A DNA stretch of 58,777 bases, filler included, from Squatina squatina (Eukaryota): assembly GCA_031763465.1 (NCBI GenBank). It is 3 parts of 3 records of this genome, joined end to end, with 100 filler letters (N's around TTAATTAATTAA, not from the genome) between each part and the next. Parts side by side here need not be neighbours in the genome. Positions count along the whole stretch, not along the records: positions 35,244 to 58,777 come from JARFOE010000058.1; 2 more parts are not named here. One strand, given 5' to 3'. Both the position numbers and the translations under genes were made by a program. Positions within the stretch are counted from its first letter, which is position 1. Every line of letters begins with the position of its first letter. The notes beneath the pieces were generated by a model. The model had not been told where the DNA came from, did not search any database, and saw only the letters and a list, made by a program, of their open reading frames with translations. Below are positions 1 through 58,777 of this stretch, one piece after another.

Positions 1-11
1 TAAAAACTCAC

Positions 12-107
12 CTTATTACAACATCATATTCATCAATTCTTGATCCAAGGGATTTGTTGGCCACTATTCCGCCATTGCCCATGATGATGCATCGCTTGCA
101 GCTTAAA
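12..107 (-). CDS. ST3GAL3: ST3GAL3 (alpha-2,3-sialyltransferase III) internal exon, start of sialylmotif L
   Basis: Minus-strand 96-nt exon between ttttcag and gtgagt. It translates LSCKRCIIMGNGGIVANKSLGSRIDEYDVVIR, matching recalled human ST3GAL3 LRCRRCIIVGNGGVLANKSLGSRIDDYDIVVR. Confidence 0.93.
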
Positions 108-1272
108 CTGAAAAAGTCAAAGGTTTATCATTAACTGTACCTAAAAGTTTCTAATGAAATGCTAAATTTCAATGTCAAACCAAAATTTGCACTGCAGTTC
201 TGATGGTCATCATATTATTGCCATTGTTAATAGAGGAATAATACAAATTTCTATTGATTCCACTGTCAGTGGTTATGGAGGCCCCCACTGTAGGGCCATG
301 GCTTAAAAAGTGTACTGTGTTGTCATATGCTAAAGGCAGGAAAAGAAACTGGCTCCATTTCACCATTTGAAGTGCTGTTGCCTTATCCCAGTGAGCAGGG
401 ATGAACTCCATATAGTTAAGATAGTGAGTAACCCTTACCCTGCAGTGCTAGATAACAAATGTGGTGACTAGTGGTTTAAACCTTAACTTGTTGAACAATC
501 AAACTGCATAACTTGTATGCATTACATTGCATTTAACTTGAAAAAGCTGTACATTTGAAACCAATCTAAATGTACAACTAGTGATGTAAATAAGCTGGTG
601 CATAATATTTATATAAGTGGAAACCCAAATATATTGTAAACCCCCATGCCTGGTAAAGTCTTATTTATACAGAAACAAATATATTTAATATGTGATTTCA
701 CATATTAATTGAGAAAAAAGTGCAAACATTTTGATAGGTTGGACAGTGATCATTTTTAGCGTAGAAGTAGGGAGTCCCCTAGCAAAACGTTTTATCAACT
801 CATTAGGCAAATGGGAAACAAGACAACAGCTGAATATGACTCAATTTTTTCTTAAAACACAGAACCATGACCTGGTAATTAGAGGAACATTAGTTTGACA
901 GATATGGTAGGAAAATAAAGTTTATTATACAGGAAACAAATCAAAAGCAACGAGGGAGAGTAAAGGAAATAAATACAAACCAATATGGAATTAGAAAAAG
1001 CAGGTTGTGCCCAACAGGTTTATTAAAAGCTTTGAGGATGCACCATAGCTGCTGGATGAAGGCAAATGGGTGGATGTCATTTATCTTGCCTTGAGAAAGC
1101 ACTTGANNNNNNNNNNNNNNNNNNNNNNNNNNNNNNNNNNNNNNNNNNNNNNNNNNNNNNNNNNNNNNNNNNNNNNNNNNNNNNNNNNNNNNNNNNNNNN
1201 NNNNNNTTCACGCAAAATTCCCATGTCACAGAATTCAAAATCAGGGTTCCAAACCTTTTGCTGCAACAGTAC

Positions 1273-1367
1273 CTTGCCCTTTGATTCCAAATGGAGGAAC
1301 AAAGTCTTTGAGTTTCAACCATCGTTTAAAGGTGTTATCGAGAAACATTGGTGCTGGTTTTGAGAAT
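1273..1367 (-). CDS. ST3GAL3: ST3GAL3 internal exon
   Basis: Minus-strand 95-nt exon between tgtttcag and gtactg. It translates (R)FSKPAPMFLDNTFKRWLKLKDFVPPFGIKGQ, matching human RFSKPAPMFLDDSFRKWARIREFVPPFGIKGQ. Confidence 0.93.
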
Positions 1368-1539
1368 CTGAAACACAAGACAAAAGAAAAAGTCAAAAGC
1401 GCAACAATGATAAAATACTTTCTGATGTGTTCTTTGTATTACTGCAGCATTGCTTATATAACAAATGATTTGTAATGCTACAGGTCTTATTATGTTTTCC
1501 TGTTGTTCACTATTCCAGAATTACACTGGAATGCAAAGA

Positions 1540-2102
1540 TAAACCCAGCTTCTATTCTCCACTGCTAACTGTCTTCTTAAACCCCTCTCTCCTGATCCTC
1601 CACCCTTATTTACGACAAGTGTGAGGAGATCATGGGCTTCTTTGTCTCTAAGATTGAGACCATGCATGCAGCTGCCTCTGCCACTTCCCTTCCTTCCCCT
1701 AGCCCACTGGACCAAACTTCCTCTAAGCTTGTTTGAGGAACAACCCTGAACACACATCTTTCTCCAGTTTCTCTCCAATCTCCCCTCATGACCTCACCGT
1801 GCTCATCTTGTCCATGAGACTCACTTCCTGCTCCCGCAACCCTATTCCCACCAAATTGCTGACCATTCAACTTCCTTTTCTGGCTCCCATGTCAGCTGAC
1901 ATTGTTAAAAGTTCTCTCTCCTCAGGTAACGTGCCCCTCTCCCTCAAATCTGCCGTCACCACCCCCTCCTCAAAAAAACAGTCCTTGATCCCTCTCTGTC
2001 CTAGCAAACTACCATCCCATCTCCAACCTCTGTTTCCTCTCCAAAGTCCTTGAAGTTCAAAGTCCTCCAAATCTGTTTCCTGCAATTACATGTTTGAGTC
2101 CC
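1540..2102 (+). mobile_element. Decayed L2-clade LINE ORF2 fragment
   Basis: ORF 1733-2053 reads SMRLTSCSRNPIPTKLLT...DIVKSSLSSGNVPLSLKSAVTTP, resembling the L2 pre-RT block (C.LDPIPT.LL...IN.SL.SG.VP..K.A..P). Confidence 0.75.
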
Positions 2103-3137
2103 NNNNNNNNNNNNNNNNNNNNNNNNNNNNNNNNNNNNNNNNNNNNNNNNNNNNNNNNNNNNNNNNNNNNNNNNNNNNNNNNNNNNNNNNNNNNNNNNNN
2201 NNTGTTGTAAAATATTGTTGAAACATACTTTAAAAGGTTGGGATTTCAGCACCTGAACAAAAACATCAGTCTAAAGCGATTCTAAACATGCCCTGGCACT
2301 TACTAAAATTAGACAAATTGTTAAAACATTGGTTCATGTTTAATTGATATTTAACACTTCAGTTCTTGTTCGGCATCCATACAAACCTATGGATGGTGGC
2401 ATGATTTGTCTTTAATAAATAAAAGCTGATTTTAAAAATATGATCCATTCTGAAAATAATTAAGATGGCACTTAAGGTTAGTATACAGAGTAAAAACTTC
2501 TGAAGTTCCAAATTCTGAATCTCAAAGGTTGAATGTTTGGTAATAAATTGTGCCTGAAATCACTACGAGATAGCGTGACAGAGCTGAATAAAGCAGCTGT
2601 ACAAGCACTTTGTTAATACAGCTTAGAAGGCAAAGGTTCCACTTCAGTAAACAGGCCTATGCCACACAGAGTAAATACTTCTGACAGCACTAACATCAAA
2701 ACAATTCAAATATGCCAGACAAAAGGACAGGCAACAGATCCAAGTGTCAGAGTTTCAGCTTTTCTCAACACCCTTTTTTTCTGGTTAACGGCATGCAACA
2801 GTTTTCGTAAGTACAATCTCCGATGAGCCAAATCTAGTGTCTTCATTCTCTTGCACTGAGATTTATGTAGCCCAGGGACAACAACTACCATTCACGTTAA
2901 GCTGTTAACTGGGAAAATGTATTGGATGCCAGTAAGTTTCCTGTCAATTCAAACAATGGAAAAAACATTAAGACCACCTTGTACAGGCTGAACTACTGTC
3001 CAGATTATTTTGCAATCAAAATAAATCTCAAAACCAAAGAAAACATAAGCAAGATAACTTACTGCATAATCTGGCTAACTGTGTAAAAAATGTTCAGCGT
3101 TCTTCCAGTTTCTTTCCGCAAGCTTTTAGAAAGACAC

Positions 3138-3507
3138 TGGCCCAGAATTTGCGGTCCGGATGATGGCAAACTGGCAGCGTTCGCAGTCATTACACCGTTG
3201 AAACTATTTGGCCCATGAAGTTGCCGTCTGTCATTGACAGCTCCAAAACAGGCTGCGCTGTGCTCCCCCTCCCCATCGAGCCGGCAATCTCTGTAATCAG
3301 TCAAATCAGGGAAACTGACGAAAACTTCAGCTCTTCTGCATTAAGTACGCTATTAAATTCCCCACGAAAGTTAGACCCAAAGGGATTAGGTGTAACTGGG
3401 GTTTTTAGGTCAGATGATCGGAAAACCCGAAGGGATCACGTGATCCTTGTGCGGAGTGTACTTTGGTGAATGGCTTCGCTTCACTGCTGACGCTAAATTC
3501 AGGGCCA
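3138..3507. mobile_element. Non-autonomous TIR element (MITE-like)
   Basis: TGGCCCAGAATTT at 3138-3150 and AAATTCAGGGCCA at 3495-3507 are a 12/13 inverted repeat around a CpG-richer interior. Confidence 0.6.
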
Positions 3508-4059
3508 ATATCCCACGATACGTAGGCAAGTGTTGCTCATGGAGCCCCATATACCTTCCTGGTATACATTAGAGCAAAGATACACAAGAAGATTCCTGAG
3601 TTATGAAGATGTTTTGCCTTAGAAGCTTTTGGGAGCAGCCAAATTAACAACATTGGTAATCACACAATGCCCTGCAATGGGTGTATATCCTTTCTGGCAT
3701 TTTTCATCACTGTTTTCACACCCAGCCCAATTTTATTCCCCATTGAAGGCACCGGAGAGTAATAACGGGCAGGGTGTTAATCCAGCGCTCCGCCCGATCC
3801 CGTGGGTTTGCCAATGGTGAGTTAAGTTAAAATCACCCCCCATTATGTCTGCAAACCAACGCATTATGGAAAGAGGAACTCATGCCCCAGTGTGGAAATA
3901 TTAAAATGAAACTCTTGCGCACTTGAGGCGGTCACTTCCACTGCCGTTGATCTTCGCCCATTGGAAAGTATGTCTGGACACCAGCGCAGTGCAGCTCACA
4001 TCGGGCGGGGTGCGACTTCCCCCAATTTGGTAGGAAAGATTCGGGCTTTAATTGGGGGG

Positions 4060-4653
4060 AACATAAGAACTGGAGTAGGCCATTCAGCCCCTCGGGCCTG
4101 TTCCATCAGTCAGTCAGATCGTGGCTCACCTGTAACTTCGCTCCATTGATGGTAATTAGGCAATCTCTCTTGGGATGGTTGGAAAGGCTTATATCCCATG
4201 TCATAGTGGAACAGGAGGAGGCCATTTAGCTCCTCGAGCCTGTTCTGCCATTCAATTATACCTTGGCCGATCTGTAACTAAACTCCATTTACTCACCTTG
4301 GTTCCGTGACTCAAAACTTATCTCAGTTTTGAAATTTACAATGGACCTCCTCAGCCTCATTGGCTTTTTGGAGGAGAGAGTTCCAGATTTCCACTAGCCC
4401 ATGTGTGAAGAAGTGCTCCCTGACCTCAGTCCTGAATGGCCTCGCTCTAATGCCCCCTTGTTCTGGACTCCCCCCATCAGGGGAAATAGTTTCTCTCTAT
4501 CTACCCTCGCAAATCCTTTCATCATCCGAAACACCTCAATAAGATCACCGCTTAATCTTCTATATTCAAGGCAACAGAAGCCTCGTCTATACAACCTGTC
4601 CACGTAATTTAACCTTTTTAGCCCCAATATCATTCTGGTGAATCTGAGAGGAG
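4060..4653 (-). mobile_element. CR1 LINE 3' end (with a duplicated 3' tail)
   Basis: Minus ORF RRLSGDLIEVFRMMKGFARVDREKLFPL is the CR1 ORF2 C-terminus. The tail motif ggagtaggccattcagccc is shared with other copies in the window. Confidence 0.85.
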
Positions 4654-4817
4654 NNNNNNNNNNNNNNNNNNNNNNNNNNNNNNNNNNNNNNNNNNNNNNN
4701 NNNNNNNNNNNNNNNNNNNNNNNNNNNNNNNNNNNNNNNNNNNNNNNNNNNNNTAAAAATATGTATAAAAAAAATATAGAATGGCATAGAAACCTGGAGA
4801 ATTTTTTTGTGTCAATG

Positions 4818-5220
4818 TTAGCTCAGTGATCGCACTCACATCTCATTTAGAAATCCCACTCCAAAGTACATAATCTCGGCTATCACTTCAGTGCAGACCG
4901 AGGAAGTGCTGTGCTGTTGAAGGTGCCATCTTTCAAATGAGACTTTTAACCAAGGCTCCATCTATCCTCTCGGTTGAATGTAAATGGCAATATTCAAAAA
5001 GGACGGGGAAGTTATCCTGGCCAATTTTTACCAATCAATCAACACCACTATACAGATTATTTGGTCATTCATCTCTTCACTGTTTGTGGGATCTTACTGT
5101 GTGCAAATTACCTGCCACACATGCCTACATTACAGTGGTGACTACACTTCAAAAGGCTGTGGAGTGCTTTGGGAATCCCTGAAAGGTGCTGTATAAAAGT
5201 AAGTTCTTTCTTTTCTTTCT
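4818..5220 (+). mobile_element. Deu-domain SINE (SacSINE1/AmnSINE1-like) with L2-type tail
   Basis: tRNA-like head (tagctcagtg), core ctgtttgtgggatctt.ctgtg.gcaaatt, and tail gactacacttcaaaag...gtataaa.g.aagttctttc. The same blocks recur at about 11.2, 16.7, 31.3 and 58.3 kb. Confidence 0.7.
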
Positions 5221-6769
5221 TTCCAACTTGCAGAGATACACAAGCATTGATTAGTCTGCTACTGTTCTGCTCATACTGGGAGTGGTTTCACTGGTCCTTT
5301 CTGGCCTAATGCTGTATTCTGCAGCACCCAATTCAGATGCAATGTACTCATTTAAGTCCAAATTCTCCAGACACCATGTGTCTCCATAAATTCAGTTCAT
5401 ACCACGGGAGTGGACAAGCTCAAGTTGTTATCTAAATTCTAAGATGTTGTATGCAGTTGCTTGCTATGCCATGATGATTTATTAGTATATATTTTTGCTC
5501 TGGGTAATGAGAATATTTTTCATTCCCACAGAAACATTTACAGCAATTCAACTGAGTTTTAAAAATGGCAACCTCTGTAGGATAGAGGACAACTGGGCAA
5601 ATTTCATTCAACTTTAAGGAATGGAATTCACTTTGTTCAAAATCCTCATAGTTCAACTTCAAGAGTCAAACTCACCACAGTCACTACAGTTGCTGAAGCC
5701 ATTAGTTAAACAAGAAAATACTTCGCTCTTGTGAGATTAAGAGCTATTTTGACCCAGACCTGACTGACTGTTCCACTGGGACCAACAATTCAATAGACAA
5801 ACAAAGCTAAACTTTATTATTAGGGAGTTTTATATCCTCACGTTTCCCCATTGGGACACAATGCCTTAGGGGAATATCATGACAGGGGTAGAAATCATTT
5901 TAAAAGTTCTGAATTGTTTATCAATTGTGTCAATAAAAAGAGTTTCCACTCTGCCTTGCATTTACCCTTTGCGTCAAGAGTGTGTATTTATCATCCACGT
6001 AACCTCTGCAAAAATCCACCACGCCTCCTAANNNNNNNNNNNNNNNNNNNNNNNNNNNNNNNNNNNNNNNNNNNNNNNNNNNNNNNNNNNNNNNNNNNNN
6101 NNNNNNNNNNNNNNNNNNNNNNNNNNNNNNNGGGACGCTGCAACTGGCCATCTGTGGAGGTGAAGAATGCAAAGCTGCAAACCTACCAGACCACCAGGTA
6201 CTTTCGTAGATTTTTTGCAGGTCCGTGGCAGCCGCCCGTGGGAAGCCTCTGATCGCAATTTCTACCCCAGCCTTTTCCTTGGATTCACCACTCCCAGTTT
6301 TTAAAAACTATTTTCTCCCATGGTACAGGTTCTTTGTCACCACAAGTCACATGTTATTCCACAACCAAGAGGGCATACAGGTGATGAGTTATTTTTCTAA
6401 AATTAGCTGTTATATAAATTCTTGCTGAAATTCAATCATCCAACCTTTTTCTGTTTAATTCTTTCATAAACAACCATAATGGCACTGGAAGTATCAGGGA
6501 TTGCAGAGAAAGCCACATTCTCCAGCAATGCACAATGTAGTGCATCAGTATGCTGCACTGCTCTGCCTTTTCAACTTTCAGGCCACATGCCAAAGAGTTA
6601 CAGCTTTTCTTCTCCAGAATACAAGCCAGGACCCACTTATGCGTCCAAATGTCAACTACCCAAGAAGTCAGAGAGCAAATGCAAATTCAGTTGTACTATT
6701 TTGCTGTAGTATTTGAATTCTGCCAGTATATACTGCTAAAGTTGTACAAACATACTTGTAGCACTTATA

Positions 6770-6872
6770 AAGAAAGACTTGCATTTATATAGCGCCTTTC
6801 GCGGCCATTGGACGTCCCAAAGCGCTTTACAGCCAATGAAGTACTTTTAAAAGTGTAGTCACTGTTGTAATG
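6770..6872 (-). mobile_element. Deu-domain SINE 3' tail fragment
   Basis: aagacttgcatttatatagcgcc...gtacttttaaaagtgtagtcactgttgtaa is the reverse complement of the tail at 31400-31497. Confidence 0.7.
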
Positions 6873-7559
6873 AGAAGAAATAGAGTGCTACAATAGTCAA
6901 AATGCTATTCAGTATTTCTAATGTTCCCCGTATTTTCCAGGTTTTACTTTTTTCAAGATAGAATGGTTTATAAAGACCAGCGATTAAGTATCCAGACAAG
7001 CGATTTTGCTCATATCTAGAATGCTTGTTCTGGGATCATAGTACAATTATCAAAATTGTATTTCAGATTCAGGGAGCATTTACTTGGTCAAGAAATACCT
7101 GAAAAAATTGATGACAAGCTCTGGCCTGTCTGACTTCTGACAGATATCTTCTTCTGGACCTGGGTAACAGGTCATTGGATTCTCAGTCCCAGGATGCTTC
7201 TGGAACTCCAAAGATGCTCCATTCACTTAAAAATTCTCTTTTTGACTACTTAAAAAAAAAACATGTGGGTGAGAAGGATCATGTGAGTCATTGGTTAGAG
7301 ACTCCTGCTATTGGCATTTTCTTTAAATATTATGCACATATGTTTATAGTGATTTTGCACCATTCACATATTCATAAATCTTGTCCCTGCAACGCTTGCC
7401 AATTTACTTCCTTCATCTCCTCTTTGCCAGTATACAGTTCCAAAGGCATCACGTACCCTCCAGTACTTCATCCAAATGTCAATTATTTTACCTTCGACAG
7501 CATCAACAGCTGAGCCTTATTCCATCGTCACCCGATGTCTAAGCACACAATTCCAGGAC

Positions 7560-7705
7560 AGATCATTGGACAGCGGGCAAGAGTAGGCACCTTGGCCAAT
7601 TTTCGCTTCCTAATCTACAAGCACTGAGAGCAATCGCAGTCCCACTTTTTTCTGCCAGGTGAGATCAGCTAACACAGCACAGACCTGGGATTGAACCTGG
7701 AACTT
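7560..7705 (-). mobile_element. Second tRNA-derived SINE family, fragment
   Basis: gagatcagctaacacagcacagacctgggattgaacctgg is the reverse complement of the B-box-like head at about 20240, 23615 and 44215. Confidence 0.55.
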
Positions 7706-8869
7706 TTCTATATGGCCATCTATTCACTGGCTGCAGTGCATTTCTGACATTGCACAGCACTTTTGAATACATCTACGGCCCTGTAAATTTTCTCAAGAAA
7801 AAATCACGGTTATTAAGCAGCAAAATGACAGCAAGACTAATCTGCTCCAGTATCAGCATTACCAAACACTCCCAACTACAAATTGTCTAATCTCCCATTT
7901 TAATTAATATTTAAAAGCTACATTAATTGTTCATTTTTTCACACAGCATTGCAATTTTCTAGATTACAGCACTTGTTCCATGCCTTTCCTTTTTTCTTCT
8001 GCTTAAGCATTAATTATAAGAAACAACCTGAATCACCCAACTCCTAAACATCTCAGTAACTGGCGTTATTGCAGCCACTGCTCCTTCACTGCAAAAAGTT
8101 ATCTTGTCTGTCAATCCACCTCTCTCCCACTTTCCACACTGTTAATTGGATAGTATGTTTTGTACTTTGAATCTACATGTACCTTGGGTGTCCAATCACT
8201 CAACACATAATAAATCATACAAACAGTCGGCCGACCACACTGGCTCCAGAGGCTGAATCCTCATTCTCCAACACAGCAGCGAAGAAATTGGAGAATACAT
8301 CAGGTAAAAGAGCAGAGTGGCAATTTTTCTGATATTGAATAGACAGCAGGTCAGATCTGCTATTCTTTCCAGTGCCTAGGGACAGATACTAGAGAAGCCT
8401 TTATAGCCAGGCATGTTAATACCTATTCTTCAGTGTTTGTATCCACACATCAGAGGCTATGTACCTATTAGTTTTTTGATGTATAATTTATTGCGATTCA
8501 ATCAGGTAGCATCTCTTACTTGAAGTTTTTTTTTTAAACTGGTGAGCGAAACTTGATCCAAGCTATGAAGAAGAACTTGAGAGGTTGAGTATACACATAA
8601 AAGGCTTAGATATCACTAATGTATAATATATATTTAAGAAAACAGCCATTAAAATGTCAGTGAATGCTGATGGAAAATGGAGATCATCAGCTTTATGTAC
8701 ATTTAATAAAAGCAGTATAGATAAAAACTTGTATAAAATCCATGTAATGAGTTTCTTGTCAGGCAGGAATTCTTGAAACTTGCTGAGTGCTTCATTTGGA
8801 AAAGATTAGGTCATTCTGATAAAGAAACTAATTACCTTTAAAAATTATGTTCAATTCCAGGATCTGCAA

Positions 8870-9282
8870 TAGGGAAAGACTCACATCGATAGAGTACCTT
8901 AGCACATCTGTAAGAAATATTTCAAAGCACTGCACTGAAGTGCAATAATAGTTGTTAGGTAACTACATCAGTTTGCCCACAGTAACATCCTATAAATGGT
9001 TAGATACATGCCCAGTGAATCTGTTTTGGTGATGCTGGTTGAGGAAGGAATGGTGAACCCTGCTGTTTTACGAATAGTGCCACAGGATCTTCAATGCTCA
9101 CCTAAACCACAGGAACAGGCAAGTAAGGCCTAAGGTTAATATCTCACTCAATGGATGGCAACTCAGGCAATTCAATACTCCAACAGTACTGGACTAGAGA
9201 GTCAGCCTATATTAACAGCTCAAGTCCTGGAGTGGAGCTTAAACCAACAAGCTTCTGATTCAGAAGTCAGAATGCTACCAAC
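8870..9282 (-). mobile_element. Old Deu-domain SINE copy
   Basis: Degenerate reverse complement of the SINE at 4818-5220 (gaatagtgccacaggatcttcaatgctcacct...cagtactggactagagagtcagcct). Confidence 0.55.
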
Positions 9283-10739
9283 NNNNNNNNNNNNNNNNNN
9301 NNNNNNNNNNNNNNNNNNNNNNNNNNNNNNNNNNNNNNNNNNNNNNNNNNNNNNNNNNNNNNNNNNNNNNNNNNNNNNNNNNACAGACATCTGTCCTACA
9401 ATGTTTATTAAATCTCCTCTCCCATTACCTTTTTCACCATCGGTGTTAGAGGTGAGGCAGACAAATACCATGTTAGCCAAATTTTCTTTTAAACCATATC
9501 TTGGATTTTATACGACAGCTGTGACACGTAAAAGAAAACATACTGCACGGCTTCAATGCAGCTGATGTGAGCCAACAAAAGGAAGGCTGTCTCTCCCAAG
9601 TCAAAGCTCGGCTCTGACAAGAACCTTGTTTCCTTAAAGTGCTGATCTAATCACCGAAGTCTGCTCGATAGCACCATCTGTTCAAGGTAATGAATAAAGC
9701 AAGAGACCATTTCCAGATTCTAATAACTTTTAAACTGCAGTGGGCCTTTTTGTGAAGCCCTAAAGTCTCAGTTGTGCCTCTAATCAATTTCACAGACTGT
9801 AACAAAATACACAAAACATTTTACTATTTCACCTTTAGAACGTGCAATTTAGAGAACTTTTGATTCTTCCAGCAATAACCTTTGAGTGCGTATATGTCAA
9901 GAAGTTAAGTAGACACCAACTGACTGAAGGTGAAAATCCCGAGTAAATTACTGCTAGCAATTCAAATATAACTTGGCATATTTTAAAGAAAGTTTAAATT
10001 TAATTTTCAATGTCTTCTTATTGCACACGAAGAAGTATGATTTAAGAGATACTACTAGCAGTAAAGATCACAGTCCTCTAGGCATGCTATAGAAACACAG
10101 AAACTAGGAACAGGAGNNNNNNNNNNNNNNNNNNNNNNNNNNNNNNNNNNNNNNNNNNNNNNNNNNNNNNNNNNNNNNNNNNNNNNNNNNNNNNNNNNNN
10201 NNNNNNNNNNNNNNNNCTGAACTTACCGAATGTAGCTCAATGGGGGGTGGCAGGGAGCAAAAAGTCTGTCTTTCTGGATATCAGCATAGGCACAGCCATC
10301 TCCTCTGTTGTCCACCACTGAGTTCTCCAGTTCCCTAAGAGTTACCCACAAATTATATTTTCAGAACTTTCTAACATGAATGATCTATAAGCACTCCTAA
10401 TACAAATATTGATTCTGAAGCACTCGTAATAGTGCAATCATTAGTTTGGAACATGCCAATAACTAATCAACCATTTATTTCACCACCCCCTCTACAGAAA
10501 ACTGCATATCTATTTATTACAATACTTTAAAAAGTGGAATTGACTCAATATTTTTGTACACTTGCCACGTCATGTGATTTGCTAACCAAGTATTGCGATT
10601 TTACATTAAAAATCCTGGAAGTACTGAAAATACTAGTTTCTCAGCAGATCTGGCGGATAACAAATCACTTGCACAACAAATCAATGGTCTACCTATGTTT
10701 AATTGGGTATGTGCATGAGGCATTGCATGATTTGTTGTG

Positions 10740-11040
10740 GAAAACAACTACTACTAGCATTTATGTAAAATTTTTAACATAGAAAAATGATTGAAAGTGA
10801 TTCATAGAGGCATAATCAAGAAAATGGCAGCTGAGACAAAGAAGCAAATTTAGATGAGGTGACGAAAACTTGTTCAACAAGTAGCGTCTCAAAAGGAGCA
10901 GAGGGATGTGAAGAGTCAGAGGGGTTTAGGGAGGGAATTCGAGAGTGTGGGGCCTATAGGTGAAGGCACAGCTGCCAACGATGGGTAAAGGGTGAGGGGA
11001 GAATGGACAAGAGGCCAGAGTCAGAGGAAACAAAGTCCCA
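10740..11040 (-). mobile_element. L2 LINE 3' fragment
   Basis: Similar to the L2-type 3' region at 23850-24055 (ggtga.aaaa.ttg.tcaa.a.gtag...agaggggtttagggaggg). Confidence 0.5.
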
Positions 11041-11334
11041 AGGGGGCCCATCTACTCTCTCAGATAGACATAAAAGATTTCATGGCATTATTCGAAGAGG
11101 AGCAGGCGGAGTTCTTCAGCTGTCCTGGCCAATGGTTATTCATCAACCATATCACCAAAAAATAGATTATCTGGTTTTTATCTCATTGCTGTTTGTGGGA
11201 ACTTGCTGTGTAAAAAATTGGTTGCTGTGTTTCCCTATTTTACAACAGTAACTACACTTCAAAAATACTTCACTGGCTTTGGGACATCCTGAGGTTGCAA
11301 AAGGCACTACATAAGTGCAAGTTTTTTCTTTTTT
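11040..11334 (+). mobile_element. Deu-domain SINE, 3' half
   Basis: gcattattcgaagaggagcagg...gtcctggccaat...cattgctgtttgtgggaacttgctgtg...actacacttcaaaa. Confidence 0.7.
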
Positions 11335-14300
11335 NNNNNNNNNNNNNNNNNNNNNNNNNNNNNNNNNNNNNNNNNNNNNNNNNNNNNNNNNNNNNNNNNN
11401 NNNNNNNNNNNNNNNNNNNNNNNNNNNNNNNNNNNNNNNNNNNNNNNNNNNNNNNNNNNNNNNNNNNNNNNNNNNNNNNNNNNNNNNNNNNNNNNNNNNN
11501 NNNNNNNNNNNNNNNNNNNNNNNNNNNNNNNNNNNNNNNNNNNNNNNNNNNNNNNNNNNNNNNNNNNNNNNNNNNNNNNNNNNNNNNNNNNNNNNNNNNN
11601 NNNNNNNNNNNNNNNNNGACTCCAAAGACCCTTTGGGTAATGTGTGTGTGACTTTTGATCCAAATCTTACACCAGTTAATGCAACATGACATCCACTTAA
11701 GCAACCATAAAGTAGAGTCTTGGACTGCTCCATCATTTGCCTATAGACTGGTGCCTGCACACTGGATTTCCTTTCAACACACTGTAATTTATCACATCTT
11801 AGCCCTCTCCTCCTTCAGACTTGCGAAAGGCTACCAATGTATTTATTATTTCCAAAGGCTGCAAGGATCTGTGTCCCCTATTCTGCCACTTCTCTTTAAT
11901 TGCCCACATCCCTTTAAGTTGCACCGACAAACTGCTTCTGCTCCAATCACTAATGTGTTCCCTGCACCCATCTAAATCTGTGCCCAAAGTTGCAACTAAT
12001 TATGCTAATATACTGATTCACGAAATTTAACTGCTGTTCCCAATTTACGACTAACAAGATTTGCATCAGTTCTTAACCAATTAGAGCCAACTTACACCAG
12101 TACTTAAAAATGATGCCCTTATCTGCCAAATAAATTTAGGATTTGATGGCCTATAACATTTGCTAAATCCTATGAGGAAGCTCAAATGAGCCAATTTTCT
12201 CAATAAGGTTTGAGCAGTAGCTGCAGTAATCACAGGATGATTGCTATGACTAAGGAGTACATCAATACTGGAATCAGGTACCTGTTCTGGCAAAATGCCT
12301 TATGCATGTATATAAGAAATTACTCATCATTGAGCAAATATCTGTGTGATATCAAGCGCTTCCTTTCAAATGATTTGGTTAGAGAGACAGATTCAGGGTG
12401 TGTTAATAACCTCCTATAATATGATGAAAGAATCAAAAATTATGAAGACTTCTTCACCACTGATCACTGCTGTGTATAATTATCATCAGCATAGGGAGCT
12501 TGGACATTTTAATAAAAGTCATATATCTGGAGTTTGTTGTGCATTTGCTCACAAGCTGGTCGGCATTATTTGAATGAAAGCAAGTCTTCTGAAGCAAAAG
12601 AGCAGAAGTTCAGAAGACAACAAAATCTGGAGCAGGCAGCTGGAGCATGTCAGGTGGTACACATTTGACATTTTAACAGCCGTGACTGTGCTCTGGGAGA
12701 AACATTCCCAGATTAATAAGAAAGNNNNNNNNNNNNNNNNNNNNNNNNNNNNNNNNNNNNNNNNNNNNNNNNNNNNNNNNNNNNNNNNNNNNNNNNNNNN
12801 NNNNNNNNNNNNNNNNNNNNNNNNCTTATTTTCCTAAACAATCACAGCAAGCCATTTAAACTTCATGTTTGCTTGAACTAATACAGTCATTCATAGATCA
12901 ATACAATCAATTACTGTACAGACTCCTGAGGTGGTTGTAGTGTAGACTGCAGGTCTCTTAGGTTAGACACAATGGTTGAAAGAACTGTTCAATTATTGGA
13001 GTGGGGGTGAGAAACACTCCCACAGGAGGTTTTAGATGGATATTCTTTTTTCCCTGGGGAGATGCAATACATAACCAGACTAGTGGACTAGTATTTTTAA
13101 TTCGAAAAGCCAATAGTGCATATATTCCTAAATATATGCTAAAGAGCTGTTAAATTGGACTTTGGAGAAACTGTTTATTTATTTCCCCTCCACCCCCTGC
13201 CCCCAAAACAACTTTTATAGTTCTTGCATTGGTTCTCTTCCACATAGTTGCAGCACCATCAAGTTATCAGGATGTGCTACACTTTCACTATCGCTGAAGG
13301 AAGAATTATTAAGAGGATAGTGAACATTTATAAAGCAGGGGTTGAAGAATAAAAACAGCTGAAGTGAGAAATATACAAGCCAATATATAACATTTTTCTT
13401 GTCTCCAAATTAATTTAAGACAACAAGGCTCAGTCACATCACTGACTTGTGGACTGCATATTTGAAACATGCAACACAAAAATACAGCATTTTGGGAATA
13501 ATCTAGAACTTATTTTAAACATTGTCAACTCTCATTTATTCTGAACTCGAAGAAAGTTTCAAGGTCATTAAGTCATTTTGGCATGGGGNNNNNNNNNNNN
13601 NNNNNNNNNNNNNNNNNNNNNNNNNNNNNNNNNNNNNNNNNNNNNNNNNNNNNNNNNNNNNNNNNNNNNNNNNNNNNNNNNNNNNNNNNNNNNNNNNNNN
13701 NNNNNNNNNNNNNNNNNNNNNNNNNNNNNNNNNNNNNNNNNNNNNNNNNNNNNNNNNNNNNNNNNNNNNNNNNNNNNNNNNNNNNNNNNNNNNNNNNNNN
13801 NNNNNNNNNNNNNNNNNNNNNNNNNNNNNNNNNNNNNNNNNNNNNNNNNNNNNNNNNNNNNNNNNNNNNNNNNNNNNNNNNNNNNNNNNNNNNNNNNNNN
13901 NNNNNNNNNNNNNNNNNNNNNNNNNNNNNNNNNNNNNNNNNNNNNNNNNNNNNNNNNNNNNNNNNNNNNNNNNNNNNNNNNNNNNNNNNNNNNNNNNNNN
14001 NNNNNNNNNNNNNNNNNNNNNNNNNNNNNNNNNNNNNNNNNNNNNNNNNNNNNNNNNNNNNNNNNNNNNNNNNNNNNNNNNNNNNNNNNNNNNNNNNNNN
14101 NNNNNNNNNNNNNNNNNNNNNNNNNNNNNNNNNNNNNNNNNNNNNNNNNNNNNNNNNNNNNNNNNNNNNNNNNNNNNNNNNNNNNNNNNNNNNNNNNNNN
14201 NNNNNNNNNNNNNNNNNNNNNNNNNNNNNNNNNNNNNNNNNNNNNNNNNNNNNNNNNNNNNNNNNNNNNNNNNNNNNNNNNNNNNNNNNNNNNNNNNNNN

Positions 14301-15992
14301 NNNNNNNNNNNNNNNNNTAGTTGATAAGTTTAGAAGGTTTTTAAATTTACTGTTCTCTGGGGAGGGAAAGGGGAATGTGCAATTTATACTTGCAAATTAC
14401 TTTATACAGCTATAATCACCACTGCAGTAACTTTTCCCCAGTCAATTAAATTTAGATACAAACATAGACATTTCCCTCTTGTTCAGAGACTCTCAAGGGT
14501 TTTGAAAAGGACTTCTAGTACTCTTTAAAAAGGGAGCAGCTCAGATTCCTGTTGCTGCACACTCTTCAGTCAGAGAGGCAACAAGACTGTTTCAGCCTAC
14601 ATCAATATAATGCTGTCANNNNNNNNNNGTTTTTTTGTACTTCTTTCCATTTTACTCTTAAAATGCACCACCTGCTTTTTATCAAACTATTTAGTTCTAT
14701 TGCTCCTCCAAGCTATCTCAACCGCAGTAGATGGCACTAATATAATCCAATAAATATCCAGAACAAGTCAACTCCCAAATGGTATTGCATCTACATCCAT
14801 TGTAGTTGGTTCGACTTTTGAATACAACTTTACATTATGCAATTAATCTTGCCCAGATTAAAAGTCTATTGTGGTTTCAACCTAAATTAGTAATCTTTTG
14901 TGGAGTGTGTTGTCTAACATTCGTTTCTACAGTCTACACCAAACCAATATAACAATTGAACATTTTACGCTGCAATTAAGTTGATGAATACTGCAATAAA
15001 ATTAATAATTCATTGAATAAACAAATATAATTTGTGGCACAGGTTAAACTGCACAGAGAGAAGTCCAGGACGCGAAAGGTTCACATAAGAGGAGCTCGCC
15101 TTTGGAAGGGCGTGGAGGGGGATGGGACCAGTTTGATTTTCTTTTCAAATATACATTTGGCTAGCAATAAATCATGTGCTACTTCATCACCAATACTTTT
15201 CCATTGAAGGACTCCATTTTCTATTTACTTCCATTGTGAACATTGAATGAACTGCTACATTTAGGGGGGAAAAATATTAAACCTTGCATCTAAATCACAT
15301 GAGCCAACCTATCGTTTTAGATTTCCCCTATAAATACAGATAAGAGTCTTGACTCCAAGCACCGGTGATGTCCTGGTTTTGGGCTAAAGACTGAATATAG
15401 TGAAAACCCATTCACATCTTTCAGAACTCTTCAAAGCCAGTGTACAGAGGGTCCTATGGTGAAACAGCCATGCGTCAATCAATCTTATTGTACAATAAGT
15501 TAGTACATGTGTACCACAGACCAGGTATGCAATAGGTTTCATTTGATAGTCTAATGTGGATGTTAACGAAATTCAGCAATAACGACCGGCAATATTAAAA
15601 TGTAAATGCATTTTTCATTCTGAACATGGATGTTGGTGTAGAAATATAACCCAAAGACATTTTTTGCAATCCTATTCCTAGCCTATTGAAGACTCCATTA
15701 AAGGCATTCCTTGATCCAAATTAGTCTGCAGTGTACAAGATCCGAAACAAGGTCAAACAATGCTTGAAAACAGCTTCGCTGAAATCCCAAGATATTCGGT
15801 ATTTAAGTTCCATGGAAGTGCTGTTAATGTGGTACCCTGGGTGATGAAGAGTAGTTTTGTTGCCAGTGGGATTAGAATTCAGCTGCATCTCAACTGCTTT
15901 CCCGTATCTACAATACAACCATATATGAAAGCCAGTCTGTCCCAATGGCTTCCATAGACGAAGTTCTGAACAGTTTCTGCAATGACCGTCAT

Positions 15993-16133
15993 TTATTCCA
16001 TAATTGCACGGTACAGAGATGGCTCAACATAGTCCCCACGATACCTGGAGTTCAAAACTCGCTGTCGCTTTGACACATGGGCGACCTCCTCTTCTGCAAA
16101 AATCCCAGTGAAGCGCATGTCTGACGCGATGGA
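15993..16133 (-). CDS. KDM4A: KDM4A (JMJD2A lysine demethylase) last coding exon
   Basis: Acceptor ttttgcag, then 141 nt translating SIASDMRFTGIFAEEEVAHVSKRQRVLNSRYRGDYVEPSLYRAIME*. Human KDM4A ends SVASDMRFNEIF...KRQRVINSRYREDYIEPALYRAIME. Confidence 0.95.
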   Translation of the reverse strand, partial: SIASDMRFTGIFAEEEVAHVSKRQRVLNSRYRGDYVEPSLYRAIME

Positions 16134-16599
16134 CTGCAAAACAAAAGAAATATTTTTAAAACTTTAAAATGTAAAACGGCTTTATGAACACTCAAGACAT
16201 TTGATCTAAATTAATTTCCAATATTTATGAACAAAATAAACTTTGAAATGGTAAAACCCAAATTGCTTTCTGTATAGGTCCTGTTTGCAGAACTACAATT
16301 AAGAGACTCAGGACAATAAGAATGACAGAAGCTGTGAAATTCTCAATTTGGGGTGAGGAGCAAGAAGACAAAGAGCTTTAATCCAGCAAATTTCCATACT
16401 GTGACAAGAATAAAAGGAATTCAGAACAGATGGCACAAGAATAAAATATCTTTGCTTGTGACCACACAAAAAGTGTTTTAAAGTTTGAAATGCAAGTTTA
16501 AAATATACAGGTACCAACTTTTCCAAATGTTCATACTGGAGTCTTAATGCTATGTAAAAAAAGGTAAAAATGCCAGGCGGGGAGAGCAAACATGACCCA

Positions 16600-16920
16600 T
16601 ATTCATATAGCGCCTTTTACGACCTTAGCACGTGCTTTACAGCCAATTATGCACGTTTTCTGAAGTGTACTCACTGTTGTAATGTAAATGTGGCAGCCAA
16701 TTTGCACACAGCAAGGTCCCACAAACAGCAATGTGATCATTACCAAATAATCTCTTTTAGTGGTACTGGTACTATTCGAAGAGCAAGGGACTTCTCTGTA
16801 TCTGGCCAACATTTAGACCTCGACCAACACCAAAGACTAATTACCTGGTCACTTAACTCACTGCTATTTGTGGGACCTTGCTGTACACATATTAGCTGCT
16901 GTATTTCCTGCATTACATTA
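16600..16920. mobile_element. Two Deu-domain SINE fragments in inverted orientation
   Basis: Minus copy at about 16600-16760 (gcagccaatttgcacacagcaaggtcccacaaacagc) and plus copy at about 16770-16920 (gctatttgtgggaccttgctgtacacatattagctgc). Confidence 0.75.
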
Positions 16921-17469
16921 TTTTCATACCATCTACTCCTTTGGCATTCTTGGAAGTTTGCTATCCAACTTAAATGGCTGATATATGTCTCAAGTTGAAA
17001 ACAAAAAAGGGGATCCCCAAGGTGGAGTGAAATCCATGACTACACCAGCCAGGCTGAAGTAAAACTAAAGATACGAACAAATTCCTCCCTAGAGTTTTGG
17101 ATATTTGGACTAGATTCAAATCAGTTATTTTCTGCATTGCTACCCATTTAATCGATCTAAAACAAACAAAACAAAAATAAAAATGAAGTTACTTGATTGA
17201 AGATTATAAAGTACAGATGTGTATTTTCTACAAACAATACATGTCTATATTTCTTATGGAAAATACTGATTGTGGTTATTCACTTTCTGCAAGGGCCTAA
17301 ATAAAGGGATCCATAATAATGTAAACTGTACTTTGGTGGCTGGCACGGAAAAGGCCTCGAAACAAACCAATCTCTAATCTCTCTCTGCTGGGTCTAAATT
17401 CATACAAACTTCACAGAATAGCTCCTGAAATTGCATACTGCAGCACTAACTGAATAATAACATACTAAC

Positions 17470-17562
17470 CAGCCTGGATTTGACTTTTTTGGGGAGTTCT
17501 TCATTAAGAGTGTACACGTCCTCTCTCTTCACCATCAACTGAGAACCATCTTCAAATTCCAC
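17470..17562 (-). CDS. KDM4A: KDM4A penultimate coding exon (end of double Tudor domain)
   Basis: 93-nt phase-0 exon between ttcgttcag and gttagt. It translates [31 protein letters not shown]; human is [31 protein letters not shown]. Confidence 0.95.
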
Positions 17563-17726
17563 CTGAACGAACAAGCAAAGCACAGTCAGGTACGCCATGG
17601 ATAATGAAGAAAGGACAACTTATGTAGGTGGCTGCACCCCCAGGACATTGCATTTGTTGGATTTTAAAAGAAGACATTTTAAAATGTCGGTTCCCCACCA
17701 CAGAAGAGCTGAGTTACCACCAGGTG

Positions 17727-17826
17727 NNNNNNNNNNNNNNNNNNNNNNNNNNNNNNNNNNNNNNNNNNNNTTAATTAATTAANNNNNNNNNNNNNNNNNN
17801 NNNNNNNNNNNNNNNNNNNNNNNNNN
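17727..17826. other. Artificial scaffold linker N44-TTAATTAATTAA-N44
   Basis: Palindromic 12-mer with stops in all six frames, centred in exactly 100 nt. An identical copy is at 35144-35243, and the genes on either side are unrelated. Confidence 0.97.
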
Positions 17827-18008
17827 GAATTACCATACACTTCAATGAATAGTCACCCCTCAAAATGGTAGTAAAAACTGATCATTTTAAGTTGGTATTA
17901 ATATATGCCAACTCTTCTAGTTGTAGAACAAAACATAACCCCTCAACTAAGTCCTGTGCCTTCTTTCGCAAACTTGTCCAACATCATAAATGCTCAAATA
18001 TTACTTAC

Positions 18009-18179
18009 CGACCGCGACTGCTGTGTTTGGAAAGGGACAAACTGACCCGGAGGTGGCACGTGTGGATGATGGTGGGGTGACAGAGGTGGAGGGTGCAATA
18101 TGAAGGGATCACTTGAGATAAGAGGAGGAAATGCAGCATACGAAACTGGCAGATGTTGTACAGAACATGCTTGGAGCAT
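18009..18179 (-). CDS. RNF38: RNF38 (RING E3 ligase) internal exon
   Basis: 171-nt phase-0 exon between ctccag and gtaagt. It translates MLQACSVQHLPVSYAAFPPLISSDPFILHPPPLSPHHHPHVPPPGQFVPFQTQQSRS, nearly identical to human RNF38. Confidence 0.93.
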
Positions 18180-20199
18180 CTGGAGGGGGAAAAAAGATAA
18201 ATGTAATATTTCAAATCATCACTGTACTTGAAAAGATGTTAATTTAGAGGATAAATTAATAATTATCTGCTTTTCATACTTTTCTACTCAACACTTTAGT
18301 TGAGCAAGTGGTCTCTTAACACTTCTGAAAAACAGGGATGAAATAGAGTGTGTGTAGATATTAAATTCATAAAATAACAGTGACTCAATGACAGCAGAGA
18401 GGATAAAAAAAAACAATCACACAGACCATTGGTGGAAAAGATACAAGCTTAGATGCACCATAAATAGAATATAAATGTGTAAATTAAATACAAAAATAGA
18501 TGTAAAGTCAACAGTAGTCATGTCTGGGAAATCTACCAGGCTGATTTGGCACAGCCTAACCACGCAGCAGTAGACAATGCCCGAGTCCTTAAAGAGCTAA
18601 GCCAGGCACATCTGTTCAGTCCGGAACAGGGAACCCGTCATCTCAATTTCCTGCCCTAACGCAGCCTCCAGGAAAAAATAAGATGAAGGCCCATATGAGA
18701 GCCCTTTTTGTGTGGCTTGGAGAAACTCTGAAAATTAAGTAGCCCTCTTTTAGTAATGTCAGTCATAATGGTATATTTTTGGCTCATTTTAAGTCGTCAG
18801 TGAGCTAGGAGTATTGCAGCATTTGAAACATAGAAATACATGAAAGTTACAACATGGAAAAAGGCCCAACCAGCCCATGTTGGTTGTTTACTCTCCACAC
18901 GAGCAAATAGTTTTAATCACATTTACCTGACCTGTTTCCACATCCCTTCATCCCGTTTTCCATCATCCACCTATCCAATTTAACCTTGAATATTAATATA
19001 GTTTCTGCTTTAACCACTAACCCTGTAAGTAAATTTCACATCTTCACAACTCTTCTGTGAAGAAGTTTCACCTGCCCTTTGTTCTAAATCGCTCACATCT
19101 AATCTTGTATTGAAACCTTCGTGCCTGACCTTTGATAATTTTAAACACTTCTATCATATCACCCCGTANNNNNNNNNNNNNNNNNNNNNNNNNNNNNNNN
19201 NNNNNNNNNNNNNNNNNNNNNNNNNNNNNNNNNNNNNNNNNNNNNNNNNNNNNNNNNNNNNNNNNNNNTGTTCCTCCGAGGCTTTACCCCATTCTACCAT
19301 TGCAACTTCCTCCAGCCTGGCATCCCAGTTGATGCCCTTCAGCCTGCCAACTCCTGTACATCTCTCCACACACCACCCCTCCACTTTCACTCCACTCCAT
19401 TAGACGGCAAAGTCTTCAGCACGCAACTCCCTCCACAGACCTCCTCTCCACCTCAAATGCCTCCTCAATATTTCTTTGGCTCATGCTTTGGCTCATTATC
19501 TTTAATTTTTCTAATCTGCTTGGCATTTATTTCTCTTTTGTGAAGCACCTTAGGATGATTATGTTAAAGGCATTATACAGTGCAAGTTGTTGCTGAAGAA
19601 AATGTCATGGCATTGGATTTAATCCATCTTGCAGGATACTTTCACATTTAACAAACAAACATTAGGTCAGTGGTCATATGAGATGGAGACACAAACAAAA
19701 CACTATTAGATCTTCTGATCCTCTTCCCTTGCATCAGATGTTTTACACTAGACAGTCTGTACAAGTCTGATTACAGGAAACCTCCCATCATGAGCAAGTA
19801 AAATTAGCTTCACAAGAGAACCTTGGCTGCTATTTACATCCTCTCCAAAAAAAAAGTATTTGTTGCTTATCTACATAAACAGAAACATTTCTCTGCAATG
19901 TCACATGATTTTTCAACAGCTAAAATACTATACTGTACAAATGCCAAAGACTGATTTNNNNNNNNNNTCACTCTTATGGTTTTTTTTTTAATCTTAGTGC
20001 ACACATCAATTTACACAGAACTCTAATCTCATATCGATGTTTGCCCATCTCTCCTTTTCCCTACTCTTCCTCCTCCATTTTGTTTTCTGCTTCCTTAACT
20101 TTTTCTGCAGCAAGCGTCATTCCTCAGTTGAGGGCATGGAAGAGATTATTTTTAGATTGTCAATGTTGTTCAGCTGGACAAATAGGAAGTGCTTCAACA

Positions 20200-20660
20200 T
20201 GGTGCAGCTCTACTATCAACCAATCATACAGACCAAGAAGATCCCAGGTTCCATTCTCAGTCTGTGCTAAGATAGCTGATGTCAGCTAGGGCGAATCTGG
20301 AGTGCTACAATTTCCCTCACAGTCTGAGTTGGGAAAAGGCAAGGGAAGGAAATCAGCTAGAGTTCATACTTCTGATTACTATCCAGTGAACCCTGAAGGA
20401 ATTACACACCTGTGAACACTGACTCCTTGCTGAGGTACAGTTCCAAGATTTCATCCTGCAGCTCTCCCAACCGGGCAGAATTCAAGGATAAAAATAAGGC
20501 TCAGCTTTGATGCCACACCCCACGGTGACTCAGCAGCCTGCAACATTTATCACTTTCCGTCAAAGTGCACAGGTATAGAATGGTCACTTAGATGTGGTAC
20601 TGGTGGATGACAAATGCCCATGGAACAGTATCTCAACAAGGACATAATGTTTTTAAAAGG
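20200..20660 (+). mobile_element. tRNA-derived SINE, second family
   Basis: Head cccaggttccattctcagtctgtgctaagatagctgat and body ggaaatcagctagagttc...ctgattactatccagtga, shared with 23580-23850 and 44200-44550. Confidence 0.6.
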
Positions 20661-21045
20661 GGAGAAAGTGCCGAGTAAAAAATATCATATTTTGGCTTTG
20701 AATTTAAGAGAACTAGTATACAAATGAATAATGTGCTTCAATACTCACTGAGGTCACAACTGCCACGGCAGTTTTCACATCTTAAGAAACTGATGACCAA
20801 TTTATGATTTGCCAATCTATGTAATGGTAGTTCTTAACAGGAACATCCCTTTCAAAAACACTTGCTCAGCAACAGATTAGTTCCAGTTATACTCTATTTG
20901 ACTAATATGAATGATTAAAGACAAAGATCTATTTGTGGCACAGGTATCTCACCAAGAGGCTTATACAAAGTGAAAGCTTAATTGTCATCCAGAACCAAAA
21001 AATAAACCACACGTTCAAGCGATGTATCCAAATCAATTCACCTAC

Positions 21046-21259
21046 CTGCTCATGGATGTCAACCACCACAGCATTCTGCTGCGGAGGGTGTGCGGCAGGG
21101 TGGAGCATGCGTGGAGATACATTCGGAGGGTGAAATGCTCTGGGCTCCTCGACAGCTGGTTGTTGTCCATAAGGATGATGGTGGTAGTTTTCGTCTTGGC
21201 TCATAGAACTATGCCTAGTTAGTCTTTCTCGTCTCCCTCGTTGCCGCCTAACAGGAGGA
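21046..21259 (-). CDS. RNF38: RNF38 internal exon
   Basis: 214-nt exon between tttgcacag and gtaggt. It translates (S)PPVRRQRGRRERLTRHSSMSQDENYHHHPY...PPQQNAVVVDIHEQ. Confidence 0.95.
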
Positions 21260-22261
21260 CTGTGCAAAAGCAGGTCAGAACAGTAATAGGTAAACATTAA
21301 CAGTGCAAGTTAGTTGAACAAAATCTGCCTTTGATCAACAACTTAATTGCTTGGCCCAGGTAAACTACATTATAGATTTCAACTTGTGATTTATNNNNNN
21401 NNNNNNNNNNNNNNNNNNNNNNNNNNNNNNNNNNNNNNNNNNNNNNNNNNNNNNNNNNNNNNNNNNNNNNNNNNNNNNNNNNNNNNNNNNNNNNNNNNNN
21501 NNNNNNNNNNNNNNNNNNNNNNNNNNNNNNNNNNNNNNNNNNNCTAAGGCAACATGGTTTGAACTTAGGGATAATATCAAAAAGAAGGATGGGAAAGGAC
21601 CATTTGGCTCATCAAACTCGCCCCATCCAGACATGACGCAGCCTCGTGCACCATCAATCCCTCTAACTCACTGTCTCCTGGTAGGGGGAAAAAAAGAATA
21701 ACATTGTGGCCAATTTAGGGAAAAGCTCTAGAAAATTCTCCTCTGACTTTTTAAAGCAATCAAACAAATCTCCCAAGAGTAACTCCTGAATTAAAATTAA
21801 TTGAAAACCAGTTGAAAAATAGGATTTACATTTTCAAAAACCTTAGAAGTTTTGGAGAATCTACTCAAAACCTGGGCAGTCCATTCCAATTAGATGCATG
21901 CCAACAATGGCATCTCATCTGTGAGATCTACCTCCTGCTCCTTAAATTCCTCATCACCTAAGTGGTCTCCATGCCAGTTGACTCTAAGTGGCTCCCTCTC
22001 AGGATGCATTGTTGCTCTCCCTTTCAAACCTTTGTCATTAGCCTAATTTCTCAAAAATCGTGACCCCTCTGTCTTTGGGAACTAATAGCCGAGCTCTAAC
22101 CTCCCATTCTGTTCAAAGTCCTTGAATATGTTGCTTCTCAGATCCTTGCCTATCTCTGCTGCAACTCAGATCTGTGCCCATCTCTGCTGCAACTCCCTGT
22201 TTTGAATCATACAATCTGGTTTTCTCTCCTTTCCACAGCTCCAAAGCATACCTAACCAAAG

Positions 22262-22570
22262 TTGTTAGAGGAGAGTCTAGAACTAGGGAGTCATAGTCTC
22301 AGCAGAAGGGGTCGGCCATTTAGGACTGATGAAAAATTTCTTGTGAATCTTTGGAATTCTCTACCCCAGAGAGCTGTGGATGCTCAGTTGTTGAGTATGT
22401 TCAAGGCTAACATTGATAGATTTTGGACTCTTAAAGGAATCAAGGGAAATGGGGATAGTATGGAAAAGTGGAGTTGAGGTTGAAGATCAGCCATGATCTT
22501 ACTGAATGGCGGAGCAGGCTCGAGGAGCCATATGGCCTACTTCTATTTCTTCTGTTCTTCTGTTCTTATG
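22262..22570 (+). mobile_element. CR1 LINE 3' end
   Basis: ORF GSHSLSRRGRPFRT...VNLWNSLPQRAVDA...FKANIDRF followed by the CR1 3' UTR. Confidence 0.85.
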
Positions 22571-22799
22571 AATAACCTTCAGAGTAACTGCAATCTCTGT
22601 AGCCTTCGACATGCACCATAGTCCTCCAATGTTAACTTCAGTTTGAAACACTGTTGCAAATAAACCTGAGTGGTTTAATTCCATAAAGTGCATTACAATA
22701 TTATTTTCATTTCAAGAGCCAATAAGGTCTAAAGAAACACTCTATGAAATCGCAAAATTTAGACACCTCCCTAACCGCATCAGATTTGCAACTATTTAC

Positions 22800-22993
22800 C
22801 TTCTTCTGTTGCGTGCAGGTGTATTGCATCTTTCCCCTGAGAAATGGTGTTGATTTGGTCGAGCTGAGGGAGGCCGCCTATTAGATGTCATCTCCCATGG
22901 TCGCATTGGTGGTGATGGAGCAGGAGATACTGCTGTGTATTCAAAAAACGAATGAGAGAGGCGCTGGCGCTTAGGACTTGGGCTTTCTTCACT
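22800..22993 (-). CDS. RNF38: RNF38 internal exon
   Basis: 194-nt exon between atacag and gtaaat. It translates SEESPSPKRQRLSHSFFEYTAVSPAPSPPMRPWEMTSNRRPPSARPNQHHFSGERCNTPARNRR, and its phase fits the next exon. Confidence 0.95.
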
Positions 22994-23579
22994 CTGTATC
23001 ATCACCAGAAAAAGAACCTCATTAATAAAATATTCCTTCCCATATAGACATACAATATATAGTGTTGGCAAGATATAATCTTTCTGCAGAATATGGAGAC
23101 ACTAGCCTTGATATTTAAGGGAAGACGAAAACGGAGCGGGGGCAACCATCAGCGGGCCAGGAAACTCTGAAATTCTGGGAATGCACAGGTGCTGCCGAAT
23201 TTAATGGCAAGACCTCATTAGAATTTTTAAATTCTGTNNNNNNNNNNNNNNNNNNNNNNNNNNNNNNNNNNNNNNNNNNNNNNNNNNNNNNNNNNNNNNN
23301 NNNNNNNNNNNNNNNNNNNNNNNNNNNNNNNNNNNNNCAGTGGGAGTACCCTCAAAGGATCAGAAATTAGGCTTGGAGCAATGTTTTCTCTAATTTTTAT
23401 GTTTAGCAATTCCTATGTTCCTATGTAATATTAGTTCTTCATCTCCCACTTGCTGCATGCTTGGGAGTTGGAGTTCCATAATTTTCCATTGATAGTGTGT
23501 CTTTCAAGGATAGAACAAGAAAGGAGAAATTGAAGTGAATAGCACATGGAGATCATTGACACGGAGCTTTCAAGATGTC

Positions 23580-24055
23580 TCAGTGAGGAGCTGAGTCACA
23601 CAGGCCAGGAAGATCCCAGGTTTGATGTTCACTCTGTGCTGAGTTAGTTCATTCAGCTGGGGTGGTCGGTGCTGGAGACATTAGACGTGTCCTTGGCACA
23701 TCTGGATTAGGGAGAGGAAAATTGGCCAAGAGTCCCGTTGACAATCTTCATCCAGCCACTCCTGGGAGAAGTGTGTCCATATGGATATTGGGTAAAGACA
23801 GGATCATGCTCAGCTGTGATATTCACTGTCTGGACTTACAAATGAACAAAACAACAATTTGCATTTATCCTTAAATGCAGCAAAACATCCTAAGGCGTCT
23901 TACGTGAGCGATTATCAAACAAAATTTGACACCGAGCCACATAAGGTGAAATTCGGACAGGTGACCAACTGCTTGGTCAGAGAGGTAGGTTTTAAGCTGA
24001 GCCTTGGAGTAGGAGACAGAGGTACAGAAGTGGAGAGGCGAAGAGGTTTAGGGAA
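23580..24055. mobile_element. tRNA-derived SINE (+) abutting an L2 3' end (-)
   Basis: SINE head aagatcccaggtttgatg...tctgtgctgagttag at about 23610. L2-type tail acaacaatttgcatttat...aaaatttgacaccgagccacataagg from about 23850. Confidence 0.55.
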
Positions 24056-26712
24056 AATTGCACATATGATGAGAATAACAAATGCTTGGCATTGACCTAT
24101 GAAGCAAAAATCCTATCTTGGGTTTCAGCTGAGGTATGGAAACCACTCGAATTTCACTCGTTTTTTATGGTATTATCTGTTCTGCTTGACTGCAGTGCTT
24201 CCCTGTAACCGACTGGCAGCTGTCTGTTACCCTGCAATATATTCTGATTTAATAACTCATTTCACATTCCACTTTCAAGTTTGTTAAGCACAGCAAATGG
24301 CTCCACTTGGGGAGCTGAAGGGGAAAAAAGCACAGGAGGGCACCATAAGAGACTGTTTCGATCCGCAAGTAAACTGCACACATCATAATCTGGATTCTCC
24401 AAATGGATTTATACCGAGACTAATATATTATGTAAATACTACATATGCGTTGCTTAGTTCCTATCTTCTGTGTTCTCTCTGGTGAAAGCCAAGAGCTCAC
24501 TGTGCCTAATATTAGTTATGGACAGTTAGGTCATGAGAGCAATAGAAACCTTAGCATGTGTCAATATATGATAATCACACACATGTCTATCAGCCATTGT
24601 AAATGCTATAATTCTATAATGATCTCTTAAAGGAGATCTGACTCTATTTAAATTGTGAAGTTACAGTAATTTAATCCCCAAAGACAAGAACAAGGAGAAA
24701 TTTGGGCTTTTTACCCTTGAAAGGAAGCATCAGAGAGATCTGATAGAGGGATTTACAAGACTGTAAATGGCCTGTAAAAGGGACGCCCAAAAATGTACTT
24801 TAAATTGTGAGAGTAAAGATGGTTTAAACTGATAAGGGGCAGATTTAGGAATGATATCAGGATGTTTTTCTTCACACAAACATATGGAATGGGGTCCTGC
24901 AAACAGCAGAGGCAAAATTATTCCATAATAGTTAGATGGATGGGGTGGGGTGGGGAAACCCAATTTGCTTGCACATATGGGAAGGTTATTTTCAGAGATA
25001 CATTTAGGGACTCAAGGTGGGAGAAGTTAATTGCTATGGAGTTGGATTTGTTTATCTCTAACCGAAAGAATGCTTTCAGAAAGAGACTGGTGTAGTAGAG
25101 ATGGATGCACACTTCAGAGATGAGTGAAATTACTGAAGGGAATGACCAGCATTATCAAGTAGGCCAAAAGAAATGCCTGGTGGGCTGGTTCAGAGTAAGT
25201 ACAGTGGGGTTGTTATGCAATGTTAATTGAGCCCCAGTGTACGCAATAGGTCACATAATTAGAGCAGTAATGGTGGGGGAATTTCAACTACCCTAATATT
25301 AACTGGGATGGAAATAGTGTGNNNNNNNNNNNNNNNNNNNNNNNNNNNNNNNNNNNNNNNNNNNNNNNNNNNNNNNNNNNNNNNNNNNNNNNNNNNNNNN
25401 NNNNNNNNNNNNNNNNNNNNNAGGAATTAGCAAGTGCTTTTGTAAGTGCGGCACTTAAATTTATAAACAGAAAATCTAAAACCAAGTACTAATTGTTAAT
25501 AATCAATAGTCTACGGCTTGAGTTCAAGATCTATCACACTTCACGTGTACAATACTTTTGATCAAAACTGCATTATCTTCAACTGATGAAACATATGCCA
25601 ATAATGAAATTGAGCTGCCTTACAAACAATGCATTATAATCCTTATGTGCATGTGGTAAACTATACAAGCCCTGGGTCTAGTTAATGATAATTAAAAGAT
25701 CTGCGTGCTTTTGTAATGCTGAACTGAAAGAGGAAATGCAGGTAAGAAATGAAGAATGAAAAACAAAGTGANNNNNNNNNNGCATCTCATAAATGTGAGT
25801 TTAAATTTAGATGCATGTAAAAACACAAAAACTATATGTAAAGTATGGATCCAGTTACAACATTTTTTATATGGCATGAATTCTCAATATACAACATTAA
25901 GATATTTCTGCTAACTGCATTTTTAACAGAAAAACTAGTCATTCTGTACACAATGCACAAAGGCAGATGATTTCTTTATGAGCCATGGATAAATACAAAG
26001 AATAAGACATGAGTTTTAATCCTTACTTCATGGCACAAAAATTTGACAATTTCCATTGTGACCAAGGACAATTAATCTGTAATATTCTGACAAGCTGGCA
26101 AGACAAAGTGAATGATGTTGCAACATAGCATCTATTAACATAATAGATGTGAAGTGATATTAAATTAAACTGCAAAGCCTTATTTTTATGAGATCAGTAA
26201 AATAGTTAACTGACTAGTTTTGAAGTCACGTTACACACACATCTGTGATCTTTACTTTTTTTAGTTTTATGATATCCATCTGTAATTTTAGTTTTTTTTT
26301 AAAAGCTTTAGGATACTTAAATTAACCAAGCACAAAATTGATATGTAACTGCTTTAAAATGCTCACACCAATCATGGATCCCACACAATGGATTATGCAA
26401 ATTTAAAATATCTCTTACTTCAACCCTCAACACATGACCACTAGCACAACTCTCTCCAAAGCTGCAACATAGGCTAATTAAGTTTAATACATCTAAATAA
26501 TACTCCTACATTTAGTTTTACTGATAAACAAGAGTATTGCAAAATTAAAATTTTCTACTTTTGGCACCTATTGTTCACATCAAACAGTCCTCAACTCAGG
26601 CACAGATGTGAAGTAAAGCTTTGTTTTCATTGTCACAACAACATGCCTTAACAGTGCTCACAAGAGCATCCCACTGCTACACTCGCATAGAATTTCCACT
26701 TTGTATTCCATT

Positions 26713-26860
26713 CATTGTTATGGCCTTAATGTTATGGGTAGTTTTAACGTTCGTTCTCACGTCCACTAGGAACTGGATCTAAATTGCATTGTTATGGCCT
26801 TAGTGTTATGGGTAGTTTTAACATTCGGTCTCATGTCTACTAGGAACTGGATCTAAATTG
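26713..26860. repeat. Direct tandem duplication, 2 x 74 bp
   Basis: cattgttatggcctta.tgttatgggtagttttaac.ttcg.tctca.gtc.actaggaactggatctaaattg occurs twice back to back with about 5 substitutions. Confidence 0.92.
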
Positions 26861-27949
26861 TCCAAATTCATTTCACTTTCATCCTGTCAGCCTGGAATTG
26901 ATTTAAACCCAAGTCCCAGAGAAGAACAACACTTTAACCAATTATGGCACTCATTTTAGTGAAAGAATATTGTAACAATAATGCAATTTGGAATACCAGA
27001 GGTTTGTTGCACACTTTAAAAGCTTCTGCAAGGATAAATGCCTCACTCAGCCTGCACTGTGTGCTTATTCAGCAGCAGAGCCATTTAATGTTTCAAACCC
27101 TCCTGAATTCTACATGTCACTTAACTTGATAACAACCTGCCATTATATTACAGACAACCTTACCAATGGTTGCATTTTCAAAATCATTTGTACCAATGTT
27201 CAAAACATGACATCATGATCGTGCAACATAAAATCAGTAATATCCTTTGTCCTATATCATATCCCACTACTTTAGTACAGCACTGGAAACACCAGTCCAC
27301 TGAATTGCACAAAAGTGAGAAAATTAAGTTTAAAAAAAATACACACACATTATAACTAAGAAGGCATCCTAAACTAAACTGAAGGTGGTAATCTAATCTT
27401 AGTTTCAATGATGTTCAGAATGCACTGAAGATTAATTTATGACATCACCTGAACCACTCAACTGAATTACAACCATCTNNNNNNNNNNGACGTTATGGAC
27501 GCCATCCAACACCCGACAGCAAATTTCTAGTGCTCCTGTGAACCAACATCCAAATCGCCTGTCTACTAGTGACCGAGAAGAACTTCCTTGGTATTGGACA
27601 AAACTGCAGAAGCGGAAGGATACCTCTCAAAACAAATTAAAAAGATAATGAAAATTATGAAATTGGTATGGATAGCACAACAACTGGGAAAATTGAGCCA
27701 TGTTGCTAGAGAGCTGGATAAGGTGATGAAAGCCATCACATTGTTTAGTGCCAGTTACAGCAGGCACTGAAAAAGGAATGGGGGAGGTGGAAGGAAGGGT
27801 TTCTGCCCTTGAGTATTAAAATACAACAATGCTATAACAAAATAATGAATCCCTGCTGGGAAAAATAGATGACCAAGTATCAGTGTCATCAGAAAAACAT
27901 TCAAGTCTCAGATCTGCCAGCAAAACAGCAGGGAATGTATGATCAGTAC

Positions 27950-28336
27950 ACATGTAGATGAAGAAAAGAAAGGGGCCAAGGGTAGATCTTTGGGGGATTC
28001 CAGAGGAAACAGTGCGGTGGCATGAGAATAAACCATTGCTGGAGATGCTCTGGCAATGATCAGATGGGCAAGAGTGAAACCAAGTAAGGGCAGTCCCACT
28101 GAGCAAGACAAGAGAAACATTGGAGGAGGAGGATGGCATGGTCGACCATACTGAAGGCTGTGGATAGATTAAGGAGGGATAATGCACCACGGTCACAGTC
28201 ACAAAGGATGTCATGTGACTTTGTTTAGTTGCTTCAGTACTATGGCGGGGTGGATACCTGATTGGAGAGATTCAAACATTGAGTTATGGGAAACATGAGC
28301 ATGAATTTGGAGGTGACAACGTATTCAAGGACTTTA
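27950..28336 (-). mobile_element. L2 LINE reverse-transcriptase fragment
   Basis: Minus ORF LSGTALTWFHSCPSDHCQSISSNGLFSCHRTVSSGIPQRSTLGPFLFFIYM contains the RT motif G.PQGS.LGP.LF.IY. Confidence 0.8.
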
Positions 28337-28437
28337 NNNNNNNNNNNNNNNNNNNNNNNNNNNNNNNNNNNNNNNNNNNNNNNNNNNNNNNNNNNNNNNN
28401 NNNNNNNNNNNNNNNNNNNNNNNNNNNNNNNNNNNNA

Positions 28438-29041
28438 GGCAGTCCCTCGTGGTTGAGGATGACTTGTTTCCACTCTGGAGTTGTGGGTTCTGAGGTGGCT
28501 GAAAAGTCCAATACGGGATCCACAATCTCGACCACAGGTGGGGCAGTAGGTGTTTGATGGGGCGAGTGGGTGGGATGCTTGGGCTTCTGCGCACTCCTTC
28601 CACTGCCTGCGCTTGACCTCCACGTGCTCCCGCCAGAGAAGCTCGAAGTGGTTGGCTCCTTTGTGGATGCTTTTCCCCCAGTTCAAGCAATCTTGGGCCA
28701 GAGATTCCCATGAGTTGGTGGGGATGTTGCATTTTTTTCAGGGAGGCTTTGAGGATATCCTTGAAGCATTTGCTTTTCCCTCCGGGAAGTCNNNNNNNNN
28801 NCACTTGCTGTGTTGGAGCTCAGAAGATAGTGCTTGAATCAGGCATGCGGACGATGTGACCCGCCCATCGCAGCTGGTTGAGCGTGACCAGTGCGTCAAT
28901 GCTGGAGATGTTGGTGCGTTTATCCTGCCAATGGATTTGTAGGATTTTGCGGAGGCAACATTGGTGGTATTTCTCCAGTGCTTTGAGGTGCCTGCTGTAC
29001 AATGACCATGTCTCCGTTGCATACAGGAGGGCGGGTATCAC
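28438..29041 (-). mobile_element. RTE-clade LINE, 3' end of ORF
   Basis: VIPALLYATETWSLYSRHLKALEKYHQCCLRKILQIHWQD...QLRWAGHIVRMPD plus a terminal C2H2 CPTCGRDCGSRIGLFSHLRTH, typical of RTE-type elements. It is frameshifted. Confidence 0.85.
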
Positions 29042-30368
29042 NNNNNNNNNNNNNNNNNNNNNNNNNNNNNNNNNNNNNNNNNNNNNNNNNNNNNNNNNNN
29101 NNNNNNNNNNNNNNNNNNNNNNNNNNNNNNNNNNNNNNNNNGATAGCAAATTGAACCATTAAATTTAGGGTAAATATTAACTATACACAAATACTGTCAG
29201 CTTTCCAGTCCTAATATTTGATATATACAGTGGGAAGGTGCCATTCATAAATATACTGTCAGCTCAGTATACCAATACAGGGATAGGACGTGTGTGGGGA
29301 ATTCAAAACTACCATAAATTATAATTACTTTTATACTGCTCTAGATTTCAGTCACAGAAAACCTAAAGTTTGGAGGACCACTCTAGGCTGTCCCAATTTT
29401 TATTCCAGAAATAAATGTTCCATGGCACAAAATTCACTCATATTTCTGTAATAGTCATTGTGATGTAAAAAAAAGTTACATCCTTGTAAAGATAGGATCT
29501 GAGTATTTTGATACCTGAAAGTGTTAATGCCAACTCTGATTTGTTTCCAAATTTCTGGACTTTCACTGGAGTATAGCCACAGCAACATTGTTTGAGGTTT
29601 GCATCATACCAGTCAGACGTTTTTCATTTACCAGTCTGGTTGGTTTCCAGTAAACATTTCAAGTCAAAACTCCAGACAAATACTTTACTAGGAAACCTGA
29701 ATTTAAAGAGCTGCATATATCTCATCAAGGCAAAGGCACGTGACTGTGGTTCCATTCTTATGTGCAGCTACCATCCATCACTTTTCCCCATTTCAATTGA
29801 TTAGCAATTTAATACTTAACTGAAAATCTCATGACTACAGAAATGTTGTAGCTTCAAAAGTATTTTTCTAAGCAGTCTACGAAGATCAACAGTCTTCTTA
29901 GAGTATGTATTTTGAATCCTGCCCCTAAACCCCTACTGAAAAGAATTGAGAGAAATCACATTGCAAATGGTCACTTGATTTTTTTTTAAACCTTTTCAGT
30001 AAGCCATGAAGACAGCCGCCATCAGTTGGTGCATATTTCTGTAATAGCGGAGAACAGATAAAAGTAGACAAAATTGGGGAAGTAAACCAGCATAATGAAA
30101 ATACCAAGCTGGAGTTTCAGCCAAATCAGACCTCATAAACAGTCAAGTAAAACTTGAAAAGTCAGCCAAACCACTACTATAGGAACATATGTCCACAAAG
30201 CATTCTGCTCACCGAATGGGAACTGCAGACCCATTAGAATTTTAATGAAATCTCTGTTATCTTTGACANNNNNNNNNNNNNNNNNNNNNNNNNNNNNNNN
30301 NNNNNNNNNNNNNNNNNNNNNNNNNNNNNNNNNNNNNNNNNNNNNNNNNNNNNNNNNNNNNNNNNNNN

Positions 30369-30640
30369 CACTGAAGCCACACTAGTCACAGTCACAAACA
30401 ACATTCTGTGTGACTGAGACTGTGGCTTATTGCCCCTCTCAAATACTTCATCCTCCTGCAATTTCTCTCCTTCACAGTCCACCTCCATGACACTTCTTTC
30501 TCATGATTGCATTCCTACTTGTGGCAGATTTAGTACATTGTCTCTAACAATATTTCCTCCCATGCCTGCATTTCCTGCTGCATCTCAGGGCTCCATCCTC
30601 AGTGTCCTGCTCTTTATCATTTATATGCTTCCCTGCAACA
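30369..30640 (+). mobile_element. Old L2 RT fragment
   Basis: ASQGSILSVLLFIIYMLP motif in ORF 30430-30693, preceded by cactgaagccacactagtcacagtcacaaacaacatt (STETAL.KV.ND-like). Confidence 0.6.
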
Positions 30641-31194
30641 ACATAAGGGCTAATTCTGCTGTGGTGGAAAATGGGCGGCAGCAGATCAGCTGACCGTTAT
30701 ACACCCCATCTGATTTTCCAGCCACTGAAGCTTAAACCCATGACCTAACTCAGAGGTGAGGATGCTAGAACTGAGCCAAGGCTAGTGCCTTGTTGGAAAT
30801 TGCCAGTTTTTCTTTTTTTTAAAAAAAATCCTTTTATTAGCAGCTGCACAATGGCAAAATAATTTGTCTCACTCTTCCTCTGTGCTTCATACTCGTCCTA
30901 TCTGCCTCTCAAGCATTCAATAATTCTCAACAGCTTTGAAGTGAAGACCATTTATCCATGTTCTCGAAACGTTTGGAGCAATTTGATTCATTGGTTTGTT
31001 TCTGCTACTTGCAATTTCGGGTTTAGTAGCTTCAAAAAAATGCAGCATTTTGATTGGTCAATTTTCTGTGTTCTTATTGATAGTTACTAACTGAATTGAA
31101 TTACTTTTGATTAGTTCTTGTTTCATTAATTGGATATTTGATTGGTAATTTTTAGCACATTTCAACAAATCACTAATTTTGCCCTATAATTTTG

Positions 31195-31499
31195 CCAGTT
31201 GAGATGTTAAAGCAAGGCCCTGTCTGTCCTCTCAGGTGGATGTGAAAGATCCCAAGACCCTATTTCAAAGAAGAGCATGGGAGTTATCCCTGGTGCCCTG
31301 GCCTGTATTTAAACCCTCAACCAAAACTATTGAAGCAGATTATCTGATCATTGTCACATTACTGTTTGTGGGACCTTGCTGTCCGTTACTTACGTTATAA
31401 CAGTGACTACACTTCAAAAAAAGTACTTTATTGACTGTAAAGCGCTTTGGGATGTCCTGAGGTTGTGAAATGTGCTATATAATGCAAGTTCTTTCTTTA
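31195..31499 (+). mobile_element. Deu-domain SINE, 3' two-thirds
   Basis: ggccctgtctgtcctctcaggtggatgtgaaagatccc...ctgtttgtgggaccttgctgt...gtgactacacttcaaaa...aagcgctttgggatgtcctgagg. Confidence 0.75.
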
Positions 31500-32365
31500 T
31501 GGACATGTGATACATTGAGCTGTTATATGCTGAGGTGGGGCACTTCAGGTGTGACGCCTTTGACAAGATGCAATGAATGGTAATCAAATGGATAACTTTT
31601 AATTAGAGATTATTTGCAAATTAGAGCTTCACTATAGCAACCTTTAGGAGAGAGCTGAGAAACCTCAGAAAATGGCTTTTGAAAGATTATTGGAAAAAAT
31701 GAAAAGGGTGAAATCAGCTCGAATCAGATTATTTGGAGAAAGGAAAAAAGAATTGGTATTTTATAAGCAAATATGAGAAGCAAATGAGGACACAGATGGG
31801 GAGGAACAAGAGTAGAGTTTGAGGCAACACACACCATCAGTGGGAACGCAAACTCAAAATTCACTTAAAGTTATCTAAGAAGTATAGATTACATAGCTAG
31901 TTATAAACAGTCACCATTGATACTCTTGATGAAACAAAGTGCTGGGGATGTGGAACTTTCTGAGTAACTAACTTGGTTATGTTGTTAGTTGTTAAAGTGC
32001 TGAATAANNNNNNNNNNNNNNNNNNNNNNNNNNNNNNNNNNNNNNNNNNNNNNNNNNNNNNNNNNNNNNNNNNNNNNNNNNNNNNNNNNNNNNNNNNNNN
32101 NNNNNNNTTTAAATAATCTTTTATTTAAAAATTTAGTTAATACAATTTATTTTTCTGTGCTACAAAATAAGAACTAAGTGTTTTAATAATAATGGATGCT
32201 TGGGAGTGAGATACTATGCTGCAATCTAGTTGAAATATTTACATGACTGCATAAATTCTGAGATTAAGTTTTCAAATGTAATCCCTAGTTAAAAATGCTT
32301 TACTTAAATGCAGTTTTGGAACATCTTTGGCTCTGAACAACACTCCAGATCCTAGGCATTGGGAT

Positions 32366-32960
32366 AAACATAAGAACATAAGCTATAGGAGCAGGAGTAG
32401 ACCATTCAGCCCTTCGAGCCTGCTCCGCCATCAAATAAGATCATGGCTGATCTGATTCTGCCCTCAACTCCACTTTCCTGCCTGTTCCCATTATCCTTTG
32501 ACTCCCTTGCTGATCAAAAATCTGTATCTCAGCCTTGAATATTTTCAATGACTCAGCCTCCACAGCTCTCTGGAGTAAAGAATTCCAAAGATTTACAGCC
32601 CTCATCTCCGTTTTAAATGGGGGACCCCTTATTCCGAGACTATGCCCCCTAGTTCTAAATTCCCCCACGAGGCGAAATATCCTCACAGCATTTACCCTGT
32701 CAAGCTCCCTCAGGATCTTATATGTTTCAATAAGATCACCTCTTCTAAACTCCAATAGGCCTAAACTGCTCAACCTTTCCTCATAAGACAACACTTCCAT
32801 ACCCGGAATCAACCTAGTGAACCTTCTCTGAACTGTCTCCAATGCAAGCATATCCTTCCTTAAATAAGGAGACCAAAACTGTACATAGTACTCTAGGTGT
32901 GGTCTCACCAGTGCCCTGTGCAGTTGTAGCAAGACTTCCCCACTTTTATACTCCCTGCCT
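32366..32960 (-). mobile_element. CR1 LINE 3' end, relatively well preserved
   Basis: 163-aa ORF MLQLHRALVRPHLEYYVQFWSPYLRKDMLALETVQRRFTRLIPG...GDLIETYKIL...LWNSL, plus the (aacataag)n tail. Confidence 0.92.
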
Positions 32961-34889
32961 GGAACAGGCCACCATCAGAGGCGACCGTGCAGGGGCCTCT
33001 TGGAAAATGGCATTGTGCAGGAATGGAGCCCTAAGTGTATCCTCACGTTTCAAGGTGCTACCACTCCGTTACCGCCGGGCAGAGGTCGTTAAAATCAACC
33101 CCTCCCTTTGCCTCTCTACAGCCTTGCGGTTAATTAGTCCTTCCCATTTTATTCACTTCATGCAGCATTTCATGCTGTCCAAAAATCCAGTTTCTTAATA
33201 GTTTTTGTTTTGTTCTCATTAAAATTAATATTTTTCTGACCACTTGACCCTAAACGTTTATTTCCTGCAACTTGTCTGATTACTGGCTCCTCAGTGGTTC
33301 ATTGCCAGTCCACCTTCCCTTCCCCCTTGTGGGTTTCCTTGCCCGCTGTTTAAGAAAAGATTCCTGAAGTACTAAAACAAACAACCTTGCACATACAGAC
33401 AGTCCCCAGTGTAAGTCTCAGTCTGTGTCGGGAAGATTAAAATCTCCTGTTGCAACTGACGCTTCAGTACTCATTTTCCCTGCTCGCCCACAGTGGTCCA
33501 ACCTCCTTCCTTTTATTTACTGGTACCTTGGAACAGATTCCTACCACTAATTCTTTTCCCCTTCCTATCTTCCAGCTCCACCCAAACAGACTCTGTAAAT
33601 TCCCAGTTCCTTTCCCTNNNNNNNNNNNNNNNNNNNNNNNNNNNNNNNNNNNNNNNNNNNNNNNNNNNNNNNNNNNNNNNNNNNNNNNNNNNNNNNNNNN
33701 NNNNNNNNNNNNNNNNNGACTCAGCCTCCACAGCTCTCTGTGGCAAGGAATTCCAAAGACTCACAACCCTCTTAGAGAGACGTTCTTCCTCATCTCAGTC
33801 TTAAATGGGCGCCTCCTTATAACCTCTGCCCTGTATTTTTTTAGCATTCCACCCTATCACAGATCTTTCCTTTTGTCCTCCACTCCCACCTTCCCTTTCA
33901 TCACACTGGTAATGTCCAAATTTGGCCTGGTGTTTGCTGTAAATCAATTCCTTGCACAGAATGAAATGATAAAACCAGGCTGTTCTCTGTTAATGTGCTC
34001 CAGCTTGCCTTGCAGTGATGGTGGTGTTGATTTTTCCTAATGTTTTCGTTCTCTTGCATAGCTCCTCATGCTCAAACTTATTACTGGCTTTGCTTTTTCA
34101 CCATCTGTGTTTGTGCAGATGTTTGAAGCTGGTCCTGCCTTTGGGCCTCATAACAAAGTAGCTGATTCACCTCAATTGAAGACAGGTTTCTGCATCGATC
34201 TCCCTCAAAGAACAACCTATTTGCACTTCAGGCAACTAAACCTGCTGCCAAGAGATCCCAGCATCGGTTCTATACACATCAGGTGATTTTTATCTGCGAA
34301 TCTGAGCCACATAAATTCAACCTGGGTTTATCTTCAGGGCAAACGGATCATGATGAATTCAATTTTAAATAGCCTTGAGCTGACAGGAAAACTACATTTG
34401 GAGCACACAGTGAAACAAAGGTCCAGTTATTCAGACCAAAGCCTGATGTTTGGAAGAGAGCTTTACAGTAATTGTTTATATTCCTCAAAAGAAAAGACTC
34501 TTAAACAGTTGTGTAAAGAAAAAAAGGTTGAAATTTATTGTAGTAAAACGTTTTTTTTGAATAAAGTATCATTTTATAGGGATTTCGAGCACTGTGTTTG
34601 GTTCTGAAAACTGAGGTTAAATCCCACCCAGACAAATGGACTGAAAACACTTCTCTGTCGAAAGGCTGCTTGAATAGAATGAGCAGGCCCAGTGGGGCTC
34701 CTGATGGACATGAATTTCCACTACACAATTGCTCATTAGTCAGCACTGATTGGTGCTAATTGGCAAACCTCACTCCGAGAAGCATTAAAACCAGATGGGA
34801 TGGGAAACGGATGCAGCCACTGGGCTGTCCAGGAAGCTCTGAGCTGAGGGCTGAAACACGTTCCTGCTGACATGGTTTCAAAGGGCTTG

Positions 34890-35100
34890 TGACTCATTGT
34901 ATCCTGCAGCACCAAAGGATGCCATTCGGCCCATCTTGACAGTGCCAGCTCTTTGAAAGAGTTATCCAATTTGTCCCATTCCCCTACTCTTTACTCAGTT
35001 CCTTGTAAATTTTGAAAGTTACAATTGAATCTGCTTCCACCACCCTTTCAGGGAGTGCCTTCCAGATCCTAACAACTCGGTACATTAAAAAATTCTCCTC
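34890..35100 (-). mobile_element. CR1 3' UTR fragment
   Basis: ggatgccattcggcccatc...gccagctctttgaaagag...ttgaatctgcttccaccaccctttcagg, homologous to 46320-46525 and to the reverse complement of 38430-38775. Confidence 0.7.
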
Positions 35101-35143
35101 AATGAGAGCAGAGCCTAGCACATGAGTGCAAAAGACACGGCTG

Positions 35144-35243
35144 NNNNNNNNNNNNNNNNNNNNNNNNNNNNNNNNNNNNNNNNNNNNTTAATTAATTAAN
35201 NNNNNNNNNNNNNNNNNNNNNNNNNNNNNNNNNNNNNNNNNNN
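35144..35243. other. Artificial scaffold linker N44-TTAATTAATTAA-N44
   Basis: Identical to the linker at 17727-17826. Confidence 0.97.
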
Positions 35244-35460
35244 CCCATCATATCTAATTGTACATTGAATAGTCCCAATGATTTTGCCTCTACCACTCTA
35301 TTCCATTCATTACTTTGAATCAAAATATTTTTCTTTATCTGTTCTAAATTTTGCTTTTCAATAATTTCATTTCTCTCCATATACTGTGAAGTGATAATCT
35401 GGGTTTATTTTACACCATTAATATTGTTGTTTTCATGCCTTTGTGTTCCTTGATCCGCAG

Positions 35461-35525
35461 AGTTTGTTGAGCCAGCTGATAAACTGTTTGAGTCAGAGGA
35501 AGAATTTGAAATCCTGAACGTCTAA
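35461..35525 (+). CDS. ATG4A: ATG4A (autophagy cysteine protease) last coding exon with C-terminal LIR
   Basis: Pyrimidine tract and ccgcag acceptor, phase 1. It translates (E)FVEPADKLFESEEEFEILNV*; human ATG4A ends AEFIDSTEQLEEFDLEEDFEILSV. Linkage to IRS4 favours ATG4A over ATG4B. Confidence 0.82.
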
Positions 35526-37019
35526 AGCACCTGGTTGGACCTCATCCGTGCTTCAAACATTGCTTATGAGTGGCTACAGCAGAGACTGTCGACTGTTTTT
35601 ATCATTCGAGCAGCCTTTTTAACAAGACAAGTGCCTGATTTCATAAGGACAGAAGAAACTTTGCTGTACGGTTGAAGATAATGAAATAACTCCCACTTAA
35701 CGAGCAAGTTGCTTCCAAGTAGTTTACTCCCAACCTCATGTACTTAACTTTCTTTTGAACAAAACAGGAAAAGATGGAAATCTTCCAAAGAATGGAACCT
35801 CTTCATTTTTGGGGATCCAATAGGAGCAAGTGTTACTTAGAAAAATGTTCTTGAGGAGTTGGTGATATGGGGCAGGACAACATTGAGAGAAAATGACTGG
35901 ATTTTAGCTGAAGAGGACCTCTGATGCACAAAGATGGCATTATGTAGTGCTTACTGCACACTTGTGACTGTAAAAAAAAATGTCATGTAAATCGTCTGAA
36001 GCCCATCTTGCTCTTGAACAGATGCAGATTTTCCCCATTTATCTGTTCTTTATCCGCCTGAACTCGGGGATGCAAGTCTCGAATTGTAATTCGAGGCATC
36101 TGTCATTAATGCTGCATTCTNNNNNNNNNNNNNNNNNNNNNNNNNNNNNNNNNNNNNNNNNNNNNNNNNNNNNNNNNNNNNNNNNNNNNNNNNNNNNNNN
36201 NNNNNNNNNNNNNNNNNNNNAGTCGACGCACATAAAGAATAACACTTGCAGAAGATACTGGATGACATCCAGTGTTGATACCCCAGTGTGATTCAGCAGG
36301 ACAGGAGAGAAAACTGGGGAAGGAAAATGAAGCAAAAATAAAGCAGGATTGTTAGCTAATGTTGAAGCACTAAAAGTTCTGCCGTTCTTCCTCAATTCAC
36401 AGTATTATTGTCAAGCTTTGCTTGGCAGCATCACATCCTAAACCTGACCTTTATCAGATACAGCATGTTCCTAAAATTACATGTTTTTTTTTAAACTGTA
36501 AAGGGACAATGAGCCAGACTCTGTGGAACAGAATGCTGAAAAGAGCACAGCAGCAAGGTACAAAGTGTTCTGATTGAGACAGCGTGGCGCATCAGTCACT
36601 GAAATCACTTCACACATTATATCGTCATTGGGAGTTCATCTGGCCTTGTAATATAGCTTTTTCAATGTCAAAAGTTCAGTGCTGAATAGTTCACGGTGAT
36701 CAGAGAGTGATTAATGCTTCAAAGCGTCAATCTTTCAGGCTGTCATATTCTCTGCATCTTGCACGCTGTTCATTCCCTTGGGTGTTCTTGCATTTCCTCC
36801 TTCATTCTGGTTGCTATATTTCACATCCCTTATTCCTTTTCCTATAATTTTATTTTTTTCCAGGATGGTGACAACATTCAGGGCTAAATTTTGCACTTGA
36901 ATAGTGACTGTGCTGCTGTCGAATTGGTGGTATCTTTCAGATGCCATTGCAATGTAACTGTTCTTCACTAATAATGAGGAGCAAAACCGGTATTTCCCCT
37001 CCCCCATCCAGCAGTAACC

Positions 37020-37139
37020 AGCCACCTTGTGAATCTGTGCTGTATCCCTCCATGGCCAATATATCTTTCCTGAGGTTCGCTGCCCAAAGCTGAGCGCAGT
37101 ACTTCAGATGGGGTCTAATCAATACTCTGTACAACTGAA
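37020..37139 (-). mobile_element. CR1 fragment
   Basis: QLYRVLIRPHLKYCAQLWAANLRKDILAMEG. Confidence 0.75.
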
Positions 37140-37283
37140 NNNNNNNNNNNNNNNNNNNNNNNNNNNNNNNNNNNNNNNNNNNNNNNNNNNNNNNNNNNNN
37201 NNNNNNNNNNNNNNNNNNNNNNNNNNNNNNNNNNNNNNNNNNNNNNNNNNNNNNNNNNNNNNNNNNNNNNNNNNNNNNNNNNN

Positions 37284-38775
37284 GAGAAGTGCGAAGTGAT
37301 ACATTTTGGTAGGAAGAGTGAGGAGAGGCAATATAAACTAAATTGTACCATTTTAAAGGGGTAGCAGGAACAGAGAGACCTGGGGAGGTGTACACAAATC
37401 TTTGAAGGTGGCAGGACAAGTTGAGAAGGCTGTTACAAAGGATATGGGATCCTGGGCTTTATTAATAGAGGCATAGAGGCTGAAGTTGGCTACCGGGACA
37501 GTAACCTTTCCAAAGCTGCACACTTGGTGCCCATAGCACACTCGATTTCGCCTCGGGGCGGGATCGGGGGCACTAGTCAGGCATATCGCAGAGCGTTACA
37601 CGGCCCCGTACCGCTGACGCGTTTCAACACCACTCCCCTTCCGTTAAAGAGGAGGGACGCGGCGAGCTCTGCAGGCCTTGTGATGGTCTCCATTGGGCCG
37701 CCAGGGCTAAGGGACGCTGGGGCCACAGCCCGGCACTGAGACAGAGTGCTGGGCTGAACGATGATGGCACGGACCCCGCGACATCAATGGCCAATGGCCC
37801 CCGATCGGTGTGCAGCCCGGTAGCCTCACGGGGAGCTGCCCAATGTCCACCACGGGGAGGAAGTGGGCCGCCGCATGGCGAAAAGGGGTCATTGCGCACA
37901 GCGATGATGTCATAGCTGGAGGCGCGCTGGCCCAGGGCATTACCAGCGGGATTCGCGCCTCCGCTAACTCCACTAATTTCGCCCATTAGTCACCCCCCGG
38001 AGGCGTTAACTTGAGGCGCACAACAGGAGAATTTCACTCGCATAGAGTACAAAAGCAAAGAAGTTATAAAACACTGGTTAGGCCTCAGCGGGAGCATCAT
38101 GCCCAATGGCGGGCACCGCACTTTAGGCAGGATGTTTAGACCTTGGAGAGGGTGACGAGAGGAGATTTACTGGAATGGTTCCAGGGATGAGGGAATTCCG
38201 TGATGTGGAGAGACTGGAGAAGCTGGGGTTGTTCTCCTTGGAGCAGAGAAGGTTAAGGGGAGATTTAATCCAGGTGTTGAAAATCATGAGGGTTTGTGAT
38301 CGAGTAAATGAGGAGACACTGTTTCCAGGGGCGGGAGGGTCGGTAACCAGAGGGACACAGATTGAAGAGAATCGGCAAAAGAACCAGAGGGGGATGAGGA
38401 GAATGTTTTTCCACAGCGAGTTGTTGTGATCTGGAACATGCTGCCTGAAAGGGCGGTGGAAGCAGATTCAATAGTAACTTTCAAAAGGGAATTGGATAAA
38501 TACTTGAAGGGGAAANNNNNNNNNNNNNNNNNNNNNNNNNNNNNNNNNNNNNNNNNNNNNNNNNNNNNNNNNNNNNNNNNNNNNNNNNNNNNNNNNNNNN
38601 NNNNNNNNNNNNNNNGATTAAATTGTAACTTTCAAAAGGGAATTGGATAAATAAAGAAAAAAAAATGCAGTGCTATGGGGAAAGAGCAGGAGTGAGACAA
38701 GCTGGACAGCTCTTTCAAAAAGCCTGCACATGCATGATGGGCTGAATTGCCTCCTTCTGTGCTGTATGATTCTAT
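37284..38775 (+). mobile_element. CR1 LINE 3' part, interrupted by a TIR element
   Basis: CR1 sequence gaagtgcgaagtgatacattttggtaggaag...ctttattaatagaggcata resumes after the insertion as gagtacaaaagcaaagaagtt. The ORF ERLEKLGLFSLEQRRLRGDLIQVLKIM follows. Confidence 0.88.
37476..38041. mobile_element. GC-rich non-autonomous DNA transposon nested in CR1
   Basis: 566-bp block flanked by a duplicated ATA (37473-75 and 38042-44). Imperfect termini GAGGCTGAAGTT and AATTTCACTCGC (8/12). Confidence 0.75.
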
Positions 38776-38924
38776 GAATTGGCCACAACATCCATGTTCT
38801 AGGACTGAGAAGAATTAATCAAGGTTTCTGATCTTATCTTTGGTCTGAATAGTCTGCCATTCAGGGACCTCTGCAGGAACATGCGTGGACATTTTGTGAG
38901 GAAACTACTAGATATCACTGGGAT

Positions 38925-39365
38925 AACCAAGAACATATGAACAGGAGTAGGCCATTCAGCCCTGTGAGCCTGTTCCACCGTTCAATTAGCTCATGGTTGA
39001 TCTGTACCTCAACTTCATTTATCAGCTTTTGCTCCATATCCCTTGATACTCTTAACTAATAAAAATCTATCACTCTTAGTTTTGAAAATTTCAATTGACC
39101 CAGCAGCCGCAGCCTTTTGGGGAGAGTCCTAGATTTCCATGACATTTTGTGTGAAAAAATGCTTCCTGATTTCACTCTTAAATGGCCTAGCTTTCATTTT
39201 AAGATGATGTCCCCTTGTTCTGGATTCCCCCACCAGAGGAAATAGTTTCCCTGTATCTACCCAAACAAATACCTTTATCATTTTAAAGGACCGTGATTAC
39301 ATCACCCCTCAACCTTCTAAACTCTCAGGAATACAAACCAAGTTTTATCTAACCTGTCCTCATCA
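38925..39365 (-). mobile_element. CR1 LINE 3' end
   Basis: gaacaggagtaggccattcagccc...ttctggattccccaccagaggaaatagtttc, homologous to 4200-4620. Confidence 0.82.
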
Positions 39366-42300
39366 NNNNNNNNNNNNNNNNNNNNNNNNNNNNNNNNNNN
39401 NNNNNNNNNNNNNNNNNNNNNNNNNNNNNNNNNNNNNNNNNNNNNNNNNNNNNNNNNNNNNNNNNGATTTTATCGGCTTTATATAATAACAATGTTCATT
39501 ATATCTCCTCCATTATGACAATCTTTATAAAAAATGTTAAAACATGATGTTGAATTCACAAAAAGGATTACTGGGATCCCACGTAAACCTTCTACTTTAA
39601 CAGTTACATTTACAAACTATAAAAAACTTAAACTTATTCATAGTATAGATTTGCAATATTAAATGAAACAAATAAACAGCAATTTTTTAAACATCTCTTT
39701 GGAACCGTATCATTCTTTTCAGAACAGCTAGTATACACCGTAAATGTCAAGAAAATAAAACACACTAGGAACACAAAGTTTCTGCAGTATCTTCATTCAG
39801 TGTCTCATTACCAAGGGATTGTTAAAATAAAATCAATCCACTGAATTCTCATTTGACCTCTGAGATTCAGTACAACCAAGACATTTTTGAGCTCTTTTGG
39901 TGACAAACTTCAAACTCTGTTTAGAAGTTTGCAGCATTGATGTTTATTTCCTTTATCTTTCTCTTCACCCCCCTCCCCCTCCCCTGCTTCTTATAGTGAT
40001 GAATCTTCTTCTGCTACAGTTCTGTGGATACTGGCAGTTCTCCATGTAAGTGGTAATTTTGCATGTGTGAGACTAGACAGTGAGGGGCTGATTTCTCTCG
40101 GTCATTCAGCTGAGCCCCTGCTGTAACTCTGGCAGGCCTCCGTTGTAATGGTTCAGGACAGACCTGGACCCAGTGTAAGAGAATGCTCTACAAATTGCCT
40201 TAAATGTGTCTTCAAATTGAAGTCAATAGTCGGAATGAATGTTAGGAAAGGAAAGGGCTAATGCAAATTAAACAATGAATGCTTATATAAACAAAACATC
40301 CTTTCCAGTGAATGAAAACAAGCTATCAAAACCACAGCCCCAGAGATGGCTCATCAAGAAAGATATAAGATGCCCCACCGTAGCCAGATCTGCGTATGAC
40401 CCCTTTGTTAGCAAGCACGAGAAGCTGGGGAGAAATCAAGCGACCTGGCTTGTCTAGGTGCCAGTTCTTCATTGACTTGGAGATCATCGGGGCCAACAGA
40501 CCCATGTGAGGTGTTTGGCATCAGAAAGGCTGGACTCATCTAAGGCACAGCTAATCTGATTGCTCAACAGAAGTGAGGAGTTTTCTTTGCAAACTAAGGA
40601 TATATAAAATAGATTATCAACTTGTCGTCTGAGTGTAAATCTAGCATTGCAGATTGGCCCCTCGTTATAGAAACATCCCAAATTTAATTTCCATTCAAAC
40701 CAGTGACAATGAAAATCAGGCTGTTGAAAGTCTACCCCAGTGTTTTTTTTGACACTAAAGCTCAGTCTCAGTTTTAGTTCTCAGTCCTTAGTTTAGTTCT
40801 ACTTCTTTTTGTAGTCTTTGCAGTAGAAGGTGTAAGAGGTCTATGTCTAGTGTGTGTAGAAGAGTGTCCATAAACTTGGAAGTCCATCTCTGACAGAGAG
40901 AGTGAAACGTTTGAGAAGTTAAGATTTTCCGGCTATGCTAGCCAGATACAGGCAGATATAAGTGTGTCACTTGGACTTACAAGTTCCCCTGAGATCAAGG
41001 GAGTTGAGCTGTAAGCCAACGAGTCCAGTATGGAAGGTGAATTTACCAGAGCACAGGAGCCAGAAGGACCAGATAGCATCTTTACAGACTAAANNNNNNN
41101 NNNNNNNNNNNNNNNNNNNNNNNNNNNNNNNNNNNNNNNNNNNNNNNNNNNNNNNNNNNNNNNNNNNNNNNNNNNNNNNNNNNNNNNNNNNNNCAGCCCC
41201 AGCCTCCAGAGGTGCCACCAGATCAGTACAGGCAGAGGCCAGCCAACAGAGTGGTAAGTTGGTTTAAAAAAAAATTTATCTGAATGTGGAGCCGGGAGAA
41301 GCTCCTCTTGACACCATATTAAAACAGTGGGCCGCTGCCGGCCACCACTCGCCACCCGCCCCCAACTACTGGCTTTGCCCCCCTCCTGACTGCCGCCTCA
41401 CCCCCGTCATGATCACCTCATCCCAATATCCTAATCACCCTTCATCCCAATTGCCCTCCCCCTCCCAAAGTCCTGGCCGCTCTCCCTTTTCCTGTTGCCC
41501 CTTCCTGATTAGTCCTCCTTTCCCAGTTGCCCTGCTCCCAGTCATCCCCTGCAGCTCGCCAGTCCCATTTATATGAGGTCTGAGCCAATAGTGAGTGCAC
41601 CTCAGGGCCACCCGTCCAGGCGCTGGGATCAATCCCTGCGCCCAGTTCTGAAGTGAACAAATTTCTAGACCACTGTTTCCTCACAGTTATGTGGTAGAGA
41701 TGAGCAATTGAGTGATATGGATGAAATGTGTATGCAATTCCACATTCCAGTACTTTGAATGTGTCATGTCACCGCACCTTCCCTGTGGAACTATTGTAAT
41801 CAGTGTGAGACTGAAATAGCAGATGACCGGCATAAGAGATGAAATCTATGTCTCCCACGCATCCTATTAATTCAGCACTTATGCATTCACAAAACATACC
41901 TGGGGCTGCTGTTTAAATAACACAATTTTTTTTTTCAAATCAAGTCATTTGTATTATGGTACTTGACTTTTAAAATAGTGCTCAGGTTCATTTTTCCTTC
42001 TCCATTGTGATTGTTCTGTTCATCTAATCTACCATTTACCATTTTCACGGGCTTTACTTCCTGCTGTGCTCCTACAATACTTCAGCTGATAACACACTAG
42101 CTTGGTGCCATTACATGTAAAAACAACTTCTGCTTGGCAACATGCTGGAGGTTCAAAGAATAACTTTTCTGGCTGGGGCCCACAGCCTTCAAAACACATT
42201 AATAAGTCACTCTCTTCTAATGTGCCATCAATTTACATGCCAGTTAATAGGTGTCCTGCTAAGAAGAATTTCTCCTTAGTTATACTTAAACACAAGGGCC

Positions 42301-44194
42301 CCTAATTTACTTGAGGATTCCGCTGTGCTCCCGTTGTAACTCCAGCAGGAGTCTGAAGGAACCCACCAGAAAAAGGCAGTAACAGCTCCCTGGTGTGCCT
42401 GCTTGGTCCCGTAAGGGGTGGAACCTTTGCCAACCCCTTACAAGTCCAATTAGAAAATGTAGACTGGAGCTACCTATTCTAAGTCGGTGTTTCATAACAC
42501 AAAAGATGATGTTTTCATAAAATGTCTATTACCTTTTCACAATTTCAACATATTTAAAAATAATTTAATACTTAACTATGCCAGGCCTTTTCACCTCCAT
42601 TGTTCGTGCATAAGCTCCAACCAGTTCATATCTAAAATGGCAATTCGGGTATAATTTACATACTAAAAGGGGTCTAGTGCCTGAATCAGGTGGGTGGATT
42701 GGACACCCAGACGTAGACCCCTTTTAAAATGACACCGGCTGCATCACGGTGTTCGTGAGGCGGTGAGGCCACTAGCCCCATTTTGAGGCTGTTAACACCC
42801 TGTTAACATCAGGCAAAGGGCACTCCAGATCAAGCCCACAGCCTGCATTGCGTTGAAAGGTAGGTTTCGGGTAAATTCACCGATCCCAGTCATGCTCGGA
42901 GGGAGTACAAGGCCAGAGTGGAAGCTGCCGAGTGTGGCGCTGCGTCCAGCTCCTCGGTGGAACGCATGTGTGGCAAGTTTACCTCACATCTTGTCACGGA
43001 AAACAGCTCCGGCCCTTCTCTTCCCCACCACTGTCGCTTCTCACCAGAACGTTGCCCCTTTACTGAGCGAAATAACGGAGTGGAGCCGACGCCGACTCGA
43101 GTTGGTCGAAGTCCGAACTCTGGGCCTTAAAAGACCCCAAACGTCGCGCGGCTGCCACTTGTGTGTGCAGCGAAGTTGAAATTCGTGCCATTCTTTTTTA
43201 AAAGAAAATCTAATTTGCAACGTGTCCCCGGCTCCAAAACAGGCTTGAAAATACCACGGCAGGGTTGCAGAACCTGCAACTCGCTGCCCACCAGCAAACC
43301 AAAATTGAAGAAAAGGATTGGCCCCGATCCCCTTCCCCCACACTCTCAGTTCCACTGAACCACAAGGGACTCGTCACTTGCGACAGCCATGGTGCTGGCA
43401 GATATTCACCAATAAACAACCAAATGCTGCAAGCTGCAGTCTTTTATGGCAGGTTGTTGCAAGTGAGGCTGCATTGAGGTCACAGTGAGTTTTAGTACAG
43501 CGCAGACTGACAGTGAACCCAATCCCAGCAACCTGATGGGGTCAGGCCAACTTGCAGCAAAGTCTGCGAGTCACAGACAGCTTCACGACGTCAGAAAATG
43601 TGCTGCTTAACTGAGTGCCAACTTGAACGTGAAGCGTTTCTGAAAAAAACAACTCAGTTGATTTGTGAATGAGATTGAAATAATTTCAGAATAAAATCCA
43701 TTCCCACGTGCTAACTGCTGGTGAAGCAGTGGAACCGAAAAGGCCTATTACAGAGGAGAGATTGGATCATTGGCCCTGAAATTGTGATCTGATTGTAATT
43801 TACTCTACGTACTTACCTAAGGGTCCTGGATCCACAGGAGTTTGCGATATCCAGGCGNNNNNNNNNNNNNNNNNNNNNNNNNNNNNNNNNNNNNNNNNNN
43901 NNNNNNNNNNNNNNNNNNNNNNNNNNNNNNNNNNNNNNNNNNNNNNNNNNNNNNNNNTACCCCAAATGAGGGTTTTTTCTTTTTCTTTCCTTCCTTCCCT
44001 CGCAGTCCTTGATCAATGTGTCTGAAATATCAATTTTAAGGACCTTCCTGCACAGAGAAGAGTGATGATGAAGTCCAAGGGTGCACATTTACCCATTAAT
44101 TTTCCTTTACATAATAGAAACCAAAATGATAGCTTTGAAAATGAACTTTCAGATAAAACTCCACTGCTCCCTCAATGGTTCAGATGTGGTTCTG

Positions 44195-44550
44195 AGCTAT
44201 ACCGACGAGGAAGCTTCCAGATTGATCCACAATCTGGGCTGAGTTAGATGATCTCAACCCAGGCAGCAGTAGGGGTACTACAGCTGGCCTCAGTACTCCT
44301 AGGTTTGGGAGAAAAAAAATCAGCCAGGGTTCCTGTTCTTGATGACTGAGAGATGAGTCCTGCTTGAAAGCACATGTACAGATACCTATTGAGGGCTGAA
44401 TCATATTAGCTCAGTCGAATCGCTTACTGACACGCTGCCATCTAGGCTCACCCATGAAGAATGGCCACTAAGTCATGGGGCTGAAGGGCTGCCAGCATCT
44501 GTGAAATCATATCCTAGGATACACCACCACGTTCAGGAGAGGATGAGAAA
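44195..44550 (+). mobile_element. tRNA-derived SINE, second family
   Basis: tctgggctgagttagatgatctc...gtactacagctggcctcagt...aaaatcagccagggttcctg. Confidence 0.6.
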
Positions 44551-46321
44551 AGGGTGGGAATTTGCAAAAAAACATGCTACACGCCGAATATATGCCATGC
44601 AGATTTGTGCTCATAATTCCCAGTGGTGACCTTCCAATATCAGTTGTGCTGTCACAGGATAAGCACTGAGCAAAGAGTGGGAAGTTTCCAACATGGAGGA
44701 AGAGAAAAAGCAGAGGACAAGACCCCCAAAACCATTATCATACATCTCCTGCTGAGTGGTTATAGAGTGGTTTTGGCAGAAATGTTGGAGCAGATTGTCT
44801 AACCACCATCTCCCTCTAACTTACTGTCAATGGTAAATCAAGTATGAAAATGCAGAAGATACGGACAGGGATTGTCTGTATTAATGTGCAGTTAAAATTC
44901 AGACATTGTTACCTGCCACAAGTAAGATAATAAAACCATTAGCATTTATATTCATGAAATGCAACCTTTAAATCAATTATACATCATGAATGATCCCAAA
45001 GAAAGAGTGTGCAGAGACTGTGCAAAAATGGCGACAGCTTGGAACAAGCTAGGTTATTGCCTTAATGCAAATCAGATAGGAAAAATGATGGCAGGACAAG
45101 AAATGCCAGTCTGCTCTAATCTTTACAACTAAATATTATTATTGTAAACATTGTAAATTAATTTGCAACTTGTCTGCTACAATTAATCAAAGTTGTCATT
45201 TGCTTTCAAATCGGATATTGATGCCTGAGAATATTAAATGATGNNNNNNNNNNNNNNNNNNNNNNNNNNNNNNNNNNNNNNNNNNNNNNNNNNNNNNNNN
45301 NNNNNNNNNNNNNNNNNNNNNNNNNNNNNNNNNNNNNNNNNNNNNNNNNNNNNNNNNNNNNNNNNNNNNNNNNNNNNNNNNNNNNNNNNNNNNNNNNNNN
45401 NNNNNNNNNNNNNNNNNNNNNNNCAATTTTTATACAGTGTACAGTTCTATGAATCACTTGCTTCAACTCACCAATTTTTCCCTTTTAATAAAACATTTAA
45501 GTAAGACGATAAAACATTTATACCAATGGTACCAAGCTCGAGTAAATACTCTCCTTCCAGATGCTGTTATCCCAGAGAGATTTTTACTCAAATCTAAAGT
45601 GAATTTTTGCTCAAATTAATGAAGTGAAAACATCTTTCTGGAAACCTCTCACTTGATCCAGTTAATGCATCTGTAGCCATAGTTACTTCAAGCACAACTC
45701 TCGTGAAGATTTATGGGAAAATACAACATAAAATCACTGCAATAATTGCATTTTATTTTGCAGCTCATACCAACAACCTAGTTTAACCTGTCAGTAATTT
45801 GTCGAACGTTGATTACAGTTCCCTCGTGGTCTTCTGTCAGAATTACTGCAAACTGGTTGATAAACAAGTAGTTAATAGAGAGGCTGGTGCCTTATTGGAT
45901 CATGACTGTTCCTGGCACTGCATAATTAATAGGTAAATCTCTCTGTGCGTGGTGCTTTATGACATGATATAGATTAGAGAGAAGNNNNNNNNNNNNNNNN
46001 NNNNNNNNNNNNNNNNNNNNNNNNNNNNNNNNNNNNNNNNNNNNNNNNNNNNNNNNNNNNNNNNNNNNNNNNNNNNNNNNNNNNTGGATTAAGTCGGAGC
46101 CGGAGACAGTTGCTGAGAAAAGAGATGTGGCTGTGAAAGCGAGTTTTGGTAGATACCTGATCAAACACGAGAAGGGAAACAGAAAGCAAAGATGATGAAT
46201 AAGGTAGGAGAGACAAACGGAAATCCCGTCTGAGGGAAGAGCAGAACTTCCTATTACATTATTGGTGCTATTGTAGATATCAAACTGTGACATGGCTCGT
46301 TTTCATCACACACAAAACAAT

Positions 46322-46525
46322 CTCATAGAATCATATAGCACAAAAGGAGGCCATTCAGCCCATTGTGCCTGTGCCAGCTCTTTGAAAGTGGTATTAAATT
46401 AGACCTACACCCCTGCCCTTCCCTCATAGCCCTGCAATTTCTTCTTTTTCAGGTATATATCCAATTCCCTTTTGAATGTTACTGTTGAATCTGCTTCGAT
46501 CACCTTTTCAGGCAGTGCATTCCAA
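46322..46525 (-). mobile_element. CR1 3' UTR fragment
   Basis: catagaatcatatagcacaaaaggaggccattcagccc...ttgaatctgcttc...ttcaggcagtgcattcca. Confidence 0.75.
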
Positions 46526-47639
46526 AACTGTGAAATAAAATAATCTGTAAAATAAACTGAATTCAGAAAACTCTTTGCAATGTAGTTTATTTACTTTGAT
46601 CATTGTCCAATTCATCTTTTTGTAAACTAAATAAAATCAACAAATATTTATACAAAAAAAGAAACTTTGATCCAATTTATCATTCACCGCTTCATGTAAA
46701 ACTGAAATAAACATATCTCGATCAAGCATGAAAAGTAAATTTGAATGAAAATTAAAAGCCTGTGTTGGTCATCTCCCGGCTGCAGTTTTATGGTTTAATG
46801 GCACATTCTCAGGCAAACTAACTGCCAAGGGGCTTACAGTTAGCCACTGATTCACAAATTGCTGAACAGACGGATATTTATCTGCTTCACTCAGCACATT
46901 AAACAAATTGTTTACAAACAATTGGAGCTCATCTTTAAACCTTGGTATCCCTGCTATGGCAGGGCTGGCATATCAGCTGTTGAGGTTGGTATATAAAACA
47001 GATCAGAAAAAATACAATATTTTGATATTATGTGCCCCAAAATCTGGCAGCTTCAGCAGAACTACATGTGGCAGTGATCCCATTTGTTCTAACATATATG
47101 GTAGGCATTAATATAACACAAGCAGGTTTGTTGTAATTACAATGTTAAAAATACCAGTATATTTGAGCCCCATAAAGCATAGGCCATAACACAGAATTTT
47201 GTTTTGTAATGGATAGTCCTGTGATTGCAATGTAGAACTTTATTTGCTTTAGCTATAGTTTCCTGACATTGGTCGCAAATCTTTATGAACTATGAGACCC
47301 AGATCTTTTTCTTTCACCATAGGCTTCAGCTATGTTCCTTGTATGGTGTAAGTGTGCTGAGCGTTGGTTGGTCCTACCCACATGCAGAACGCTGCACTGC
47401 TCTCAGTTAAATGCTATTTGCAACAGGTGGGCCCCCTTTCCCCCAACACATCGGNNNNNNNNNNNNNNNNNNNNNNNNNNNNNNNNNNNNNNNNNNNNNN
47501 NNNNNNNNNNNNNNNNNNNNNNNNNNNNNNNNNNNNNNNNNNNNNNNNNNNNNNTAATGATAGTAGGAGATCGGTGTATGCTGGGCGAATATAAATTATC
47601 GAAAGTTTCTTTTCTTTAAAAAATAGCGTATTGCAGCTT

Positions 47640-48226
47640 TAACAACACCTCTTGCCGAACAGCCAATAAGAAGTGAAATTGCACAATCAGAAACCGATTT
47701 ACACAATACCTCGCCTCAGCAAAGCTTTGCGGAGTCCAACAAACTTGGCACAGGGAGAGAGGGAAAAACACACACCAGCAGCAGCTCCCGCCCTCTTGTC
47801 AGCCCATTGGCACCGTGGTACGATCAACACGAATGTCCCGCCTCCCTCCACCTGCGATTGGTCGCTGAAATATAATTGACAGCTCACCTGGCGATTCGGA
47901 CCTTTCTAAGTGGCCAAGTGTTCTGTCGGTAACTCGCAGGCTCCGCCCACCCACGTTAGGACAGCAAGTACGTTTAACTCCATTAAGGGTACGTCACAGG
48001 TTGTTTTTTTCGCCCTGACTGAGAAGGGGGGCGGGGGTAGAAGGGAAAGAGGGGGGGAAAAAAACCCAGTCCATTCGCATGTTTTTTTTTTACGGGCAGC
48101 CAGAGAGATGTTTACGCAGCCAAAACCTTGAGGTAAAGTGATAGCCGTGCAATTAAGAGTGAGGAGGTGGTGGGGTTTCCTTCCTTCCATCCATCGGAGG
48201 AGGAGGACGGCCACCCACCCACCACA
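47640..48226 (+). promoter_or_regulatory. Probable IRS4 promoter and 5' UTR at the edge of a CpG island
   Basis: CCAAT at 47663, reverse CCAAT (ATTGG) at 47806 and 47857, GC boxes at about 47787, 47943 and 48028, and a CRE-like TACGTCAC at about 47991. CpG density rises into 48200-48950. Confidence 0.6.
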
Positions 48227-50842
48227 ATGGCGAGCTCGCCCAATTATTACCACCAGGAGCAGTTACTACTACACCGGCACTACAACAACAGAGGGGACAA
48301 TGAAAGCAGCAGGCGTGCTGGGGACGCGGCAGCGAGAAGGAGGACGGCGGCGGCAACAGCAGCAACACCGCCGCTGCCGGCGTCAACGGTAAGAAGAGTT
48401 GACAGGCACGCGACGGACTCGGCAGCGCGCGGGAGCCCCGTCCACAACANNNNNNNNNNNNNNNNNNNNNNNNNNNNNNNNNNNNNNNNNNNNNNNNNNN
48501 NNNNNNNNNNNNNNNNNNNNNNNNNNNNNNNNACGACAACGGCTCGGCTCGAGCTGGGGCTTTATTCCGCGCAGCGCGAGCCGGTGCCTTCCAATGTGCG
48601 CGAGACGCTGCTCGCCAGCGACAACAACAACGCAGGCGGCGGCGCGCGTGAGCCGGCTGCCTGCTCGGCGCCGCGTGGCGAGGCGGCGGCTGCCGCCACC
48701 GGACGCGAGCGGGCAGTAACAACAACCGCGACGTCGACCACTATGGACGGTTACGAGGACGTCAAGAAATACGGCTACATGAGGAAGCAGAAGCACGGCC
48801 ACAAGCGTTTCTTCGTCCTGAAGGGACAGAGCCACCTGGGTCCGGCCAGACTGGAGTACTACGACAGCGAAAAGAAATGGAGAAACCGGTCAGCCGCCCC
48901 CAAGCGGGTCATCCCCCTCTACCAGTGCTTTACGGTGAGCAGGCGAGCAGATGCCAAAAGTAAATACCTCGTCGCCCTGTACACAAAAGATGAGTATTTT
49001 GCCATGGTGGCAGAGAACGACCAAGAACAAGAGAGCTGGTACTTGGCTATAAGTGAACTCATGAACGAAGGAAAGAAGATCGTGTTGGAGCCTGATGAAG
49101 TCGATGAGAACTATGGTAATTTTACCCCAGGCACCGTTTTCAAAGAAGTGTGGCAAATTAACGTGAAGCCCAAAGGGTTGGGGCAGACCAAGAACCTGAC
49201 GGGGGTGTACAGATTATGTCTTTCCAGCAAGATGATCNNNNNNNNNNNNNNNNNNNNNNNNNNNNNNNNNNNNNNNNNNNNNNNNNNNNNNNNNNNNNNN
49301 NNNNNNNNNNNNNNNNNNNNNNNNNNNNNNNNNNNNNNNNNNNNNNNNNNNNNNNNNNNNNNNNNNNNNNNNNNNNNNNNNNNNNNNNNNNNNNNNNNNN
49401 NNNNNNNNNNNNNNNNNNNNNNNNNNNNNNNNNNNNNNNNNNNNNNNNNNNNNNNNNNNNNNNNNNNNNNNNNNNNNNNNNNNNNNNNNNNNNNNNNNNN
49501 NNNNNNNNNNNNNNNNNNNNNNNNNNNNNNNNNNNNNNNNNNNNAGACTGGATTGCAAAGGCGCTCCAGGACTGAGAGCATGACTGGTACTTCTGCATCC
49601 AAGAATGAGGCATATCGTTTTCGGACATCTAGTGAAGGTGAAGGTACAATGACAAGACCCTTTGGCTCTGTTACAGGGAGTTTAATCCACTTAAATTCTG
49701 CAAGGATGGGCTTAAGTAGGGGTGATGGGAGTGGTCGGTACGTAAAACCACCCTTTGGCCCCTCAAACCATAGTAGGTCAGTGTCTCTGCCTGTAACATA
49801 CTTGCCATCTACTACAAGCCCTGTAAGTGTTTCTTCCAGTAGTGGGCATGGTTCTGCATCTGATCCTCTTACACGCCCATCTAGTTCATCCATTTGTGGT
49901 TCTCCAAGTGATGGTGGATTTATTTCCTCCGATGAATATGGATCTAGTCCTGGGGACTTTAGGTACTTCCGAGTTCGGAGTAATACACCGGATTCACTTG
50001 GTAACACGCCACCAATTCAAGAAGAAAATTGCTTGTGTGATTATATCTCAATGGATAGACATATAACTGCTGTAAATCATGAAAGCAGAACAAGAGATGA
50101 CTACATGGTTGCTGAGAAAGGATACAGAAAGAGGACCCACTCTCTAACCACTTCCGGTGCAGTGATAATGCATCAAAAGACTACGCAGACAACTTCATCT
50201 TTGGATGAATCTAATATTGAATCAAACTGTGTGGGTATTAGCAGCCATCTATCATGTTCTGCATCACCAAAGTTGACCTGTAATCCTTACCATGAAGATT
50301 ATAGTGATGTCGAGATTGGACCCTCGATAAGCCAAAGCAGACCAAGAGATGATGGTTATATGCCAATGATGCCTGGTGTTGCATCTGCTAGCCATAATAG
50401 AAATCATGATTATATGCCAATGAATCTTAAAAGCATTTCTGCTCCAAAACAAATTGGTTCTTTGCCACCAAGTCAAATGGACTCAAGAGGGTATATGGTG
50501 ATGTCCCCCAATGATAGCAGCTCTCCAGTGCGAAGCATGTTTACAGAGTATGGTTCTAAACTATTGACCAGCAACAATGAAAAATTATCAAATAGTGAAT
50601 ATATGGACATGTCCCAAAGAAACCTAAATACACGGAAACTATCCAGTGATTGCTTCTATAATATCACGAGTCTTGATGCTCCTAAATCCTATAGCTCCTA
50701 TTATTCACTGCCTCGATCATTCAAAGCTCCTTCACAGGAAAATGGTGAGCATGATGAATATGTACCTATGTGTTCACCAGGAAAGTTGATGTATGGAGGG
50801 GCATCAATGTTTACTGGCACTATTGTGACCCCTTGTGTTTAG
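48227..50842 (+). CDS. IRS4: Insulin receptor substrate 4-like, 5' part of the large coding exon; truncated by a satellite
   Basis: ACAATGG start (MASSPN). PH domain GYMRKQKHGHKRFFVL...VIPLYQCFTVSRRAD...DEYFAMVAENDQEQESWY has IRS4-type residues. The PTB domain starts KEVWQINVKPKGLGQTKNLTGVYRLCL and continues into a frame-preserving gap. YXXM motifs: YISM, YMPM x2, YMVM, YMDM, YVPM. The last ~11 codons and the TAG come from the satellite. Confidence 0.9.
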   Translation: MASSPNYYHQEQLLLHRHYNNRGDNESSRRAGDAAARRRTAAATAATPPLPASTVRRVDRHATDSAARGSPVHNXXXXXXXXXXXXXXXXXXXXXXXXXXXXTTTARLELGLYSAQREPVPSNVRETLLASDNNNAGGGAREPAACSAPRGEAAAAATGRERAVTTTATSTTMDGYEDVKKYGYMRKQKHGHKRFFVLKGQSHLGPARLEYYDSEKKWRNRSAAPKRVIPLYQCFTVSRRADAKSKYLVALYTKDEYFAMVAENDQEQESWYLAISELMNEGKKIVLEPDEVDENYGNFTPGTVFKEVWQINVKPKGLGQTKNLTGVYRLCLSSKMIXXXXXXXXXXXXXXXXXXXXXXXXXXXXXXXXXXXXXXXXXXXXXXXXXXXXXXXXXXXXXXXXXXXXXXXXXXXXXXXXXXXXXXXXXXXXXXXXXXXXXXXTGLQRRSRTESMTGTSASKNEAYRFRTSSEGEGTMTRPFGSVTGSLIHLNSARMGLSRGDGSGRYVKPPFGPSNHSRSVSLPVTYLPSTTSPVSVSSSSGHGSASDPLTRPSSSSICGSPSDGGFISSDEYGSSPGDFRYFRVRSNTPDSLGNTPPIQEENCLCDYISMDRHITAVNHESRTRDDYMVAEKGYRKRTHSLTTSGAVIMHQKTTQTTSSLDESNIESNCVGISSHLSCSASPKLTCNPYHEDYSDVEIGPSISQSRPRDDGYMPMMPGVASASHNRNHDYMPMNLKSISAPKQIGSLPPSQMDSRGYMVMSPNDSSSPVRSMFTEYGSKLLTSNNEKLSNSEYMDMSQRNLNTRKLSSDCFYNITSLDAPKSYSSYYSLPRSFKAPSQENGEHDEYVPMCSPGKLMYGGASMFTGTIVTPCV

Positions 50843-53159
50843 GTGCATGAGTGTGCTCCCTCATGTTTACTGGCACCAGTGTGCTCCCTAGTGATTACTG
50901 GCACTCGTGTGCTCCCTGGAGCTTACTGACTGTAGTGTGCTCCCTGGTTTTTTTCTGGCACTAGTTGGCTCCCTCGTGTGTACTGGCAGTCATGTTCTCC
51001 CTAGAGTTTACTGGCACTAGTGTGCTCCCTCGTGTTCAATGACACTCATGTGCTCCCTGGTGTTTACTGACACAAGTGTGATCCCCAGTGTTTACTGGCA
51101 CTAGTATGATGCCTAGTGTTTACTGACAATATTGTCCTCCCTAGTGTTTAGCTGTACGAGTGTGCCTCCTCGGGTTTACCAGCACTAGTGGACTCCCTAG
51201 TGTTAACTGGAATTAGTGTGCTCTATAGTGTTTACTGGCACTAGTGTGATCCCTAGTGTTTACTGGCATTAGTGTGCTCCCTAGAGTTTACTGACGCTAG
51301 TGTGATCCCTGGTGTTTTCTGGCACCAGTATGCTCTCTAGTGTTTCCTGATACTAGTGCGCTCCCAAGTGTCTTCTGACACTAGTGTGCTCCTGAGTGTT
51401 TAGTGGCAACTGTGTGATCCCCAGTGTTTACTGGCACTAGTGAGATTCCTAGTGTTTACTGACAATAGTGTGCTCCCTAGTGTCTAGGCGCACAAGTGTG
51501 CTCCCTCATGTTTACCGGCACTAGTGCGCTCCCTAATGTTTACTGGCACTAGTGTGCTCTACAGTGTTTACGGGCACTAGTGTGCTCCCTAGAGTTTTCT
51601 GACACAAGTGTGCTCTATAGTGCTTACTGGCACTAGTGTGCTCCCTGGAGTTTACTGACTGTAGTGTGCTCCCTGGTTTTTATTCTGGCACTAGTTTGCT
51701 CCCTCCTGTTTACTGGCACTCATGTTCTCCCTAGTGTTTACTGGCACTAGTGTGCTCCCTAGTGTTCAATGACACTCGTGTGCTCCAGGGTCTTTACTGA
51801 CACTGGTATGCTCCCTGGTGTTTACTGGCGCAAGTGTGATACCCAGTGTTTACTGATGCTTGTGTGATTCCTAGTGTTTACTGACAATAGTGTGCTCCCT
51901 AGTGTTCAGGCGCACGAGTGTGCTCCCTCGTGTTTACCGGCACTAGTGGGCTCACTAAAGTTTACTGGCATTAGTGTGCTCTATAGTGTTTACTGGCACT
52001 AGTGTGCTCCATTGTGTTTACTGGCACTAGTGTGATCCCTAATGTTTACTGGCATTAGTGTGCTCCCCAGAGTTTACTGACACTCGTGTGATCCCTGGTG
52101 TTTTCTGGCACCATTATGCTCCCTGGTGTTGACTGAAACTAGTCTGCTCCCTACTCTTTACTGGCATTAGTGTGCTCCCTTGTTTTTACTGGCACTCGTG
52201 TGCTCCCTAGTGCTTACAGGCACTCGTGTGCTCCCGAGAGTTTAATTACACAAGTATGCTCCCTAGTGTTTACTGGCAATAATGTGCTCCCTGGTGTTTC
52301 CTGACACTAGTGTGCTACCTGCTGTTTACTGGCACTAGTGTGCTCCATCGTGTTTATTGGCACCAGTGTGCTCCCTGGTGTTTGCTGGCACTAGTGTGCT
52401 CCCTAGGGTTTCCTGATACAAGTGCGCTCCCAAGTGTCTTCTGACACTTGTGTGCTCCCTAGTGTTTACTGCCACTAGTGTGCTCCTGAGTGTTTAGTGG
52501 CAACTGTGTGATCCCCAGTGTTTACTGGCATTAGTGTGCTCCCTAGCAATTACTGACACTCGTGTGATCCCTAATGTTGACTGAAACTAGTCTGCTCCCT
52601 ACTGTTTACTGGCATTAGTGTGCTCCCTTGTTCTTACTGGCACTAGTGTGCTCCCTAGTGTTTTCTGGCACCAGTATGCTCCCTGGTGTTGACTGAAACT
52701 AGTCTGCTCCCTACTCTTTACTGGCATTAGTGTGCTCCCTTGTTCTTACTGGCACTAGTGTGCTCCCAAGAGTTTACTGGCACTCGTGTGCTCCCGAGAG
52801 TTTACTTACACAAGTATGCTCCCTAGTGTTTACTGGCAATAATGTGCTCCCTGGTGTTTCCTGACACTAGTGTGCTCCCTGGTGTTTACTGGCATTAGTG
52901 TGCTCCCTAGTGTTTCCTGATACTAGTGCGCTCCCAAGTGGCTTCTGACACTAGTGTGCTCCCTAGTGTTTACTGGCACTAGTATGCTCCTGAGTGTTTA
53001 GTGGCAACTGTGTGATCCCCAGTGTTTACTGGCACTAGTGTGATTCCTCGTGTTTACTGACAATCGTGTGCTCCCTAGTGTTTAGGCGCACAAGTGTGCT
53101 CCCTCATGTTTACCGGCACTAGTGCGCTCCCTAATGTTTACTGGCACTAGTGTGCTCTA
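50807..53159. repeat. 28-bp tandem satellite, about 84 units visible, ending in a gap
   Basis: Consensus CTAGTGTTTACTGGCACTAGTGTGCTCC read directly from the sequence. Units are diverged, with no unique spacers. Confidence 0.97.
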
Positions 53160-53928
53160 NNNNNNNNNNNNNNNNNNNNNNNNNNNNNNNNNNNNNNNNN
53201 NNNNNNNNNNNNNNNNNNNNNNNNNNNNNNNNNNNNNNNNNNNNNNNNNNNNNNNNNNNTCCTTTTTTGCCTTTTTTATACTCAGTCTAACTTTTTTTCC
53301 CCCTTTTTTCTTTTTGTACCTAATTTGACATTGAATTCACCCACCCTAATCTGTACGTACTTCTTAGTCCTTCTTTCACAATCCTTCTGATTGGTTAAGG
53401 AGATGCACAGTTGCTTGCCCAGTTCACTCGGGTCCCAGATCCCCGTTACCCTCACTGTGATGTTATCAGCTTGCACTTTCAGCAACTTGCAATGCAAAAA
53501 GTTTTTTAAAACTTAAATGAGCAAGTTTAACTAATGGCAGATGCTGTTAGATTCACTCCTACAGCAACTTATGGGCCAATAGTTATCTGCTGCTATGCTC
53601 AATGATGATGAAAGTAATATCCTTAGATTTTTTTTTTCCCCCTCGCAGTTTACACGTGCTGTCTGGTGTCTCCTCCTGAAGGTTCCAGACAAACTTCCTG
53701 ATTTGATGATAAATAACTTCAAAAGTTGAGAGCAAGGAGAGTTAGAGCTGAGTTCCAGAACAAAACTTTCATTCAAACATGCATTTGAACAAACCCTGAG
53801 AGATTTGCATGTAAATGGAATGGCTTGGCTTCTCCATGGACACCAGCCACAGATGAATCTACCAAAATCTGTAACGTGTAAATTAAACTGGGATATAATT
53901 TGAGTAAAGCTGGATATTAATCCCATAT

Positions 53929-54649
53929 GTACAGTCACCGAAGCCAGCTATTCTTTCCTCAAATTCTTTGACCGGTATGACCATTGCTTCAAGTTCAAGC
54001 ATAACCAGAAGCCAGCCAAATGATGCCTACATCAGTGTTCCTCTTGGTGCCACTTGTGTCAGCACAGCTGCTGAGGTGGATGATTACACCGAAATGACAT
54101 TTAATTTGGCAGTAACAGCCACTCGTCCTGCTTCACCGAAGCTAGACAGTGTAGAAGTGACTGGTCCTACTGCCATTGTGAAGCGACTGTGTATTATCGA
54201 TCAGTATCCTAGTATGAATATCTTTCCTGTCCCTAATCCTCCCTCTGATGCCAATTATGGTCCAAAGGTGATCCGTGCTGACCCACAGGGAAGAAGGCGA
54301 CACAGCTCGGAGACATTCTCCTCGACACCCACAGTGACCCCTTCTCCCTTTTTTGCCGATAGTAGTAAAAGACACAGTTCTGCTTCATTTGATAATGTTT
54401 GGCTTAAGCCAAATGACTGTGTTAGTGATGAGCACAGGAGTACCATGTGCAGAAATACATCTGCAGGTTTTCAGAATGGATTGAACTATATTGCTTTAGA
54501 CTTGAGTGAAGATCACGGATGTTCTGAATCAAATGGAACCGTGCAGACTCCACATCACCTCCAAGTCGCCAGCGGTATAGATGCTAGAGGCTATGCCAGC
54601 ATAGACTTTACCAAATCAGATGGGCTGAAATATACCTCAACATCTGAAG
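53929..54649 (+). CDS. IRS4: IRS4-like, 3' part of the large coding exon
   Basis: Frame is open from after TAA 53905-07: VQSPKPAIL...DDYTEMTF...KVIRADPQGRRRHSSETFSST...KRHSSASFDNVWL...QNGLNYIALDL...GYASIDF. A probable phase-1 donor GAAG|gtttgt lies at 54649/54650, as in IRS2. The 5' boundary is approximate. Confidence 0.85.
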
Positions 54650-55493
54650 GTTTGTTCTGTTTTTGTTTTCCATATTTCAGACGATCAAAGTACAAAGTTG
54701 TATGAGACTATGAAATATTAAATGGATGTCAAAATGGAGAATAGGGGATTTTGCAGTGACTTGACCAGTTGTATGCAGTGAAATGCGTGATTTATAGTCC
54801 TGGAGTTGTGTACAGTAAATACATACTTTAACCTTAAACCTTATTTGTTATGTTAATACCACATTGAGGGAGTTGGTGGTAAGAGGGAAGAAACTAAATT
54901 CTACCTTTTCTAACCTCTTTGCCCACCCCACCTTTTGAATTATTTTTCTGGAAGTGGTGTATTAAACTGTGGCGATTTGCTGTAGGAGTATGGGCATTAT
55001 TCACAGGTACTGGCTCTGGTTTTAATGAGGTTTGCATGACCAGATTCTTATACTGCACATAATTGGTAGTTTAGGACGCTGGACAGCCCTTTTTGGAATC
55101 TGCAACAGTAAGCTTTAGTGATCTAATTATTATACACAGAGTATTGCTTGGAATCAGGTAGACTGCATAGCTACTGTTAATTGTTAGCTCTGTGCAGTTT
55201 TCCAGTTGTGAAGCTTGCTTTAAATCTACTTGGAAGAGGATACGTTTGATTACGCTTCACATGTTTTCCAATCTTATTGGAACCGCTGTTGTGTTTGCAG
55301 TAGTGGTGGAAAATAAGAATTCTTTTAGAGCCAAATGTTGTGAATTCTGGTAAGTGTAACTGTATTTATGCATGGAAACGACAATAGATTTTTNNNNNNN
55401 NNNNNNNNNNNNNNNNNNNNNNNNNNNNNNNNNNNNNNNNNNNNNNNNNNNNNNNNNNNNNNNNNNNNNNNNNNNNNNNNNNNNNNNNNNNNN

Positions 55494-55861
55494 CCTCACC
55501 TGGCACGCCGACTGGCATGCCAGGCTGCTGGCCCGGTCGCCGTCTTCCCTGGTGGGCCAGTGTCCGGCCGAGGGGCGCTGTCAGGAGGGCCGGCGGCCCT
55601 CCCCTTTAAGAGAGGCCTGGCTGTGCTGCTGACGTCAGTACACAGCCCGCTGATGCACCGCTTCTAACGTCGCTAGCATTGCGCTTAGGCCATGCCAGTG
55701 GCGTCCAAGGCCAGCTGTCCCAGTTGCGTCCGGGAGCGCGCTGCGACTCGCAGGTGCCCTGGAGCAATGAATTCTGCAGGGGGCGGGATGGGCACCGGCC
55801 CAAGAAATGCCGGCTCCTGCCCCGTGAGCACCCCAACGGGGCACCAATCAATTTCCAGCCC
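55494..55861. mobile_element. GC-rich TIR element fragment (right end)
   Basis: CpG-rich block ending AATTTCCAGCCC, the terminus type seen at 3495, 6257 and 38030. The left end lies in a gap. Confidence 0.5.
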
Positions 55862-56809
55862 AAAGTATTTGTTTTATTTCTCTCCCATTTCCTTATTCCC
55901 CATTATAAATTCTCCTGTCTTAGCCTGTAAGGAACCTACATTTACTTTTGCTAATCATTAGTATCCAGAACTGCTGTAATGGACTAATTCTCGGTACCAT
56001 GCCTGGGTTGTAGCCGTTTAAAATCTAATGTTGCAACTTCTCTCACAATTCACTTTAAAGTGGCTAAAAACCTTTTGTGATGGGGGAGAAATGCAATAGT
56101 CCTCCATTTAGTGGTAAATTTGCAGACAGTTGTGACATTCTCCATCAGCAGCAGTACAATGACTGTCGAACTTATTCACTTTATTTAATGAAATGGGACT
56201 ATTGGGAAGGCCACACATTTTGTAGTGTGCAGTTACAGCTGATCTATTTTCCTTGAGGTTGTTTATCATTTCAGGATATGAAATTGGTTTATTTCAGGAT
56301 AGCTGAACAAAAGAAATAGCTTGTCGGAGTCGGTGACAGATTGCTGACAATGATAGTTTTTCTGCCCTGTTTATAGTTTTTAAACAGTGTATATACTGTA
56401 TTTGTAGTGAAGGGCAGACATTCGAGTAGAGTTCAAAACTACTTAATTTCAAAGGCTTTGGATTTGCAGAGCTAAAATATTTAGTAGATGTGATTCAATT
56501 TGTTAGTGTTGAAATGAATTCTCTTGCATCAATATTTAAATTAGCAGAAATAATGCAATTGGTCAAATACCTGACATTTATACTGACGTGTAAATCTGTT
56601 TTGCAAAGTAAGAACTTTTTTCCTTATTTTAATTGTCTTAAAATTAATCTTTTTCAGAACTTCTCCTCATAGTACCAGTCCATGCACTATTCCCAAATGA
56701 GGAGGTACACGCACACCTTACTTCCAGGCATCTGATATTGAACCAGCTGCTATCAATCATATTAAAGGAGAACAAACTGATTTGCTCTGTTTTTAATTAG
56801 GCTTAGGAC

Positions 56810-57499
56810 AGCTTTGTCCTTGGCAGTCAAGGTAACCAGTGCGCTCAATATCTCTGCCAGTGGATCCTTTCAGTGTGCAATAGGAGACATTTCCAACATC
56901 TTCCAGTTTGCCGTCGATTGCTGCATCCATGAGGTCACAGATGCTCTGTACAGAAGGAGGAGGGATTACATTTCCTTTCCCATCACCAGACAGAAACAGC
57001 CCCAGAGTGTATGTGGTTTTGCCAGGGTAGTGGACTGCCTCATGGTGCAGGGAGCCACTGACTGCACTCACGCCGCTTTGCGGGCACCGCATAACAATCC
57101 GACCACACACAGCGAATCCTCGCTGTCAATGCCCGCTATGCTGGCAGCAGCCACGATACATTCATCCTGTGCCATACCGGTGTGTCAGCTCTCTTCCAGC
57201 CACTATATCAAGCTTGCAGCTGGCTGCTCTGAGATAAGGGCTATGCGGTCTTCACCTGGCTCATGACTCCACTCTGCAATCCCAACACTCCTGCCTAGCA
57301 CTCATAGGATGAGACCCATCCTGCCACCAGGAACATTATTGAGCAGACCATCAGAGTGCTCAAGCAATGGTTCCATTACCTTGACTGCTCGGGAGGAGTC
57401 CTCCAGTACTCGGCTGAGCGGGTGCTCCTTTTCGTCATCGTCTGCTGCATGCTGCGAAACTTGGACATCATGAGGACACAGTCATTGCCACCAGGCATG
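56810..57499 (+). mobile_element. Decayed PIF/Harbinger (HARBI1-like) DDE transposase
   Basis: VKVTSALNISASGSFQCAIGD...CCIHEVTDAL...ISFP...VQGATDCTHAALRAP. After frameshifts: GWLL*DKGY..TWLMTPL...ATRNIIEQTIRVLKQWFHYLDCSGGVLQYSAERV...VCCMLRN. It is colinear with HARBI1-family transposases and has stops and deletions. Confidence 0.9.
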
Positions 57500-58144
57500 N
57501 NNNNNNNNNNNNNNNNNNNNNNNNNNNNNNNNNNNNNNNNNNNNNNNNNNNNNNNNNNNNNNNNNNNNNNNNNNNNNNNNNNNNNNNNNNNNNNNNNNNC
57601 TGCCTGAAGCAGTCACTTTATTGCAAGAATATACACATGTTTTCCCATGAGCACGAGTGGGAAAAGTCAACACACGGATCTCAACAGGAACACATTGCTG
57701 CCTGTTTGGTACTTCCTTCAACAAAAAGACATTCTTCCTGCAAGTTTCAGCTGAGCAAAAAAGAAAAAAAGAGCCATAGCTAATGTGAACCTATCTACTG
57801 AAATGTTTTAAATCCATTTGAATGTTAACAAGTAAGAGTTAAATGTTCATCATTTTTGCAATACACCTGTTCACAAAAAAATACCTGCTAAAAATCATCT
57901 TCAGAAATGTTATAGACTTCAACTGTCCTTTTCTTCCAGACTTGATCCAGATCAATAGGTTTGTTTTCTTTAAGGATATTTACAACAGAAATACTTAAAG
58001 TTCTTAGGTGTCCTGTCAGCTGCCATCAATTCTATCTGCTGGTACTGAGGTCTCGGTTACACGTGAACTGTCTACAACAAATGCTTCCATGCATGATAGA
58101 ACTCAATCTATCTAGCTCACTGCAAGCAAGCAACGCACCTAACA

Positions 58145-58530
58145 GAATTTACACTTGTATCTTGCTGAATCACATCTCCCAGACATGTCCCAAAGCACTT
58201 CACATAACTATGGATTACTACTGGCAGTGTTCAGCGCAGGCAACACAGCAGGCATTTTCCACACAGCAGGTAATAAAAACAACAAATACCAGTTAATCTA
58301 TTTTCAATTGAAGAAAGAATCGTCGCCAGGAGATCTTTAATGTCCACACAAAGTCCACAGGAAGAGGCTGGCGGGACCTTGTTTTAATGTTTCATGAAAA
58401 TGATGGCACAATGCGGCACTCCCTCAGTACTGCACTGATTTGTCAGCCTAGGATATGCCCTTGGTGTGGGACTTAACCCACAACCTTCTAACTCAAGATG
58501 TGAGAGTGCTACCAGTTGAGACAAGTTGAC
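58145..58530 (-). mobile_element. Deu-domain SINE copy
   Basis: ggagatctttaatgtccac...gcggcactccctcagtactgcactg...cttaacccacaaccttctaactcaagatgtgagagtgctacc, the reverse complement of the SINE head and body. Confidence 0.7.
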
Positions 58531-58777
58531 TGGATAAATATAGATGAGAAGGCCATCAATCCCCATGAGCTTATCTATCTAGAAAAACATGCAATTCCTA
58601 ATCATAGCACCCAACTGTTGGTTAAATAATTCCAATATTTCTGCCTTTGTTGTCTTATCCAGAACTCCATTCCAAGTACTGAATAATCTTTGGTGATTGC
58701 TGAATTAATCTTAATTTTGTCTATTTATGGGTTTGAACCTGTGCCATCTCTCCCTAATCCGGAGGGATTGTCCTATG

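Follow-up and report, generated by a model that had tools for sequence, protein, structure and literature searches.

Why does the coding exon of an IRS4 gene, which is continuous in other cartilaginous fishes, lie in two pieces on either side of a 28-bp satellite in the Squatina squatina assembly GCA_031763465.1? The window, meaning the whole stretch of 58,777 nt analysed here, holds an open reading frame of 871 residues that runs from ATG 48227 to TAG 50840-42 and crosses N-runs of 83 and 307 nt, just as a preliminary description had it (about 871 aa). IRS4 sequence returns at 53927, 3102 nt past the left break and in agreement with the 3.1 kb given earlier, and both halves are open. The exon is not simply split by the satellite, as had been described: the halves are also separated by a gap of 100 N and by 667 nt of other DNA, and 319 nt of exon are missing. 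The loss of this conserved stretch and the origin of the interposed DNA from at least two other sources speak against two of the explanations first offered, a simple insertion and the gain of an intron. The third explanation, that the assembly is chimeric, has the best support. Judged from the sequence, the split is probably an in-silico chimera in which two short-overlap mis-joins flank a coverage hole (probability about 0.86). An artefact of any kind, whether made in silico or in the library, is highly probable, a recent real event of any kind is improbable, and on present evidence the IRS4 split is likely not a real feature.

The gene is likely IRS4, an assignment based on names and similarity rather than on a tree with IRS1 and IRS2 as outgroups. 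Among the best 120 of 964 protein matches, the top places go to ten proteins from sharks, rays and chimaeras (85-94% across residues 441-860), with Heptranchias and Pristiophorus at their head, which points to a likely squalomorph source; the next-best named matches are coelacanth, bird and reptile proteins called IRS4 (61-64%). The chondrichthyan orthologues carry the source name 'insulin receptor substrate 2-A-like'. Positions 49547-50824 are 94.1% identical to the Heptranchias protein (P0003) and 94.8% identical to that of Pristiophorus (P0004). IRS4 is linked to COL4A5/COL4A6 from chondrichthyans on, according to the relevant passage of PMC12141075. The 5' half had been said to keep the PH and PTB domains and the YXXM sites. 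The PH domain is present (PF00169 at residues 179-279, E 1.7e-08) and is the only Pfam match of the window protein, and there are six YXXM sites; the PTB region lies mostly under the 307 N. P0004 matches PF02174 (PTB), and the first PTB residues of the window protein align.

The two N-runs inside the exon (48450-48532 and 49238-49544) keep the reading frame. The 307-N run has the length of the 103 orthologous residues, whereas some 28 codons contributed by the 83-N run have no counterpart in most orthologues. Either masking or gap sizing guided by a reference could account for this. At 50328, the exon has a 6-nt in-frame deletion relative to all four relatives compared.

Table 1. Positions of the features of the split IRS4 locus, counted along the window.
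Feature	Position	Strand	Remarks
IRS4 coding exon, 5' part	48227..50824	+	866 codons counted across both N-runs; PH domain
YXXM motifs, IRS4 5' part	50042, 50357, 50411, 50492, 50600, 50759	+	
Left overlap: IRS4 codons that also form a satellite unit	50806..50824	+	17 nt exact, 18/19 overall
28-bp tandem array	50808..53159	+	84 units, mean 84%; satellite-only from 50825
ORF-ending TAG, within satellite unit 2	50840..50842	+	closes the 871-codon ORF
100-N gap	53160..53259	.	parts ungapped pieces 49545-53159 and 53260-55393
High-copy interspersed repeat fragment	53260..53590	.	end approximate; by contig depth
Locus B: single-copy non-coding sequence of another locus	53552..53947	+	separate contigs in relatives
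Right overlap, 21 nt	53927..53947	+	matched by locus-B and IRS4 contigs (X2, X10)
IRS4 coding exon, 3' part	53927..54649	+	YTEM 54085, YIAL 54487, YASI 54592; splice donor GT at 54650

The two halves do not abut. The 5' half reads as IRS4 up to M-F-T-G-T-I (codon end 50824), the 3' half restarts at V-Q-S-P-K-P, and 107 conserved codons (319 nt) are gone from the window. An alignment of IRS4 from related sharks and rays, which the preliminary description had proposed, finds all ten cartilaginous-fish orthologues continuous (1046-1228 aa) and in possession of the segment that is absent here, with 107 residues in nine of them and 104 in one. Its mean pairwise identity among the ten is 86%, compared with 88% and 85% for its flanks, and its YINI, YSLS and YMSV motifs are kept in every orthologue; YxN motifs bind GRB2. 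In other respects, the window closely resembles chondrichthyan IRS4, as represented by P0003 and P0004: identity is 94-95% over the 5' segment and 88-92% over the 3' one, and the motifs and the position of the terminal splice donor are shared.

Contigs of related species point the same way. Five runs were used, all from relatives, among the 24 runs listed (maximum word share 0.08), none of which is from S. squatina itself; no RNA holder of the window's words was found among those 24. In four of four runs, contigs match 49547-50824 and then, read by eye, continue with the orthologues' next residues. In X1, X2 and X16 (three of three), both halves apparently lie on one contig each, 319 nt apart, a call based on equal record length, depth and strand of the two matches. 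Within the window, tblastn with 15 homologues gave no separate match to the absent segment, and no remnant was seen when 53260-53990 was read by eye in six frames. Among 28 short-protein candidates, none matched residues 720-866 at E <=0.001, so that no bridging fragment from the same species turned up. The titles and abstract openings searched on IRS4 exon structure in cartilaginous fish, and on a 28-bp shark satellite, held nothing on this locus, which leaves absence from the literature unproven.

At the left break, the exon was said to run directly into the satellite at about 50807. The passage is indeed gapless, leading from IRS4 into the 28-bp array without any N, but the letters at the junction are not satellite alone. 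Positions 50807-50824 are IRS4 codons (M-F-T-G-T-I in P0004; both P0004 and P0010 encode T-I here), and relatives' contigs match to 50824 in four of four runs, as far as the 40 of 84 difference rows listed extend, with base-by-base identity inside the overlap falling outside those rows. The ATGTTTACTGGCAC that had been taken for the plain start of the satellite is thus IRS4 coding sequence as well. The satellite-only sequence from 50825 adds just five residues, VTPCV, to the reading frame. TRF calls the array at 50808-53157 with 83.8 copies; the mean of 84% in Table 1 is the identity to the common unit over the 81 full-length units of 84 phased by script. Longer-range repeats occur within the array at offsets of 560, 1094 and 1598, and the longest exact repeat measures 77 nt.

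When both strands of the array were compared with the 2931 sequenced coding positions, unit 1 being excluded from the satellite model, the longest exact match was the 17 nt at 50806-50822; the runners-up measured 13 nt within the coding sequence and 14 nt elsewhere in the window. The satellite profile scores 25.1 at the break, compared with at most 13.0 away from the junction. The left break is therefore the best satellite match of the coding sequence and sits where IRS4 already resembles the satellite, so that a simple insertion at a site chosen independently of similarity fails as an account. Insertion of a simple repeat or a mobile element likewise does not fit, since the halves lie 319 nt apart in relatives and no target duplication was seen. 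In X1, a separate 54-nt contig aligns at 50806-50841 and is preceded by satellite-like letters, so at least one relative has this repeat outside IRS4. Growth of the satellite in place from an IRS4 motif was rejected on account of this contig, the roughly 16% divergence of the units and the intact flanks.

The DNA on the far side of the N-gap is of a different kind. Summed contig depth from 53260 to about 53590 runs from thousands to tens of thousands, compared with 8-59 for the IRS4 exon. The sequence that follows, here called locus B, is on non-IRS4 contigs in three of three probable DNA runs: among the matches listed, these contigs cover 53552-53947 in X10, 53669-53947 in X2 and 53669-53929 in X1, at a depth near that of the IRS4 contigs. 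In X16, which is guessed to be an RNA run as X1, X2 and X10 are guessed to be DNA runs, depth is zero at 53620-53907. The idea that 53650-53926 is a misplaced last IRS4 exon was rejected, because X16 has no depth there although its IRS4 contig extends 4520 nt beyond the donor. A blastn search of the window for another copy of 53260-55393 gave none. Locus-B and IRS4 contigs share the 21 nt of the right overlap in X2 and X10 and only 3 nt in X1, where the locus-B match ends at 53929; these extents are those of the matches listed, with the letters past 53947 and any mismatches within the overlap outside that listing. For a random breakpoint, the chance of a 21-nt match with <=4 mismatches is at most 1.2e-7.

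From 53927 on, relatives' contigs match the window again in four of four runs. The X16 contig departs from it at 54649, where the DNA contigs continue, which is consistent with the normal terminal intron of IRS4. The 3' reading frame extends 17 residues into this intron (54650-54705), and the true C-terminus needs a downstream exon. Further into the intron, 54957-55056 is a stretch of exactly 100 nt that is replaced by a single base in X2 and X10 and lacks a second copy within the window; it may be either a lineage-specific insertion or a filled gap.

Neither half shows signs of long relaxation in its open frame, its listed differences or 12 relative-rate tests. Synonymous changes make up 30 of the 40 listed differences in the 5' half and 15 of the 26 in the 3' half, and amino-acid changes 10 of 40 and 11 of 26, respectively. 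With 285:993 and 167:553 synonymous to non-synonymous sites, the ratio computed by hand from the listed rows only is near 0.10 for the 5' half and 0.22 for the 3' half. In the relative-rate tests, which took P0003 and P0004 as partners and used three outgroups, chi2 stayed <=2.0 in 12 of 12. The earlier conclusion that two intact halves speak for an event that is either recent or artefactual holds, both frames being open without an increase in rate; a real event of very recent date would leave an identical picture.

The scaffold itself is fragmented. Over the whole window there are 41 N-runs, which sum to 4601 N, and the 42 ungapped pieces have a median length of 1178 nt. Two identical blocks, N44-TTAATTAATTAA-N44, stand at 17727-17826 and 35144-35243. 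They are artificial linkers with stops in all six frames and likely mark software joins of unrelated pieces; in PMC3019230, the TTAATTAATTAA core belongs to a six-frame-stop separator placed between scaffolds that were concatenated. Between the linkers, on the minus strand, lie three RNF38 exons (18009-22996; 92-98% to catshark proteins). The exon for residues 310-361 of P0131, expected between 21043 and 18188, and all other RNF38 exons were not found in the window. RNF38 and IRS4 are on records of different length in four of four shark or ray species, where the length given for a multi-member cluster may be that of another member. A 38-nt near-duplicate (95%; 38465-38502 and 38616-38653) flanks the 100-N gap at 38516-38615, which is suggestive of overlapping contig ends. 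Two-copy tandem repeats occur at 26713-26860 (74 nt, 93%) and at 22137-22195 (28 nt, 90%), the latter unrelated to the satellite in sequence.

A default smallest k of 21 and default gaps of 100 N are common in assembly and scaffolding. If the locus was mis-joined, thin coverage in the 319 nt would have opened a hole and left short dead ends in the IRS4 exon, which would then have been pruned or overridden while branches sharing about 17-21 nt were followed, possibly in a small-k graph or by overlap-based extension or merging. The left piece would have been extended through its shared word into the 28-bp satellite, and the right piece joined through its own shared word from locus B. Scaffolding would then have placed the two next to each other and separated them by a default gap of 100 N. 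The animal's own IRS4 exon would be ordinary and continuous and would encode a protein of about 1,200 residues. Multi-k assemblers of the kind described in PMC7299287, which treats metagenome assemblers in the part concerned, begin with small k values, clip tips and pass their contigs on to later rounds.

The observations behind the mis-join reading are the missing 319 nt, the two overlaps, partners that continue separately in relatives, the N-gap and the fragmented scaffold; the earlier account had named a chimera as one of its three explanations but had overlooked the N-gap, the loss of the segment and the overlap at each break. As in a short-overlap chimera, a shared word stands at each junction, and the partners continue differently, as seen in relatives. 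In a genome that we take to measure 3-6 Gb, the number of chance shared words expected within 150 nt of any point is 0.2-0.4 for 21-mers, 3-7 for 19-mers and <0.002 for 25-mers, so that overlaps of the observed size are what chance offers near any hole. Chimeric contigs from short-read de Bruijn or overlap assembly likewise have junctions on short shared words in fragmented scaffolds, a likeness drawn here from the assembled letters; the left exact overlap of 17 nt sets the present case apart. Several points count against a mis-join. The 5' junction lies inside an ungapped piece of 3615 nt, the longest in the window. The left exact overlap reaches 17 nt in the window's array copies, short of 21, and a 21-nt exact copy has an estimated chance of 4.7e-7 per unit and would need many genomic copies; an exact overlap below 21 leaves room for an overlap merge that allows a mismatch, or for a library chimera. 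The overlap of only 3 nt in X1 weighs in the same direction, as does the larger proportion of amino-acid changes that the listed rows give for the 3' half. The three RNF38 exons are whole, which implies that such mis-joins are not everywhere.

A library chimera would also be an artefact: incompletely copied strands would have annealed at short overlaps during amplification and been assembled where true coverage was thin. It accounts for the same overlaps, can absorb the single mismatch among the 19 nt of the left overlap and has a plausible annealing partner in the abundant satellite. Locus B, however, is single-copy by depth and ill suited to chance annealing, and the scenario requires two chimeric molecules 319 nt apart. 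This origin is unlikely. Were the junctions real, they could stem from a very recent microhomology-guided template switch of the FoSTeS/MMBIR type that replaced 319 nt by at least 3 kb of satellite, repeat and locus-B DNA. A stop upstream of a later intron marks a message for nonsense decay. Such an event would leave either a truncated protein of 871 residues or, given the intron that starts at 54650, a message that this decay would likely remove. The 5' junction without N suits such a switch, and the layout found here, a deletion at the site together with pieces from several loci and microhomology at the junctions, is the one that PMC5120786 describes for complex human insertions, which pair site deletion with templated pieces from more than one locus. 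Nonsense and frameshift alleles of IRS4 are viable in humans, as are knockout mice, according to the portion of PMC6161650 concerned. Yet the microhomologies given in the relevant part of PMC5120786 measure 1-5 bp, though longer cases may exist, compared with 17-21 nt at both ends here. The satellite is joined to locus B across an N-gap, which leaves their physical linkage putative; neither half shows decay or acceleration, and the scaffold bears other marks of artificial joining. A template switch is thus very unlikely.

The preliminary description saw no good phase-matched GT/AG pair for a new intron. The candidate sites are indeed weak by eye, but a phase-0 pair formally exists (GT 50825 and AG 53933-34), and splicing between the two would give an in-frame protein minus 109 residues if the interposed DNA were real. 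The GT is also the first non-IRS4 dinucleotide. A true intron gain, however, loses no exon. This exon lacks 107 conserved codons, those for YINI and YMSV included, and splicing at the GT/AG pair would delete two more. The donor GT comes from ordinary satellite DNA and the acceptor AG from a conserved Gln codon of IRS4. The splice donor consensus has G at -1 and at +5, both of which, by eye, are absent from ATT|GTGACC. Such an intron gain is extremely unlikely. A combined event, in which a recent microhomology-guided swap exchanged 319 nt for at least 3 kb of satellite and foreign DNA that is now spliced out as a newborn phase-0 intron, is exceedingly improbable; if true, IRS4 would keep its C-terminal tyrosine motifs and lose 109 residues with YINI and YMSV.

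As an artefact, the split IRS4 exon is a warning that false joins in this assembly can sit inside ungapped sequence and conserved exons. Claims of gene loss, intron gain or synteny drawn from it consequently need read support. If the split were real after all, a lineage that otherwise conserves this exon would offer a naturally truncated IRS4 or an intron at the moment of its birth, and the event would be a rare case of templated replacement guided by long microhomology.
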